DNA from: a virus | Lineage: Duplodnaviria > Heunggongvirae > Uroviricota > Caudoviricetes | Reading direction: 5' to 3' (one strand) | Virus record (IMG/VR): IMGVR_UViG_2695420523_000025 | Coordinates: 1 to 10,856 of that record | DNA length: 10,856 bases | Shown here: positions 1 to 10,856 of the stretch, in pieces | Layout of the letters: the number at the start of each line of letters is the position of its first letter | Position numbering within the stretch: position 1 is the first letter of the stretch | Made by a program: the position numbers and the translations under genes | Notes under the pieces: model-generated | Seen by the model: only the letters and a program-made list of their open reading frames with translations | Told to the model about the DNA's origin: nothing | Database searches by the model: none

Positions 1-861
1 CCTGTCCTGATTGATGTGAACGGCGTTCCGCTTCGTGAGAGTCTCAGCTACAACGGGGGCGGCGCAGGATTTGGCGGGCAAATGGCGGAGTGGTTGCCAC
101 CGGCGCAGAGTGTCGATGCGGCCCTGCTGCCCGCGTTGCGTCTGGGGAATGCCCGGGCAGATGATCTGGTGCGCAATAACGGAATAGCGGCTAATGCGGT
201 GGCCCTGCATAAGGATCACATTGTCGGGCATATGTTTCTGATCAGCTACCGTCTGAACTGGCGCTGGCTGGGGATGCGGGAGACCGCAGCAAAAAGCTTT
301 GTCGATGAGGTGGAGGCGGCCTGGTCGGAATACGCAGAAGGGATGTCTGGCGAGATCGACGTGGAAGGAAAACGCACATTTACGGAGTTTATCCGTGAAG
401 GTGTTGGCGTTCATGCGTTTAACGGCGAAATCTTTGTGCAGCCGGTCTGGGATACGGAAACCACGCAGTTATTCCGTACGCGTTTTAAAGCCGTGAGTCC
501 GAAACGGGTGGACACGCCAGGACACGGTATGGGGAACCGTTTTCTGCGGGCCGGGGTGGAGGTCGATCGATATGGCCGTGCCGTTGCGTACCATATCTGT
601 GAGGATGATTTTCCGTTCTCCGGGAGTGGACGATGGGAACGGATCCCGCGTGAACTTCCCACCGGGCGTCCGGCCATGCTGCATATTTTCGAGCCGGTGG
701 AGGACGGGCAGACCCGTGGGGCCAATCAGTTTTACAGCGTCATGGAACGGCTGAAGATGCTCGATTCCCTGCAGGCAACACAGCTTCAGTCGGCCATAGT
801 GAAGGCGATTTATGTCTATCATCTCACCGTAGTTGCCCGCATCGTTCGCCAACTCCACTGA
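1..861 (+). CDS. Phage portal protein, lambda gpB family; 5' end lies off-window and the 3' part appears replaced near nt 813, so likely a disrupted gene
   Basis: The frame is open from nt 1 (GTG at 16 is only the first start the ORF finder met). The translation carries blocks I recognise from lambda-family portals: YNGGGAGFGGQ, SVDAALLP, GNARADDLVRNNG, HKDHIVG, FEPVEDGQTRGANQFYSVME, TQLQSAIVKA. Recognisable similarity ends about 15 codons before the stop. Lambda-family portals are about 500-530 aa, whereas this ORF would be about 300 aa. Confidence 0.8.
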   Translation, partial: PVLIDVNGVPLRESLSYNGGGAGFGGQMAEWLPPAQSVDAALLPALRLGNARADDLVRNNGIAANAVALHKDHIVGHMFLISYRLNWRWLGMRETAAKSFVDEVEAAWSEYAEGMSGEIDVEGKRTFTEFIREGVGVHAFNGEIFVQPVWDTETTQLFRTRFKAVSPKRVDTPGHGMGNRFLRAGVEVDRYGRAVAYHICEDDFPFSGSGRWERIPRELPTGRPAMLHIFEPVEDGQTRGANQFYSVMERLKMLDSLQATQLQSAIVKAIYVYHLTVVARIVRQLH

Positions 862-937
862 AACCCTTGCTGCGTCTGGAATGTCGTTTTCCATGCTTTT
901 GATGACCGTTCATCACCCTTCCAGTTTTTCGCGGTTT

Positions 938-991
938 TGTGTATTGCAATGTGTATTGCAAATTGGCGATCGGGATGGGTGTGTATTGCAA
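938..991 (+). repeat. Three direct copies of TGTGTATTGCAA (938-949, 950-961, 980-991) just upstream of int; candidate integrase arm-type or autoregulatory sites within the att arm
   Basis: Three exact 12-bp copies read directly, two in tandem and a third 18 bp later, ending 19 bp before the int start codon. Confidence 0.55.
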
Positions 992-1009
992 ATCTCTTGA
1001 GGGCTTTTA

Positions 1010-2251
1010 ATGGCTATTGAAAACAAACTCAGTGACAAACTGTTAAAGAGTCTTGTCGGAAAACGGCAGGACAAACAAAAAACAATAGCGGATGGGCGCG
1101 GGTTGTCTGTGCGTGTAAGCATGGTTGGGGGGATCAGCTTTGTTTTTTACTATCGTCTTGGTGGCAGGGAATCCCCTCCGGTATGGCTTACACTTGGTCG
1201 CTATCCTGACATGTCTCTTGCAACGGCTAGGCGCATGCGTGATCAGTGCCGTGAATGGCTGGCTGAAAATCTGGACCCCCGCAGGCAAATAAAACTTGCT
1301 GCCGAAAAAACTATGCAACCAGTGACCGTAAGGGATGCGCTGTTTTACTGGTACGACAATCACGCCACAACAGCCAGAAAAGAGCATGAATATTTAATAA
1401 AACGATTTGAAAAGCATATCTTCCCCTATATCGGTGATATGGCTATAGAACAGTGCAAATTACACACATGGCTTACCGTCTTTGACAGGATCAAAAAAAA
1501 TGCGCCTGTTATGTCTGGTGCAATTTTTCTTGATATCAAACAGGCGTTGCGTTTTTGTCGCGTCAGGCAATACATCGCGTGCGATCCCTTTGGAGATATT
1601 AACGTAAGTTATGTCGGGCGCTCATCCGGTATAAGGGATCGCGTTCTTAATATCAATGAAACCGCTGATGTATGGTCTTATGCTTACGGTAATAATTTGC
1701 TAACTCTGTCATCAATATATAACCGAAGAATAATGGTTATCTGCCTGGTGTTTGGTTGCCGACAGCAGGAGGCGAGGCTATCCACCTGGGACGAATGGGA
1801 TTTAAAAAACTGGGTATGGACAGTCCCAAAAGAGCACAGCAAAAACAAGGAGGCTATAGTAAGGCCTGTTCCTGACGGAATAAAACAATGGATCGTTAAT
1901 CTTTACGCAGAAACAAAAAATCGCGGTTATGTTGTCGGTTGTGCTTTGCAAAGGGCGACAATAACAGGGGCTGCAAACAGAATATGCAGGCGTCTTGGTC
2001 ATGATACTAATGGCTTGTGGTGCATACATGATTTCAGGCGCACATTTTCCACTACGCTTAATGATATGGGGGCGGATCCTTATATTGTCGAACTTCTTTT
2101 AGGTCATAAAGTGAAAGGGGTTGCTGGTGTTTACAATAAAAGCAGGCATATAAAGAAAAAACTTGAGGTGCTTAATATGTGGGTTAATTACCTTAATACG
2201 ATAGCAGGATTTAACAACAACGTTATCGAGCTTAATAAAGAGGTGGTGTGA
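1010..2251 (+). CDS. int: Tyrosine site-specific integrase, P4-like family
   Basis: 413-aa ORF with RBS GAGGG about 7 nt upstream. N-terminal arm-binding-type region (GRGLSVRVSMVGGISFVFYYRLGG...LTLGRYPDMSLATAR). C-terminal catalytic region with HDFRRTF, LLGH and the tyrosine in GVYNKS. AT-richer than the portal fragment. Confidence 0.93.
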   Translation: MAIENKLSDKLLKSLVGKRQDKQKTIADGRGLSVRVSMVGGISFVFYYRLGGRESPPVWLTLGRYPDMSLATARRMRDQCREWLAENLDPRRQIKLAAEKTMQPVTVRDALFYWYDNHATTARKEHEYLIKRFEKHIFPYIGDMAIEQCKLHTWLTVFDRIKKNAPVMSGAIFLDIKQALRFCRVRQYIACDPFGDINVSYVGRSSGIRDRVLNINETADVWSYAYGNNLLTLSSIYNRRIMVICLVFGCRQQEARLSTWDEWDLKNWVWTVPKEHSKNKEAIVRPVPDGIKQWIVNLYAETKNRGYVVGCALQRATITGAANRICRRLGHDTNGLWCIHDFRRTFSTTLNDMGADPYIVELLLGHKVKGVAGVYNKSRHIKKKLEVLNMWVNYLNTIAGFNNNVIELNKEVV

Positions 2252-2252
2252 T

Positions 2253-2510
2253 ATGGCAATTTATTCTCTTGTTGATGAAAACGATTTGCGCACAATGAAG
2301 GACATTGATCGGTTCATTCGTGAAAAAGAGTGCATAGCACTTACCACGCTGGCAAACTCAACACGCTGGAAAATGGAGCAGGCAGGTAAATTCCCGCGAC
2401 GTATCAAGATCGGTGAACGTGCTGCAGGGTATCGACTTTCAGAGGTTCAGGCATGGATCCGTGGTGAGTGGCATCCTGGATGGAAACCTGGAAAAACAAA
2501 ACAGCAATAA
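2253..2510 (+). CDS. alpA: AlpA-family (Phage_AlpA) helix-turn-helix regulator / excisionase-like protein
   Basis: 85-aa ORF starting 1 nt after the int stop (TGAtATG) with RBS AAGAGGTGG. The core LTTLANSTRWKMEQAGKFPRRIKIGERAAGYRLSEVQAWI matches the AlpA/Xis pattern. Confidence 0.85.
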   Translation: MAIYSLVDENDLRTMKDIDRFIREKECIALTTLANSTRWKMEQAGKFPRRIKIGERAAGYRLSEVQAWIRGEWHPGWKPGKTKQQ

Positions 2511-2523
2511 CCAGTAAATAATG

Positions 2524-2546
2524 CCCCTCATCACGAGGGGTTTTTT
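2524..2546 (+). terminator. Intrinsic terminator closing the int-alpA unit
   Basis: Stem CCCCTC (2524-2529), loop ATCAC, stem GAGGGG (2535-2540), then TTTTTT (2541-2546). Confidence 0.65.
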
Positions 2547-2566
2547 GTCTATAAGGTAAAAACGCG

Positions 2567-3145
2567 ATGAATAAAAATATTGCCGTGACGGGCAAGGGGT
2601 ACGCTCGTCCAGTGAAAAAATTCTGCGATATTCGTGATCTCGTCGTTCTGCGCTTTGATAGTGTGAACGTTCGTGTGGTGTATCTGAACGGCGATCCGTG
2701 GTTTGTTGCAAAAGATGTTTGTGCTGCGCTGGAACTAACCAATTCGCGTACGGCGTTGCAGATGCTTGATGATGATGAAAAGGGAGTAAATTTAACTTAC
2801 ACCCCAGGAGGAAATCAGAATATGAGAATTATCTCTGAGTCAGGTTTCTACAAACTAATAGCCCGCAGCCGCAAAGCAACGACGCCTGGCACATTTGCTC
2901 ATCGTTTCAGTAACTGGGTATTCAGAAATGTGATACCAGGTATCAGAAAAACGGGGACTTATGGTATCCCGTGGGGTGCATTACAGGATTTTTCCCGCCG
3001 TAAAGAGCAATATCAAATAAGTGCCAGCGAGAAGGGGAGGGAGCTACAGGCATGTAAGCGCAAAAAGCGTGAGCTGGAGGAAGAAGAAAAAACGCTGATA
3101 CGTGAATATCAGCCTGAGTTTTACTTTGGTAACCGCATTCAGTGA
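2567..3145 (+). CDS. Bro-N domain protein (antirepressor-like) with a charged coiled-coil C-terminus
   Basis: 192-aa ORF. The core VVYLNGDPWFVAKDVCAALELTNSRTALQMLDDDEKG is typical of the Bro-N fold. C-terminal KRKKRELEEEEKTLIREYQ is predicted helical. It starts only 20 nt after the terminator T-tract, so its promoter is unclear. Confidence 0.7.
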   Translation: MNKNIAVTGKGYARPVKKFCDIRDLVVLRFDSVNVRVVYLNGDPWFVAKDVCAALELTNSRTALQMLDDDEKGVNLTYTPGGNQNMRIISESGFYKLIARSRKATTPGTFAHRFSNWVFRNVIPGIRKTGTYGIPWGALQDFSRRKEQYQISASEKGRELQACKRKKRELEEEEKTLIREYQPEFYFGNRIQ

Positions 3146-3154
3146 CAAAACAAA

Positions 3155-3175
3155 GGCGACCGCAAAAGGGTCGCC
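3155..3175. terminator. GC hairpin between the convergent Bro-N and minus-strand genes; possible terminator, better placed for minus-strand transcripts
   Basis: GGCGACC (3155-3161), loop of 7 nt, GGTCGCC (3169-3175). No T-run follows on the + strand; the minus strand reads TTTGTTTTG after the stem. Confidence 0.35.
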
Positions 3176-3241
3176 AGTGGGAACAAGGGAAAACAAAAGC
3201 ATCACCAACAATGCCACATTTGCGGCTGGTGGGCAATGTGA

Positions 3242-3421
3242 TCAGTCAGATTTGGTTCGTTCCAAGGTTTGCAACGAGAGCTTTTTCCTGTGCTCTTTAA
3301 GGAATTTCTCAAGAGCAAACGAACAAGGTGCGAATCTTTCTGATTCATGTTCATGCGCTATATTTTTGCGTCGTCTCTTACGAGTTGGTGATGGTGTTTT
3401 GGTTGATTCTGTGTCGCTCAT
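3242..3421 (-). CDS. Small basic hypothetical protein (59 aa), absent from the ORF track
   Basis: Manually translated from the minus strand: MSDTESTKTPSPTRKRRRKNIAHEHESERFAPCSFALEKFLKEHRKKLSLQTLERTKSD, with stop TGA at 3244-3242. AGGA lies 7 nt upstream of the ATG. It sits 57 nt downstream of the RHH-like gene on the same strand. Confidence 0.3.
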   Translation of the reverse strand: MSDTESTKTPSPTRKRRRKNIAHEHESERFAPCSFALEKFLKEHRKKLSLQTLERTKSD

Positions 3422-3478
3422 GGTGCTGTCCTGTAAAGCAATGCGCCTGCGTTCCTCAAACTATGGCGCTGATAGTGG

Positions 3479-3784
3479 CTATTCCTGCTCTTTGACCTTG
3501 CGTCGCTGGAGTTCTTCACGCGCGACGGTGACGAGTTGCCCGATCTCCTCGGCGGCTTTGACTCCGATTTTTTCCACCTGCGCTAGGGCATCGAGCGAAG
3601 AAACCAGGAGGTTTTCTCCGCTTCCTTCTGCCTGGCGGCGGGCGATTTCACCGCGCATGGCGGTTACTATGAATCCGGCGTTGCTTTCACCGTCCAGTTT
3701 TACGGATTCCATGCCTTCAATAACATCATGCGGGATCCGAGCTGTCAGTGATTGTGATTTTGCGTTTTTTGAACCTGTAGCCAT
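3479..3784 (-). CDS. Ribbon-helix-helix-like DNA-binding protein; candidate repressor of the divergent rightward operon
   Basis: The N-terminus KSQSLTARIPHDVIEGMESVKLDGESNAGFIVTAMRGEIARR has the RHH beta-strand plus two helices pattern, followed by a helical tail. I prefer the ATG at 3784 (RBS GAGAGGA 6 nt upstream) over the ORF-track TTG at 3799. It is divergent from a region with palindromic operator-like sites. Confidence 0.6.
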   Translation of the reverse strand: MATGSKNAKSQSLTARIPHDVIEGMESVKLDGESNAGFIVTAMRGEIARRQAEGSGENLLVSSLDALAQVEKIGVKAAEEIGQLVTVAREELQRRKVKEQE

Positions 3785-3805
3785 CTGTAATCCTCTCAAT
3801 GAAAG

Positions 3806-3900
3806 TGTAAGACAATATACACATAAAAAGTCTTACATAAAAGCATTGACATGTAAGCCACCTATAAATAAAGTTACTTACACCTTGTTAATACAAGGTG
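3806..3900. promoter_or_regulatory. Divergent promoter/operator region with TGTAAG/CTTACA half-sites, a sigma70-like rightward promoter and a 7-bp-stem palindrome
   Basis: Half-sites TGTAAG at 3806-3811 and 3852-3857, inverted partners CTTACA at 3832-3837 and 3877-3882. TTGACA at 3846-3851 with TAAAGT 17 bp downstream at 3869-3874 (rightward). On the minus strand TATATT is a candidate -10 for the RHH gene. Palindrome CACCTTG-N6-CAAGGTG at 3881-3900. Confidence 0.45.
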
Positions 3901-3980
3901 CAGAAACGACGAAACCCCGCACTGTAGGAGCAGTAACGGGGCTTCTAACCACCAACGATAGCAAGATTATCGAGGCAGCT

Positions 3981-4184
3981 ATGAGAAATTATACCATACA
4001 CCCGCAAGGGCGGGACTCGTACAACCTGAATAAATACATCTGGCGTTTTATCGCCCTGAGCACCGCACAACCGCGCGTGATTCACATCGTGGCCACCAGC
4101 GAACAGGAAGCACGCCAGCAATCCCCGGCTGGCTGCGTGATGGTATTCGCCGCCCGTATTCGTCAGGGGGTGTGCCATGCCTGA
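3981..4184 (+). CDS. Small hypothetical protein (67 aa), first gene of the rightward operon
   Basis: ATG at 3981 with GAGG 5 nt upstream, in frame with the stop at 4182-4184, which overlaps the start of the next gene by 8 nt. It is the only plausible part of the long low-complexity ORF 3102..4184. Confidence 0.45.
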   Translation: MRNYTIHPQGRDSYNLNKYIWRFIALSTAQPRVIHIVATSEQEARQQSPAGCVMVFAARIRQGVCHA

Positions 4185-4497
4185 TATGTCAAATTACCAG
4201 TACCTGATTAATCCGCATTTTAACTGTGAGCATGATATTGCTAAAAAGGTTTATTCCGCTGCTGATGGGGCTACTGACAATATATCAATGGCTGTTGCGT
4301 CAATTGGTAGCCTGATGTGGCATGCGTCAGAAAATGAGGACTATGACGAAAAGGCCATGCGCATTGATATGGGTAATATCGGTTTGTTACTGGCAATGCT
4401 TGGGCAGTTTGATATTTCGTTACGGTGCACCATTGAAAATGCCACAGATGCATTAAATGCCATAAAGAAAGCGAATACTGATTCAAATCGGGGATAA
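4177..4497 (+). CDS. Hypothetical protein (106 aa)
   Basis: ATG at 4177 with RBS AGGGGG 6 nt upstream. Overlaps the preceding stop. No recognisable motif. Confidence 0.6.
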   Translation: MPDMSNYQYLINPHFNCEHDIAKKVYSAADGATDNISMAVASIGSLMWHASENEDYDEKAMRIDMGNIGLLLAMLGQFDISLRCTIENATDALNAIKKANTDSNRG

Positions 4498-4503
4498 ATA
4501 ATC

Positions 4504-4803
4504 ATGAGAACATATTTATCTGGCTTGACTGCCAGCGGTTATGCACACCCCAAAATTATCCCCGGCGCTATTTATCTGGATAAGAACGGTAACAGAGTAA
4601 CGGTAAAAGAGCTGATGTTTGACCGTGTGTATTTTATTCGTGATGGCTATTCATTTCATAGTTCGCTGAACGTGGAGATCTTTATTAGCAGATTCAGGCG
4701 GGAAATCCCGCTTTCCAGAAAAAACCATGTGTCACGTGTGAATGTGGATAAAAAACTACAGGAACTGAAAAACATGATTGCCGCGTGGAGAGAGCAGAAA
4801 TGA
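4504..4803 (+). CDS. Hypothetical protein (99 aa)
   Basis: ATG at 4504, 7 nt after the previous stop. Its stop TGA (4801-4803) overlaps the primase ATG (4800-4802). No recognisable motif. Confidence 0.6.
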   Translation: MRTYLSGLTASGYAHPKIIPGAIYLDKNGNRVTVKELMFDRVYFIRDGYSFHSSLNVEIFISRFRREIPLSRKNHVSRVNVDKKLQELKNMIAAWREQK

Positions 4804-6617
4804 AAAAAGCGCCAAATTTAAAACACCAGCCGCGTGACAAAATGACGGAAGTCATCATTTTTGCGGGTAGTGATGCGTGGGCACATGCGAAGCAGTGGCA
4901 GGAACAGGACGGGCGACTGGCTGGCGATAACGTGCCTCCTGTCTGGCTTGGAGAGCAACAACTTGCCGAACTGGACAACCTGCAAATCGTACCGGACGGA
5001 CGCTATCGCGTGCGTCTCTATCAGGCGGGGTTATTGCGTCCGGGGCTTGTTAATACCATCGGGCAGAAACTGGCAGCGGCAGGTGTCAGGGATGCTGATT
5101 ATTACTCTGAAGGAATGCACAGCCAGAAACGGGAGAACTGGCGCGAATATCTGGAACGTGAACGGGCAGAGCTGGCGGAAAAGAAAAAGGTAGTTGAACT
5201 GCCTGTAAAGAAAAAAGAGCGGGTAAAAGACGATAACGCTTCATCACTGGCGCTTAACCAGATGGGAGCAAGTCAACGCGGCGAAGTTCTCCTGGCACAT
5301 TATGGCGGTGAACTGGCGATTCATGCTGACTCTGACACTGTTCACCATTACAACGGCGTTGTATGGGAGCCAGTACAGGATAAAGAATTACAGCGAGCTA
5401 TGGCACAGATTTTCATTGATGCGGAGATCAGCTATTCGCAGAACGCCATTAAATCGGCGGTCGATACCATGAAGTTAAGTTTGCCTGTTATGGGGAATAC
5501 AGCCCGTAACCTGATTGGATTCAGTAACGGGGTATTTGATACCAGAACAGGTAATTTTCGGGAGCATAACAAAAACGACTGGTTGTTAATTGCCAGTGAA
5601 TTACCTTTCAGCCCACCAGCAGAGGGGGAAACGCTGGCAACACATGCGCCGAATTTCTGGAAGTGGTTACGCCGTTCGGTGGCTGAGAATGACCGCAAGG
5701 CGGATCGCGTACTGGCTGCATTATTCATGGTGCTGGCGAACCGGTACGACTGGCAGTTATTCATTGAGGTAACAGGTCCAGGGGGAAGTGGTAAAAGCGT
5801 GATGGCGGAGATTTGCACCATGCTGGCGGGTAAGGCCAACACAGTATCGGCAAGCATGAAGGCGCTGGAAGATGCAAGGGAACGCGCGTTAGTGGTTGGC
5901 TTTTCGCTGATTATCATGCCGGATATGACCCGCTACGCTGGTGATGGGGCAGGAATTAAGGCCATTACAGGCGGTGACAAGGTGGCAATTGACCCGAAAC
6001 ACAAAGCCCCCTACTCAACGCGTATTCCGGCAGTAGTGCTGGCGGTTAACAATAACGCCATGTCATTCAGTGACCGCAGCGGGGGGATCTCACGTCGTCG
6101 GGTGATATTCAATTTTTCGGAAGTTGTACCGGAGAACGAACGCGATCCAATGCTGGCGGAAAAAATAGAAGGTGAGCTGGCGGTAGTGATTCGCCATCTG
6201 CTTACACGGTTTGCTGACCAGGACGAAGCCAGACGCCTGTTATATGAGCAGCAGAAATCTGAAGAAGCACTGGCGATAAAGCGAGAGGGGGATTCGCTGG
6301 TGGACTTCTGCGGCTATCTCATGGCGTCGGTAATGTGTGATGGCCTGTTAGTGGGTAATGCTGAAATTGTGCCATTCAGCCCACGCAGGTATCTCTATCA
6401 TGCCTATCTGGCTTATATGAGGGCACATGGGTTTGGTAAACCTGTAACACTGACGCGCTTCGGTAAAGATATGCCGGGGGCAATGGCGGAATATGGCAGG
6501 GAGTATATGAAACGGAAAACGAAGCACGGTTTGCGTTCAAACGTGACACTGACGGAGGAATCAGAAGACTGGATGCCATCATGTGTATCGGTCACTAATG
6601 ACGATAGCAAAAATTAA
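4800..6617 (+). CDS. Replication primase/helicase, P4 alpha-like (N-terminal primase-type region plus SF3/D5-type NTPase)
   Basis: Long ORF with Walker A GPGGSGKS and a downstream hydrophobic stretch ending in D (SLIIMPDM, Walker B-like). Start taken at ATG 4800 (RBS GGAGAGAG), but GTG 4785 and ATG 4842 are alternatives. An iteron array follows immediately. Confidence 0.9.
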   Translation: MKKAPNLKHQPRDKMTEVIIFAGSDAWAHAKQWQEQDGRLAGDNVPPVWLGEQQLAELDNLQIVPDGRYRVRLYQAGLLRPGLVNTIGQKLAAAGVRDADYYSEGMHSQKRENWREYLERERAELAEKKKVVELPVKKKERVKDDNASSLALNQMGASQRGEVLLAHYGGELAIHADSDTVHHYNGVVWEPVQDKELQRAMAQIFIDAEISYSQNAIKSAVDTMKLSLPVMGNTARNLIGFSNGVFDTRTGNFREHNKNDWLLIASELPFSPPAEGETLATHAPNFWKWLRRSVAENDRKADRVLAALFMVLANRYDWQLFIEVTGPGGSGKSVMAEICTMLAGKANTVSASMKALEDARERALVVGFSLIIMPDMTRYAGDGAGIKAITGGDKVAIDPKHKAPYSTRIPAVVLAVNNNAMSFSDRSGGISRRRVIFNFSEVVPENERDPMLAEKIEGELAVVIRHLLTRFADQDEARRLLYEQQKSEEALAIKREGDSLVDFCGYLMASVMCDGLLVGNAEIVPFSPRRYLYHAYLAYMRAHGFGKPVTLTRFGKDMPGAMAEYGREYMKRKTKHGLRSNVTLTEESEDWMPSCVSVTNDDSKN

Positions 6618-6630
6618 ACTTATGGAATAA

Positions 6631-6853
6631 CTGTTCACCACTGTTCACCCTGTCATAAATATCTTTTGTATCAGTATGTTATAGGGTGAACAGTTATTTA
6701 TGAACTGTTCACCAAACTATTCACTGTTCACCTTTTTGATTGTTTATTGAGCTTCAAGGGTGAACAGTGGTGAACAGTTGGTGAATAGTTTTTGTGAAAC
6801 TGTTCACCCCTTAACATTATGAATAAAAAGTTAAAATATCAAAAGGTGAACAG
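6631..6853. repeat. Iteron array, putative origin of replication of the element
   Basis: Exact CTGTTCACC at 6631, 6641, 6705, 6724 and 6800. Exact inverse GGTGAACAG at 6685, 6759, 6769 and 6845. Degenerate GGTGAATAG at 6780. Tandem copies have 10-11 bp periodicity. Two inverted pairs have 11-bp AT-rich spacers (6685-6713 and 6780-6808). The surroundings are AT-rich and directly downstream of the primase gene. Confidence 0.75.
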
Positions 6854-6904
6854 GTGAAGGGTTAAAACGCAAAAATTTTAATTTACTGCTGTGAGATAAA
6901 GCCT

Positions 6905-7150
6905 ATGACAGCGAAGCACACAAAAAAATCACAATCGCACGCCCTTGATTTGACGGAACACTGGTTAAGGGTGTCGATAAAAATCATCGACCGCAACGCC
7001 GGGGAAGGATATGCGAAAGCACATCCCGAACTGATTAGCTCATTCATGACAACGGCAGCTGCAAACTTTGCCACGCTGACAGAACGGGAGATTGCCGAAG
7101 CGGAACAGGTGACAACCATCAACGTTAAAACCGGAGAGCAGACAGCATGA
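6905..7150 (+). CDS. Hypothetical protein (81 aa), translationally coupled to the SSB-like gene
   Basis: ATG at 6905. Its stop TGA (7148-7150) overlaps the downstream ATG (7147-7149). No recognisable motif. Confidence 0.55.
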   Translation: MTAKHTKKSQSHALDLTEHWLRVSIKIIDRNAGEGYAKAHPELISSFMTTAAANFATLTEREIAEAEQVTTINVKTGEQTA

Positions 7151-7569
7151 CAGCACAGATAGCGGCTTACGGGCGGCTGGTGGCTGACCCGCAGTTAAAG
7201 ACCACCAGCAAGGGTACACAAATGACGATGGCGAGTATGGCGGTCCCACTTCCGTGCAGCCAGGCAGATGACGGAACGGCGACGATGTGGTTATCCGTCC
7301 TGGCGTTTGGCAGACAGGCCGAAGCACTGGCAAAGCACCGCAAGGGTGAACTCCTGAGCGTGGCGGGTAACATGCAGGTGAGCCAGTGGACCGGACAGAA
7401 CGGGGAGACGCGGCAGGGCTGGCAGGTTATCGCAGACAGCGTAATCAGTGCGAGAACGGCGCGACCGGGCGGCAAAAAAGGCCAACAGGGGCAGGCTACT
7501 GATGCACTGAGCAGAGCAAAACAACAGGCGGGAAATGATGATCCGTACGGGGATAACATACCGTTTTAA
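7147..7569 (+). CDS. ssb: Single-stranded DNA-binding protein (SSB family) with acidic C-terminal tip ending IPF
   Basis: 140-aa OB-fold-like N-terminus (IAAYGRLVADPQLK...WLSVLAFGRQAEALAKHRKGELLSVAGNMQVSQWTGQNGETRQGWQVIADSV) that parallels E. coli SSB block by block. Gly/Gln-rich linker. C-terminus DDPYGDNIPF compared with SSB DFDDDIPF. Confidence 0.8.
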   Translation: MTAQIAAYGRLVADPQLKTTSKGTQMTMASMAVPLPCSQADDGTATMWLSVLAFGRQAEALAKHRKGELLSVAGNMQVSQWTGQNGETRQGWQVIADSVISARTARPGGKKGQQGQATDALSRAKQQAGNDDPYGDNIPF

Positions 7570-7585
7570 GCAACGAGTAACAGAA

Positions 7586-7607
7586 GCCGGAGCAATCCGG
7601 CTTTTTT
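7586..7607 (+). terminator. Intrinsic terminator after the SSB-like gene
   Basis: GCCGGA (7586-7591), loop GCAA, TCCGGC (7596-7601), then TTTTTT (7602-7607). Confidence 0.7.
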
Positions 7608-7609
7608 AT

Positions 7610-7681
7610 GGGTCCTCCCGGTGTAGTGACCTGCCACGGGGCGGGAGCGTCGCGGAAAAAGGCTGGTTTTTGCATTTTCAT
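7610..7681 (+). repeat. Copy 1 of a 72-bp GC-rich intergenic module; candidate shared regulatory element
   Basis: GGGTCCTCCCGGTG...CTGCCACGGGGCGGGAGCG.CGCGGAAAAAGGCT.GTTTTTGCATTTTCAT. 66 of 72 positions match the copy at 10146-10217 by manual alignment. It begins 3 nt after the terminator T-run. Confidence 0.6.
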
Positions 7682-7868
7682 GGCGGCGGCAGCATGTGTA
7701 GTAATTTATTGATAATTAAAAGTTATTTCTGTTTTCACCTGTACAATATTTTTTTCTCCCTGTCATTAGACCAGTTTGCAATTAATTGAAATATATAAAT
7801 AAATCTGTTTTTCACCTGCCAGGTGGAGTTGCCTGTGTCAAAACGTGTTCAGATGGCGGGATATTTAT

Positions 7869-7892
7869 GCCGGATTTTATCCGGCTTTTTTG
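7869..7892 (+). terminator. Intrinsic terminator inside the intergenic region upstream of the capsid operon
   Basis: GCCGGA (7869-7874), loop TTTTA, TCCGGC (7880-7885), then TTTTTT (7886-7891). The stem is the same as in the 7586 terminator. Confidence 0.6.
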
Positions 7893-7993
7893 TGTCTGAA
7901 TCTCATTAATCTATTTTTATGATAGAAATATGTTTATCTACCACTTTTATCGATCAATAATGTGCACAGTTTAGTCAGTAAGAGGAAGTTACT

Positions 7994-8203
7994 GTGAGTT
8001 GTATTAATGACCTGAACACGGGCGATATCAGGGGTGGTTCCGTTCATCTGGATGCGCAGACCGTTATGCGCCTTAAGCAGTACAGGATCGACCATATAAA
8101 TCATCATCCTGACAAACCATTACCAGGTGTGGCGCAGATTGTCAGGCATGCCGTAAACGCCTGGCTTAATCAGAGTGGTTTTGCATCGGAGAGTGAGCAA
8201 TGA
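7994..8203 (+). CDS. Small hypothetical protein (69 aa), translationally coupled to the protease-capsid gene
   Basis: GTG start with strong RBS AAGAGGAAG 7 nt upstream. Its stop TGA (8201-8203) overlaps the ATG at 8200-8202. A weak RHH-like pattern (MRLKQYRIDH...VAQIVRHAVNAWL) is not conclusive. Confidence 0.5.
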   Translation: MSCINDLNTGDIRGGSVHLDAQTVMRLKQYRIDHINHHPDKPLPGVAQIVRHAVNAWLNQSGFASESEQ

Positions 8204-10113
8204 ATCACTGGTACACCATTAAGGCGGCGGATGTTCGCGGAGCGGCGGATATATCTATCTATGAGGAGATTGGCGGCTTCGGTGTTACTGCAAAGCAGTT
8301 CGCGGAAGACCTGAAAGCCCTTGGCGATGTTTCACATATCAATCTGAGGATCCATTCACCAGGTGGTGATGTGTTTGAAGGCATCGCCATCTATAACCTG
8401 CTACGGAATCATCCGGCAGACATTACGGTTTATATCGATGGTGTTGCGGCTTCAATGGCTTCGGTTGTCGCAATGGCTGGCGATCGTGTTGTTATGCCGG
8501 AGAACGCCATGATGATGATCCATAAACCGTGGGGTATCTCTGGCGGAAATGCTGGCGATATGCGTGATTATGCTGATTTGCTGGATAAGGTGGAAACCGT
8601 GTTAATCCCTGCTTATGCCAGAAAAACGGGCAAATCAGCACAGGAAATTACCGCCATGCTGGAGGATGAAACCTGGATGGATGGGAAAGAATGCCTTAAG
8701 CACGGTTTTGCTGATGAATTGTTGCCATCCGTCAGAGCAATGGCGCGAATTGAATCGAAACGCACAGGAGATTTTTTACATATGCCGGAAACCATTAAAG
8801 GAATGATTACACCGCCACAGGGAGCGGCAAATATTGCTGGTAATGAACAGAAGCGCATCAATGGAATAAGTGAAGTGTTTAGCTTGTTCGGCAGTCGTTA
8901 CGACGGGATCAAAATGGCGTGTCTGGAAGATGCATCATGTACACCGGAAATGGCCCGTGAAAAGCTGTTGAACGAGCTGGGGCGCGAGTCCACGCCATCC
9001 AATAAAAATACCCCGCCTCATATCTATGCCGGAAACGGAAACATAACAGGTGATGCAATTCGTCAGGGGCTTTATTCCCGTCTTGGGTATGAACGCCCTG
9101 AACGAGGCAACCCTTACGCGATGATGAGCCTTTTTGAAATGGCCCAGGCATCACTGGTTGATCGTGGTATCACTGTGAGCGGTTTTATTAATCGCTCGCA
9201 GGTTGTTAATGCGGCTTTTACACACAGCAGCAGCGATTTTTCTCATATTCTGGCTGGTGGCGCTGAAAAATCAGTACTGAAAGGCTGGCAGGACAGCGGC
9301 GAAACGTTCCAGAAATGGACGCGTACCGGTTCGCTTTCAAACTTTCATGAAGCAAAGCGCGTTGGTCTGAATGGTTTTTCAAAGCTGGATAAAGTACCGG
9401 AAGGCGCGGAATATAAATACATCACCACTAGCGATAAAGGTGTACCTATTGCGCTGGCCACGTACGGGAATATTTTTTCCGTTACCCGTCAGGCCATTAT
9501 CAACGATGACCTGACCCAGTTAACTACAATCCCCATGGCGATGGGACGCGCAGCTGCCAGAACAGTTGGCAATCTGGTTTATCTCCTGTTAACCAGCAAC
9601 GGCAAGTTTACGGATGGTAAAGCGTTATTCCATGCCGATCATAAAAATCTTATTGCGAAGGATATGGACATGGAGGGGCTTAACGAAGCCCGTAAGCTGA
9701 TGCGCCTCCAGGAAGACGCTAACGGCGATTCGCTGAATATTACCCCCGCATTTGTCCTGGTCCCCGCCGCGCTGGAGTCTGCCGCACATCGCGCCATTCT
9801 GTCATCGTCATCACTCTTTCCGGTTGATGGCGTGGGCACTATCAATCAGAACCCCGGCATCATTAACGTGGTGAAAGATATGGCGGAGGTAATCGTTGAG
9901 CCACGTCTTGATAAAGCCAATAACAAGGAGTGGTATGTGGCAGCGGCGAAGGGTATGGACACGATAGAGGTCGCTTATCTTGATGGTATTGATACGCCAT
10001 ATCTTGAGGAGCAGGAGGGCTTTACTGTTGATGGCGTCGCCTGGAAGGTGCGCATAGATGCAGGTGTCGCGGCCCTCGACTATCGCGGATTACTGAAATC
10101 GAGTGGAGCATGA
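8200..10113 (+). CDS. Fusion protein: N-terminal ClpP-like (S14-type) prohead serine protease joined to a C-terminal putative major capsid domain
   Basis: N-terminal 200 aa carry ClpP signatures HSPGGDVFEGIAIYNLL, catalytic-serine context GVAASMASVVAMAGD and histidine context MMMIHKPWG. The remaining roughly 430 aa have the size and position expected of a scaffold plus capsid region. The capsid assignment is from context and general resemblance, not a verified alignment. Confidence 0.8.
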   Translation: MNHWYTIKAADVRGAADISIYEEIGGFGVTAKQFAEDLKALGDVSHINLRIHSPGGDVFEGIAIYNLLRNHPADITVYIDGVAASMASVVAMAGDRVVMPENAMMMIHKPWGISGGNAGDMRDYADLLDKVETVLIPAYARKTGKSAQEITAMLEDETWMDGKECLKHGFADELLPSVRAMARIESKRTGDFLHMPETIKGMITPPQGAANIAGNEQKRINGISEVFSLFGSRYDGIKMACLEDASCTPEMAREKLLNELGRESTPSNKNTPPHIYAGNGNITGDAIRQGLYSRLGYERPERGNPYAMMSLFEMAQASLVDRGITVSGFINRSQVVNAAFTHSSSDFSHILAGGAEKSVLKGWQDSGETFQKWTRTGSLSNFHEAKRVGLNGFSKLDKVPEGAEYKYITTSDKGVPIALATYGNIFSVTRQAIINDDLTQLTTIPMAMGRAAARTVGNLVYLLLTSNGKFTDGKALFHADHKNLIAKDMDMEGLNEARKLMRLQEDANGDSLNITPAFVLVPAALESAAHRAILSSSSLFPVDGVGTINQNPGIINVVKDMAEVIVEPRLDKANNKEWYVAAAKGMDTIEVAYLDGIDTPYLEEQEGFTVDGVAWKVRIDAGVAALDYRGLLKSSGA

Positions 10114-10120
10114 CAACAAG

Positions 10121-10143
10121 GGCGGCGATAGCCGCCTTTTTTT
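10121..10143 (+). terminator. Intrinsic terminator after the protease-capsid gene
   Basis: GGCGGC (10121-10126), loop GATA, GCCGCC (10131-10136), then TTTTTTT (10137-10143). Confidence 0.7.
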
Positions 10144-10145
10144 AC

Positions 10146-10217
10146 GGGTCCTCCCGGTGGGGTGGTCTGCCACGGGGCGGGAGCGGCGCGGAAAAAGGCT
10201 AGTTTTTGCATTTTCAT
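10146..10217 (+). repeat. Copy 2 of the 72-bp GC-rich intergenic module
   Basis: Matches 7610-7681 at 66 of 72 positions. It has the same placement, 2 nt after a terminator T-run and upstream of the next operon. Confidence 0.6.
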
Positions 10218-10370
10218 TCGTCATCATCATCTTTCTATTGTATTGAATTTTAAGTATTTTTATTTTTGGCATGTTAATTTTGCTTGTTTTATGCTCAACA
10301 TATAGCGCATTTTTTGACCTCTTCTGAAAGTTGTTCGCAAGATGCATGTTTAAAACATTCTGGAGCGGGT

Positions 10371-10856
10371 ATGGATCGAGAACTGAAAAATCTGATGCTG
10401 AACATTAATCAACTGGCGGCGATAGCGGGAATATGTCGTCAGACTGCGGCGGCAAGGCTGAAAAACATCCAGCCAGCCGGAGGGCATGACAAGCTAAAAC
10501 TCTATCGGGTGACTGACATTCTGACCTGTTTTCTTGATCTTCCCGTTCCGGCATCACTGGAAGAAATGGAGCCACATGACCGTAAGGCCTGGTATCAGTC
10601 CGAACGTGAGCGCCTCAGGTTCGAACAGGAAACGGCGCAACTCATACCCGCCGATGATGTGCGAAAAGAGATGGCTATATGGGGGGAAATCGTAAGCGAG
10701 GAACTGGCAAAACTCCCCAATATTCTGGCACGTGATGCCGGGCTTAAACCGATGGCAGTAAACAGAGTGCAGTCAATTATTGACGATTTGCGTAATCAGA
10801 TTATCAGCCGGATGGTAAAAAATGACGTAGTGAATGAGGTCGCAAAACAGGCATGA
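10371..10856 (+). CDS. Nu1-like small terminase subunit or packaging-specificity DNA-binding protein
   Basis: Start taken at ATG 10371 (RBS GGAG 5 nt upstream) rather than the ORF-track 10284. N-terminal HTH-like LNINQLAAIAGICRQTAAARLKN, then a LY...ERERLRFEQE region and a C-terminal helical region, with an overall layout like lambda Nu1. The stop is at the last 3 nt of the window. Confidence 0.55.
   Translation: MDRELKNLMLNINQLAAIAGICRQTAAARLKNIQPAGGHDKLKLYRVTDILTCFLDLPVPASLEEMEPHDRKAWYQSERERLRFEQETAQLIPADDVRKEMAIWGEIVSEELAKLPNILARDAGLKPMAVNRVQSIIDDLRNQIISRMVKNDVVNEVAKQA

What the first reader, a model, noticed from the sequence alone, without database searches (positions are those of the whole stretch)
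1..1012. Satellite element apparently inserted inside a lambdoid prophage portal gene
The portal-like frame is intact from the window edge to about nt 813, then reads 15 unrelated codons and stops at 861. Directly downstream are three TGTGTATTGCAA repeats and a P4-type integrase. The missing portal C-terminus is not in the window. If integration is site-specific, the element interrupts an essential morphogenesis gene of a potential helper phage, and excision could restore it, much like a phage regulatory switch. That would be an unusual parasite-within-helper arrangement.
Basis: partly seen in the sequence, partly recalled or inferred. Interest (0 to 1): 0.85.

Follow-up and report, generated by a model that had tools for sequence, protein, structure and literature searches.

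The report
Known satellite embedded in prophage portal gene

Summary
Window 1-813 encodes residues 5-275 of a 530-aa lambda-family portal. Homology to intact portals stops at nt 814. Fifteen foreign codons and a stop (859-861) follow, then three exact TGTGTATTGCAA copies (938, 950, 980), then int-alpA-Bro.

In 13 related E. coli loci with the same or a near-identical integrase (12 of 13 identical), the 3' half of the portal gene lies directly to the right of a 10.4-11.8 kb element. The core AARGCSAT is repeated at both ends. Simulated excision in three of these loci restores a 530-aa portal.

[quoted passage not shown] That paper gives the identity block "aaggcgat", the tgTGTATTGCantgTGTATTGCa arm motif about 132 bp from the core, and an attL sequence that reads identical by eye to window 795-910.

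One window-specific point stands out. The element is a mosaic:
- 815-3474 is the standard HE-PICI.
- 3196-10856 is 99.99% identical to a PICI normally found between cspD and clpS.
- Its cos-like sites, terS-like gene and capsid genes match a different phage head type.

The right end lies outside the window and I could not find the source contig. Whether this particular copy can excise and restore the portal gene is therefore inferred, not shown.

The parts
1..813 (+). 5' part of a lambda-family (gpB-like) portal gene of the surrounding prophage, residues 5-275 of 530
   Evidence: PF05136 at E=2.6e-63. 99.3% nucleotide identity over nt 1-814 to intact prophage portals. No amino-acid difference from the L002 portal up to residue 273.
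802..814 (+). attL core. The identity block AAGGCGAT (802-809) extends to AAGGCGAT[T]TATG. The T at 810 comes from the element; attB and attR have G there.
   Evidence: Comparison of attL, attR and attB in L001, L003, L004 and L002. The published identity block for site B:Phage_portal_2:241 is 'aaggcgat'.
815..861 (+). Element-derived tail of the truncated portal ORF: 15 foreign codons and a TGA stop
   Evidence: By eye, the same as the published attL sequence of Eco10269.11.
938..961 (+). Doubled arm-type motif TGTGTATTGCAA-TGTGTATTGCAA in the P' arm of attP, starting 132 bp from the core centre
   Evidence: Exact matches. Published HE-PICI-specific motif tgTGTATTGCantgTGTATTGCa lies 132 +/- 2 bp downstream of the attP centre. 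Same positions in all 13 relatives, plus a second doubled copy upstream of attR.
980..991 (+). Third, single copy of TGTGTATTGCAA
   Evidence: Conserved at the same offset in all 13 relatives. Not mentioned in the text of the paper that I read.
1010..2251 (+). Tyrosine integrase of the HE-PICI clade (subclade for site B:Phage_portal_2:241)
   Evidence: Pfam domains. The exact 413-aa protein is present in L006 (CP006834.2) and L014 (CP015912.1), both listed in the paper's table as B_Phage_portal_2_241 elements.
2253..2510 (+). AlpA-family regulator and putative excisionase
   Evidence: PF05930 at E=5.4e-14.
2567..3145 (+). Bro-N domain protein (the 'Bro zone')
   Evidence: PF02498 at E=4.9e-20.
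3196..3474 (.). Crossover zone of 279 bp that is identical in both parental element types. To its left the window follows the standard HE-PICI; to its right it follows the cspD/clpS-site PICI.
   Evidence: Mismatch maps against L001/L005/L006/L013 and against L017/L021.
3479..3784 (-). YlcI/YnfO-family gene
   Evidence: Exact protein match to annotated genes in L015 and L017.
4504..4803 (+). DUF4222 protein
   Evidence: PF13973.
4800..6617 (+). Primase/D5-type helicase, the replication protein
   Evidence: D5_N, DUF5906 and Pox_D5 domains. The exact 605-aa protein is found in PICIs at other att sites.
6629..6863 (.). Putative origin of replication: about 11 copies of the iteron CTGTTCACC in both orientations
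   Evidence: Its position downstream of the primase gene is as described for Gram-negative PICIs (introduction of PMC10111431).
7147..7569 (+). Single-stranded DNA-binding protein
   Evidence: Annotated homologues and an exact protein match.
7602..7681 (+). cos-like sequence, copy 1 (contains GGGCGGGAGCGT)
   Evidence: The same sequence lies upstream of the DUF1441 gene of a prophage in L016.
8200..10113 (+). ClpP-like prohead protease fused to a major capsid protein
   Evidence: CLP_protease and Phage_capsid_4 domains.
10138..10217 (+). cos-like sequence, copy 2 (91% identical to copy 1; contains GGGCGGGAGCGG)
10371..10856 (+). DUF1441 protein, probably a small terminase subunit
   Evidence: PF07278 at E=2.4e-36. 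In L016 a DUF1441 gene sits directly upstream of the prophage large terminase gene.

Best explanation
The window shows the left junction (attL) and most of a helper-embedded phage-inducible chromosomal island (HE-PICI) of the published site group B:Phage_portal_2:241.

How it got there. The element's P4-related tyrosine integrase recombined a short core (AAGGCGAT) in its attP with the same sequence at codons 272-274 of the portal gene of a lambda-like prophage. This split the gene after residue 275 of 530. attP carries no replacement 3' end for the portal gene, so the prophage cannot make a portal while the satellite stays in place.

What happens on induction (inferred). The element points the same way as the late operon. 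No terminator-like site lies between the truncated portal ORF and int. Late transcription of the helper is therefore expected to read into int and alpA. Int, probably with AlpA as directionality factor, then excises the element. This reseals the portal gene and releases a circle that replicates from its own primase and iteron origin. The circle would then be packaged through its own cos-like site and small-terminase-like protein.

The TGTGTATTGCAA repeats are the HE-PICI-specific arm motif of attP and probably bind the integrase arm domain.

Shown here: the anatomy, the site, the motif, identity to published members, and restoration of the ORF in silico in relatives. Shown by others: timed excision of a sister element from the capsid gene after mitomycin C. 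Inferred: read-through transcription, the role of AlpA, the packaging route, and that this copy still has its proper right end.
For: - Breakpoint and truncated ORF.
- Three complete genomes share the junction, and both portal halves flank a 10.9-11.8 kb int-alpA-Bro-primase-SSB-capsid-terS element.
- The core is repeated at attL and attR, with attB intact in L002.
- All 13 loci have the N-half on the left, the C-half on the right, the core at both ends, and the motif at fixed offsets.
- Simulated excision gives a 530-aa portal.
- The exact integrase occurs in 6633 blocks of the collection, and all 10 places shown lie next to a portal fragment in a lambdoid late region.
- 65 of 5426 complete E. 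coli genomes carry this int region.
- Literature: HE-PICI concept, 14 sites, site B:Phage_portal_2:241, identity block 'aaggcgat', an attL sequence that matches the window by eye, the doubled motif at +132, and mitomycin C excision of 11capE.
- No plus-strand terminator-like site between nt 861 and 1010; the first is at 2523-2541, after alpA.
Against: - The right end (attR) is outside the window, and the source contig was not found in any collection.
- From nt 3196 on, the element is 99.99% identical to a PICI of the cspD/clpS site. That PICI's right arm lacks the TGTATTGC motif. If this copy arose by a single crossover, its right end would not be a matching attR.
- No excision experiment exists for a portal-site element. 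In the published test of the capsid-site element no virions were recovered.
- The cos-like sites and terS-like gene of this copy match a different head type than the lambda-type prophages that carry this portal allele. The surrounding prophage may therefore not be the packaging helper.
Confidence: 0.88

Rival explanations
1. Locked hybrid. A single homologous crossover in the 279-bp shared stretch (3196-3474) joined a resident HE-PICI to a resident cspD/clpS PICI on the same chromosome, giving an inversion or deletion. The left end is then the portal attL, but the right end is the clpS-side attR. Neither integrase could excise the hybrid, so the portal gene would be split for good.
For: Both halves are almost identical to common parental elements, with one SNP each, which suggests a very recent event. 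The L017-type right arm has no TGTATTGC motif. The join is absent from 5426 complete genomes. L007 shows that portal halves of different alleles (98.9% versus 62.8% identity to the reference) can flank one HE-PICI, so recombination through these elements does rearrange flanks.
Against: The same DUF1441 + 93-aa late module occurs in PICIs at three chromosomal sites: cspD/clpS, the mug-rpoD region and a site next to thiamine-kinase-like genes. It also occurs in a terminase-embedded HE-PICI. In each case the last 130-400 bp diverge between elements at different sites. Module swaps therefore normally keep the integrase-matched arm. The 93-aa gene is about 90% identical between the two parents and offers a second crossover point.
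Confidence: 0.15
2. Assembly chimera. The source genome holds both a standard portal-embedded HE-PICI and a cspD/clpS PICI, and the assembler joined them across the 279-bp exact repeat.
For: The switch lies exactly within a stretch that is identical in both parents. The combination is unique among all collections searched.
Against: Nothing in the window tests this. Mosaic PICIs with swapped integration zones are common in complete genomes, so the structure is biologically plausible.
Confidence: 0.1
3. Deletion scar or naturally short portal. The portal gene was truncated by deletion and an unrelated island happens to lie next to it, or portals of this family end here.
For: Only that the 3' half is absent from the window.
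Against: Intact homologues are 530 aa. The breakpoint coincides to the base with a published att core. All 13 relatives keep the 3' half on the other side of the element.
Confidence: 0.02

Closest known systems
HE-PICIs of site group B:Phage_portal_2:241 (Tommasini, Mageeney & Williams 2023, NAR Genom Bioinform 5:lqad036, PMC10111431), e.g. Eco4623.11 in CP006834.2 and Eco4028.11 in CP015912.1
   Same: Identical 413-aa integrase. Same attL sequence, core AAGGCGAT and doubled TGTATTGC motif at +132. Same int-alpA-Bro zone (one SNP in 815-3474). Same orientation as the late operon.
   Different: The replication and late zones (3475-10856) are replaced by those of a cspD/clpS-site PICI. Instead of a lambda E-type capsid gene, a D-type decoration gene, a Nu1-type terS and the lambda cosN, this copy has a ClpP-capsid fusion, a DUF1441 gene and cos-like GGGCGGGAGCGT. 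attR was not observed.
Eco567.11capE, the founding HE-PICI, in capsid gene E (site E:Phage_cap_E:80)
   Same: Same integrase clade, same architecture, and the same logic of a late gene interrupted with no replacement sequence. It is the only member with experimental data: after mitomycin C the composite excises and replicates, and the satellite then excises at 2 h.
   Different: A different target gene and core. 11capE lacks terS. No experiment exists for the portal site.
Classical Gram-negative PICIs (e.g. EcCICFT073) and the cspD/clpS-site PICI in CP133106.1 (L017)
   Same: int-alpA, primase-ori and late-gene layout, and a size of about 10-11 kb. Window 3196-10856 is 99.99% identical to L017.
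   Different: These integrate next to chromosomal genes, apart from the helper, so they interact with it only in trans. Their att arms lack the TGTATTGC motif.
Capsid-forming PICIs (cf-PICIs)
   Same: They carry their own capsid-related and small-terminase-like genes.
   Different: The donor element type ends after DUF1441 and a 93-aa gene. It has no portal, large terminase or head-tail connector genes of its own, so the defining full capsid-and-packaging set is missing.
Regulated gene integrity / phage regulatory switches ('active lysogeny': phi10403S in Listeria comK, skin in sigK, SPbeta in spsM). From my own knowledge and the discussion of PMC10111431.
   Same: Reversible, integrase-mediated interruption of a gene that becomes functional again on excision.
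   Different: The interrupted gene belongs to another mobile element, a prophage, and the benefit goes to the satellite rather than to the cell.
Satellite phage P4
   Same: Related integrase family with an Arm-DNA-bind_3 N-terminal domain. The HE-PICI clade branches within a PICI/P4 group.
   Different: No Sid, Psu or Delta genes. P4 has a tRNA target and P2-type helpers.

Membership tests
HE-PICI (helper-embedded PICI), site group B:Phage_portal_2:241 | Integrase belongs to the HE-PICI clade and to the subclade of this site | tested here: met
   The 413-aa protein is identical to that of L006 (CP006834.2) and L014 (CP015912.1), which the paper's Supplementary File 1 lists as B_Phage_portal_2_241. 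I built no tree.
HE-PICI (helper-embedded PICI), site group B:Phage_portal_2:241 | attL lies inside a prophage late gene (a portal of Pfam Phage_portal_2, near profile position 241), with identity block aaggcgat and the same orientation as the gene | tested here: met
   The Pfam alignment ends at profile position 242. The core AAGGCGAT is at 802-809. The published attL of Eco10269.11 matches window 795-910 by eye. The element's main genes (int, alpA, Bro, primase, SSB, capsid fusion, DUF1441) are on the plus strand, like the portal gene.
HE-PICI (helper-embedded PICI), site group B:Phage_portal_2:241 | attR with the same core, followed by the 3' part of the late gene | not testable with these tools
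   The window ends at 10856, an estimated 1.1 kb before the expected attR. The source contig was not found. The feature is met in 13 of 13 relatives.
HE-PICI (helper-embedded PICI), site group B:Phage_portal_2:241 | Doubled motif tgTGTATTGCantgTGTATTGCa 132 +/- 2 bp downstream of the attP centre, and a second copy about 81 bp upstream | tested here: inconclusive
   The downstream copy is met: 938-961, with the core centre near 805.5. The upstream copy lies in the unseen right arm. It is present in all 13 relatives and absent from the donor PICI L017.
HE-PICI (helper-embedded PICI), site group B:Phage_portal_2:241 | Four ordered zones: integration (int, alpA), Bro, replication (primase, ori, SSB), late | tested here: met
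   Pfam domains and gene order. Iterons.
HE-PICI (helper-embedded PICI), site group B:Phage_portal_2:241 | Surrounding element is a helper prophage | tested here: inconclusive
   Only the portal fragment is in the window. The same portal allele (99.3%) sits in a full lambda-type late operon in L002. All relatives lie in lambdoid late regions, some of them degraded by IS elements.
HE-PICI (helper-embedded PICI), site group B:Phage_portal_2:241 | Inducible excision that restores the late gene | not testable with these tools
   In silico excision restores a 530-aa ORF in L001, L003 and L004. Experimental data exist only for 11capE at the capsid site.
cf-PICI (capsid-forming PICI) | Own portal, large terminase, head-tail connector and adaptor genes in addition to capsid genes | tested here: not met
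   None is present in the window. The 99.99%-identical donor element ends after DUF1441 and a 93-aa gene.
P4-like satellite | Psu, Sid, Delta, alpha-type primase and Ash/Epsilon components | tested here: not met
   The Pfam scan of ten window proteins shows none of these. Only the integrase family is shared.

The most novel reading that the evidence does not exclude
This copy may be a very recent natural recombinant that uncouples the two roles of a 'helper'. It is embedded in, and blocks, a lambda-head-type prophage by splitting that prophage's portal gene. Its cos-like sites (GGGCGGGAGCGT), DUF1441 terS-like gene and ClpP-capsid fusion are those of a different phage head type. The satellite would then use one prophage as landing pad, induction sensor and victim, while being packaged by, or redirecting the terminase of, another phage. 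Alternatively, if it arose from a single crossover, it would act as a permanent lock on the portal gene.
Probability: 0.3. Interest if true: 0.45.

Novelty: already known. Interest (0 to 1): 0.25.

Why it matters
The biology is attractive. A parasite of a virus sits inside an essential assembly gene of that virus, so the virus cannot build particles until the parasite has left. The parasite is also copied and probably transcribed along with its host. However, this was described in 2022-2023 with nearly 500 examples, including this site, this integrase and these repeats. The window therefore adds no new principle.

Its modest added value is a concrete case of module swapping between a helper-embedded and an ordinary PICI across a 279-bp shared stretch. 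In this case the packaging module does not seem to match the prophage that houses the element. If real, it would be a natural test of whether the embedding prophage must also be the packaging helper.

Tried and rejected
Search for the source contig, to see the right end. All attempts failed:
- Integrase protein against GTDB representative genomes: 72 pattern matches, none a relative.
- attL pattern in IMG/VR: 17 contigs, all standard HE-PICIs, none with the window's right part.
- A gapped pattern specific for the mosaic join in IMG/VR, GTDB representatives and JGI metagenomes: no hits.
- Look-ups with the primase and DUF1441 proteins returned only PICIs at other sites.
- Megablast of nt 2700-4000 and of 815-10856 found no complete E. 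coli genome with the same join.

Other negative results:
- Rfam scan of the window at E<=1 gave only chance-level hits. No C4/isrK-type immunity RNA was found.
- The promoter scan found no more sites than in shuffled sequence, so I draw nothing from it.

Rejected ideas:
- cf-PICI identity, because it has no portal, large terminase or connector genes of its own.
- The 360-aa ORF at 3102-4184 as a real gene. It overlaps the YlcI-family gene on the opposite strand, and only its last 67 codons correspond to the annotated Icd-like gene.
Full report
**1. The observation**

Frame 1 of nt 1-861 is open. It matches the lambda-family portal profile PF05136 at E=2.6e-63, but only over profile positions 2-242 of 354.

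Against an uninterrupted 530-aa portal from a lambdoid prophage (L002, strain 14EC047) the window shows:
- no amino-acid difference from residue 5 to 273;
- M274I, then Y275;
- 15 unrelated codons and a stop at 859-861.

At the DNA level, 1915 of 5426 complete E. coli genomes match the query. The 27 listed hits that lack the element all end at nt 814, and only three genomes continue across the junction.

TGTGTATTGCAA occurs exactly at 938, 950 and 980 and nowhere else in the window.

The next gene (1010-2251) is a tyrosine integrase with the Arm-DNA-bind_3 N-terminal domain. It is followed by alpA and a Bro-N gene. The portal C-terminal half is not in the window.

**2. What it is**

In the three genomes that share the junction (EC28, strain 48 and VL7S7) the portal gene is annotated as two pseudogene halves. 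Between them lies a 10.9-11.8 kb block of int, alpA, Bro, small genes, DUF4222, a primase or RepA-type helicase, SSB, capsid, decoration and terS genes. The rest of a lambda-type late operon follows: S49 protease, D, E, FI and the tail genes.

Comparison of attL and attR with an empty site gives the repeated core AARGCSAT, extended to ...AT[T/G]TATG. The T sits at attL, while attR and attB have G. This places strand exchange inside AARGCSAT.

Joining the flanks at the core restores a 530-aa portal ORF, 96-99% identical to the intact one, in all three genomes.

A look-up of the exact integrase protein found it in 6633 blocks of the public collection. All ten places shown lie next to a portal fragment in a lambdoid late region. 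Twelve of the 13 loci encode the identical integrase; L003 does not.

In all 13 loci taken together:
- the portal N-half is on the left and the C-half on the right;
- the core is at both ends;
- TGTATTGC copies sit at fixed offsets: three near attL and a doubled copy upstream of attR.

Most of these portals are only about 60% identical in protein to the window's allele. The integrase therefore recognises a conserved spot in divergent portals. Sixty-five of 5426 complete E. coli genomes (1.2%) carry this int region.

**3. It is already published**

A citation in de Sousa et al. [quoted passage not shown] That paper reports the following:
- 491 HE-PICIs at 14 sites in nine lambda-cognate late genes, including three sites in the portal gene B.
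- Site B:Phage_portal_2:241 has the identity block "aaggcgat".
- The supplementary attL of Eco10269.11, read by eye, matches window 795-910.
- Two of my loci, CP006834.2 and CP015912.1, are listed there as members.
- A doubled motif tgTGTATTGCantgTGTATTGCa, unique to HE-PICIs, lies 132 +/- 2 bp downstream and about 81 bp upstream of the attP centre. The window's doubled copy starts 132 bp from the core centre.
- For the founding element 11capE, in capsid gene E, mitomycin C first induces excision and replication of the prophage-satellite composite. The satellite then excises (42-98% at 2-3 h), precisely.
- The authors call this "regulated gene integrity" serving the satellite. They propose passive replication and late read-through transcription as cis benefits.

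**4. Mechanism for this window**

Shown here:
- the att anatomy and the arm motif;
- co-orientation with the portal gene;
- PICI zones, with an iteron-rich origin at 6629-6863;
- no terminator-like site on the plus strand between the truncated portal ORF and int. The first is at 2523-2541, after alpA.

Inferred:
- helper late transcription enters int and alpA;
- Int with AlpA excises the element and reseals portal codons 272-275;
- the circle replicates from its own primase and origin, and is packaged from a cos-like site.

**5. What is particular to this copy**

The element is a two-parent mosaic. Nt 815-3474 differ from the standard portal-site HE-PICI by one SNP, at 1228. Nt 3196-10856 differ by one base in 7661 from a PICI that normally sits between cspD and clpS (L017, CP133106.1). 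The 279-bp overlap (3196-3474) is identical in both parents and marks the crossover.

No complete E. coli genome has this join. It is also absent from IMG/VR, the GTDB representative genomes and the JGI metagenomes.

The late zone carries:
- a ClpP-capsid fusion;
- a DUF1441 gene, which occupies the terS position in a prophage in L016;
- two 80-nt direct repeats, 91% identical, that contain cosN-like GGGCGGGAGCGT and GGGCGGGAGCGG.

The same sequence lies upstream of the DUF1441 gene of the L016 prophage. In contrast, the standard portal-site HE-PICI (L001) and its lambda-type helper both carry GGGCGGCGACCT. So does L002, which has the window's portal allele. From general knowledge, GGGCGGCGACCT is the lambda cohesive-end sequence. 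The packaging module therefore seems matched to a different head type than the prophage that houses the element.

**6. The caveat**

The donor PICI's right arm lacks the TGTATTGC motif. If the mosaic arose from a single crossover between two resident elements, or from a misassembly across the 279-bp repeat, the right end would be at clpS. The portal gene could then not be restored.

Against this, the same DUF1441 + 93-aa late module occurs in PICIs at three chromosomal sites and in a terminase-embedded HE-PICI. In each case the last 130-400 bp diverge between elements at different sites. The 93-aa gene is also about 90% identical between the two parents, which provides a second crossover point.

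I put the properly bounded mosaic at about 0.7, a locked hybrid at about 0.15 and an assembly chimera at about 0.1.

**7. Verdict**

The feature is a member of a described family at a described site, so its novelty is low. Only the mosaic and the possible helper mismatch deserve a brief follow-up.

Noticed in passing
window 3196-3474 (and 815-10856 as a whole): The element is a two-parent mosaic. The left part equals the standard portal-site HE-PICI (one SNP, at 1228). The right part equals a cspD/clpS-site PICI (one mismatch in 7661 nt). The switch lies inside a 279-bp stretch that is identical in both parents. The join was not found in any collection searched.
   Followed up: yes
window 7602-7681 and 10138-10217: Two 80-nt direct repeats, 91% identical, each just after a terminator-like hairpin. 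They contain cosN-like GGGCGGGAGCGT and GGGCGGGAGCGG and flank the ClpP-capsid gene. The same sequence lies upstream of the DUF1441 (terS-position) gene of a prophage in L016. Standard portal-site HE-PICIs and their lambda-type helpers instead carry GGGCGGCGACCT. Why there are two copies is unexplained.
   Followed up: partly
window 6629-6863: About 11 copies of the iteron CTGTTCACC / GGTGAACAG in both orientations, in an AT-rich stretch downstream of the primase gene. This is the presumed origin of replication.
   Followed up: partly
window 980-991; also L001 20980-20991 and all 13 relatives: A third, single TGTGTATTGCAA copy lies 30 nt after the start of the second half of the doubled motif and is conserved in every relative examined. 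The text of the published description that I read mentions only the doubled copies.
   Followed up: partly
L007 (BNIZ01000001.1) 8980-9804 and 20703-21242: The portal halves flanking this HE-PICI belong to different alleles. The N-half is 98.9% identical to the L002-type portal and the C-half only 62.8%. Excision would create a chimeric portal. This suggests that prophages recombine through the shared embedded satellite.
   Followed up: no
L016 (CP018840.1) 6360-19755: Another helper-embedded PICI, this one inside the large terminase gene of a prophage with a DUF1441 terS and a ClpP-capsid fusion. Its late zone mirrors the helper's own genes and is 98% identical to the window's late zone.
   Followed up: partly
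L049/L050 (CP099865.1) about 4650718-4683764: Two PICI copies with the same late module lie in tandem, each with an IS3-family transposase gene in the replication zone.
   Followed up: no
window 3102-4184 (+): A 360-aa ORF with no Pfam hit that overlaps the YlcI-family gene on the opposite strand. Gene callers sometimes report it in relatives (331-348 aa). Only its last 67 codons (3981-4184) correspond to the annotated Icd-like gene, so it is probably not a real long gene.
   Followed up: partly

What the first reader, a model, noticed from the sequence alone, without database searches (positions are those of the whole stretch)
814..10856. Candidate capsid-forming phage satellite with its own replication module
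In one 10-kb block there are int, alpA, a primase/helicase with iterons, SSB, a protease-capsid protein and a Nu1-like TerS, but no tail, lysis or large terminase genes. This suggests an element that builds its own heads and depends on a helper, plausibly the surrounding lambdoid phage, for the terminase large subunit and tails.
Basis: inference. Interest (0 to 1): 0.8.

Follow-up and report, generated by a model that had tools for sequence, protein, structure and literature searches.

The report
Phage satellite embedded in prophage portal gene
This is a real ~11-kb phage satellite of an already described kind (a "helper-embedded PICI") that sits inside, and splits, the portal gene of a lambda/phage-21-like prophage; it carries its own replication genes, shell protein, small terminase and two cos packaging sites, but it is not a full "capsid-forming" satellite.

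Summary
Window 802-10856 holds int, alpA, Bro-N, an Icd-like gene, DUF4222, a P4-type primase/helicase followed by about 11 iterons, SSB, a ClpP-protease/scaffold/major-capsid fusion and a DUF1441 small terminase. There are no tail, lysis, portal or TerL genes. Homology to an intact phage-21 portal gene stops exactly at 814.

The element belongs to a published class, the HE-PICIs (Tommasini et al. 2023), at their site B:Phage_portal_2:241. It has the same 'aaggcgat' core and the diagnostic doubled TGTATTGC motif at the published spacing. Closely related complete elements carry only one more gene, a 93-aa ORF. It is therefore a PICI with all five core components, not a cf-PICI, because portal, connectors and TerL are absent.

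Three things are new here:
- There are two lambda-like cos sites. cos1 is about 94% identical to the cos of cdtI/Tritos-type phages. cos2 has its own cosB and the satellite's own TerS.
- The capsid, TerS and cosN genes match mEp460/cdtI-type lambdoid phages, not the lambda/21-type prophage around the element.
- The window is a mosaic, with a crossover in a 276-bp shared stretch (3199-3474), that was not found in any other assembly. It could be a natural recombinant, a rearrangement or an assembly chimera.

Overall this is a new member of a known kind, of moderate interest.

The parts
1..814 (+). 5' part of the host prophage's portal gene (lambda gene B cognate), interrupted by the satellite. 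The ORF runs on into satellite DNA and stops at 861.
   Evidence: Pfam Phage_portal_2 2.4e-63, profile 2-242 of 354. 97.8% nt identity to the phage 21 portal, ending at 814. 99.4% identity to E. coli EC28 over 1-3300.
802..814 (+). attL core AAGGCGATTTATG, at portal codons ~272-276, which is site B:Phage_portal_2:241.
   Evidence: attB in phage 21 is AAGGCGATGTATG, and the EC28 attR is AAGGCGATGTATG. The paper's supplement gives the identity block 'aaggcgat' for this site group.
938..961 (+). HE-PICI-specific doubled motif TGTGTATTGCAATGTGTATTGCAA (candidate arm-type Int or AlpA sites). A third copy lies at 979-990.
   Evidence: TRF 2 x 12 nt at 100%. The motif and its spacing, 132 +/- 2 bp downstream of the attP centre, are described in PMC10111431 section 19. 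Here it begins 130-132 bp from the core centre at 808.
1010..2251 (+). Tyrosine integrase (413 aa).
   Evidence: Pfam. The identical protein is listed in 6633 blocks of the collection, and all 10 contexts shown lie in the portal gene of Nu1/gpA/gpW-type prophages.
2253..2510 (+). AlpA-family regulator/excisionase. It is followed by a hairpin and T-run terminator at 2523-2541.
   Evidence: PF05930 5.4e-14; terminator scan.
2567..3145 (+). Bro-N domain protein (the 'Bro zone'); PHROG anti-repressor.
   Evidence: PF02498 4.9e-20; phrog_2593 3.8e-85.
3199..3474 (.). Recombination interval. This 276-bp stretch is identical to both parental lineages: portal-type elements on the left and the cspD-clpS-type element on the right.
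   Evidence: SNP map. The window equals L003/L015 up to 3474 and equals L010 from 3199 onward.
3479..3784 (-). YlcI/YnfO family protein, the only gene on the minus strand. It diverges from a strong promoter-like site at 3846-3874 on the + strand.
   Evidence: NF041551 4.7e-20; TTGACA-17-TAAAGT, 10 of 12 matches.
3975..4178 (+). Icd-like small protein (PHROG 'transcriptional repressor').
   Evidence: NF033153 5.5e-20; phrog_6196 3.4e-42.
4177..4803 (+). Two small conserved satellite genes: a hypothetical 106-aa protein (4177-4497) and a DUF4222 protein (4504-4803).
   Evidence: phrog_15327 1.4e-71; PF13973 7.3e-17.
4800..6617 (+). P4-family primase / SF3-type helicase (replication initiator, 605 aa).
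   Evidence: D5_N, DUF5906, Pox_D5; phrog_864 3e-192; TIGR01613.
6626..6855 (.). Replication origin: 11 iterons GGTGAA[C/T]AG / CTGTTCACC in both orientations, in an AT-rich stretch.
   Evidence: GC falls to 0.38 at 6501-7000. The position 3' of the initiator gene is the one shown to be the ori in Gram-negative PICIs (PMC6092414).
6905..7569 (+). An 81-aa conserved hypothetical protein (6905-7150) and SSB (7147-7569).
   Evidence: phrog_1231 8e-49; PF00436 7.3e-16.
7610..7842 (+). cos1, comprising cosQ GGGTCCT (7610-7616), cosN GGGCGGGAGCGT (7639-7650) and a helper-type cosB. It ends ~20 nt into a vestigial cdtI-type terS start whose ATG codons are now GTG. It is preceded by the hairpin/T-run at 7586-7607, and the cassette is flanked by 16-nt direct repeats (7595-7610 and 7879-7894).
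   Evidence: 94.6% identity to bp 1-204 of phages cdtI and Tritos; 92.7% to HannyBb. The cdtI record starts at GGGCGGGAGCGT. Alignment; direct repeats D7.
7994..8203 (+). 69-aa ORF overlapping the start of the capsid fusion gene; function unknown.
   Evidence: phrog_4934 2e-32. NCBI annotation in relatives does not call it.
8200..10113 (+). ClpP-like prohead protease / scaffold / HK97-type major capsid protein fusion (637 aa).
   Evidence: Pfam; NF045540 at 904 bits; Ser/His alignment. It is 57% identical to the fusion of mEp460-type phages, with a ~29-aa linker deletion. The identical protein is listed in 6200 blocks of the collection.
10146..10370 (+). cos2, comprising cosQ GGGTCCT (10146-10152), cosN GGGCGGGAGCGG (10175-10186) and a satellite-specific cosB. 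It is preceded by the terminator hairpin GGCGGC-GATA-GCCGCC plus T7 at 10121-10143.
   Evidence: Alignment with helper cos regions; sequence read; motif positions.
10371..10856 (+). Small terminase (DUF1441, 161 aa). The window ends at its stop codon.
   Evidence: PF07278 4.1e-36; phrog_141 9.6e-57. 67% identical to the TerS of the mEp460-type prophage in L011.

Best explanation
The block is a helper-embedded PICI (HE-PICI), a PICI-type phage satellite of about 11.2 kb. It is integrated by its own tyrosine integrase at the site B:Phage_portal_2:241, inside and co-oriented with the portal gene of a lambda/phage-21-type prophage.

What the sequence and its relatives show:
- The portal gene is split at codons ~272-276, and no replacement sequence is supplied.
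- In EC28, a relative with the same integrase, attL and Bro zone (its integrase was not checked for residue identity), precise excision restores an intact portal ORF.
- The element carries int/alpA, a Bro-N zone, a P4-type primase-helicase with an adjacent iteron origin plus SSB, and a late zone. The late zone holds a protease-scaffold-capsid fusion, two lambda-like cos sites and a DUF1441 TerS.
- Relatives end after one more 93-aa ORF.

Inferred life cycle:
1. On induction, Int and AlpA excise the satellite. This was observed experimentally for another HE-PICI, where the composite excised first, then replicated, then released the satellite.
2. The primase-helicase fires the iteron origin and produces concatemers.
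3. Packaging starts either at cos1, which mimics the complete cos of cdtI/Tritos-type helpers and would be read by the helper's own TerS, or at cos2, which would be read by the satellite's own TerS. In both cases the helper's gpA-type TerL cuts the conserved cosN.
4. Portal, TerL, head completion proteins, tails and lysis functions come from the helper.
5. The satellite's shell protein either builds or co-assembles satellite-size heads, by analogy with SaPIbov5 Ccm, or the DNA is packed as tetramers in full-size heads. Four units equal 1.00 x the mEp460 genome.

The cognate packaging helper is an mEp460/cdtI-type lambdoid phage, not the lambda/21-type prophage that the element interrupts. In this copy the integration module and the late module come from two different satellite lineages.
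For: Class membership:
- Homology to the intact portal ends at 814, and the att core AAGGCGAT matches the paper's identity block for this site.
- The doubled TGTATTGC motif lies at the published spacing.
- The element has the four-zone Integration/Bro/Replication/Late order, co-oriented with the late gene.
- The identical integrase sits in portal genes in all 10 contexts shown.

Completeness:
- Elements 98-99.8% identical over 3147-10856 end with TerS plus a 93-aa ORF at cspD-clpS, mug-rpoD, rcnB-thiM, the csiD region and in terL.

Other evidence:
- Excision restores the portal: 530 of 531 positions identical to phage 21.
- Iterons mark the origin.
- cos sites are documented.
- Helper type: the fusion is 57% and the TerS 67% identical to mEp460-type, and cosQ/cosN are near-identical to that type. 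Against phage 21, TerS has no similarity, and the mEp460-type TerL and portal are 24% and 25% identical to the phage-21-type ones.
- Matched arrangements exist elsewhere. ClpP-MCP-type satellites sit in terL of mEp460-type prophages. cap_E/Nu1-type satellites, whose cosN equals lambda's, sit in portals of lambda-type prophages.
- Published experiments cover excision and replication of a HE-PICI (PMC10111431), two cos sites and ori function in EcCICFT073 (PMC6092414), and Ccm (PMC8569155).
Against: - The right end (attR) of this copy is outside the window, so its ability to excise is unproven.
- The exact mosaic was not found in 5426 complete E. coli genomes or in three other collections. It may be a non-mobile rearrangement or an assembly chimera.
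- No experiment shows that this capsid fusion or this TerS is used.
- In EcCICFT073, deleting the capsid or decoration homologues did not relieve interference with lambda, so the role of PICI capsid genes in E. coli is unresolved.
- The last ~11 residues of the satellite TerS differ from the acidic tail of the helper-type TerS, so recruitment of TerL is only inferred.
- Two co-oriented cos sites 2.5 kb apart could in principle lead to cutting into sub-genomic pieces.
Confidence: 0.8

Rival explanations
1. It is a true capsid-forming PICI (cf-PICI) that builds complete heads itself and steals only tails.
For: It encodes a protease-scaffold-MCP fusion, which in mEp460-type phages is the only shell, scaffold and protease gene. 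It also encodes a TerS. The fusion forms a satellite-specific lineage: only one of 50,697 phage records exceeds 60% identity. This echoes the separation of cf-PICI capsids from phage capsids.
Against: There is no portal, head-tail adaptor or connector, HNH or TerL in the window. None is present in complete relatives either, which end after one 93-aa ORF. Those genes are the components that define cf-PICIs.
Confidence: 0.03
2. The capsid fusion and TerS are not used to make satellite-specific particles. They would instead act mainly as interference or defence factors that poison helper head assembly or packaging, or as a captured 'backup copy' of late genes. The satellite DNA would then be packed as multimers into ordinary helper heads via cos mimicry.
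For: cos1 is a near-perfect copy of the helper cos, which suffices for packaging by the helper terminase, as in EcCICFT073. Four units equal 1.00 x the mEp460 genome. EcCICFT073 is packaged in full-size heads, and deleting its capsid or decoration homologues did not relieve interference with lambda. Tommasini et al. propose late-gene capture and a backup-copy role.
Against: The identical 637-aa protein is kept intact in thousands of assemblies and across at least six integration modules, with the catalytic Ser and His conserved. It is only 57% identical to any phage version, which indicates long-term selection inside satellites rather than a recent passive capture. cos2, with its own cosB and cognate TerS, argues for active redirection of packaging.
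Confidence: 0.3
3. The int/Bro part (1-3474) and the replication/late part (3199-10856) are not one mobile element. The join would be either an assembly chimera across a 276-bp repeat, or a single homologous crossover between two resident satellites, that is, a chromosomal rearrangement with mismatched attL and attR.
For: The crossover lies within 276 bp that are identical in both lineages. No other assembly carries the joint. The single viral-contig match is only 90-94% identical. All 10 contexts of this integrase carry the other late zone, cap_E/Nu1. Genomes with several co-resident copies of this satellite family exist (L011-L013).
Against: Mosaicism between these lineages is demonstrably natural. 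L022 combines the portal integrase with the 605-aa primase lineage, and L006 and L008 have swapped the SSB/cos1 segment. The 93-aa ORF downstream is 89% identical between the lineages and offers a second crossover site.
Confidence: 0.25
4. It is an ordinary small or decayed prophage, or a P4-like satellite.
For: It has a P4-family primase (TIGR01613), alpA, an Icd-like gene and phage-derived late genes.
Against: The same ~11-kb gene set is bounded by att sites at many loci and lacks tail, lysis and TerL genes. int points inward and is followed by alpA, which is the PICI arrangement. No Sid, Psu or Delta match was found. Rfam found no C4/isrK immunity RNA. The cos sites are lambda-like rather than P2-like.
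Confidence: 0.02

Closest known systems
HE-PICIs, site group B:Phage_portal_2:241 (Tommasini, Mageeney & Williams 2023, NAR Genom Bioinform, PMC10111431)
   Same: Integration is inside the portal gene of a lambdoid prophage and co-oriented with it. The 'aaggcgat' core is the same, the doubled TGTATTGC motif lies at the published distance, the int-alpA / Bro / primase-SSB / late zone order is the same, and the size is ~11 kb. No replacement sequence is supplied for the interrupted gene.
   Different: The other carriers of this exact integrase that were examined (10 of 10) have a lambda-type late zone: cap_E, gpD-like, HTH, Nu1, and one cos with lambda cosN. This copy instead has the ClpP-MCP fusion, DUF1441 TerS and two cos sites of another satellite lineage, so its late zone does not match the prophage it is embedded in.
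Classical Gram-negative PICIs such as EcCICFT073 (Fillol-Salom et al. 2018, PMC6092414; 2019, PMC6739421) and SatelliteFinder 'Type A' PICIs (PMC10085698)
   Same: All five PICI core components are present: int, alpA, pri-rep with the ori 3' of the initiator, a capsid homologue and terS. Transcription is unidirectional. cosQ and cosN are lambda-like and shared with the helper, while cosB differs. There are two cos sites, as in EcCICFT073.
   Different: EcCICFT073 has no TerS and uses Rpp to reprogramme the helper TerS. This element has a full-length TerS homologue (67% identical to the helper type) and no detected Rpp. Its capsid gene is a protease-scaffold-MCP fusion rather than the lambda E/D-like pair. 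It sits in a prophage gene rather than at a chromosomal attC.
cf-PICIs, e.g. EcCIEDL933 (Alqurainy et al., bioRxiv 10.1101/2022.09.08.507074)
   Same: The left half is PICI-type (int, alpA, pri-rep). MCP, protease and TerS are satellite-encoded and diverged from the phage versions.
   Different: Portal, head-tail connectors, HNH and TerL are absent, so the element cannot make packaging-competent heads on its own.
SaPIbov5 Ccm (Carpena et al. 2016, PMC5052747; Hawkins et al. 2021, PMC8569155)
   Same: A cos-type satellite encodes a homologue of the helper's HK97-fold capsid protein. That protein co-assembles with helper proteins and yields satellite-size heads.
   Different: The host phylum is different and there is no sequence relationship. 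Here the homologue keeps the protease and scaffold domains. No structural or genetic data exist for it.

Membership tests
HE-PICI (helper-embedded PICI) | [quoted passage not shown] | tested here: met
   The portal 5' half lies at 1-814 on the + strand, 97.8% identical to phage 21, with homology ending at 814. int, alpA and the primase are on the + strand.
HE-PICI (helper-embedded PICI) | Uses one of the catalogued sites with its identity block (B:Phage_portal_2:241, 'aaggcgat') | tested here: met
   The core AAGGCGAT(T/G)TATG is at 802-814. The Pfam profile match ends at position 242.
HE-PICI (helper-embedded PICI) | Doubled motif tgTGTATTGCantgTGTATTGCa 132 +/- 2 bp downstream (and 81 +/- 2 bp upstream) of the attP centre | tested here: met
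   The downstream copy is at 938-961, 130-132 bp from the centre at 808. The upstream copy lies beyond the window. In EC28 it is present at 31605-31626, about 81-100 bp upstream of the attR core centre.
HE-PICI (helper-embedded PICI) | The interrupted gene is not repaired by an attP replacement sequence, and excision restores it | tested here: met
   The portal ORF ends at 861, after 16 residues read from satellite DNA. In-silico excision in EC28 restores a 531-codon portal ORF, 530/531 identical to phage 21. attR of this copy was not visible.
HE-PICI (helper-embedded PICI) | The integrase belongs to the single HE-PICI integrase clade | not tested
   No phylogeny was built. Indirect support: the identical integrase lies in portal genes in all 10 contexts shown.
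PICI (SatelliteFinder core set) | int, alpA-type regulator, primase-replicase, capsid-morphogenesis gene and terS are present, and tail, holin, portal and connector genes are absent | tested here: met
   for presence. for absence, in the window and in complete relatives. The definition is taken from PMC10085698.
PICI | Helper-phage-dependent induction, packaging and high-frequency transfer | not testable with these tools
   This requires induction and transduction experiments.
cf-PICI | Satellite-encoded portal, head-tail adaptor/connector and TerL (with or without HNH), in addition to MCP, protease and TerS | tested here: not met
   None is present in window 802-10856. Relatives 98-99.8% identical end after one 93-aa ORF.
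P4-like satellites | The Psu-Delta-Sid hijacking operon, a CI/C4-type immunity RNA and a P2-type cos | tested here: not met
   No such Pfam or PHROG hits were found. Rfam gave no C4 or isrK match. The cos sites are lambda-like.

The most novel reading that the evidence does not exclude
The element would be a functional three-party satellite. It is physically embedded in the portal gene of a lambda/21-type prophage and gates that gene, so it blocks the phage until it excises. Its two cos sites, TerS and shell protein are specific for a different helper lineage (mEp460/cdtI-type). It would then act as a cis-acting brake on one resident phage while parasitising another. Its two cos sites, with different cosB specificities, would widen its helper range, and its complete protease-scaffold-MCP gene would make satellite-specific shells on a stolen portal. 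That would be a state intermediate between classical PICIs and cf-PICIs.
Probability: 0.15. Interest if true: 0.6.

Novelty: new member of a known kind. Interest (0 to 1): 0.4.

Why it matters
The element confirms that HE-PICIs, satellites that hold a helper's essential late gene hostage, can be recognised from raw sequence. It also adds three testable details to a class known so far from a single paper.

- Integration and late modules are exchanged between satellite lineages at a short shared segment. This can leave a satellite embedded in one phage type but equipped for another.
- The very common E. coli lineage with the ClpP-MCP fusion carries two cos sites. One is a near-perfect copy of a helper's whole cos. 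The other is paired with the satellite's own TerS.
- That lineage encodes all shell-forming functions but neither portal nor TerL. It is therefore a natural test case for whether PICI capsid genes in E. coli actually build satellite-size heads.

The late module is present in 187 of 5426 complete E. coli genomes, so the biology is relevant to gene transfer and prophage activity in this species. None of this changes the current picture of satellites.

Tried and rejected
- **Rfam scan of the whole window at E<=1.** It returned only implausible eukaryotic lncRNA and miRNA hits. No C4 or isrK immunity RNA was found, so no P4-type RNA immunity is claimed.
- **PDB sequence search with the TerS.** There were no meaningful hits. 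No relation to lambda Nu1 or to RppC could be shown by sequence. No structure prediction was run, because the family assignments were already strong and the fold would not settle function.
- **Search for the source contig or the recombinant joint.** The gapped pattern gave 0 hits in genome contigs and metagenome contigs. It gave one viral contig (L025), which proved to be only 90-94% identical and was rejected as the source.
- **Megablast of 3050-3650 against complete E. coli genomes.** The best match was 97.7% in two pieces, so the joint is not present there.
- **Search for the satellite among deposited phage genomes, as evidence of packaging.** The satellite was not found. The search instead revealed cos1.
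- **PADLOC scan of the uncharacterised proteins.** No defence cargo was found.
- **Repeat search for TerS-binding R elements in cosB of cos2.** Nothing convincing turned up.
- **Prophage-remnant and P4-like readings.** Both were considered and rejected; see the rival explanations.

Full report
**1. What is in the window**

Six-frame ORF listing and profile searches give one co-oriented gene array on the + strand:
- the truncated 5' half of a lambda-family portal gene, ORF 16-861 (Phage_portal_2, profile positions 2-242 of 354)
- int, 1010-2251
- alpA, 2253-2510
- a Bro-N protein, 2567-3145
- a divergent YlcI/YnfO gene, 3479-3784 on the minus strand
- an Icd-like gene, 3975-4178
- two small conserved genes, 4177-4497 and 4504-4803 (DUF4222)
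- a P4-family primase/helicase, 4800-6617
- an 81-aa ORF, 6905-7150
- SSB, 7147-7569
- a 69-aa ORF, 7994-8203
- a 637-aa ClpP-protease/scaffold/major-capsid fusion, 8200-10113 (NF045540 at 904 bits against a cutoff of 475; Phage_capsid_4 1.7e-53)
- a DUF1441 protein, 10371-10856, which PHROGs files as a small terminase (1e-56)

Eleven copies of the 9-mer GGTGAA[C/T]AG / CTGTTCACC lie in 6631-6853, directly after the primase stop. Only one other copy occurs in the window. Nothing in the window matches a tail, lysis, portal or TerL family apart from the interrupted host portal. No tRNA was found, no credible Rfam family and no PADLOC defence protein.

**2. The left boundary and the target**

Megablast against phage genomes shows 97.8% identity to the intact portal gene of phage 21, ending exactly at window position 814. 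Three sequences were aligned: attB of phage 21, attL of the window, and attR of E. coli EC28, a relative 99.4% identical over 1-3300. The alignment gives the core AAGGCGAT(G/T)TATG at window 802-814, corresponding to portal codons ~272-276. The interrupted ORF reads on for 16 residues of satellite DNA and stops. Removing the EC28 element in silico restores a 531-codon portal ORF identical to phage 21's at 530 of 531 positions.

**3. This is a published class**

Tommasini, Mageeney and Williams (2023, PMC10111431) described helper-embedded PICIs, or HE-PICIs. These are PICI satellites integrated in, and co-oriented with, late genes of lambdoid prophages at 14 sites. One of the sites is B:Phage_portal_2:241.
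- Their supplementary table gives the identity block 'aaggcgat' and sizes of ~10.9 kb for that group.
- They report a diagnostic doubled motif, tgTGTATTGCantgTGTATTGCa, 132 +/- 2 bp downstream of the attP centre. The window has TGTGTATTGCAATGTGTATTGCAA at 938-961, which is 130-132 bp from the core centre.
- The four-zone order they describe (Integration, Bro, Replication, Late) is the order found here.
- The identical integrase protein is listed in 6633 blocks of the assembly collection. In all 10 contexts shown it lies in the portal gene of a prophage with Nu1, gpA and gpW upstream.

Membership is therefore well supported. Only the integrase phylogeny was not rebuilt.

**4. What lies beyond the window**

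The window ends at the TerS stop codon. Segment 3147-10856 is 99.8% identical to an element between cspD and clpS (L010) and 98-99% identical to copies at several other places. Those places are mug-rpoD, rcnB-thiM, the csiD region, and inside the terL gene of mEp460-type prophages. Every one of these ends with TerS, one 93-aa ORF and less than 1 kb of non-coding DNA. The 93-aa protein has no family match and is 89% identical between the two late-zone types. The element's length is estimated at ~11.16 kb.

**5. Not a cf-PICI**

By the published definitions, a PICI has five core components: int, an alpA/stl-type regulator, pri-rep, a capsid-morphogenesis gene and terS. A cf-PICI is set apart by portal, head-tail adaptor/connector and TerL, with or without HNH (PMC10085698; bioRxiv 10.1101/2022.09.08.507074). 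This element has the five PICI components and none of the cf-PICI-specific ones. 'Capsid-forming' is therefore not justified as a family assignment.

It remains possible that the shell itself is satellite-encoded. In mEp460-type phages the homologous fusion is the only protease, scaffold and MCP gene (L011 gene order). The satellite copy keeps the ClpP catalytic Ser and His.

**6.

Both sites lie on the + strand, 2536 bp apart. Each is preceded by a hairpin and T-run.
- **cos2.** Downstream of the capsid gene's terminator hairpin (10121-10143) lies TACGGGTCCTCCCGGTGGGGTGGTCTGCCACGGGGCGGGAGCGGCGCGG. This is colinear with lambda cosQ (GGGTCCT) and cosN. It is nearly identical to the region upstream of the DUF1441 terS of mEp460-type prophages. 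The following ~180 bp, the cosB position, has diverged.
- **cos1.** A second copy lies at 7610-7842. It is 94.6% identical to bp 1-204 of phages cdtI and Tritos and 92.7% identical to HannyBb. The cdtI record begins at GGGCGGGAGCGT, that is, at the cohesive end. cos1 includes the helper's cosB and ends ~20 nt into a vestigial cdtI-type terS start whose ATG codons are now GTG. The cassette is flanked by 16-nt direct repeats of the SSB terminator (family D7).

Nine of eleven relatives carry both sites. EcCICFT073 is likewise reported to have two cos sites that both contribute to transfer (PMC6092414).

The inference is that cos1 lets cdtI-type terminase package the satellite by mimicry, while cos2 with the satellite's own TerS redirects a gpA-type TerL to satellite DNA.

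**7. Which phage is the helper?**

- The satellite fusion protein is 57% identical to that of mEp460, mEp213, mEp043, VT1-Sakai, Tritos and HannyBb. Only one of 50,697 phage records exceeds 60%.
- The satellite TerS is 67% identical to the TerS of the mEp460-type prophage in L011.
- The TerS has no detectable similarity to phage 21 TerS. The TerL and portal of the two phage types are only 24-25% identical.
- The cosN sequences differ: GGGCGGGAGCG[T/G] in the satellite against GGGCGGCGACCT in lambda-type phages.
- Satellites that normally carry this integrase have lambda-type late genes and the lambda cosN. ClpP-MCP-type satellites are found embedded in terL of mEp460-type prophages.

In matched pairs, then, the late zone mirrors the helper. 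In this window it does not. The surrounding prophage can plausibly supply induction and cis-effects, but it is unlikely to package this satellite.

**8. The mosaic**

The window is identical to portal-type elements up to 3474 and identical to the cspD-clpS-type element from 3199 onward. The joint was not found in 5426 complete E. coli genomes, in the species-representative genomes or in JGI metagenomes. The one IMG/VR match is a different sequence. Three origins are possible:
- a double-crossover module swap, which would leave a functional HE-PICI
- a single crossover between two resident satellites, which would give mismatched att sites and a permanently split portal
- an assembly chimera across the 276-bp repeat

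Natural exchange between these lineages does occur, as shown by L022, L006 and L008. I therefore favour a natural origin but cannot show it.

**9. Capsid size**

One unit of ~11.16 kb is 0.25 of an mEp460-type genome, and four units are 1.00 of it. This is compatible with tetramers in full-size heads, as proposed for multimeric EcCICFT073 packaging. It is also compatible with monomers in small heads. By simple volume scaling from my own arithmetic, a T=3 shell would hold about 0.28 of a T=7 genome. The precedent for a satellite capsid homologue that changes head size is SaPIbov5 Ccm, which occupies the pentamers of T=4 shells (PMC8569155). In EcCICFT073, however, deleting the capsid or decoration homologues did not relieve interference with lambda. 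The role of the fusion protein therefore remains inferred.

**10. Verdict**

The element is a PICI-type satellite of the HE-PICI class at a catalogued site, which makes it a new member of a known kind. The late module is common, with at least 80% coverage in 187 of 5426 complete E. coli genomes. The added value lies in the dual-cos architecture, the mismatch between helper and late zone, and the recombinant structure. All three are testable, and none overturns current understanding.

Noticed in passing
L010:12660-12941; L015:19601-19882 (just beyond the window's right edge in relatives): A 93-aa ORF always follows the TerS gene. It is 89% identical between satellites with completely different late zones (ClpP-MCP/DUF1441 against cap_E/Nu1). 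It has no Pfam, NCBIfam or PADLOC match, so it is a conserved PICI gene of unknown function.
   Followed up: partly
window 7595-7610 and 7879-7894: The cos1 cassette is bracketed by 16-nt direct repeats (ATCCGGCTTTTTTATG and ATCCGGCTTTTTTGTG), each forming the 3' half of a terminator hairpin. The ~284-bp helper cos segment looks as if it was inserted at the SSB terminator.
   Followed up: partly
L011, L012, L013 (assembly GCA_028210175.1): One E. coli genome carries three copies of this satellite lineage at three loci: in the terL of an mEp460-type prophage, near csiD, and near mug-rpoD. All three encode the identical 637-aa fusion protein. The third copy has a split primase gene and remnants of a second integrase.
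   Followed up: no
L002:19488-20188 (E. coli KSC64): In the terL-embedded relative, fragments of phage tail genes ('phage tail protein', partial, and 'tail assembly protein') are inserted between the capsid fusion gene and cos2/TerS. This is an example of late-gene capture inside the satellite.
   Followed up: no
L022:13685-19495: A portal-embedded satellite combines the window's integrase and 605-aa primase lineage with the lambda-type late zone (cap_E, gpD-like, Nu1). This is independent evidence that replication and late zones are shuffled between the two lineages.
   Followed up: partly
L020:8376-9852: Here the same HE-PICI sits next to IS elements, and only a 79-aa portal fragment is left upstream. 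It appears to be an 'abandoned' satellite in a decayed helper, as the 2023 paper noted for many HE-PICIs.
   Followed up: no
window 7994-8203: A 69-aa ORF overlaps the start codon of the capsid fusion gene and matches PHROG 4934 (2e-32). RefSeq annotation of relatives does not call it and instead calls a 57-aa ORF on the opposite strand.
   Followed up: no
window 10825-10856 compared with L011:1460-1505: The last ~11 residues of the satellite TerS (KNDVVNEVAKQA) are unlike the acidic tail of the helper-type TerS (EAGADDEEELQQEE), although residues 1-150 are 67% identical. If the tail contacts TerL, this could affect which TerL is recruited.
   Followed up: no
H59 NZ_OZ282453.1 and H60 NZ_CP059835.1: Two complete genomes match the joint region 3050-3650 in two pieces spread over ~885-890 bp (97-97.7% identity). 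This suggests further recombinant or insertion variants at the Bro / YlcI boundary.
   Followed up: no

Follow-up and report, generated by a model that had tools for sequence, protein, structure and literature searches.

A selected but dispensable Bro-N gene behind alpA in a helper-embedded PICI

The bro locus

The DNA analysed here (the window) is a stretch of 10,856 nt from a Caudoviricetes record (IMGVR_UViG_2695420523_000025). An initial annotation of the sequence had described a Bro-N domain protein at 2567–3145, directly following an integrase gene and alpA. ORF calling and Pfam agree on the protein, here called Bro, and int (1010–2251) and alpA (2253–2510) do precede it on the same strand. 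The features of the island around the gene are:

16–861, plus strand: 5′ fragment of a lambda-family portal gene, the target that the island interrupts in the host prophage (TIGR01539, Phage_portal_2)
802–809, no strand: attL identity block AAGGCGAT, left end of the island, identical to the HE-PICI listing in PMC10111431 (SuppFile1/3)
938–990, plus strand: doubled TGTGTATTGCA arm motif (938–960) with a third copy (980–990), from a motif count
1010–2251, plus strand: tyrosine integrase (Pfam Arm-DNA-bind_3, Phage_int_M, Phage_integrase)
2253–2510, plus strand: alpA, of the excisionase/activator family, first regulatory gene of the unit that contains bro (Phage_AlpA, E = 5.4e-14)
2523–2547, plus strand: intrinsic terminator between alpA and bro (stem 2523–2541, T-run to 2547)
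3155–3175, minus strand: terminator of the ylcI transcript, right bound of the bro cassette (terminator search, folding)
3479–3799, minus strand: ylcI/ynfO-like gene (NCBIfam YlcI_YnfO_N, E = 5.6e-20)

The portal fragment matches TIGR01539 (portal_lambda) at E = 2e-107 over profile positions 1–244 of 457, Pfam Phage_portal_2 is matched as far as position 242 of its 354, and its equivalent in E. coli EC28 is annotated as ‘phage portal protein, missing C-terminus’. The block AAGGCGAT is the attL/attR identity block catalogued for helper-embedded PICIs (HE-PICIs) at site B:Phage_portal_2:241 (Tommasini, Mageeney & Williams 2023, PMC10111431), and the attP of HE-PICIs carries a doubled TGTGTATTGCA motif 132 ± 2 bp from the att centre (PMC10111431). 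In the window, the arm motif (tgTGTATTGCa) at 938–960 lies 133 bp from position 805, and its three matches compare with 0.28 expected. The island is co-oriented with the interrupted portal gene (plus strand), a late-gene insertion of the HE-PICI kind, and its zones follow the HE-PICI order of integration (int, alpA), Bro, replication (primase, SSB) and late functions. Beyond bro come the ylcI-like gene (minus strand), an icd-like ORF, DUF4222, a D5-type primase and SSB, followed by a late zone with a ClpP–major-capsid fusion and a DUF1441 small-terminase-like gene. Five further E. coli genomes show the same layout, with terL or portal genes as the sites of insertion.

On these sequence features, we assign the element to the helper-embedded PICIs, within a prophage portal gene. 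That it is a satellite, as first annotated, is borne out by the portal fragment, the attL core and the published catalogue, which further place it inside its helper. As the island interrupts the portal gene, the helper has no portal protein until the island excises.

A contiguous match to 80% of the window is absent from all 5,426 complete E. coli genomes. Its left arm (1–3200) agrees with EC28, whereas the right arm (3199 to the end, with the ClpP–capsid fusion and the DUF1441 terS-like gene) agrees with a chromosomal island at cspD/clpS that has no bro. The island is a recombinant of modules.

The Bro protein

The features of the gene and its product are:

2554–2558, plus strand: Shine–Dalgarno-like AAGGT, 8 nt before the bro ATG, read in the sequence
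2567–3145, plus strand: bro, encoding a 192-residue Bro-N protein, ATG start
2666–2938, plus strand: Bro-N domain, residues 34–124
2723–2842, plus strand: putative swappable recognition segment, residues 53–92, allele A here, from a two-allele comparison
2990–3109, plus strand: predicted long, charged C-terminal helix, residues 142–181, from AF2 and a charge count

Bro-N (PF02498) is the only Pfam domain detected in the protein and is matched over the full profile (1–96) at E = 4.9e-20, with 72.4 bits against a gathering cut-off of 25.6. The PHROG family 2593, ‘anti-repressor’, matches at E = 3.8e-85, covering profile positions 1–192 of 255, and NCBI names for Bro homologues include ‘antirepressor protein’. 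An AF2 model built from an 85-sequence alignment has a confident Bro-N fold over residues 26–129 (pLDDT about 90), a disordered N-terminus and a tail formed by a single helix (residues 142–181) of moderate confidence (pLDDT 57–82). The tail had been described as a highly charged coiled coil: the charge is there (K, R, D or E at 21 of 40 residues), but a coiled coil is not supported, with hydrophobic residues at only 62% of a/d positions in the best heptad register.

The domain is compact and alpha+beta, of DNA-binding type, as are members of the Bro-N family. Its predicted fold resembles winged-helix/APSES-type DNA-binding domains, the listed resemblances being to DdrC, which is a DNA-binding protein (7.0), to the Mbp1 APSES domain (6.0) and to the winged-helix domains of Dachshund/Ski. 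Bro-N has long been predicted to be a DNA-binding module, and both these resemblances and the net charge of +11 agree with that prediction. Other searches gave no match to Bro: a PADLOC-DB scan returned no defence family at E ≤ 0.01, an NCBIfam scan returned nothing, and no solved structure was found by sequence with either the single protein or a profile. A BFVD fold search was set aside as a functional lead, as it returns just other Bro-N proteins (‘Ant-like’, ‘Repressor domain protein’).

A conserved terminator in front of bro

According to the initial annotation, bro starts 20 nt after a terminator. This is correct: the T-run ends at 2547 and the ATG is at 2567, 20 nt past the T-run and 25 nt past the stem. 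The stem has 7 bp, five of them G–C, and a folding z-score of −2.7, with six T after the hairpin; the region 800–4300 as a whole contains 11 terminator-like sites, against 3.6 ± 1.8 in shuffles. The terminator ends 19–20 nt before the bro ATG in all six E. coli loci, with two unrelated stem sequences between them. Four siblings (L001, L004, L005 and L006) have it in the same place with a stem unrelated to that of the window, and sibling islands read GAGGT where the window has AAGGT. Two unrelated stems at one position argue that the terminator structure is kept, not merely inherited.

We found no promoter-like site between the terminator and the bro ATG; bro, the distal gene of the int–alpA unit, thus lacks a promoter of its own. 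Of the two routes to expression proposed earlier, read-through from alpA stands, whereas a promoter inside alpA is of no help, because its transcript still has to cross the terminator. In cf-PICIs, alpA is switched on by the helper (preprint 10.1101/2022.09.08.507074); in the sole HE-PICI for which induction has been followed by experiment, the satellite left only once the composite had excised and replicated, and helper late transcription reading into the island was proposed by the authors (PMC10111431). One helper has an annotated Q-family antiterminator. Polymerase modified by a lambda-type Q ignores intrinsic terminators, and a Q-modified late transcript would cross the one between alpA and bro. 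Whether bro is reached through helper-activated alpA or through the helper late transcript, Bro would be made after helper activation.

In every predicted minimum-free-energy fold of 2505–2570 and of the corresponding DNA of L001, L004, L005 and L006, a weak outer helix encloses the terminator hairpin and, in both hairpin versions, pairs the Shine–Dalgarno bases (AAGG or GAGG) with upstream sequence. This outer helix may damp translation of read-through transcripts.

A selected but optional cassette

Pairwise dN/dS is about 0.1, for the whole bro gene and for the tail alone, and the length of the protein is constant among homologues (192–194 residues). The gene is therefore not a decaying remnant, and a pseudogene is ruled out. 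Copies of bro with 100% identity are found elsewhere in E. coli, 174 of 5,426 complete genomes of the species contain 80% or more of the bro cassette, and bro is present in 60 of 61 int–alpA arms of the portal type, the exception being a truncated copy.

The chromosomal sibling island at cspD/clpS is 98–99% identical to the window from 3199 onward but lacks bro, its alpA being followed at once by the hairpin that ends the leftward ylcI transcript. Because alpA is joined directly to the ylcI terminator in this sibling, the cassette, at 2537–3198, can be delimited as terminator, ribosome-binding site and ORF, inserted between alpA and the ylcI terminator. A second chromosomal PICI retains a decayed bro fragment alone in the same slot, so that bro is not confined to HE-PICIs. 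We conclude that bro is a genuine, selected but dispensable accessory gene, optional and outside the island’s own circuitry given the sibling that is 98–99% identical without it. Sibling islands that have or lack bro and are otherwise about 98–99% identical beyond the cassette, together with two natural alleles, provide a natural control for experiments; NZ_CP042899.1 carries one of the Bro-less siblings.

Two alleles of one Bro-N segment

Among 120 close Bro homologues, nearly all variation falls within residues 50–90, and the linker and tail are nearly invariant. Otherwise near-identical bro genes carry one of two deep alleles of residues 53–92, the second helix and β-hairpin of the Bro-N domain. 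Positive selection on this segment is ruled out, as dS is saturated there too, which points to an old segment swap and not to rapid adaptive change. The decayed Bro of another PICI contains a 108-nt piece of allele A, 92% identical, and the exchange of bro alleles matches the domain-swapping behaviour reported in PMC10111431.

L004 and L006 share the int/alpA type and the helper late region, yet carry alleles B and A, respectively. This pair suggested that the allele covaries with the ylcI switch, which is ruled out by L001 (allele B) and L006 (allele A), whose YlcI is near-identical; conversely, the same Bro allele is paired with different YlcI types. Across the E. coli islands compared, the allele is independent of int/alpA type, ylcI type and presence of the arm motif. 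In the two helpers that could be read, one with each allele, the repressors are unrelated, one LexA-like XRE and the other Rac-like, but n = 2 is too small a sample to be informative on linkage.

Relatives in other genera

A scan of one genome per species yielded 13 tail-bearing relatives of Bro, from Providencia, Erwinia, Leclercia, Yersinia, Chania, Serratia, Raoultella, Klebsiella and Proteus, whose best-matching segments are 51–62% identical. Nine of them have no more than 19 nt between bro and the preceding gene, or an overlap of the two. At least 11 have an AlpA/HTH_17 gene within about 450 nt upstream of bro, an assignment that Pfam confirms in all six upstream ORFs tested, and the coupling recurs in two more relatives identified through protein look-up. 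In some, an uncharacterised ORF of 131–150 residues separates the two genes. Bro is thus a member of the alpA operon, and all 13 relatives have it in that operon slot.

Between alpA and bro, several genera (loci L017–L019, L024, L025 and L029) have a conserved ORF of 131–140 residues without a Pfam match (about 3490–3980 in each), with the motif KKHRAR..GxNGFTENEIL..CRLSSGRNY. This ORF shares a boundary base with alpA, as read in four of the six loci, and lies 12–15 nt from bro.

Comparison with known systems

The bro gene of the window is one of the Bro-zone genes described in PMC10111431: it lies between the integration zone (int–alpA) and the replication zone, in the same island type and at the same site (B:Phage_portal_2:241, core AAGGCGAT). 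Its tail is identical to Bro-network segment b12.8 and its Bro-N part matches b9.6-8, with b9.6/7 for the first portion (PMC10111431 SuppFile2), leaving no structural difference from the catalogued genes, for which no function is given (PMC10111431). Other PICI surveys list putative BRO/AntA/Rha ‘antirepressors’ next to alpA, without functional data (PMC11773190, PMC13612085). The element class, insertion site, arm motif, Bro zone and this protein segment are thus already published; what we add is that the terminator is conserved, that a KilAC-less form is under purifying selection, that one segment has two alleles, and that linkage to ylcI, int and the arm motif is lacking.

The function put forward in the initial annotation is that of P4 epsilon, likewise a satellite gene downstream of the alpA-like vis (operon vis–eta–epsilon–alpha), which turns on the helper prophage. 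P4 epsilon matches the Pfam family ‘Derepression’ (PF25738) at E = 9e-51, whereas neither Bro nor any other window ORF scanned does, and Bro has no sequence homology to P4 epsilon or P4 Eta. P4 Eta/Kil (Phage_ASH) occupies the same slot straight after the alpA homologue and is also part of the ‘Bro network’ (PMC10111431), but belongs to a different family (BLASTP E = 0.29 against Bro). Rfam gave no C4 or isrK immunity RNA: at E ≤ 1, the window yields three chance matches to eukaryotic families and nothing else. In P1 (c4–icd–ant) and N15 (cA–icd–ant), ant is under an antisense or processed RNA; bro is instead in the alpA unit, with the icd-like gene elsewhere.

Phage phi11 Gp07 and the Listeria AriS-like protein Lin2418 have a homologous Bro-N domain and a helical linker, as Bro does, but it is their KilAC (ANT) domain that bears the mapped activity, and Bro stops at that junction. 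For AriS and for Lin2418, its homologue with a Bro-N domain, the activity maps to KilAC at the C-terminus (PMC9043618), that of phi11 Gp07 maps to KilAC (PMC5944126), and the conserved part of phi24B/P22 Ant is the P22-type C-terminal domain (PMC3064807). No KilAC (ANT) or P22_AR-type C-terminal domain was found in Bro with Pfam, which sets it apart from Ant-type proteins. In a BLASTP comparison with a Bro-N–KilAC protein, the last 15 residues of Bro align with the first 15 of KilAC, although the tail alignment is weak and gapped; ending at the KilAC junction, Bro would consist of Bro-N plus the linker helix only. As a caveat, most Bro-N relatives have C-terminal parts without any Pfam domain. 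The Bro-N core is 55–60% identical to phage ‘Ant’ proteins, including that of the PICI helper Kapi1.

These comparisons weaken the premise of the initial annotation that phage Bro-N proteins commonly act as antirepressors: this is mostly an annotation label, and the activity of the dissected relatives resides in the C-terminal KilAC. The label stems from multidomain phage proteins and is not evidence for Bro. A different precedent comes from the wider Bro network, in which a satellite-encoded DNA-binding protein of another domain family represses a helper gene at its promoter (PMC10111431). Such a satellite repressor binding a helper promoter is our preferred working model for Bro.

Possible functions of Bro

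We tentatively propose, with somewhat less than even confidence, that Bro is a trans-acting DNA-binding regulator with targets in phage DNA rather than in the island. Under this proposal, the helper phage would switch on alpA and Bro would be made; in the embedded state, terminator-resistant late transcription of the helper, running from the portal gene into the island, would lead to Bro as well. The protein would bind DNA sequence-specifically in trans, probably self-associating through its tail, at targets in the DNA of the helper or of a competitor phage, and swapping the helix/β-hairpin segment (residues 53–92) would change its specificity. The island’s own switch and replication module do not differ between forms that carry bro and forms that lack it.

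The function suggested at first, derepression of the helper, is the likeliest alternative. Bro would bind the repressor of a lambdoid helper and derepress the prophage as P4 epsilon does for P2, plausibly upon entry into a new lysogen. Satellites are known to derepress helpers (P4 epsilon, PF25738), and the idea of a satellite antirepressor is an old one; it is also in line with the ‘anti-repressor’ family labels from PHROG and NCBI, with the fixation of bro in portal-type HE-PICIs noted above and with an optional gene carrying a swappable segment, as expected of a specificity factor. We nevertheless consider it unlikely. Bro has no KilAC, P22_AR or PF25738 domain, and the activities mapped in its relatives are C-terminal; expression of bro follows helper activation; and the same Bro is found in E. 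coli EC28, in a truncated prophage without an immunity region. Induction of the resident helper in particular fits poorly, given this timing and the presence of Bro in helper remnants without a repressor, and Bro is unlikely to be its trigger. Were a PICI Bro to derepress lambdoid prophages, PICIs would no longer be passive and could force induction, which would affect how Stx and other genes carried by prophages spread in E. coli; as matters stand, bro is one of many functionally uncharacterised Bro-network genes in satellites.

The remaining readings are less probable still. One would have Bro serve the island’s own programme, either as a partner or antagonist of the YlcI-like protein at the ylcI/icd switch or as an accessory to Int/AlpA recombination at the arm motifs. 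The position of bro between alpA and the convergent ylcI gene would suit such a role, and the published account of HE-PICIs leaves room on the doubled TGTATTGC motif for ‘some unknown DNA binding protein’ (PMC10111431). However, the Bro-less sibling has a switch and replication module that are 98–99% identical, near-identical YlcI proteins occur with different Bro alleles and one allele with different YlcI types, and Bro is present in islands without the arm motif, all of which makes a role in the island programme improbable. As the binder of the HE-PICI TGTATTGC arm motif Bro is rejected: no arm motif was found in the terL-type Bro-bearing islands (L001, L004 and L006) or in the 13 loci from other genera.

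Bro might also act as a KilAC-less competitor of phage Bro-N–KilAC regulators: with its DNA-binding domain and linker helix retained, it would block or hijack a helper regulator, occupying its site or forming mixed oligomers with it. Bro ends 15 residues into the KilAC position of such a protein and matches only the first 192 positions of the PHROG profile, its core resembles the phage ‘Ant’ proteins, Kapi1 included, to the extent given above, and its tail is strongly constrained. Against this stand the weak and gapped tail alignment and a search that found no near-identical phage partner; the argument is purely inferential, and we give competition little credence.

We regard as similarly doubtful that the terminator acts as a gate, passed just by antiterminated helper late transcription, behind which Bro would induce or silence other lambdoid prophages or an incoming phage, with specificity set by residues 53–92. 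If so, Bro would be made exactly at the late phase of the helper, and the satellite would drive crosstalk between prophages. A host-directed or conflict function (growth inhibition like that of P4 Kil or phi11 Gp07, defence or counter-defence), or a gene by now functionless, has poor prospects as well: bro occupies the P4 eta/kil slot, the Bro-N domain of phi11 alone causes transient growth inhibition (PMC5944126) and bro decays in some islands, but PADLOC returned no match, and both the dN/dS of about 0.1 and the kept length speak against loss of function.

Other features of the island

The ylcI/ynfO-like gene probably encodes a ribbon-helix-helix regulator; it is transcribed towards bro and away from the icd-like/replication operon, and takes a 101-residue or a 59-residue form in sibling islands. 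Downstream of it, on the same strand, lies a basic 59-residue ORF (3242–3421, minus strand).

The icd-like ORF (3981–4184) overlaps by 8 nt a 106-residue ORF (4177–4497, phrog_15327; orf106), which has no homology to P4 ORF106. Because the icd–orf106 order matches the c4–icd–ant anti-immunity operons of P1/N15, orf106 is, judged by position, no weaker a candidate antirepressor than Bro.

Directly after the primase gene, 6616–6853 contains dense iterons (CTGTTCACC/GGTGAACAG) in both orientations, probably the replication origin of the island. Further on, an 80-nt direct repeat occurs at 7602–7681 and 10138–10217, with copies 91% identical. No Rfam family matches this repeat. Each copy begins within a strong terminator’s T-run (behind ssb in one case and the ClpP–capsid gene in the other), precedes the next late-zone gene and folds into a second hairpin (z-scores −1.8 and −3.4), and may represent a repeated late-promoter or leader element.

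What the first reader, a model, noticed from the sequence alone, without database searches (positions are those of the whole stretch)
3784..3980. Divergent control region with two palindromic TGTAAG/CTTACA operator candidates
Four half-sites form two inverted pairs, one of which overlaps a near-consensus rightward promoter, while the RHH-like gene is transcribed leftward from the same region. This looks like the on/off switch of the element, with the RHH protein as repressor of the replication operon, analogous by position to Stl/Str regions of Gram-positive PICIs.
Basis: partly seen in the sequence, partly recalled or inferred. Interest (0 to 1): 0.55.

Follow-up and report, generated by a model that had tools for sequence, protein, structure and literature searches.

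The report
Repressor-operator switch of E. coli satellite
The repeated TGTAAG motifs are real and are most likely the binding sites of a small ribbon-helix-helix repressor that silences the replication genes of a phage satellite, a kind of repressor not yet described for these Gram-negative islands, including the laboratory model EcCICFT073.

Summary
TGTAAG occurs at 3806(+), 3832(-), 3852(+) and 3877(-), next to a TTGACA-17-TAAAGT rightward promoter. Each "half-site" is better read as a whole 11-bp box of GTG-N5-CAC type (GTGTAAGACAC-like) at 3805, 3828, 3851 and 3873, spaced 22-23 bp apart.

The leftward gene 3479-3784 belongs to the YlcI/YnfO family and has a ribbon-helix-helix-like N-terminus. 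In 30 related loci from at least 8 genera the boxes keep their positions. Their sequence changes together with the N-terminal arm and beta-strand of this protein, giving about 10 specificity classes. It does not change with the Icd-like protein, AlpA or the small downstream ORF. One blind prediction (SVTAR gives GTGTAAG) held.

Two boxes bracket the -10 of the rightward promoter of the icd-like/primase operon. Two more bracket a putative leftward -10. This fits repression plus autoregulation, which remains inferred.

The context resembles phage P4 rather than Stl. The Icd-like gene corresponds to P4 kil, and a stop-free frame (3102-4184) crosses the operators and the antisense repressor gene, as P4 eta crosses PLE. 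EcCICFT073 carries the same module. No binding or expression experiment exists.

The parts
3479..3784 (-). Candidate repressor gene (101 aa, YlcI/YnfO family). It has an RHH-like N-terminal domain (residues ~9-52) and a C-terminal helical extension (59-100).
   Evidence: NCBIfam YlcI_YnfO_N 4.7e-20 and phrog_6522 1.3e-57. AF2 with an MSA gives pLDDT 81: extended 1-18, helices 19-28, 35-53 and 59-100. Pfam PF07704 matches weakly in 28 of 37 members. The Shine-Dalgarno sequence GAGAGGA lies at 3797-3791.
3242..3421 (-). Small basic ORF (59 aa) downstream of the repressor gene on the same strand. Function unknown.
   Evidence: phrog_21027 5.2e-15. By eye its translation resembles the small ORF in the same position in EcCICFT073. 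No Pfam or PADLOC hit. The ORF in this position differs or is absent in other loci.
3155..3175 (-). Intrinsic terminator of the leftward repressor-orf59 transcript.
   Evidence: GGCGACC-CTTTTGC-GGTCGCC followed by TTTGTTTTGT on the minus strand.
3805..3815 (+). Operator box S1, GTGTAAGACAA. It overlaps the predicted start of the leftward transcript.
   Evidence: The same position carries the class-specific box in relatives.
3814..3819 (-). Putative -10 hexamer (TATATT on the minus strand) of the leftward promoter for the repressor gene. The -35 is weak.
   Evidence: A TAnnnT hexamer (TATATT, TATAAT or TATACT) is conserved at this position between S1 and S2 in nearly all operator classes. It did not pass the consensus scan, so it is inferred.
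3828..3838 (-). Operator box S2, ATGTAAGACTT on the minus strand. It lies in the spacer/-35 region of the putative leftward promoter.
   Evidence: It is the weakest box and is missing in some relatives such as L014.
3846..3874 (+). Rightward promoter of the icd-like/primase operon: -35 TTGACA 3846-3851, 17-nt spacer, -10 TAAAGT 3869-3874.
   Evidence: Matches 10 of 12 positions. The -35 sits at position 62 from the repressor ATG in 26 of 30 loci.
3851..3861 (+). Operator box S3, ATGTAAGCCAC. It starts on the last base of the -35 hexamer and fills the promoter spacer.
   Evidence: It is positionally fixed in 26 of 30 loci and class-specific in sequence.
3873..3883 (-). Operator box S4, GTGTAAGTAAC on the minus strand. 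It overlaps the end of the -10 and the predicted transcription start.
   Evidence: A matching box lies 22-25 bp after S3 in most loci and 35 bp after it in two.
3881..3980 (+). Structured 5' leader of the rightward operon. It has a 5'-terminal hairpin 3881-3900, a central hairpin 3911-3945 followed by the conserved CUAACCA, a hairpin 3952-3975 next to the ribosome-binding site, and GAGG at 3972-3975.
   Evidence: MFE -31.3 kcal/mol, z = -3.55. Six of 12 consensus pairs show compensatory changes. The leader is 84-92% identical in E. coli elements whose upstream operator and repressor differ. It has no Rfam match.
3981..4184 (+). Icd-like gene (67 aa), first gene of the rightward operon and counterpart of P4 kil.
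   Evidence: NCBIfam phage_ICD_like 5.5e-20. The 65-aa C-terminal ORF of P4 eta hits the same model at 1.6e-21.
3102..4184 (+). Stop-free frame of 361 codons in phase with the Icd-like gene. It begins inside the 3' end of the Bro-N gene and crosses antisense orf59, the antisense repressor gene and the operator/promoter region. Candidate counterpart of P4 eta.
   Evidence: The frame is open across the inter-CDS region in 18 of 24 loci, against 2-9 stops in the other plus-strand frames, and 0.6% of shuffles of the window region are stop-free. The P4 eta ORF 8168-8812 spans the C4 and isrK-like RNAs.
4177..6617 (+). Remainder of the operon presumed to be under this control: hypothetical 106 aa, DUF4222 protein and D5-type primase/helicase.

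Best explanation
The region is the immunity/early-control region of a P4-related Gram-negative phage-inducible chromosomal island. Here the island is helper-embedded, inserted in a lambda-type portal gene.

The leftward gene encodes a small YlcI/YnfO-family protein with a ribbon-helix-helix-like N-terminal domain. Dimers of it most likely bind four 11-bp pseudo-palindromic boxes (consensus GTGTAAGACAC, general form GTG-N5-CAC) spaced 22-23 bp apart.

Boxes S3 and S4 fill the spacer and cover the -10/+1 of the strong rightward promoter. That promoter drives the icd-like (kil-like) gene, a DUF4222 gene and the primase. Occupied boxes would exclude RNA polymerase and keep replication and the toxic Icd-like protein off. 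Boxes S1 and S2 bracket the -10 of a weaker leftward promoter, which would give negative autoregulation.

What is shown: the sites, the promoter match, and the co-variation of box sequence with the protein's N-terminal arm and beta-strand. What is inferred: binding, repression and autoregulation.

Derepression is not resolved. The most likely route, by analogy with P4 and with published EcCICFT073 data, is helper-induced AlpA-dependent transcription entering from upstream along the stop-free eta-like frame. That would bypass the repressed promoter and run against repressor synthesis. An anti-repressor, for example the adjacent Bro-N/Ant-like protein or a helper protein, is the alternative.
For: - Sites and promoter.
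- Protein family and fold: NCBIfam YlcI_YnfO_N; AF2 extended N-terminus plus two helices plus a long helix; weak matches to RHH-clan family PF07704 in 28 of 37 relatives; relatives named Arc-like or CopG by UniRef.
- Co-variation: the four positions hold GTGTAAG with SLTAR/SVTAR strands (window, Enterobacter L002, short-form E. coli L014, L027). They hold GTGTGTTTCA with LTTVR/LFTVR (9 loci in Xenorhabdus, Photorhabdus, Serratia and E. coli) and TGTGATTCA with QISIR.
- Further classes: GTGGGCCACAC with ALKAR, the perfect palindrome GTGTTCAACAC with TVAAR, GTGTATTTCAC with MTTVR, GTGTG(T/C)AT with xKNxR, and GTGTAGTC with MISTR.
- Prediction test: the SVTAR protein P0113, 66% identical to the window protein, has GTGTAAGACAG and GTGTAAGCCAC at S1 and S3.
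- Specificity of the link: repressor residues 1-18 are 90% identical in same-operator pairs and 53% in different-operator pairs. Icd-like proteins can be 100% identical with different operators.
- The same AlpA-type HTH protein and the same downstream ORF occur with different operators in L021 and L025.
- Mantel r is 0.46 (p = 5e-5) for residues 1-18, against 0.22 for Icd.
- The module boundary falls at the transcription start, about 3880.
- The module is present in every examined relative and in EcCICFT073.
Against: - There is no experimental binding or expression data.
- One counter-example to a simple beta-strand code exists. The identical QQLNARF strand occurs with GTGCGATTCAC (L017) and with GTGAATACCAC (L024, L025). 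The N-terminal arms and helix A differ in those proteins.
- S2 is a poor match in the window (3 mismatches), and S1 or S2 is absent in some relatives.
- The leftward promoter lacks a recognisable -35 and failed the scan.
- The loci are related, so the co-variation tests are not fully independent.
- In EcCICFT073 AlpA overexpression alone triggers replication (PMC6092414). The repressor therefore cannot be an absolute lock.
Confidence: 0.75

Rival explanations
1. The RHH protein binds these boxes but is only a self-contained autoregulated cassette. It could be an antitoxin-like or accessory module with the small downstream ORF, without a significant role in controlling the replication operon.
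Against: The universally conserved boxes are S3 and S4, which bracket the -10 of the rightward promoter. S1 and S2 at the repressor's own promoter are the dispensable ones. The downstream ORF is variable or absent and matches no toxin or defence family.
Confidence: 0.1
2. The boxes are recognised by a different factor (AlpA, the Bro-N protein, the Icd-like protein, or a host or helper protein), and the RHH link is only genetic hitch-hiking.
For: Co-variation cannot exclude another tightly linked determinant. The PHROG families hit by the Icd-like protein are labelled 'transcriptional repressor'.
Against: Icd-like proteins are identical across five operator classes. The same HTH/AlpA protein and the same downstream ORF accompany different operators. 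The variable DNA block is bounded by the repressor's N-terminal coding region and the transcription start. P4's legacy 'cI' CDS, which covers the kil/eta region, is annotated as a transcriptional repressor and is a possible source of the PHROG label.
Confidence: 0.05
3. The repeats are not protein sites. They would be by-products of chance, of AT-rich promoter composition, or of coding or RNA constraints of the stop-free eta-like frame.
For: The region lies inside a conserved open frame. Any 6-mer reaches 4 copies in 2.4% of local shuffles.
Against: TGTAAG reached 4 copies in 0 of 20,000 shuffles. In each relative a different box is repeated 3-4 times at the same positions, often perfectly (0 mismatches between S3 and S4 in 7 loci). 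Chance or a shared coding constraint cannot produce this.
Confidence: 0.03

Closest known systems
Phage P22 immI region: Mnt and Arc ribbon-helix-helix repressors acting at the divergent Pant/Pmnt promoters (from established knowledge)
   Same: A small RHH repressor is transcribed divergently from the operon it controls. Its operators overlap the core promoter elements of both divergent promoters. Mnt, like the long form here, has an RHH domain plus a C-terminal helical oligomerisation extension.
   Different: No demonstrable sequence homology (hhalign E = 0.13). Here there are four boxes 22-23 bp apart, not two adjacent half-sites 11 bp apart. The controlled operon encodes Icd-like protein and primase, not an antirepressor. 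The whole region lies inside a long open frame.
Phage P4 early control: PLE promoter inside the nested eta/kil genes, with CI (C4-family) RNA immunity
   Same: Both have a P4-type integrase and an AlpA/Vis-type regulator upstream. The Icd-like gene belongs to the same NCBIfam family as P4 kil. A long frame in phase with it starts at the end of the upstream gene and contains the early promoter. A D5-type primase lies downstream.
   Different: P4 has no protein repressor here. It uses CI RNA with seqA/seqC, detected as C4 and isrK in P4 but absent from the window. The window instead has an antisense-nested RHH gene and DNA operators.
SaPI Stl / Gram-positive PICI Rpr master repressors with the divergent stl-str region (PMC6092414)
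   Same: A repressor gene diverges from the excision/replication operon of a phage satellite, and operators lie in the shared control region.
   Different: Unrelated protein. The integrase is not in the repressor's transcription unit but upstream on the other strand. The known induction route in the Gram-negative model is an activator (AlpA), not a helper-encoded anti-repressor.
Plasmid RHH copy-number and partition repressors (CopG of pMV158, omega of pSM19035; from established knowledge)
   Same: Several RHH dimers bind arrays of short repeats of variable orientation that overlap promoters of replication genes.
   Different: Those repeats are contiguous (7-13 bp units), not spaced two helical turns apart. 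No homology was shown, and the mobile-element context differs.

Membership tests
NCBIfam YlcI/YnfO family (NF041551) | Score above the curated cut-off for the 42-residue N-terminal domain model | tested here: met
   71.4 bits against a cut-off of 30, residues 9-50.
Ribbon-helix-helix (MetJ/Arc/CopG) DNA-binding superfamily | N-terminal beta-strand followed by two alpha-helices of RHH lengths | tested here: inconclusive
Ribbon-helix-helix (MetJ/Arc/CopG) DNA-binding superfamily | Significant profile similarity to a curated RHH family | tested here: inconclusive
   PF07704 matches 28 of 37 relatives, but the best E-value is 1e-3 and scores are below the gathering cut-off. hhalign aligns LTARIPHDVIE with Mnt FNFRMPMEVRE at E = 0.13. 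The PDB profile search found no RHH protein.
Ribbon-helix-helix (MetJ/Arc/CopG) DNA-binding superfamily | Specificity carried by the N-terminal arm and beta-strand, with operators built from repeated short boxes | tested here: met
   Residues 1-18 co-vary with the 11-bp box across about 10 classes. There is one exception.
Ribbon-helix-helix (MetJ/Arc/CopG) DNA-binding superfamily | Obligate dimer inserting a two-stranded sheet into the major groove | not testable with these tools
   Needs a multimer/DNA model or an experiment.
SaPI Stl / PICI Rpr master repressor | Repressor gene divergent from the replication operon | tested here: met
   3479-3784(-) faces 3981-6617(+).
SaPI Stl / PICI Rpr master repressor | Integrase lies to the left of the repressor and is transcribed in the same direction (PMC6092414) | tested here: not met
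   The integrase (1010-2251) and alpA (2253-2510) are on the plus strand, opposite to the repressor.
SaPI Stl / PICI Rpr master repressor | Derepression by a helper-phage protein binding the repressor | not testable with these tools
   No data. In EcCICFT073 the helper induces alpA instead (PMC6092414).
P4-type RNA immunity (CI/C4 RNA with seqA/isrK-like target) | Rfam C4 and isrK matches upstream of the kil/icd-like gene | tested here: not met
   No match at E <= 1 over the whole window or E <= 10 over 3840-4200. The positive control P4 gives C4 at 74.9 bits and isrK at 60.8 bits.
P4-type nested eta/kil arrangement | Icd/Kil-family ORF forming the in-frame C-terminus of a long ORF that starts at the end of the upstream gene and contains the early promoter | tested here: met
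   Window 3102-4184 and 18 of 24 relatives. P4 ORF 8168-8812 overlaps the vis stop. Both short ORFs hit NF033153. Translation of the long frame is not shown.
Type II toxin-antitoxin module with an RHH antitoxin | Adjacent conserved toxin gene of a known family | tested here: not met
   The downstream 59-aa ORF has no Pfam, NCBIfam or PADLOC match and is variable or absent in relatives.
Gram-negative PICI / helper-embedded PICI (PMC10111431, PMC6092414) | Ordered zones: integrase plus AlpA, Bro zone, primase/SSB replication zone, late genes | tested here: met
   Integrase, AlpA, Bro-N, primase, SSB and protease-capsid genes occur in that order. The portal fragment ends at Pfam position 242 directly upstream of the integrase, matching the published site B:Phage_portal_2:241.

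The most novel reading that the evidence does not exclude
Gram-negative PICIs of the EcCICFT073 type may carry a previously unrecognised protein immunity cassette. It would consist of an RHH repressor with diversifying operator specificities, at least 10 'immunity types'. The cassette is nested antisense inside a translated, stop-free eta-like frame.

In this reading it replaces the CI-RNA immunity of P4. Induction would work by AlpA-driven, translation-coupled read-through that crosses the repressor gene and its operators. That read-through would both bypass the repressed early promoter and shut down repressor synthesis.
Probability: 0.3. Interest if true: 0.75.

Novelty: new variant of a known kind. 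Interest (0 to 1): 0.6.

Why it matters
[quoted passage not shown] In the held literature YlcI/YnfO appears only as a "prophage-associated protein" (PMC13612085).

The module analysed here is in the model island EcCICFT073. Part of the queried region matches in about 1,400-1,600 of 5,426 complete E. coli genomes, though many of those matches cover only the leader/icd part.

If the RHH protein is the repressor of the early promoter, several things follow:
- It explains how these islands keep a toxic Icd-like gene and their primase silent.
- It predicts mutually orthogonal immunity types among co-resident satellites.
- It links PICI control mechanistically to P4 (PLE inside eta/kil) with a protein in place of the CI RNA.
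- It supplies about 10 natural operator/repressor pairs usable as orthogonal parts.

Tried and rejected
- Rfam scans of the whole window (E <= 1) and of 3840-4200 (E <= 10) found nothing relevant. The idea that the leader is a C4/CI or isrK RNA was therefore dropped. P4 served as a positive control.
- Single-sequence AF2 gave a poor model, pLDDT 54.
- PDB sequence and profile searches found no RHH protein. They did find an HhH-like match of the C-terminal insert to Hef, E = 0.0065.
- hhalign against Mnt was not significant.
- BLASTP of the window Icd-like protein against P4 Kil found nothing, and the P4 'cI' ORF did not match the window's long-ORF translation. Homology rests on the shared NCBIfam model.
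- The long-ORF translation has no family match outside its Icd-like end. It reads like antisense sequence, so a functional Eta-like protein domain is not supported.
- In L012 and other relatives the long open frame showed no evident Bro-N-like sequence on reading its translation; no family scan was run.
- PADLOC found nothing for the four small proteins.
- Searching GTGTAAGACAC with up to 3 mismatches outside the control region gave background numbers. The only 2-mismatch copy lies inside the integrase gene.
- The Forti 1999 P4 paper is not held. P4 details were read from the sequence and from PMC10111431.
- Literature searches found no description of an RHH repressor in PICIs.
Full report
**1. 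What is in the sequence**

The hexamer TGTAAG lies at 3806(+), 3832(-), 3852(+) and 3877(-). These are 4 of the 9 copies in the window, against 3.9 expected for the whole 10.8 kb. The first pair extends to perfect 8-nt arms, TGTAAGAC/GTCTTACA. In 20,000 local dinucleotide shuffles TGTAAG never reached four copies.

A sigma-70-type promoter, TTGACA(3846-3851)-17-TAAAGT(3869-3874), matches 10 of 12 positions. The flanking genes are a leftward 101-aa ORF (3479-3784, Shine-Dalgarno GAGAGGA) and a rightward 67-aa ORF (3981-4184, Shine-Dalgarno GAGG).

**2. The element**

The window encodes, in order:
- a truncated lambda-type portal fragment (16-861, Pfam positions 2-242);
- a P4-type integrase (1010-2251);
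- AlpA (2253-2510);
- a Bro-N/anti-repressor-like protein (2567-3145);
- the control region;
- an Icd-like protein, a hypothetical protein, a DUF4222 protein and a D5-type primase (4785-6617);
- SSB, a ClpP-capsid fusion protein and a DUF1441 protein.

This is the four-zone organisation of Gram-negative PICIs. The insertion point matches the published helper-embedded site B:Phage_portal_2:241 (PMC10111431). The control region is 100% identical in another E. coli island with a different integrase and late module. Part of it matches in 1,431-1,587 of 5,426 complete E. coli genomes.

**3. The leftward protein**

It hits NCBIfam YlcI_YnfO_N at 4.7e-20. AF2 with a 37-sequence alignment (pLDDT 81) gives an extended N-terminus, helices 19-28 and 35-53, and a long helix 59-100. 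That is the ribbon-helix-helix (RHH) pattern plus a C-terminal extension.

Direct fold and profile evidence is weak:
- PF07704 matches 28 of 37 relatives below threshold.
- hhalign places the strand/helix junction onto that of Mnt, but at E = 0.13.
- Foldseek found nothing.
- Some relatives are named Arc-like or CopG by UniRef.

Short 59-aa forms lacking residues ~52-93 are common. The insert in the long form resembles a helix-hairpin-helix motif.

**4. The key result: co-variation**

I collected 30 loci: 11 from other genera through a protein-pattern scan, 13 from E. coli genomes, 5 through exact-protein look-ups, and EcCICFT073.

In nearly all of them the -35 lies 62 nt from the repressor ATG. 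A box starts on its last base, and a second box follows 22-25 bp later. Up to two more boxes lie upstream at the same phasing. The positions are constant, but the box sequence is specific to the locus. It follows the protein's residues 10-16:

| Residues 10-16 motif | Box sequence | Loci |
|---|---|---|
| SLTAR / SVTAR | GTGTAAG(A/C)C | window, Enterobacter L002, short-form L014, L027 |
| LTTVR / LFTVR | GTGTGTTTCA | nine loci in four genera |
| MTTVR | GTGTATTTCAC | L018 |
| QISIR | TGTGATTCA | L012, L019 |
| ALKAR | GTGGGCCACAC | L015, EcCICFT073 |
| TVAAR | GTGTTCAACAC (perfect palindrome) | L021, L022, L023 |
| xKNxR | GTGTG(T/C)AT | L004, L007, L029, L034 |
| MISTR | GTGTAGTC | L032 |

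Read as 11-mers, most boxes fit GTG-N5-CAC. Each is therefore a pseudo-palindrome suited to one symmetric dimer. Box orientation differs between classes: +-+- in some, ++-- in others, and undefined for the palindromic class. In the window they sit at 3805, 3828, 3851 and 3873.

A prediction made before looking held. The SVTAR protein P0113, 66% identical to the window protein, has GTGTAAGACAG and GTGTAAGCCAC at S1 and S3.

**5. Which linked factor?**

Repressor residues 1-18 are 90% identical in same-operator pairs and 53% in different-operator pairs. Icd-like proteins are up to 100% identical between loci of five different operator classes. The same HTH/AlpA protein and the same downstream ORF accompany different operators in L021 and L025. 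The Mantel correlation of the S3 box with residues 1-18 is 0.46 (p = 5e-5), against 0.22 for Icd.

E. coli elements with other operator classes become similar to the window again exactly at about 3880, the predicted transcription start. The repressor N-terminus plus operators therefore behaves as an exchangeable immunity block.

Two caveats apply. The loci are related, so the tests are not fully independent. One identical strand (QQLNARF) occurs with two different boxes, in proteins whose N-terminal arm and helix A differ.

**6. Likely mechanism**

S3 occupies the spacer directly after the -35, and S4 covers the end of the -10 and +1. Both are classic occlusion positions, so repression of the icd-like/primase operon is the natural reading (inferred).

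Between S1 and S2 a TAnnnT hexamer on the minus strand (TATATT in the window at 3819-3814; TATAAT or TATACT elsewhere) is conserved across classes. This suggests a leftward promoter under autoregulation. It has no good -35 and failed the scan, so it is also inferred.

The leftward transcript would end at a clear intrinsic terminator, 3175-3155.

The rightward transcript starts with a structured leader. Its three hairpins fold with z = -3.55, and six consensus pairs have compensatory changes. The leader is conserved independently of the operator class. Its function is unknown, and it is not a C4 or isrK RNA.

**7. Context: P4-like rather than Stl-like**

In P4 the 65-aa ORF at the end of the eta frame hits the same NCBIfam model (phage_ICD_like, 1.6e-21) as the window's Icd-like protein. 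The P4 eta frame (8168-8812) overlaps the vis stop and contains the isrK-like and C4 (CI) RNAs. PMC10111431 places the constitutive promoter inside eta.

In the window a 361-codon stop-free frame (3102-4184) is in phase with the Icd-like gene. It starts inside the end of the Bro-N gene and crosses the terminator hairpin, antisense orf59, the antisense repressor gene and the AT-rich operator region.

Across relatives:
- The inter-CDS region has 0 stops in that frame in 18 of 24 loci, against 2-9 in the other two plus-strand frames.
- Four further loci keep a different long frame that ends at the Icd-like start.
- Two loci lack a long frame.
- Only 0.6% of shuffles of the window region are stop-free.
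- The five extra loci and EcCICFT073 behave the same way.
- The frame usually begins at or near the stop of the upstream alpA or bro gene.

The translated sequence has no family match outside its Icd-like end and looks like antisense sequence. If selection acts, it acts on translation as such, as reported for P4 eta.

This suggests, but does not show, the following. The rightward promoter is the PLE counterpart, kept off here by a protein instead of CI RNA. Induced transcription from upstream could then read through the whole cassette. One complication is an intrinsic terminator on the plus strand just after alpA, at 2523-2541.

**8. Relation to the literature**

Fillol-Salom et al. 2018 (PMC6092414) state that a global repressor in Gram-negative PICIs is unclear. 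They show that AlpA is an activator whose overexpression triggers EcCICFT073 replication.

EcCICFT073 contains the same module: a short ALKAR repressor (C_RS30120), an Icd-like gene (C_RS30125), GTGGGCCACAC boxes at S3 and S4, and the open frame.

No held paper describes an RHH repressor in PICIs. YlcI/YnfO is only listed as a "prophage-associated protein" (PMC13612085).

**9. Verdict**

It cannot yet be called "the" on/off switch.

This is a new variant of a known kind: an RHH repressor-operator circuit serving as a diversifying immunity cassette in P4-related satellites, nested in an eta-like frame. Confidence that the protein binds these boxes and represses the rightward promoter is 0.75.

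Noticed in passing
window 3102-4184 (+): A 361-codon stop-free frame is in phase with the Icd-like gene. It crosses the operator region and runs antisense through the repressor gene and orf59. It is conserved in most relatives and in EcCICFT073 and parallels P4 eta/kil. Its translated sequence has no family match upstream of the Icd-like part.
   Followed up: partly
window 16-1010: A truncated lambda-type portal ORF (Pfam positions 2-242 of 354) lies directly upstream of the integrase gene. The island therefore appears to be a helper-embedded PICI at the published site B:Phage_portal_2:241.
   Followed up: partly
window 938-991: Three direct copies of GTGTATTGCAA lie between the portal fragment and the integrase start. 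They may be arm-type integrase sites or part of the att region.
   Followed up: no
window 6611-6863: A dense array of at least 11 GGTGAACAGT iterons in both orientations lies downstream of the primase gene. This is the likely replication origin of the island.
   Followed up: no
window 3881-3975: The 5' leader has three hairpins with compensatory changes and an invariant CUAACCA after the central hairpin. It is conserved even where the upstream operators and repressor differ. It has no Rfam family and its role is unknown.
   Followed up: partly
window 3479-3640 (repressor residues ~52-93); loci L014, L015, L017, L018, L021-L023, L036: The repressor exists in a 59-aa short form and a 101-aa long form. 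The roughly 42-residue insert of the long form weakly matches the helix-hairpin-helix domain of Hef (PDB 1x2i, E = 0.0065), although AF2 draws it as one long helix.
   Followed up: partly
window 2523-2541 (+): An intrinsic-terminator-like hairpin with a T-run lies immediately after alpA and before the Bro-N gene. It would limit simple read-through from the alpA promoter.
   Followed up: no
window 8200-10113 (+): A single 637-aa ORF combines a ClpP-type prohead protease domain (33-175) with a major capsid domain (335-634).
   Followed up: no
L021 801-1322 (E. coli CUVET19-970): After the leader and the first 18 codons of the Icd-like gene, the frame continues into an ash-family pseudogene. A second, intact Icd-like gene follows, which suggests module shuffling at this point.
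   Followed up: no
L017 versus L024 and L025: Proteins with the identical strand NNKSQQLNARFP are paired with different boxes, GTGCGATTCAC and GTGAATACCAC. Specificity must also depend on residues outside the strand, and the N-terminal arm and helix A differ between these proteins.
   Followed up: partly
window 1183-1193 (-): A single extra near-match to the operator box, GTGTAAGCCAT, lies inside the integrase gene. It is probably chance.
   Followed up: no

What the first reader, a model, noticed from the sequence alone, without database searches (positions are those of the whole stretch)
3981..4803. Three small unknown genes translationally coupled to the primase
Proteins of 67, 106 and 99 aa with overlapping or near-abutting start and stop codons (8-nt overlap at 4177, ATGA at 4800) form the front of the replication operon, and I recognise none of them. 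In satellites this position often holds helper-sensing, derepression or interference functions, so these are the best candidates here for new activities.
Basis: partly seen in the sequence, partly recalled or inferred. Interest (0 to 1): 0.5.

Follow-up and report, generated by a model that had tools for sequence, protein, structure and literature searches.

The report
Small genes heading a satellite's replication operon
The three small genes are real and conserved: the first is a homologue of the phage P1 cell-division inhibitor Icd, the second fills a swappable slot of tiny unknown proteins, and the third (DUF4222) is a small beta-barrel protein found directly upstream of replication-initiator genes, so this is an ordinary but uncharacterised part of E. 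coli phage satellites.

Summary
ORFs 3981-4184 (67 aa), 4177-4497 (106 aa) and 4504-4803 (99 aa) exist, with an 8-nt overlap, a 6-nt gap and an ATGA overlap with the primase gene at 4800.

All three are annotated identically in RefSeq. They stay intact in 46-64 distinct variants and are under purifying selection (dN/dS 0.32-0.42).

The window is a Gram-negative PICI-type satellite of E. coli, embedded in a lambdoid prophage portal gene.

- **ORF1** is not unknown. It is a homologue of phage P1 Icd (NF033153, E 5e-20; 37% identity to P1 Icd).
- **ORF3** is Pfam DUF4222, a small beta-barrel plus a C-terminal helix.
- **ORF2** is an orphan helical protein, with only 16 representatives among 1.8 billion proteins.

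Across 88 related islands the layout is fixed: Icd-like, then 1-5 unrelated small ORFs, then DUF4222, then a replicase. The DUF4222-replicase overlap is -4 nt in 85 of 87 cases, whichever replicase family follows. In two of three lambdoid phages checked, unannotated DUF4222 ORFs also overlap the replication-initiator gene.

The best reading is a promoter-proximal, translationally chained cassette with three parts: a host division inhibitor, a variable accessory slot and an initiator-linked adaptor. Function is inferred, not shown.

Interest is moderate. These are known families in a known kind of element.

The parts
3479..3799 (-). Divergently transcribed YlcI/YnfO-family gene (106 aa). It is a candidate repressor of the operon promoter; this is inferred.
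   Evidence: NF041551, E 5.6e-20. Its N-terminal sequence variant matches the operator-core variant one-to-one in every operator group where a YlcI/YnfO ORF was recovered. Physical linkage could also explain that match.
3805..3883 (.). Operator-like repeats around the promoter: GTGTAAGAC 3805-3813, GTCTTACA 3830-3837, TGTAAGCCAC 3852-3861 and CTTACAC 3877-3883.
   Evidence: Read from the sequence. In other islands the same three positions carry a different, island-specific core within GTG-N5/6-CAC (alignment A1).
3846..3874 (+). Sigma-70-type promoter-like site: TTGACA, 17 nt, TAAAGT.
   Evidence: Promoter scan, 10/12 match. The -35 hexamer TTGAC is invariant in alignment A1.
3881..3975 (+). 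Structured 5' leader. It has a variable 5' hairpin (3881-3900), a conserved hairpin 1 (3914-3942), a near-invariant single-stranded stretch CUUCUAACCACCAACG (3942-3957), and hairpin 2 (3956-3972), which abuts the Shine-Dalgarno GAGG (3972-3975).
   Evidence: RNAfold gives -29.5 kcal/mol, z -3.27. On 22 distinct sequences, 87.6% of cells pair, against 29-44% when partners are slid. Nine of 15 pairs change on both sides, and 0 of 500 shuffles reach the observed values for percentage paired, pairs and cells changed on both sides, and the covariation score; 'further pair types' was reached by 63 of 500. No Rfam family matches, including C4 and isrK.
3981..4184 (+). ORF1, 67 aa: Icd-like protein, a homologue of the phage P1 cell-division inhibitor.
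   Evidence: NF033153, 71.2 bits against a cut-off of 25. BLASTP to P1 Icd: 37% identity over 43 aa, E 5e-7. P1 Icd hits the same model. ORF1 is 85-93% identical between islands whose other genes differ. dN/dS 0.42.
4177..4497 (+). ORF2, 106 aa: an orphan, predicted all-helical protein that occupies the variable slot.
   Evidence: No Pfam, NCBIfam or PADLOC hit; it matches only phrog_15327, of unknown function. There are 16 representatives in 1.84e9 proteins. Distant homologues sit in the same slot of other PICI-like islands. dN/dS 0.33, with 52/52 variants intact.
4504..4803 (+). ORF3, 99 aa: DUF4222 protein, a small beta-barrel (residues ~21-66) plus a C-terminal helix (78-98).
4800..6617 (+). 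P4/D5-family primase-helicase (605 aa), the last cistron of the chain.
   Evidence: D5_N, DUF5906, Pox_D5 and TIGR01613; phrog_864, DNA primase. Its N-terminal ~110 aa is shared with RepA-type replicases of sister islands.
6629..6863 (.). Iteron field (about 11 copies of GGTGAACAG in both orientations): the probable replication origin.
   Evidence: Repeat search. An origin downstream of pri is described for EcCICFT073 (PMC6092414).

Best explanation
The three genes are the promoter-proximal cistrons of the early (replication) operon of a Gram-negative PICI-type phage satellite.

**Transcription and translation.** Transcription starts at the promoter at 3846-3874. That promoter is flanked by island-specific operator repeats next to a divergent YlcI/YnfO gene, which is a candidate repressor. 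The transcript begins with a conserved structured leader. Ribosomes then read ORF1, ORF2, ORF3 and the primase gene as a chain of overlapping or abutting cistrons.

**The three products appear to do three different jobs.**
1. ORF1 is a homologue of phage P1 Icd. When the island is induced it most likely blocks host cell division. As in the P1 icd-ant operon, its translation probably also feeds translation of the next cistron.
2. ORF2 is one alternative occupant of a variable slot of small, mostly helical proteins. These are most likely accessory proteins that bind a host, helper-phage or competitor protein.
3. ORF3 (DUF4222) is a small beta-barrel adaptor. It travels with replication-initiator genes and most likely works with, or tunes production of, the replicase.

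**Shown:** gene reality, family membership, operon layout, conservation, leader structure and fold class.
**Inferred:** every biochemical activity, the repressor role of YlcI/YnfO, and actual translational coupling.
For: **The element.** The window carries int, AlpA, Bro-N, a primase with iterons, SSB and a capsid-protease fusion. Sister islands are annotated the same way, including the prototype EcCICFT073.

**Layout.** In 88 gene chains from IMG/VR and E. coli loci the order is always Icd-like, then 1-5 small ORFs, then DUF4222, then a replicase.
- Icd to the next gene: overlapping in 82/87.
- Gap before DUF4222: +5 or +6 nt in 79/87.
- DUF4222 to the replicase: -4 nt in 85/87.

**ORF1.** It hits NF033153 and is similar to P1 Icd. 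The GenBank record of P1 describes Icd as an inhibitor of cell division that is required for ant expression, and icd overlaps ant1 by 4 nt. A preprint reports that an Icd-like protein in a six-gene 'prophage' locus with a primase is the likely effector of growth arrest in ECOR61 (10.1101/2023.04.06.535777).

**ORF2.** The slot holds families F3, F4a-c, F5/F8 and F7, which are unrelated by profile comparison. Distant ORF2 relatives keep the same slot.

**ORF3.**
- It sits upstream of P4-type primases, DUF927 proteins and RepA/AAA_25 helicases alike.
- In all three lambdoid or Klebsiella phages checked, an unannotated DUF4222 ORF lies in the early-right region near the replication genes. In two of them it overlaps the start of the initiator gene.
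- The fold is a barrel plus a helix and shows no catalytic features.

**Selection.** dN/dS is 0.32-0.42.
Against: - No activity was tested here, and none is published for these PICI genes in the papers searched.
- P1 Icd similarity covers only about 43 residues. The C4 antisense RNA that controls icd in P1 is absent from the window.
- In EcCICFT073, the rep gene plus ori under an arabinose promoter was enough for plasmid replication (PMC6092414). DUF4222 is therefore probably not essential for replication, although the construct boundaries are not stated.
- DUF4222 is missing from two more distant islands that have an ORF2-like gene (L168, L171), so the pairing with replicases is not universal.
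- Every cistron has its own Shine-Dalgarno-like sequence, so overlap alone does not prove coupling.
- The match between YlcI/YnfO variant and operator core may simply reflect physical linkage.
Confidence: 0.6

Rival explanations
1. The small genes, above all ORF2 and the other slot occupants, are helper-directed functions: helper sensing, prophage derepression, interference with helper reproduction, or anti-defence. Phage P4 places epsilon just upstream of its primase gene in the same way.
For: The slot between Icd-like and DUF4222 is filled by at least six mutually unrelated families, in 1-5 copies. That pattern is typical of arms-race accessory genes. The ORF2 family is very narrow, with 16 representatives in 1.84e9 proteins, and is confined to this slot in all four kinds of island examined. 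The EcCICFT073 genes responsible for interference with lambda were still unidentified in 2018 (PMC6092414).
Against: ORF2 has no similarity to P4 epsilon, to any known antirepressor or to any PADLOC defence model. It is tightly linked to one DUF4222 subtype (49/50), which could instead mean a partnership with the replication end of the operon. No functional data exist. This reading does not conflict with the best explanation for ORF2. It is a rival only for ORF1 and ORF3.
Confidence: 0.3
2. The cassette is an abortive-infection or superinfection-exclusion device. A phage protein triggers the locus, and the Icd-like protein then stops growth of the infected cell, as reported for a six-gene locus with a primase in E. 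coli ECOR61.
For: [quoted passage not shown] The operon here also has six linked genes: Icd-like, ORF2, DUF4222, primase, an 81-aa ORF and SSB.
Against: I could not establish that the ECOR61 locus is the same as this operon. Their Icd-like protein has a 'long N-terminal extension'. In sister islands such an extension coincides with Rfam C4 and c4-a1b1 RNA elements, and the window lacks them. The reconstituted effect was described as muted. Growth arrest could also be a by-product of satellite induction rather than a dedicated defence.
Confidence: 0.2
3. The small ORFs matter mainly as translated spacers. They would form a relay of coupled reading frames that passes control exerted at the leader or first ribosome-binding site down to the replicase, like tap-repA in plasmid R1 or icd-ant in P1. 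The proteins themselves would be of little importance.
For: Stop-start overlaps are almost universal. The number and identity of the middle ORFs vary freely while the chain is kept. In P1, icd translation is required for ant expression. The conserved leader sits immediately before the first Shine-Dalgarno sequence.
Against: All three proteins are under purifying selection (dN/dS 0.32-0.42). ORF1 is 85-93% identical across otherwise divergent islands. DUF4222 has a confidently predicted fold and 15 invariant residues across sequences 30-40% identical to it. ORF2 relatives at 26-40% identity keep a motif. Each cistron has its own Shine-Dalgarno-like sequence.
Confidence: 0.1

Closest known systems
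Phage P1 immI operon (c4 antisense RNA, icd, ant1/ant2)
   Same: ORF1 is a sequence homologue of P1 Icd. In both systems icd is a small first cistron whose stop overlaps the start of the next gene: 4 nt in P1 and 8 nt here. Sister PICIs carry genuine C4, c4-a1b1 and isrK RNA elements directly upstream of their Icd-like ORFs.
   Different: The window has no C4 RNA. Instead it has a different leader of conserved hairpins. The downstream genes are not an antirepressor but small ORFs and a primase. The operon sits next to a divergent YlcI/YnfO gene rather than a C1 operator.
EcCICFT073 and other Gram-negative PICIs (Fillol-Salom et al. 2018, PMC6092414), including helper-embedded PICIs (PMC10111431)
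   Same: The module order is the same: int, alpA, (Bro), then a YlcI/YnfO gene on the opposite strand, then Icd-like, small ORFs, DUF4222, primase, ori and SSB, followed by late genes. The island interrupts a prophage late gene in the same orientation.
   Different: EcCICFT073 has four small ORFs of other families where the window has ORF2, and a DUF4222 only 33% identical. The published work examined int, alpA, pri-rep, c1499 and c1500. It did not examine these small genes.
Phage P4 left operon (cI RNA, kil/eta, cII, epsilon, orf151, alpha primase)
   Same: A satellite early operon in which several small genes precede a P4-family primase-helicase, with immunity exerted at the leader. Icd-like genes are also annotated in P4-like elements (PMC13612085).
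   Different: ORF2 and ORF3 show no detectable homology to epsilon, cII or orf151. No CI/C4-type RNA is present.
Leader-peptide coupling in plasmid replication control (R1 tap-repA with CopA RNA)
   Same: A short upstream ORF overlaps the replication-initiator gene, so that initiator synthesis depends on upstream translation. This comparison rests on my own knowledge of the R1 system.
   Different: Here the upstream product is a conserved, folded 99-aa protein under purifying selection, and no antisense RNA was found.
Tudor/SH3/KOW-type small beta-barrels (UvrD/PcrA C-terminal domain, CarD N-terminal domain, Spt5 KOW, FeoA)
   Different: Sequence identity is 8-15% and no single family stands out. 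The C-terminal helix is not shared. This is fold-class resemblance only, not membership.

Membership tests
Icd-like proteins (NCBIfam NF033153; prototype phage P1 Icd) | Scores above the curated cut-off of the family model | tested here: met
   71.2 bits against a cut-off of 25, E 5.5e-20, residues 19-62. P1 Icd itself scores 52.6 bits.
Icd-like proteins (NCBIfam NF033153; prototype phage P1 Icd) | Direct pairwise similarity to P1 Icd | tested here: met
   BLASTP: 37% identity over 43 aa, E 5e-7. The shared motif is IWRF...A(T/S)E.EAR.Q.P.G...F.AR.
Icd-like proteins (NCBIfam NF033153; prototype phage P1 Icd) | First small cistron whose stop overlaps the start of the next gene | tested here: met
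   8-nt overlap at 4177-4184. P1 icd and ant1 overlap by 4 nt. The overlap is present in 82/87 related islands.
Icd-like proteins (NCBIfam NF033153; prototype phage P1 Icd) | Inhibits host cell division when expressed | not testable with these tools
   Known for P1 Icd only (annotation).
C4 antisense RNA immunity module (Rfam RF01695, RF03163, RF01394) | A C4/isrK RNA and a/b target sites upstream of icd | tested here: not met
   No match in the window at E up to 1, nor in 3780-4200 at E up to 10. The same models score 72-75 bits in the sister islands L130, L157, L044 and L057.
DUF4222 (Pfam PF13973) | Scores above the Pfam gathering threshold | tested here: met
   61.1 bits against 27, E 7.3e-17, residues 16-67. 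Also phrog_285.
Gram-negative PICI (phage-inducible chromosomal island) | Co-oriented int, alpA and pri genes, an origin downstream of pri, a size of about 10-15 kb, and few or no structural or lysis genes | tested here: met
   int 1010-2251, AlpA 2253-2510, primase 4800-6617, iterons 6629-6863, with only a capsid-protease fusion and a DUF1441 gene downstream. Sister islands are about 10 kb.
Gram-negative PICI (phage-inducible chromosomal island) | Induced and packaged by a helper phage | not testable with these tools
   Shown for EcCICFT073 in PMC6092414, not for this island.
Helper-embedded PICI (PMC10111431) | Integrated inside, and co-oriented with, a prophage late gene | tested here: inconclusive
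   The window starts with the N-terminal half of a lambda-type portal ORF (16-861, + strand) that breaks off just before int. I identified it as a portal by eye, from memory of the lambda B protein, not with a tool. A sister island sits inside a terminase gene. The right junction lies outside the window.
Known replication accessory proteins (helicase loaders, DnaT/DnaD-type, SSB) | Sequence or fold match of ORF1-3 to such a family | tested here: not met
Known anti-phage defence proteins (PADLOC-DB) | Match to a defence-system model | tested here: not met
   Only one weak ORF1 hit, E 0.024. ORF2 and ORF3 have none.

The most novel reading that the evidence does not exclude
DUF4222 may be a previously unrecognised, general partner of replication initiators in temperate phages and satellites. 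It would be a Tudor/SH3-like adaptor, made in step with the initiator through stop-start overlap, that links unrelated initiator types (P4 primase-helicase, DUF927, RepA/AAA_25, lambda-O/DnaD-like) to a common host target such as RNA polymerase or the replicative helicase.

Alongside it, the Icd-like protein and the variable small proteins may form a module that halts the host cell and answers to helper or competitor phages.
Probability: 0.2. Interest if true: 0.65.

Novelty: new member of a known kind. Interest (0 to 1): 0.4.

Why it matters
About a third of complete E. coli genomes (1,664-1,821 of 5,426) carry DNA similar to this region. Yet none of the small genes between the regulatory region and the replicase of Gram-negative PICIs has a tested function.

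Sorting them into three classes tells experimenters which gene to test for what:
- a conserved Icd homologue;
- a swappable accessory slot;
- an initiator-linked DUF4222.

If Icd-like proteins arrest division on induction, they would account for part of the cost of these satellites and for their effects on phage infection. If DUF4222 acts with initiators, the finding would extend to lambdoid phages, where the gene is often not even annotated.

Two side observations bear on the open question of how Gram-negative PICIs are kept silent. One is a structured leader in the place where P1 has the C4 RNA. The other is operator cores that change together with the neighbouring YlcI/YnfO protein.

Tried and rejected
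- **C4/isrK RNA upstream of ORF1.** Rejected for the window, although present in sister islands.
- **An antisense partner for the invariant leader stretch CUAACCACCAACG.** No complementary site exists elsewhere in the window beyond chance.
- **A longer ORF1 starting upstream (360-aa frame from 3102).** Rejected. It crosses the promoter and the opposite-strand gene, and the stretch before 3981 covaries as RNA stems.
- **ORF2 as a repeat unit of large TPR or Ig-repeat proteins** (P0058, P0059, P0063). Judged spurious: inflated multi-repeat scores, unrelated architectures, and only weak TPR hints in the PDB.
- **All slot proteins as diverged paralogues of one family.** Rejected by profile-profile comparison. 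Only F5~F8 and F7 short~long are related.
- **Single-sequence structure prediction of ORF2.** It gave an unusable model (pLDDT 43), so no fold search was made for it.
- **The afdb50 fold library.** Unavailable.
- **GenBank phages.** tBLASTn finds no relative of ORF2 or of the window's ORF3, and only one relative of ORF1, in a 16.5-kb 'phage' that I did not examine further.
- **Literature.** Searches found no functional study of DUF4222, YlcI/YnfO or PICI Icd-like genes.
Full report
**1. The observation**

The window sequence and the ORF list show three ORFs on the + strand: 3981-4184 (67 aa), 4177-4497 (106 aa) and 4504-4803 (99 aa). A 605-aa primase gene starts at 4800.

There is an 8-nt overlap (ATGCCTGA, 4177-4184), a 6-nt gap and an ATGA overlap at 4800-4803. 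Each start codon is preceded by a purine-rich Shine-Dalgarno-like run.

An E. coli RefSeq chromosome that is 100% identical over 3400-5000 annotates the same three CDSs, as 'host cell division inhibitor Icd-like protein', 'hypothetical protein' and 'DUF4222 domain-containing protein'.

I collected related loci and compared their nucleotide variants:

| ORF | Distinct variants intact | dN/dS |
|---|---|---|
| ORF1 | 64 of 70 | 0.42 |
| ORF2 | 52 of 52 | 0.33 |
| ORF3 | 46 of 46 | 0.32 |

Variable sites are most numerous at third codon positions. These are genes, not chance frames.

The mechanical ORF list extends ORF1 to a GTG at 3102. That extension runs antisense through a gene and across the promoter, so I reject it (see section 5).

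**2. What the window is**

Family scans give the following layout:

| Coordinates | Strand | Feature |
|---|---|---|
| 1010-2251 | + | Integrase |
| 2253-2510 | + | AlpA |
| 2567-3145 | + | Bro-N protein |
| 3479-3799 | - | YlcI/YnfO-family gene |
| 3981-4803 | + | The three small ORFs |
| 4800-6617 | + | P4/D5-family primase-helicase |
| 6905-7150 | + | 81-aa ORF |
| 7147-7569 | + | SSB |
| 8200-10113 | + | ClpP-capsid fusion |
| from 10284 | + | DUF1441 protein |

About 11 copies of GGTGAACAG lie at 6629-6863, where an origin is expected.

This is the organisation of Gram-negative phage-inducible chromosomal islands (PICIs) (PMC6092414; PMC10111431). The prototype EcCICFT073 has the same order.

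The window begins with what reads as the N-terminal half of a lambda-type portal gene, broken off just before int (identified by eye, not with a tool). A sister island interrupts a prophage terminase gene. This matches the 'helper-embedded PICI' configuration.

**3. What each gene is**

*ORF1.* It hits the curated Icd-like model NF033153 (71 bits against a cut-off of 25). It aligns with phage P1 Icd at 37% identity over 43 residues (E 5e-7), and P1 Icd hits the same model. The P1 record describes Icd as an inhibitor of cell division that is required for expression of ant, and icd overlaps ant1 by 4 nt. ORF1 is 85-93% identical between islands whose DUF4222 proteins are only 31-34% identical.

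*ORF2.* It has no Pfam, NCBIfam or PADLOC hit and matches only phrog_15327, of unknown function.
- An exhaustive HMMER scan of 1.84 billion representatives found 16 proteins. Apart from fragments and spurious repeat-protein hits, these are a handful of proteins of about 100 aa with 27-66% identity.
- Three of these relatives were traced to contigs. Each lies in a PICI-like island, in the cluster of small ORFs between an Icd-like gene or small upstream ORF and a replicase.
- A single-sequence structure model was of low confidence and all-helical.

*ORF3.* It is Pfam DUF4222 (61 bits against 27).
- With a 51-sequence alignment, AlphaFold2 gives a small beta-barrel (residues ~21-66, pLDDT about 90) followed by a long C-terminal helix.
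- The viral structure library returns only uncharacterised or DUF1653 proteins.

**4. The conserved architecture**

I walked the genes downstream of every Icd-like match in about 165 loci from IMG/VR and E. coli genomes, which gave 88 complete chains. Apart from one spurious-seed chain in L103, the order is Icd-like (66-68 aa), then one to five small ORFs, then DUF4222 (about 99 aa), then a replicase. After a gap of 200-290 nt come an 81-92-aa ORF and SSB.

The replicase can be a P4-type primase (about 582-605 aa), a DUF927 protein (about 707 aa) or a RepA-type helicase (about 465-471 aa). All of them share the first ~110 residues.

Junction distances are nearly fixed:

| Junction | Distance | Count |
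|---|---|---|
| Icd-like to next gene | overlapping | 82 of 87 |
| Gene before DUF4222 to DUF4222 | +5 or +6 nt | 79 of 87 |
| DUF4222 to replicase | -4 nt | 85 of 87 |

The middle genes fall into families that are mutually unrelated by profile-profile comparison (F3 = ORF2, F4a-c, F5/F8, F7).

ORF2 is almost always followed by the window's subtype of DUF4222 (49 of 50 cases). The other DUF4222 subtype follows families F5, F8 or F7.

In three temperate phages (mEp460, an Stx2a phage and a Klebsiella phage) I found unannotated 59-84-aa ORFs that hit DUF4222 at E 1e-15 to 1e-19. They lie in the early-right region near the replication genes. In two of the three they overlap the start of the replication-initiator gene.

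**5. Regulation upstream**

The only strong promoter-like site on the + strand is TTGACA-17-TAAAGT at 3846-3874. No promoter-like or terminator-like site follows on that strand before 6617.

The promoter is flanked by repeats with an island-specific core: TGTAAG/CTTACA in the window and other cores in other islands. The core type matches the N-terminal variant of the divergent YlcI/YnfO protein one-to-one in every operator group where such an ORF was recovered. This fits a repressor-operator pair, but physical linkage could explain it as well.

The 5' leader folds into hairpins (z -3.3). On 22 distinct sequences, hairpin 1 (3914-3942) and hairpin 2 (3956-3972, abutting the Shine-Dalgarno sequence) pair in 87.6% of cells, against 29-44% when partners are slid. 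Nine of 15 pairs change on both sides, and 0 of 500 shuffles reach the observed values for percentage paired, pairs and cells changed on both sides, and the covariation score.

No Rfam family matches the leader. Some sister islands instead carry genuine C4, c4-a1b1 and isrK elements directly upstream of their Icd-like ORFs. In those islands the C4 and a1b1 elements lie inside a 153-155-aa 'Icd-like protein with N-terminal extension'. Such extensions are therefore probably annotation artefacts that read through an RNA gene.

**6. How it most likely works**

*Shown:* a single promoter-proximal chain of four cistrons, membership of ORF1 and ORF3 in their families, conservation, and the fold class of ORF3.

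*Inferred:*
- On induction the operon is transcribed and translated as a chain.
- ORF1 arrests host division as P1 Icd does, and its translation feeds the next cistron.
- ORF2 is an exchangeable accessory protein.
- ORF3 is an adaptor that acts with the replicase or sets its level.

A preprint reports that an Icd-like gene in a six-gene locus with a primase is the likely effector of phage-triggered growth arrest in ECOR61. This is consistent with a toxic or arresting role. I could not verify that the locus is the same.

There are points against an essential replication role for ORF3. In EcCICFT073, rep plus ori alone supported plasmid replication. Two distant islands with ORF2-like genes also lack DUF4222.

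**7. Comparison with what is known, and novelty**

The closest systems are the P1 c4-icd-ant operon, the small-ORF cluster of EcCICFT073 (not studied in the papers I read) and the P4 left operon.

ORF1 and ORF3 are members of described families. ORF2 belongs to an undescribed but tiny family. The element is a known kind. I therefore rate the finding as a new member of a known kind, with moderate interest.

What I could add is the following:
- the fixed bookend layout of the operon;
- the link between DUF4222 and initiator genes, including in phages;
- the non-C4 structured leader;
- the covariation between YlcI/YnfO variants and operator cores.

All functions remain to be tested.

Noticed in passing
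window 16-861 (and L002 6360-7352): The island is inserted in, and co-oriented with, what reads as the N-terminal half of a lambda-type portal gene of a prophage. I identified it as a portal by eye, not with a tool. A sister island interrupts a prophage terminase large-subunit gene. This is the helper-embedded PICI configuration of PMC10111431.
   Followed up: partly
window 3479-3799 (-) with 3805-3883: The divergent YlcI/YnfO-family protein changes its N-terminal sequence in step with the core of the operator-like repeats around the promoter (1:1 in every operator group where a YlcI/YnfO ORF was recovered). It is therefore a candidate for the master repressor that has not been identified in Gram-negative PICIs. 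Physical linkage could also explain the match.
   Followed up: partly
window 3881-3975: A conserved structured 5' leader: two hairpins with compensatory changes and a near-invariant stretch CUUCUAACCACCAACG. It sits where P1 and some sister PICIs have the C4 antisense RNA. It matches no Rfam family, and its role is unknown.
   Followed up: partly
L130 3141-3605; also L044, L057, L157: Some islands carry a second 'Icd-like' ORF of 153-155 aa. Its N-terminal two-thirds coincide with Rfam c4-a1b1 and C4 elements. The 'long N-terminal extension' of Icd-like proteins in annotations is therefore probably read-through of an RNA gene. RefSeq also annotates N-terminally extended Icd-like CDSs in CFT073, 97-3250 and strain 3908; those in CFT073 and 97-3250 overlap the YlcI/YnfO gene.
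   Followed up: partly
window 4800-5220 (primase residues 1-140): The N-terminal ~110-140 residues of the primase have no Pfam domain. They are shared by P4-type, DUF927 and RepA-type replicases of sister islands (start MKxAPNxK...IIFAGxDAW). This looks like a mobile N-terminal module that travels with DUF4222.
   Followed up: no
window 6629-6863: A dense field of about 11 GGTGAACAG/CTGTTCACC iterons in both orientations between the primase gene and the next ORF. It is the probable origin, and it caused spurious weak microRNA hits in the Rfam scan.
   Followed up: partly
L174 (NZ_CP148328.1, whole record): A complete E. coli genome lists a 10,790-bp circular 'plasmid' that is a PICI of this type (int, HTH regulator, YlcI/YnfO, Icd-like, ORF2, DUF4222, primase, capsid fusion, DUF1441). 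This suggests an excised or episomal form was assembled.
   Followed up: no
L175 3438-3692; L176 3480-3659; L177 3480-3659: Lambdoid and Klebsiella temperate phage records have unannotated DUF4222 ORFs (59-84 aa). In two of them another frame or the opposite strand is annotated instead. In L175 and L177 the ORFs overlap the start of the replication-initiator gene.
   Followed up: partly
L006 9733-10230: One sister island encodes a ProQ/FinO-family RNA chaperone downstream of SSB. This may be relevant to RNA-based control of these islands.
   Followed up: no

What the first reader, a model, noticed from the sequence alone, without database searches (positions are those of the whole stretch)
6631..6853. 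Bidirectional iteron array with helical-phase spacing downstream of the primase
There are at least ten copies of a 9-bp unit in both orientations, including two inverted pairs with identical 11-bp spacing and tandem copies at 10-11 bp intervals, in AT-rich DNA. This is the classic layout of a Rep or primase-bound origin and implies the element replicates autonomously after induction.
Basis: seen in the sequence. Interest (0 to 1): 0.5.

Follow-up and report, generated by a model that had tools for sequence, protein, structure and literature searches.

The report
P4-type replication origin of a satellite island
The repeat cluster is real and is the replication origin of a phage-satellite island (a PICI sitting inside a prophage portal gene); it is built from the same 8-bp binding sites and the same site layout as the origin of satellite phage P4, so it is a clear but already familiar kind of element.

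Summary
The intergenic 287 bp after the 'primase' gene holds 9 exact copies of TGTTCACC, 1 copy with one mismatch and 2 degenerate copies, on both strands. TGTTCACC is the 'type 1' origin repeat of phage P4. The array consists of two six-site modules placed head to head around a dyad centre near 6745. Each module aligns in register with the P4 ori (- - - + [43-44 bp AT-rich spacer] - -).

The upstream protein is 51% identical to the helicase and origin-binding parts of P4 alpha. Its C-terminus matches the solved P4 origin-binding domain (1KA8, E=1.8e-24). It lacks alpha's zinc-ribbon and Toprim primase domains.

Across relatives the geometry is kept while the site core changes (TGTTCACC, TGTCTACC, TGTCCGCC, TGTCCACC, TCTCTACC, TGTGCACC). 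Among closely related proteins the change tracks the last ~30 residues of the protein. EcCICFT073, whose pri-ori segment has been shown experimentally to act as a replicon, has the same plan.

The element is a helper-embedded PICI inserted in a lambda-type portal gene. The array occurs in 669 of 5426 complete E. coli genomes.

Verdict: this is an origin of a known kind and a new member of it.

The parts
4800..6617 (+). Initiator gene, annotated in RefSeq as 'DNA primase family protein'. It is 605 aa from the ATG at 4800; the open frame starts at a GTG at 4785. The architecture is an unknown N-terminal domain, then D5_N, an SF3 helicase (DUF5906) and a Pox_D5/P4-type origin-binding domain.
   Evidence: Pfam domains. 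51% identity to P4 alpha residues 320-771. 75% identity to the homolog in the induced element vB_KppS-Ant. 49% identity to EcCICFT073 Pri.
4800..5200 (+). N-terminal domain of about 130 aa. It has no sequence match to any primase domain. The predicted fold is Toprim-like, but the catalytic acidic motifs were not recognisable.
6288..6578 (+). C-terminal origin-binding (winged-helix) domain, residues 502-598 of the 610-aa frame.
   Evidence: Match to PDB 1KA8 (P4 alpha origin-binding domain) at E=1.8e-24.
6486..6575 (+). The last ~30 residues of the binding domain (inferred wing hairpin), which change together with the iteron core among closely related proteins.
   Evidence: Loci with TGTCTACC iterons are 90-93% identical in the helicase and 82-85% in the first part of the domain, but only 37-40% identical here. 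Loci with TGTTCACC iterons are 70-80% identical here.
6632..6732 (-). Left origin module, read on the - strand so that it has the orientation of P4 ori. Its six iterons are 6632-6639 (+), 6642-6649 (+), 6685-6692 (-), 6706-6713 (+), 6718-6725 (+, degenerate TATTCACT) and 6725-6732 (+).
   Evidence: 60.6% identity to P4 ori 9296-9426 with all iterons in register.
6650..6684 (.). Left AT-rich spacer (74% A+T) between the outer iteron pair and the inner four. It is a candidate melting region.
   Evidence: The length is conserved and the sequence is variable in relatives.
6733..6758 (.). Dyad centre between the two modules (73% A+T).
   Evidence: Inverted repeats I1 and I2. As single-stranded DNA, 6618-6872 folds into one long hairpin with z=-9.0.
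6759..6860 (+). Right origin module, in the same orientation as P4 ori. Its six iterons are 6759-6766 (-), 6769-6776 (-), 6780-6787 (-, TATTCACC), 6801-6808 (+), 6845-6852 (-) and 6853-6860 (-, degenerate CCTTCACC).
   Evidence: BLASTN hit to the P4 'origin of DNA replication / ori type 1 repeat (x4)'. 65.6% identity to P4 ori with iterons in register.
6809..6844 (.). Right AT-rich spacer (83% A+T). It is a candidate melting region.
6861..6886 (.). Conserved A/T-rich flank (TTAAAACGCAAAAATTTTAATTTAC) just outside the outer iteron pair. Its role is unknown.
   Evidence: It is conserved in the alignment of relatives where the spacers are not. P4 ori has a similar A-rich tract at the same place.
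6905..7150 (+). Conserved 81-aa gene of unknown function, the first gene after the origin.
   Evidence: phrog_1231 at E=8e-49. A gene of similar size (hypothetical protein) lies at the same position in EcCICFT073, 11capE and EC28.
7147..7569 (+). Single-strand DNA-binding protein, part of the replication module.
   Evidence: Pfam SSB at E=7e-16.
1..814 (+). N-terminal part of a lambda-family prophage portal gene interrupted by the island. This is the left junction of the helper-embedded PICI.
   Evidence: Pfam Phage_portal_2. Homology to intact portal genes stops at 814. In strain EC28 the two portal halves flank the island.
1010..2510 (+). Integrase (1010-2251) and AlpA regulator (2253-2510) of the island.
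   Evidence: Pfam.

Best explanation
Window 6632-6860 is the replication origin of a Gram-negative phage-inducible chromosomal island (PICI). Here the island is embedded in the portal gene of a lambdoid prophage.

The origin is a P4-type origin with twelve 8-bp iterons (consensus TGTTCACC). They are arranged as two six-iteron modules in inverted orientation. Each module has the plan 'three tandem sites, one inverted site 21 bp on, a 43-44 bp AT-rich spacer, then two more sites'.

The protein encoded immediately upstream is a P4-alpha-like SF3 helicase. It recognises the iterons through its C-terminal winged-helix domain, and the last ~30 residues (the inferred wing) set sequence specificity.

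Inferred mechanism: after induction the protein is made, its C-terminal domains dock on the iterons, and hexamers assemble. The dyad suggests two hexamers, one per six-site module. An AT-rich spacer melts and replication proceeds in both directions, helped by the island's own SSB. Because the protein lacks alpha's zinc-ribbon and Toprim primase, priming is probably left to the host primase or another factor.

Shown here: the sequence and register homology to P4 ori, the homology of the binding domain, the co-variation of the wing segment with the iteron core among closely related proteins, and the shared plan with an experimentally validated PICI origin. Inferred only: double-hexamer loading, the site of melting and the source of primers.
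For: 1. The array is far beyond chance and confined to the intergenic region.
2. TGTTCACC is annotated as the 'ori type 1 repeat' in P4 ori and crr. BLASTN links window 6754-6815 to the P4 origin. Both halves align with P4 ori at 61-66% identity with all six iterons in register. Alignment scores are +31 and +33 against -27 +/- 5.5 for shuffled sequence.
3. The upstream protein is 51% identical to the helicase and origin-binding part of alpha. Its C-terminus matches PDB 1KA8 at E=1.8e-24. [quoted passage not shown]
4. In 72 related loci the array recurs right after the gene with nearly the same spacings, while the spacers diverge. Iteron columns are 81% conserved against 54% for the other columns (p=6e-11).
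5. The iteron core differs by lineage. Among close relatives it changes together with the C-terminal ~30 residues while the rest of the protein stays 82-93% identical.
6. EcCICFT073 has the same gene order and the same ++ - +++ --- + -- plan built from T(G/C/A)TCTACC sites, and has no such site elsewhere in 18 kb. Its pri-ori segment replicates a plasmid, and deleting pri or ori impairs this (PMC6092414).
7. No second cluster exists in the window or in the complete 16.5-kb relative vB_KppS-Ant.
Against: No experiment was done on this sequence. No binding, melting or initiation site has been mapped.

In P4 the iteron cluster directly downstream of alpha is crr, not ori, so position alone would suggest an auxiliary element.

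No sigma-70 promoter, DnaA box, IHF site or GATC cluster was found to mark an unwinding element.

The wing assignment rests on canonical winged-helix topology, not on a model. The AF2 single-sequence model of the domain failed (pLDDT 46.9).

Two different wing types (EcCICFT073/L051 versus L006/L010/L011) go with similar TGTCTACC-like sites, and L039 has a divergent tail yet TGTTCACC-like sites. The code is therefore not one-to-one.
Confidence: 0.9

Rival explanations
1. The array is a crr-like auxiliary cis element used for looping, handcuffing or copy-number control. It binds the same protein, but replication starts at another site in the island.
For: In P4 the cluster immediately downstream of alpha is crr, and ori lies 4.7 kb away. 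A P4-like Erwinia locus also has two separated clusters. The window does not reach the right end of the island.
Against: Sequence and register match P4 ori rather than the crr unit. There is no second cluster in the window, in the complete 16.5-kb relative or in the 18 kb around EcCICFT073. Deleting the equivalent region of EcCICFT073 impairs plasmid replication (PMC6092414).
Confidence: 0.05
2. The repeats are mainly a transcriptional operator. The initiator or another island regulator binds there to control the downstream orf81-ssb-late gene block.
For: The array lies directly upstream of orf81/ssb. A conserved A/T-rich tract follows it. No terminator separates it from the upstream gene.
Against: No promoter-like site was found in 6400-7200. 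The layout is homologous to a known origin. The iteron core changes with the C-terminus of the helicase in close relatives. A secondary regulatory role is not excluded.
Confidence: 0.03
3. The repeats are a packaging (pac/cos) or recombination (att arm) site, or a chance cluster of short repeats in AT-rich DNA.
For: The island carries terS and capsid genes and an integrase. Short repeats are common in AT-rich spacers.
Against: The array is 3.4 kb from terS and 4.4 kb from int. The left junction is near 814. The count exceeds every shuffle. Geometry is conserved across genera. The cos sites of EcCICFT073 were mapped as separate features (PMC6092414).
Confidence: 0.01

Closest known systems
Origin (ori) of satellite phage P4, bound by the alpha protein (type 1 repeats TGTTCACC)
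   Same: The 8-bp iteron is identical. The six-site plan (- - - + [43 bp AT-rich] - -) is the same and aligns in register at 61-66% identity. The cognate protein shares alpha's SF3 helicase and its C-terminal origin-binding domain (51% identity; 1KA8 E=1.8e-24).
   Different: Here two such modules are fused head to head in one 230-bp locus directly after the gene. P4 instead has ori and a separate crr 4.7 kb apart. No P4 type 2 repeats were aligned (not searched for). No Cnr (orf106) homolog is present. The protein lacks alpha's zinc-ribbon and Toprim primase.
Replication origin of Gram-negative PICIs, e.g. EcCICFT073 pri-ori (Fillol-Salom et al. 2018, PMC6092414)
   Same: The gene order is the same (int, alpA..., DUF4222, pri, ori, small orf, ssb). 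The origin lies immediately 3' of pri. Sets of iterons flank AT-rich DNA. The twelve-site dyad plan is the same. The Pri proteins are 49% identical with the same domain order.
   Different: The iteron core differs: T(G/C/A)TCTACC in EcCICFT073 against TGTTCACC here. The wing segment differs. One spacer is GC-rich in EcCICFT073. This island sits inside a prophage portal gene rather than at a chromosomal site.
Helper-embedded PICI 11capE of E. coli NRG857c (PMC10111431)
   Same: The origin region is 97.7% identical, the replication module has the same gene order, and the island is likewise embedded in a late gene of a lambdoid prophage.
   Different: 11capE interrupts the major capsid gene, whereas this island interrupts the portal gene. 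The integrase and late modules differ.
[quoted passage not shown]
   Same: Short initiator sites occur in both orientations around AT-rich DNA, next to or recognised by a helicase that is its own origin-binding protein. The dyad symmetry is suited to head-to-head hexamers. (This rests on general knowledge and on PMC6092414.)
   Different: There is no sequence relationship of the sites. SaPI Rep and the viral origin-binding domains are different folds or families. This comparison was not tested here.

Membership tests
P4-type alpha-dependent origin | Multiple copies of the type 1 iteron TGTTCACC in both orientations | tested here: met
   There are 9 exact copies, 1 one-mismatch copy and 2 degenerate copies in 6632-6860. 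The motif is annotated as 'ori type 1 repeat' in NC_001609.
P4-type alpha-dependent origin | Iteron order, orientation and spacing as in P4 ori (- - - + [43] - -) | tested here: met
   Both halves align with P4 9296-9426 with all six sites in register. Alignment scores are more than 10 sd above shuffled sequence.
P4-type alpha-dependent origin | Cognate initiator with alpha-type SF3 helicase and C-terminal origin-binding winged-helix domain | tested here: met
   51% identity to alpha residues 320-771. PDB 1KA8 at E=1.8e-24. Pfam D5_N, DUF5906 and Pox_D5.
P4-type alpha-dependent origin | Initiator carries the N-terminal zinc-ribbon and Toprim primase of alpha | tested here: not met
   No Pfam hit at E<=5 for the N-terminal 155 aa. 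The same scan finds Zn_Ribbon_Prim and Toprim_3 in P4 alpha and in L039, L043 and L051. hhalign is not significant. Only a fold-level Toprim resemblance is seen.
P4-type alpha-dependent origin | Two separated cis elements (ori and crr) both present | tested here: not met
   The window has a single compound cluster. No other cluster exists in the complete relative L002 or around EcCICFT073. P4 and L016 have two clusters.
P4-type alpha-dependent origin | Cnr (orf106) copy-number regulator next to the initiator gene | tested here: not met
   The two small ORFs upstream (4177-4497 and 4504-4803) show no BLASTP similarity to P4 orf106.
Gram-negative PICI pri-ori replicon | Unidirectional int - alpA - ... 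- pri gene order with ori immediately 3' of pri | tested here: met
   int 1010-2251, alpA 2253-2510, pri 4800-6617 and the array 6632-6860 are all on the + strand. The feature definition is from PMC6092414 and PMC10111431.
Gram-negative PICI pri-ori replicon | [quoted passage not shown] | tested here: met
   Iteron sets flank spacers of 74-83% A+T. EcCICFT073 has the same plan.
Gram-negative PICI pri-ori replicon | The pri-ori segment supports autonomous replication | not testable with these tools
   This was shown only for EcCICFT073 (PMC6092414). It needs a plasmid maintenance assay for this sequence.
Helper-embedded PICI (HE-PICI) | [quoted passage not shown] | tested here: met
   A portal N-terminal fragment occupies 1-814 and is followed by int on the same strand. 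Strain EC28 shows both portal halves around the island, within a prophage late operon.
Plasmid-type iteron origin (RepA/pi/RepE class) | Directly repeated 17-22 bp iterons, a RepA-family initiator and DnaA boxes | tested here: not met
   The sites are 8-9 bp and lie in both orientations. The initiator is an SF3 helicase. No DnaA box at <=1 mismatch was found in 6560-6960.

The most novel reading that the evidence does not exclude
The twelve-site dyad is a loading platform for two head-to-head hexamers of an alpha-type SF3 helicase, with six C-terminal domains per hexamer matching six iterons per module. This compact dyad, rather than the split ori + crr of P4, would be the general state of the alpha family. 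The last ~30 residues of the protein would form a swappable specificity cassette that, together with the iteron core, creates mutually orthogonal satellite replicons. The variants without a primase domain would have become dependent on a host or helper primase.
Probability: 0.3. Interest if true: 0.45.

Novelty: new member of a known kind. Interest (0 to 1): 0.3.

Why it matters
The result puts a functional label on a very common piece of E. coli DNA, present in 669 of 5426 complete genomes. It also ties PICI origins to the biochemically studied P4 alpha/ori system. The 2018 PICI paper described the PICI origin organisation as shared with no other known bacterial replicon.

In practice the result gives three things:
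- A ready-made model for how these islands start replication.
- A mapped candidate specificity determinant (the ~30 C-terminal residues against iteron positions 2-6). This could explain compatibility between co-resident satellites and could be used to build orthogonal replicons.
- A warning that the 'DNA primase family protein' annotation of these genes does not imply a primase domain.

None of this overturns current understanding.

Tried and rejected
- AF2 of the C-terminal domain from a single sequence gave an unusable model (pLDDT 46.9). The 'wing' assignment therefore rests on canonical winged-helix topology.
- hhalign of the N-terminal domain against the P4 alpha N-terminus was not significant.
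- A Cnr (P4 orf106) homolog was sought among the small upstream ORFs and none was found.
- The promoter and terminator scan of 6400-7200 found nothing.
- DnaA box, IHF consensus and GATC searches in 6560-6960 found nothing.
- Rfam and tRNA scans of the window were empty, so the array is not a known RNA gene.
- I tested whether the fused dyad goes with loss of the primase domain and rejected the idea. Full-length zinc-ribbon + Toprim proteins (L039, L051) also have the dyad downstream.
- A literature search on the raw motif returned only unrelated primer sequences.
- The original P4 alpha/ori paper I recalled (Ziegelin et al. 1993) could not be retrieved under the id I tried. What I say about alpha binding the type 1 repeats therefore rests on the GenBank annotation, on PMC2777425 and on my own knowledge.
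- The Xenorhabdus and Photorhabdus relatives show other, weaker repeats that I did not resolve.

Full report
**1. The observation**

The intergenic stretch between the stop of the 'primase' gene (6617) and the next gene (ATG at 6905) holds the 9-mer CTGTTCACC nine times exactly and once with one mismatch. Five copies are on each strand, all between 6631 and 6853. At <=1 mismatch the whole window has 13 hits, against 2.06 +/- 1.53 in shuffles. The 8-mer TGTTCACC gives 21 hits against 8.7 +/- 3.0.

Two more degenerate copies are TATTCACT at 6718-6725 and GGTGAAGG at 6853-6860. They sit exactly where relatives and P4 have good copies, which makes twelve sites in all.

Most centre-to-centre distances (10, 10, 11, 11, 21, 21, 43, 44) are close to multiples of 10.5 bp. 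Two 8-bp steps and the 34-bp step across the centre are not.

The region is 66-67% A+T. It has no ORF of 40 aa or more, no Rfam or tRNA match, and no promoter-like or terminator-like site.

**2. Anatomy**

The sites are not scattered. Reading left to right, the pattern is + + [43] - [21] + + + [34] - - - [21] + [44] - -. This is two six-site modules in inverted orientation around a centre near 6745.

The repeat finder reports 56-nt and 36-nt inverted arms. As single-stranded DNA, 6618-6872 folds into one long hairpin of -52.5 kcal/mol, against -24.0 +/- 3.2 for shuffles (z = -9.0). That fold is simply a measure of the dyad symmetry. The two halves are 66% identical to each other. Each module has a 35-36 bp spacer of 74-83% A+T.

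**3. What it is homologous to**

BLASTN of the region against phage records hits the annotated 'origin of DNA replication / ori type 1 repeat (x4)' of phage P4. The P4 record annotates TGTTCACC as the type 1 repeat, with six copies in ori (9310-9413) and ten in crr (4291-4590), which lies directly downstream of alpha.

The right half of the array, and the reverse complement of the left half, each align with P4 9296-9426 at 65.6% and 60.6% identity, with all six iterons in register. Global alignment scores are +33 and +31, against -27 +/- 5.5 for shuffled P4 ori. Each half is therefore a P4-ori-like module. The P4 crr unit has a related but permuted plan.

**4. The protein next door**

The upstream ORF is 605 aa from the ATG at 4800. 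It carries D5_N, an SF3 helicase region (DUF5906) and Pox_D5. It is 51% identical to P4 alpha over alpha residues 320-771. Its residues 502-598 match the solved P4 origin-binding domain 1KA8 at E=1.8e-24. [quoted passage not shown]

The first ~150 residues of the window protein are unrelated to alpha. They have no Pfam hit even at E<=5. The same scan finds Zn_Ribbon_Prim and Toprim_3 in P4 alpha and in three relatives.

The domain also occurs in front of other helicase types, namely RepA-like AAA_25 and other D5_N variants. Calling this protein a primase is therefore not supported. It is best described as an alpha-like helicase/initiator.

**5. Comparative test of 'this protein reads these sites'**

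A scan of one genome per species returned 72 related loci. In the closer relatives (Kluyvera, Raoultella, Pluralibacter, Citrobacter, Klebsiella and the induced element vB_KppS-Ant) the same array follows the gene with essentially identical spacings. In an alignment of nine such arrays, iteron columns are 81% conserved and other columns 54% (Mann-Whitney p = 5.6e-11).

Other lineages keep the geometry but change the core:

| Iteron core | Loci |
|---|---|
| TGTCTACC | L006, L010, L011 |
| TGTCCGCC | L013, L014 |
| TGTCCACC | L015 |
| TCTCTACC | L051, L055 |
| TGTGCACC | L043 (one module only) |

The protein tracks this change. The TGTCTACC loci are as close to the window protein as the TGTTCACC loci in the helicase (90-93%) and in the first two thirds of the binding domain (82-85%). 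They drop to 37-40% identity in the last ~30 residues, against 70-80% for TGTTCACC loci, and they carry a 5-residue insertion there.

By canonical winged-helix topology this segment is the beta-hairpin wing. That assignment is inference, because my attempt to model the domain failed. The code is not one-to-one. EcCICFT073 and L051 use a different, insertion-free tail with similar T(G/C)TCTACC sites, and L039 keeps TGTTCACC-like sites with a divergent tail.

**6. Link to an experimentally validated origin**

Fillol-Salom et al. [quoted passage not shown] They showed that the EcCICFT073 rep-ori segment maintains a ts plasmid at the restrictive temperature, while rep or ori deletions impair this.

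I located EcCICFT073 in NC_004431. It has the same gene order (DUF4222 gene, 584-aa 'primase family' protein, 288-bp gap, small orf, SSB). Its Pri is 49% identical to the window protein with the same domain order. The gap holds T(G/C/A)TCTACC sites in the same ++ - +++ -- ... -- plan, and there are none elsewhere in 18 kb. The window array is thus the counterpart of a tested origin.

**7. What the element is**

The window starts with the N-terminal part of a lambda-family portal gene. Homology to intact portal genes ends at 814. In strain EC28 the two portal halves flank a related island inside a prophage late operon. This is the helper-embedded PICI configuration described in PMC10111431.

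The array region is found in 669 of 5426 complete E. coli genomes. These include strain NRG 857C, where it lies at 97.7% identity in the 11capE island studied in that paper. The rest of the window encodes int, AlpA, a Bro-N protein, small ORFs, orf81, SSB, a ClpP-protease/major-capsid fusion and a small terminase.

**8. Mechanism**

Shown: homology of the sites, their layout and the binding domain to the P4 system; conservation of geometry; co-variation of site core and C-terminal segment among close relatives; equivalence to a functional PICI origin.

Inferred:
- The C-terminal domains dock on the iterons.
- Six sites per module match six subunits of a hexamer.
- The dyad loads two hexamers head to head, as at other SF3-helicase origins.
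- An AT-rich spacer melts.
- The island's SSB covers the single strands.
- Primers come from the host primase or another factor, since no primase domain is detectable.

No DnaA box, IHF consensus or GATC is present. This fits a self-contained initiator.

The compact dyad is not tied to loss of the primase domain. Full-length zinc-ribbon + Toprim proteins in Rahnella and Symbiopectobacterium have it too, and a Proteus element has a single module. P4-like elements have split clusters.

**9. Rivals**

- A crr-like auxiliary role is suggested by position in P4. It is disfavoured by the better match to ori, the absence of any second cluster in complete relatives, and the EcCICFT073 deletion result.
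- An operator role cannot be excluded as a secondary function. There is no promoter signal to support it.
- Packaging sites, att sites and chance are excluded by location, statistics and co-variation.

**10. Novelty and score**

The kind of feature is known: the P4 type 1 iterons, and PICI origins 3' of pri. [quoted passage not shown]

Three points may be new, although I cannot exclude that the figures of PMC6092414 show some of them:
- Each half of the PICI origin is a sequence-level, in-register homolog of P4 ori. The 2018 paper calls the organisation unique among bacterial replicons.
- Specificity maps to the C-terminal ~30 residues.
- The 'primase' here lacks a primase domain.

Overall this is a new member of a known kind, with interest 0.3.

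Noticed in passing
window 1-1010: The window opens with the N-terminal part of a lambda-family portal gene. Its homology to intact portal genes stops at 814, and the integrase gene starts at 1010. The island is therefore inserted inside, and co-oriented with, a prophage portal gene (a helper-embedded PICI). Only 3 of 5426 complete E. coli genomes share this exact junction.
   Followed up: yes
[not shown]
   Followed up: partly
window 5307-5346: An inverted pair of iteron-like 9-mers (CAGTTCACC on the - strand at 5307, CTGTTCACC on the + strand at 5338) lies inside the initiator gene. No exact TGTTCACC copy lies outside the array in the 75%-identical relative L002, so the pair is probably chance.
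   Followed up: no
window 6861-6886: The A/T-rich tract TTAAAACGCAAAAATTTTAATTTAC just outside the outer iteron pair is conserved among relatives whose spacers have diverged. P4 ori has an A-rich tract at the same place. It could be part of the origin (melting or priming site) or a promoter for orf81-ssb.
   Followed up: no
window 3102-4184: The 360-aa ORF listed here is probably not one gene. Only its last ~90 aa match a phage family (phrog_6196, 'transcriptional repressor'). In the related EC28 island, RefSeq annotates at the corresponding place an Icd-like cell-division inhibitor on the + strand and a YlcI/YnfO gene on the - strand (compare - strand ORF 3479-3799). No P4-type immunity RNA was detected by Rfam.
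   Followed up: no
window 8200-10856: The island carries its own ClpP-protease/major-capsid fusion gene (8200-10113) and a DUF1441-type small terminase (10284 to the window end). Its late module therefore differs from those of EC28, 11capE and EcCICFT073, which have a plain major capsid and a decoration protein. The replication module is shared across mosaic islands.
   Followed up: partly
L006 (Escherichia ruysiae) 5806-6140: This relative has TGTCTACC iterons, but their order and spacing differ from the usual plan. The pairs are separated by about 90 bp of unrelated sequence, which suggests a rearranged or interrupted origin.
   Followed up: no
L017-L064 (Xenorhabdus/Photorhabdus loci), 350 bp after the gene: These alpha-like genes (about 50% identity) are followed by AT-rich DNA with only weak repeats (e.g. 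ATGTATAG, 2-4 copies) and one conserved TGTTCACC at +132. Their origin sites were not resolved.
   Followed up: no

What the first reader, a model, noticed from the sequence alone, without database searches (positions are those of the whole stretch)
10371..10856. Nu1-like small terminase on the element, matching a lambdoid helper
An HTH-led small protein with Nu1-like organisation follows the capsid gene. With a lambda-type portal in the flanking prophage, this suggests the element supplies its own packaging specificity and borrows the helper large terminase.
Basis: partly seen in the sequence, partly recalled or inferred. Interest (0 to 1): 0.45.

Follow-up and report, generated by a model that had tools for sequence, protein, structure and literature searches.

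The report
Satellite-borne small terminase with cos site
The gene encodes a phage-type small terminase carried by a phage satellite next to its own DNA-packaging (cos) site, a known satellite strategy, but it matches a different lambdoid phage lineage from the prophage the satellite sits in.

Summary
Window 10371-10856 (+) is a real 161-aa gene with an N-terminal winged helix-turn-helix. It follows the ClpP-capsid fusion gene of a PICI-type satellite inserted in a lambda-family portal gene.

It is not a Nu1-family (PF07471) protein. It belongs to DUF1441 (PF07278, phrog_141), a distant Nu1 relative that fills the TerS slot just upstream of gpA-type TerL in mEp460-like lambdoid phages.

A lambda-like cosQ-cosN lies 196 bp upstream (cosN 10175-10186), and a second copy lies at 7602-7681. 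None of about 24 related satellites carries its own TerL.

The gene has two modules. The DNA-binding half and the adjacent cosB occur as alleles shared with phages. The C-terminal half was found only in satellites. Satellites mostly carry the allele that is rare in phages, and it differs from the helper's allele in 8 of 8 helper-embedded composites.

This supports "own TerS and cos, borrowed TerL". However, the flanking prophage is Nu1/lambda-cos type: its portal is 26% identical and its TerL 24% identical to the matching lineage. The claimed match to the flanking helper therefore fails.

The window may also be a recombinant or an assembly chimera. This is a new member of a known kind, of moderate interest.

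The parts
10371..10856 (+). terS homologue, 161 aa, DUF1441 / phrog_141 family (satellite-type)
   Evidence: PF07278 E=2.4e-36 and phrog_141 E=9.6e-57. It is 67% identical to the gene directly upstream of TerL in prophage L002. The identical protein was found in 10 of 10 satellite contexts.
10371..10625 (+). N-terminal module (aa 1 to about 85): MerR-like winged HTH plus a conserved central helix; allele 'A'
   Evidence: The AF2 N-domain model has pLDDT 84.5. Foldseek hits include Nu1-family DNA-binding-domain chains 7lwr_A, 7lw0_A, 7lxs_A and 6hn7_B. The DNA is 96-100% identical over nt 1-240 to phage L024 terS, falling to 87% by nt 241-270. Differences among satellite copies are almost all synonymous.
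10638..10853 (+). C-terminal helical module (aa about 90-161), satellite-specific variant that lacks the acidic tail of phage TerS
   Evidence: DNA identity to phage alleles is 47-77% but 100% to satellite L029, which has the other N allele. No phage record aligns past aa 144-156, and the best identity is 70.7%.
10146..10152 (+). cosQ-like heptamer GGGTCCT of cos2
   Evidence: The heptamer is the same as in the lambda-type cos sites of L003-L013 and sits 22 nt before cosN, against 23 nt there.
10175..10186 (+). cosN-like 12-mer GGGCGGGAGCGG of cos2, flanked by ACG and CGCGG as in lambda-type cos
   Evidence: The site is identical or near-identical to the one upstream of terS in prophages L002 and L024-L028. 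It lies 196 bp before the terS ATG; by my own knowledge, the corresponding lambda cosN-to-Nu1 distance is about 190 bp.
10187..10370 (+). cosB-like spacer, allele A, with three TGCAT(G/T)TT-type repeats at 10207, 10268 and 10343
   Evidence: Identity is 98-100% within an allele and 77-79% between alleles. The allele co-segregates perfectly with the TerS N-module allele in phages and satellites. The repeats are; the pattern was derived after seeing the sites, so its enrichment is not an independent test.
10121..10143 (+). terminator-like hairpin GGCGGCGATAGCCGCC plus T-run, between the capsid gene and cos2
   Evidence: Sequence; hairpin reported.
7602..7681 (+). cos1: a second direct copy of cosQ-cosN (cosN GGGCGGGAGCGT at 7639-7650) after ssb, with an unrelated downstream sequence
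   Evidence: It is 91% identical over 80 nt to 10138-10217. Alignment shows divergence from about +45. Two cos sites are also reported for EcCICFT073 (PMC6739421).
8200..10113 (+). ClpP-like prohead protease / major capsid fusion gene of the satellite's late zone
   Evidence: PF00574 + PF25209, and phrog_133 E=3.7e-285.
16..861 (+). 5' part of the interrupted lambda-family portal gene of the flanking prophage
   Evidence: PF05136 E=2.4e-63, truncated. Over window 1-1010, which contains this fragment, the DNA is 98.2-98.4% identical to the corresponding stretch of the Nu1-type prophages L003 and L006. The fragment is 26% aa identical to the portal of DUF1441-type phages.
1010..2251 (+). satellite integrase of the portal-targeting clade
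   Evidence: PF13356 + PF00589. The identical protein lies in portal-embedded satellites in 10 of 10 places.

Best explanation
The gene encodes a satellite-borne small terminase subunit (TerS) of the DUF1441 family. This is the family that mEp460-like lambdoid phages use as TerS together with a 700-aa gpA-type TerL. The gene sits at the right end of a PICI-type satellite (int-alpA-bro-primase-ssb-capsid-terS) that has no TerL.

Proposed mechanism:
1. After helper induction, the satellite replicates as concatemers.
2. The satellite TerS binds the cosB-like region (10187-10370) through its N-terminal MerR-like winged HTH.
3. Its C-terminal helical module recruits the helper's gpA-type TerL.
4. 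TerL nicks cosN (10175-10186) and packages satellite DNA, with cosQ serving termination.

The cosB/DNA-binding pair that satellites carry (allele A) is usually different from that of the resident or common helper (allele B). The satellite therefore gets its own packaging address while using the helper's motor. The satellite-only C-terminal module plausibly keeps satellite TerS from mixing with helper TerS oligomers, or alters competition for TerL.

The competent helper should be an mEp460-like (DUF1441/gpA-700/ClpP-capsid) phage, not the Nu1/lambda-cos prophage whose portal gene the element interrupts.

Shown here: family, gene position, cos anatomy, modular mosaic and allele distribution. Inferred: DNA binding, TerL recruitment, and preferential packaging.
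For: - Family: PF07278 and phrog_141 'terminase small subunit'.
- TerS slot in phages: homologues are the gene that overlaps the start of gpA-type TerL in prophages. They are annotated TerS at the left genome end of mEp460, Ayreon, phi458, mEp043 and mEp213.
- Relation to Nu1: reciprocal profile hits between the DUF1441 and Nu1 PHROGs at E=1e-6 to 1e-8. The N-domain model resembles Nu1-family DNA-binding-domain chains (TM 0.64-0.71).
- cos site: lambda-like cosQ-cosN lies 196 bp upstream and is near-identical to the cos of the phage lineage.
- cosB linkage: cosB alleles co-segregate perfectly with N-module alleles.
- No own TerL: none of about 24 related satellite copies has one.
- Allele mismatch within composites: in 8 of 8 helper-embedded composites the satellite has allele A and the helper has allele B or a third allele.
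- Allele frequencies in complete E. coli genomes: about 184 of 188 satellite loci carry allele A, against about 81 A and about 1361 B among phage loci.
- Selection: the N module shows almost only synonymous change among satellite copies.
- Literature: PICI models list a small terminase as a core component that redirects packaging (PMC10085698).
Against: - No experiment addresses this protein or its family in satellites; the only DUF1441 literature hits were phage genome notes.
- The C-terminal module differs at about 40-50% of positions from phage TerS and lacks the acidic tail, so TerL binding is unproven.
- Among satellite copies, the C module shows mostly nonsynonymous change, though at few sites.
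- Allele A also occurs in bona fide phages at 98-100% identity, so the specificity is not unique to satellites.
- The cosB-to-N-module linkage could reflect physical adjacency alone.
- Genome counts are not phylogenetically independent.
- One embedded satellite (L040) has lost the gene.
- In this window the flanking prophage is of a lineage whose TerL is 24% identical. A suitable helper is therefore not visible here.
Confidence: 0.6

Rival explanations
1. Rpp- or Ppi-like interference factor. The protein does not act as a stand-alone TerS. It heteromerises with the helper's TerS through the nearly invariant central helix (aa about 68-92). This poisons helper packaging and/or retargets the mixed complex to satellite cos, with the helper TerS supplying the TerL contact.
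For: - The central segment RKAWYQSERERL(R/K)FEQETAQLIPA is almost identical in satellite and phage proteins.
- The satellite C-terminal module has diverged and lost the acidic tail, as Rpp proteins lack a TerL-binding tail (PMC9026076).
- Rpp also has a Nu1-like wHTH and works on E. coli PICIs that carry two cos sites (PMC6739421).
- The N-domain model also hits 6hn7.
Against: - No sequence similarity to RppC in the PDB was found by phmmer or profile search.
- The protein is full length relative to phage TerS (161 against 163-164 aa), not 30-40 residues shorter.
- Family-invariant C-terminal residues (L112, P116, L119, R121, D122, V133, Q134, D138) are retained.
Confidence: 0.2
2. Passenger gene. 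The cos-terS segment was captured from a helper together with the capsid gene and has no role in satellite transfer. The satellite is packaged through its cos sites by the helper's unmodified terminase.
For: - Late-gene capture by these satellites is documented (10.1101/2022.07.18.500453).
- EcCICFT073 capsid and decoration genes did not account for its interference with phage lambda, and PICI capsid genes are reported as not required for transfer (PMC6092414; 10.1101/2022.07.18.500453).
- L040 lost terS.
- The C module accumulates nonsynonymous changes.
Against: - The ORF is intact in all other copies seen, and a satellite-type locus covering at least 80% of the query is present in 188 complete genomes.
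- The N module shows a strong excess of synonymous change.
- The C-terminal module is a distinct satellite-only allele, 100% conserved across both N alleles. That is not expected for a recently captured, drifting gene.
- Allele frequencies are opposite in satellites and phages.
Confidence: 0.1
3. Transcriptional regulator. A MerR/AlpA-like winged-HTH protein controls satellite or helper late genes and does not act in packaging.
For: The N-domain fold hits MerR-like regulators (RacA, BldC, MtaN) as well as, or better than, TerS domains, and no hit is significant by E-value.
Against: Homologues occupy the TerS slot overlapping TerL and are the only TerS candidate in mEp460-like phages. The gene is preceded by cos at lambda-like spacing. 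Profile hits to Nu1 are collinear over the whole length.
Confidence: 0.05

Closest known systems
TerS of mEp460-like lambdoid phages (mEp460, Ayreon, phi458; also prophage loci L002 and L024-L028), DUF1441/PF07278
   Same: Same Pfam and PHROG family and same length class. The cosQ-cosN is near-identical and is followed by cosB at 186-196 bp from the ATG. The N-terminal module is 96-100% identical in DNA to the L024-type phage allele over nt 1-240.
   Different: The C-terminal half (aa about 90-161) is a distinct allele with 47-77% DNA identity and no acidic tail. The gene is followed by a 93-aa ORF and the island end instead of overlapping a TerL gene.
Phage lambda gpNu1 (PF07471; PDB 1J9I, 7LW0)
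   Same: It has an N-terminal MerR-like winged HTH, a helical middle part and a C-terminal helical part. The gene is the first one after cosN at about 190 bp. Profile hits are reciprocal but weak (E=1e-6 to 1e-8) and the hhalign alignment is collinear.
   Different: No PF07471 hit at E<=0.1 and no PDB sequence hit were found, and the hhalign probability is only 6.8%. The cohesive end differs (GGGCGGGAGCGG against GGGCGGCGACCT). The partner TerL lineage is only 24% identical.
Nu1-type TerS homologues of portal-embedded HE-PICIs (L004-L013)
   Same: They occupy the same position in the satellite (after the capsid genes, preceded by cos, followed by an 89%-identical 93-aa ORF). Those elements have an integrase identical to the window's and the same left end.
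   Different: The divergence pattern is opposite. There the N-terminal DNA-binding part and cosB differ from the helper's, while the C-terminal part keeps the Nu1 profile (37% identity; Pfam match only to profile positions 80-162). Here the N part equals a phage allele and the C part is satellite-specific.
RppA/RppC of EcCICFT073-type PICIs (PMC6739421)
   Same: It is a small wHTH protein in the late zone of an E. coli cos-type PICI that carries two cos sites. It is expected to redirect the helper terminase to the satellite's cosB.
   Different: No detectable sequence similarity to RppC was found. The protein is a full-length TerS homologue rather than a shortened one. It targets a different phage lineage, since Rpp acts on lambda/phi80 Nu1.
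SaPI-encoded TerS (own knowledge; summarised in PMC6092414)
   Same: The logic is the same: the satellite encodes a TerS homologue that recognises the satellite's own packaging site and uses the helper's TerL.
   Different: SaPI TerS works in headful (pac) packaging in Gram-positive hosts and belongs to an unrelated TerS family. Here packaging is cos-type.

Membership tests
DUF1441 (Pfam PF07278) / phrog_141 'terminase small subunit' | Profile HMM match above the curated threshold over the full domain | tested here: met
   125.3 bits against a cut-off of 35.1, residues 10-148 on profile positions 1-145 of 147. phrog_141 E=9.6e-57.
Phage_Nu1 (Pfam PF07471, lambda gpNu1 family) | Profile HMM match to PF07471 | tested here: not met
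   No PF07471 hit at E<=0.1. Only a weak hit to the Nu1 PHROG phrog_57 (E=6.4e-6). hhalign of DUF1441 against Nu1 alignments gave probability 6.8% and E=0.005.
Phage_Nu1 (lambda gpNu1 family) | N-terminal MerR-like winged helix-turn-helix DNA-binding domain | tested here: met
   The AF2 N-domain model (pLDDT 84.5) shows beta-alpha-alpha-beta-beta-alpha. Foldseek hits to Nu1-family chains 7lwr_A, 7lw0_A and 7lxs_A have TM 0.64-0.71 and probability 0.87-0.97. E-values of 0.1-0.5 are not significant, and other MerR-like proteins score equally.
Small terminase of cos phages (functional class) | Gene lies next to the packaging site: cosQ-cosN, then cosB, then terS | tested here: met
   cosQ at 10146-10152, cosN at 10175-10186, ATG at 10371. 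The arrangement is the same in prophages L002 and L024-L028.
Small terminase of cos phages (functional class) | Gene immediately upstream of, or overlapping, the large terminase gene | tested here: not met
   The window ends at the stop codon. In related satellites the next gene is a 93-aa ORF and then the island end. The feature is met by phage homologues. Its absence is expected for a satellite copy.
Small terminase of cos phages (functional class) | Binds cosB DNA and the large terminase subunit | not testable with these tools
   This needs binding or packaging assays. The only indirect evidence is the co-segregation of cosB and N-module alleles.
Rpp (redirecting phage packaging) proteins | Sequence similarity to RppA/B/C (RppC is in the PDB, 6HN7) | tested here: not met
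   phmmer and profile searches of the PDB gave no Rpp hit at E<=10.
Rpp (redirecting phage packaging) proteins | [quoted passage not shown] | tested here: not met
   The protein is 161 aa against 163-164 aa for phage TerS of the same family. The extreme C-terminal tail does differ.
PICI (SatelliteFinder definition, PMC10085698) | Integrase, AlpA-type regulator, primase-replicase, capsid-related gene and small terminase in that order, with no other structural or lysis genes | tested here: met
   int 1010-2251, AlpA 2253-2510, D5_N/DUF5906 primase 4785-6617, ClpP-capsid 8200-10113, terS 10371-10856. The definition was read.
Helper-embedded PICI (HE-PICI/HES; PMC10111431) | [quoted passage not shown] | tested here: met
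   The truncated portal gene (16-861) and the integrase are both on the + strand. The identical integrase is portal-embedded in 10 of 10 places. attR and the 3' portal half lie outside the window.
Capsid-forming PICI (cf-PICI) | Own portal, TerL and head-tail connector genes | tested here: not met
   None is present in the window or in the related satellites.

The most novel reading that the evidence does not exclude
The element is a natural cross-lineage hybrid that uses two different phages. It is embedded in, and presumably induced or cis-controlled by, a Nu1/lambda-cos prophage. It is packaged by a different, mEp460-like helper, through a chimeric TerS. In that TerS the DNA-binding half (with cosB) is swapped as a cassette between phages and satellites, while a satellite-only C-terminal half handles engagement of the helper motor. 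Such cassette exchange of packaging 'addresses' would be an arms-race mechanism not described for cos satellites.
Probability: 0.15. Interest if true: 0.6.

Novelty: new member of a known kind. Interest (0 to 1): 0.35.

Why it matters
Satellites that carry their own TerS are well studied for pac-type SaPIs. For cos-type Gram-negative PICIs, the only mechanism worked out is Rpp.

This locus belongs to a common E. coli satellite group: about 188 of 5,426 complete genomes carry it. The group instead carries a full-length TerS homologue next to its own cos site, aimed at a very common prophage lineage present in about 1,360 genomes.

The clean two-module structure and the opposite allele frequencies in satellites and phages give a directly testable hypothesis for how packaging specificity and motor recruitment are partitioned within a Nu1-like TerS. 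The locus also gives DUF1441, still a 'domain of unknown function' in Pfam and RefSeq, a concrete functional reading. For annotation, 'DUF1441 family protein' in these islands could be read as TerS-like.

Tried and rejected
- PDB sequence searches with the protein and with a 31-sequence profile found nothing relevant.
- hhalign of my shallow DUF1441 and Nu1 alignments was inconclusive (probability 6.8%).
- NCBIfam gave no family for the protein, and Rfam and tRNA scans of the window were empty.
- I looked for the source genome. No complete E. coli genome covers 80% or more of the window. Look-ups by the integrase and by the TerS protein returned only the two parental configurations.
- I tested whether the satellite C module resembles Nu1 more than the phage C module does, which would suggest adaptation to the flanking prophage's gpA. 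It does not: 27.2 against 32.8 bits to phrog_57.
- I checked whether the 127-aa HTH protein of Nu1-type satellites is Rpp. It is AlpA-like.
- The repeat TGCAT(G/T)TT in cosB is enriched (5 matches against 0.69 expected). The pattern was derived from the sites themselves, so I do not count it as a test.
- I rejected cf-PICI, P4-like and complete-prophage readings, because portal, TerL and tail genes are absent.

Full report
**1. Observation.**
The window's last gene runs from ATG 10371 to TGA 10854-10856 and encodes 161 aa, with a GGAG ribosome-binding site 5 nt upstream. It follows the ClpP-protease/major-capsid fusion gene (8200-10113) after a 257-bp spacer. The protein matches PF07278 (DUF1441) at E=2.4e-36 and phrog_141 'terminase small subunit' at E=9.6e-57. 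AlphaFold models give an N-terminal beta-alpha-alpha-beta-beta-alpha winged HTH (residues 9-55) followed by long helices. The left end of the window holds a truncated lambda-family portal gene (16-861, PF05136, profile positions 2-242 of 354).

**2. The element.**
Gene order is as follows:
- integrase (1010-2251)
- AlpA (2253-2510)
- Bro-N (2567-3145)
- DUF4222 (4504-4803)
- D5_N/DUF5906 primase (4785-6617)
- an iteron-rich stretch (6616-6853)
- SSB (7147-7569)
- a 69-aa ORF (7994-8203)
- ClpP-capsid fusion (8200-10113)
- the target gene (10371-10856)

This is the canonical PICI layout of integrase, regulator, primase-replicase, capsid gene and small terminase (PMC10085698). Because it sits inside, and co-oriented with, a prophage portal gene, it is also a helper-embedded PICI in the sense of Tommasini, Mageeney and Williams (PMC10111431).

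**3. What family the protein is.**
In prophages, DUF1441 proteins are the gene that overlaps the start of a 700-aa gpA-type TerL. A 70-aa ORF, a 502-aa portal and a 675-aa ClpP-capsid fusion follow (L002 and L024-L028). In isolated lambdoid phages (mEp460, Ayreon, phi458, mEp043, mEp213, several Stx2 phages) the homologue is annotated as terminase small subunit, at the left genome end in mEp460, Ayreon, mEp043 and mEp213. DUF1441 is thus the TerS of that lineage.

It is not Nu1 in the family sense. There is no PF07471 hit at E<=0.1, no PDB sequence hit to 1J9I or to RppC, and hhalign of my shallow alignments gave only 6.8% probability. A distant relationship is nevertheless supported:
- The Nu1 and DUF1441 PHROGs hit each other's members at E=1e-6 to 1e-8, collinearly.
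- Many Nu1 proteins carry precomputed hits to both Pfam families.
- The N-domain model's Foldseek hits include four Nu1-family DNA-binding-domain chains (7lwr_A, 7lw0_A, 7lxs_A, 6hn7_B) with TM 0.52-0.71.

The fold-search E-values are not significant, and MerR-like regulators score equally well.

**4. cos sites.**
At 10146-10186 lies GGGTCCT-(22 nt)-ACG|GGGCGGGAGCGG|CGCGG. It is organised like the lambda-type cos sites of L003-L013, which read GGGTCCT-(23 nt)-|GGGCGGCGACCT|CGCGG. The cohesive-end identity of the lambda sequence is from my own knowledge. cosN lies 196 bp before the terS ATG. The same cos precedes terS in prophages of the DUF1441 lineage. A terminator-like hairpin (10121-10143) separates it from the capsid gene.

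A second direct copy (7602-7681, 91% identical) lies after ssb, and its downstream sequence is unrelated. Two cos sites are also known for EcCICFT073, where only one is needed for transfer (PMC6739421).

**5. No TerL of its own.**
The window ends at the stop codon, so I examined relatives. The identical 161-aa protein was found in 10 of 10 places in satellites, and the variant P0006 in 5 of 5. In all of these it is followed by a 93-aa ORF (phrog_1561) and then chromosomal genes. The same holds for L001. In gpA-embedded satellites what follows (after the 93-aa ORF in most of them) is only the 3' remainder of the helper's interrupted gpA.

**6. Two-module mosaic.**
Alignment of four gene versions shows a sharp crossover at about nt 240-270, in the highly conserved central helix.
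- The 5' part (aa 1 to about 85, the wHTH) exists as alleles A and B, which are 50-87% identical in DNA.
- The 3' part exists as a 'phage' allele (acidic tail ...DDEEELQQEE) and a 'satellite' allele (...VKNDVVNEVAKQA), which are 47-77% identical.
- All four combinations occur, and each module is 96-100% identical within its class.
- The window is A-sat, L024-L028 are A-phage, the L002 helper is B-phage, and L029-L033 are B-sat.

The cosB region (cosN+24 to the ATG) is 98-100% identical within an allele and 77-79% between alleles. It co-segregates perfectly with the N module, including a 10-bp spacing difference of 196 against 186 bp. No record in the phage collection has the satellite C module: the best identity is 70.7%, and alignments stop at aa 144-156. 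Family-invariant C-terminal residues are retained in the satellite version.

**7. Does the satellite have its own specificity?**
Allele A is not unique to satellites, but the distribution is strongly asymmetric. Among complete E. coli genomes, the phage-type locus occurs in about 1,362 genomes. About 1,361 of these are at least 95% identical to the B-phage query, and only about 81 to the A-phage query. The satellite-type locus occurs in 188 genomes, about 184 with allele A and about 1 with allele B.

In 8 of 8 composites where a satellite with terS is embedded in the gpA gene of a DUF1441-type prophage, the satellite has allele A. The surrounding helper has allele B in six cases and a third allele in two. 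These counts are not phylogenetically independent. Still, they fit a satellite that keeps a cosB/DNA-binding pair different from its helper's. Among satellite copies the N module changes almost only synonymously (for example 12 synonymous against 1 nonsynonymous in L038). The few C-module changes are mostly nonsynonymous.

**8. Contrast with Nu1-type satellites.**
Elements with the very same integrase as the window are all portal-embedded in prophages that use Nu1 (PF07471), a 641-642-aa gpA and gpW. They carry a cap_E + decoration + AlpA-like + Nu1-like (180 aa) + 93-aa late zone. Their Nu1-like protein is 37% identical to the helper's Nu1. Only its C-terminal part matches the Pfam profile (positions 80-162), and cosB diverges just after cosN. 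That is the opposite divergence pattern to the DUF1441 satellites.

**9. Mismatch with the flanking prophage.**
Window 1-1010, which holds the portal fragment, is 98.2-98.4% identical to the corresponding stretch of L003 and L006, both Nu1-type prophages with the GGGCGGCGACCT cohesive end. The portal fragment is only 26% aa identical to the portal of DUF1441-type phages. The TerL proteins of the two lineages are 24% identical, and their N-terminal regions do not align. The satellite C module is not closer to Nu1 than the phage C module is: 27.2 against 32.8 bits to phrog_57. So the packaging determinants in the window (TerS family, cosN, capsid gene) match a different lambdoid lineage from the prophage the element sits in. 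The helper's terminase genes are outside the window, so this is inferred by linkage.

**10. Origin of the window.**
Positions 1-3854 match portal-embedded satellites (97.7%). Positions 3196-10856 match a cspD-clpS chromosomal PICI (L016) at 99.987%. The two matches overlap by about 660 bp. No complete E. coli genome covers 80% or more of the window. The window is therefore either a rare natural recombinant or an assembly chimera joined across the shared stretch. I cannot distinguish these.

**11. Mechanism and rivals.**
- Best explanation (0.6): a satellite TerS binds the adjacent cosB and recruits a helper gpA-type TerL to cut cosN and package satellite concatemers. The satellite-only C module perhaps prevents mixing with helper TerS or changes competition for TerL.
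- Rpp/Ppi-like heteromerisation with helper TerS through the conserved central helix (0.2).
- A passenger gene with no role in transfer (0.1).
- A transcriptional regulator (0.05).

None of the DNA-binding, TerL-binding or packaging steps is shown. They rest on homology with lambda Nu1 and on the published logic of SaPI TerS and Rpp (PMC6092414, PMC6739421, PMC9026076).

**12. Verdict.**
It is a TerS homologue with its own cos site, it has no TerL, and it is likely to use a borrowed one. The labels need correcting: it is DUF1441 rather than Nu1, and it is matched to mEp460-like phages rather than to the flanking lambda-type prophage. TerS-bearing PICIs and helper-embedded PICIs are both already described, so this is a new member of a known kind. 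The modular TerS and the allele asymmetry are modestly new, testable details.

Noticed in passing
window 7602-7681 and 10138-10217: There are two direct copies of cosQ-cosN, 2,536 bp apart, bracketing the 69-aa ORF and the ClpP-capsid gene. Their cosN 12-mers differ at the last base (GGGCGGGAGCGT against GGGCGGGAGCGG). Only the second copy is followed by the cosB shared with phages. Which one is used, and whether termination at the 'wrong' copy yields genomes lacking the capsid segment, is open.
   Followed up: partly
window 1-3854 versus 3196-10856: The window is a mosaic. The left part is 97.7% identical to portal-embedded Nu1-type satellites. The right part is 99.987% identical to a cspD-clpS chromosomal PICI. 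The two overlap by about 660 bp. No complete E. coli genome has this combination, so it may be a natural recombinant or an assembly chimera.
   Followed up: partly
window 6616-6853: A dense set of direct and inverted GGTGAACAG / CTGTTCACC repeats lies just downstream of the primase gene, where PICI replication origins are reported.
   Followed up: no
window 938-993: Three copies of TGTGTATTGCAA(A/T)(T/G) lie between the truncated portal gene and the integrase start. They are possibly integrase arm-type or attL-associated sites, in line with the doubled motif reported for this integrase clade.
   Followed up: no
window 7994-8203 (+) versus 7934-8107 (-): RefSeq annotates a 57-aa ORF on the minus strand here in related genomes. 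The plus-strand 69-aa ORF, whose stop overlaps the capsid gene start, matches phrog_4934 at E=2e-32. The plus-strand gene is probably the real one. Its function is unknown.
   Followed up: partly
L001:23260-23541 and L005:19599-19880 (just beyond the window's right end in relatives): A 93-aa ORF (phrog_1561, unknown function) follows the TerS homologue in both DUF1441-type and Nu1-type satellites. It is 89% identical between them, so it belongs to the conserved satellite backbone rather than to the captured late module.
   Followed up: partly
L002:19488-20188, L014:9118-9690, L019/L020:9118-9690, L032:3128-3700: Some relatives carry a lambda tail I-like tail-assembly gene, in L002 together with a tail-protein gene fragment, inserted between the capsid gene and cos2. 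This shows that the capsid-cos junction is a hotspot for captured helper late DNA.
   Followed up: no
L034:11720-12211 and L038:11720-12211: A third N-module allele of phage TerS (about 75% identical to both A and B) exists in some helpers. The cosB/DNA-binding polymorphism therefore has more than two alleles.
   Followed up: no
window 3102-4184 (+): A 360-aa mechanical ORF spans a region where relatives annotate a YlcI/YnfO gene on the minus strand (3479-3799, phrog_6522) and a small Icd-like gene. The long ORF is probably spurious.
   Followed up: no
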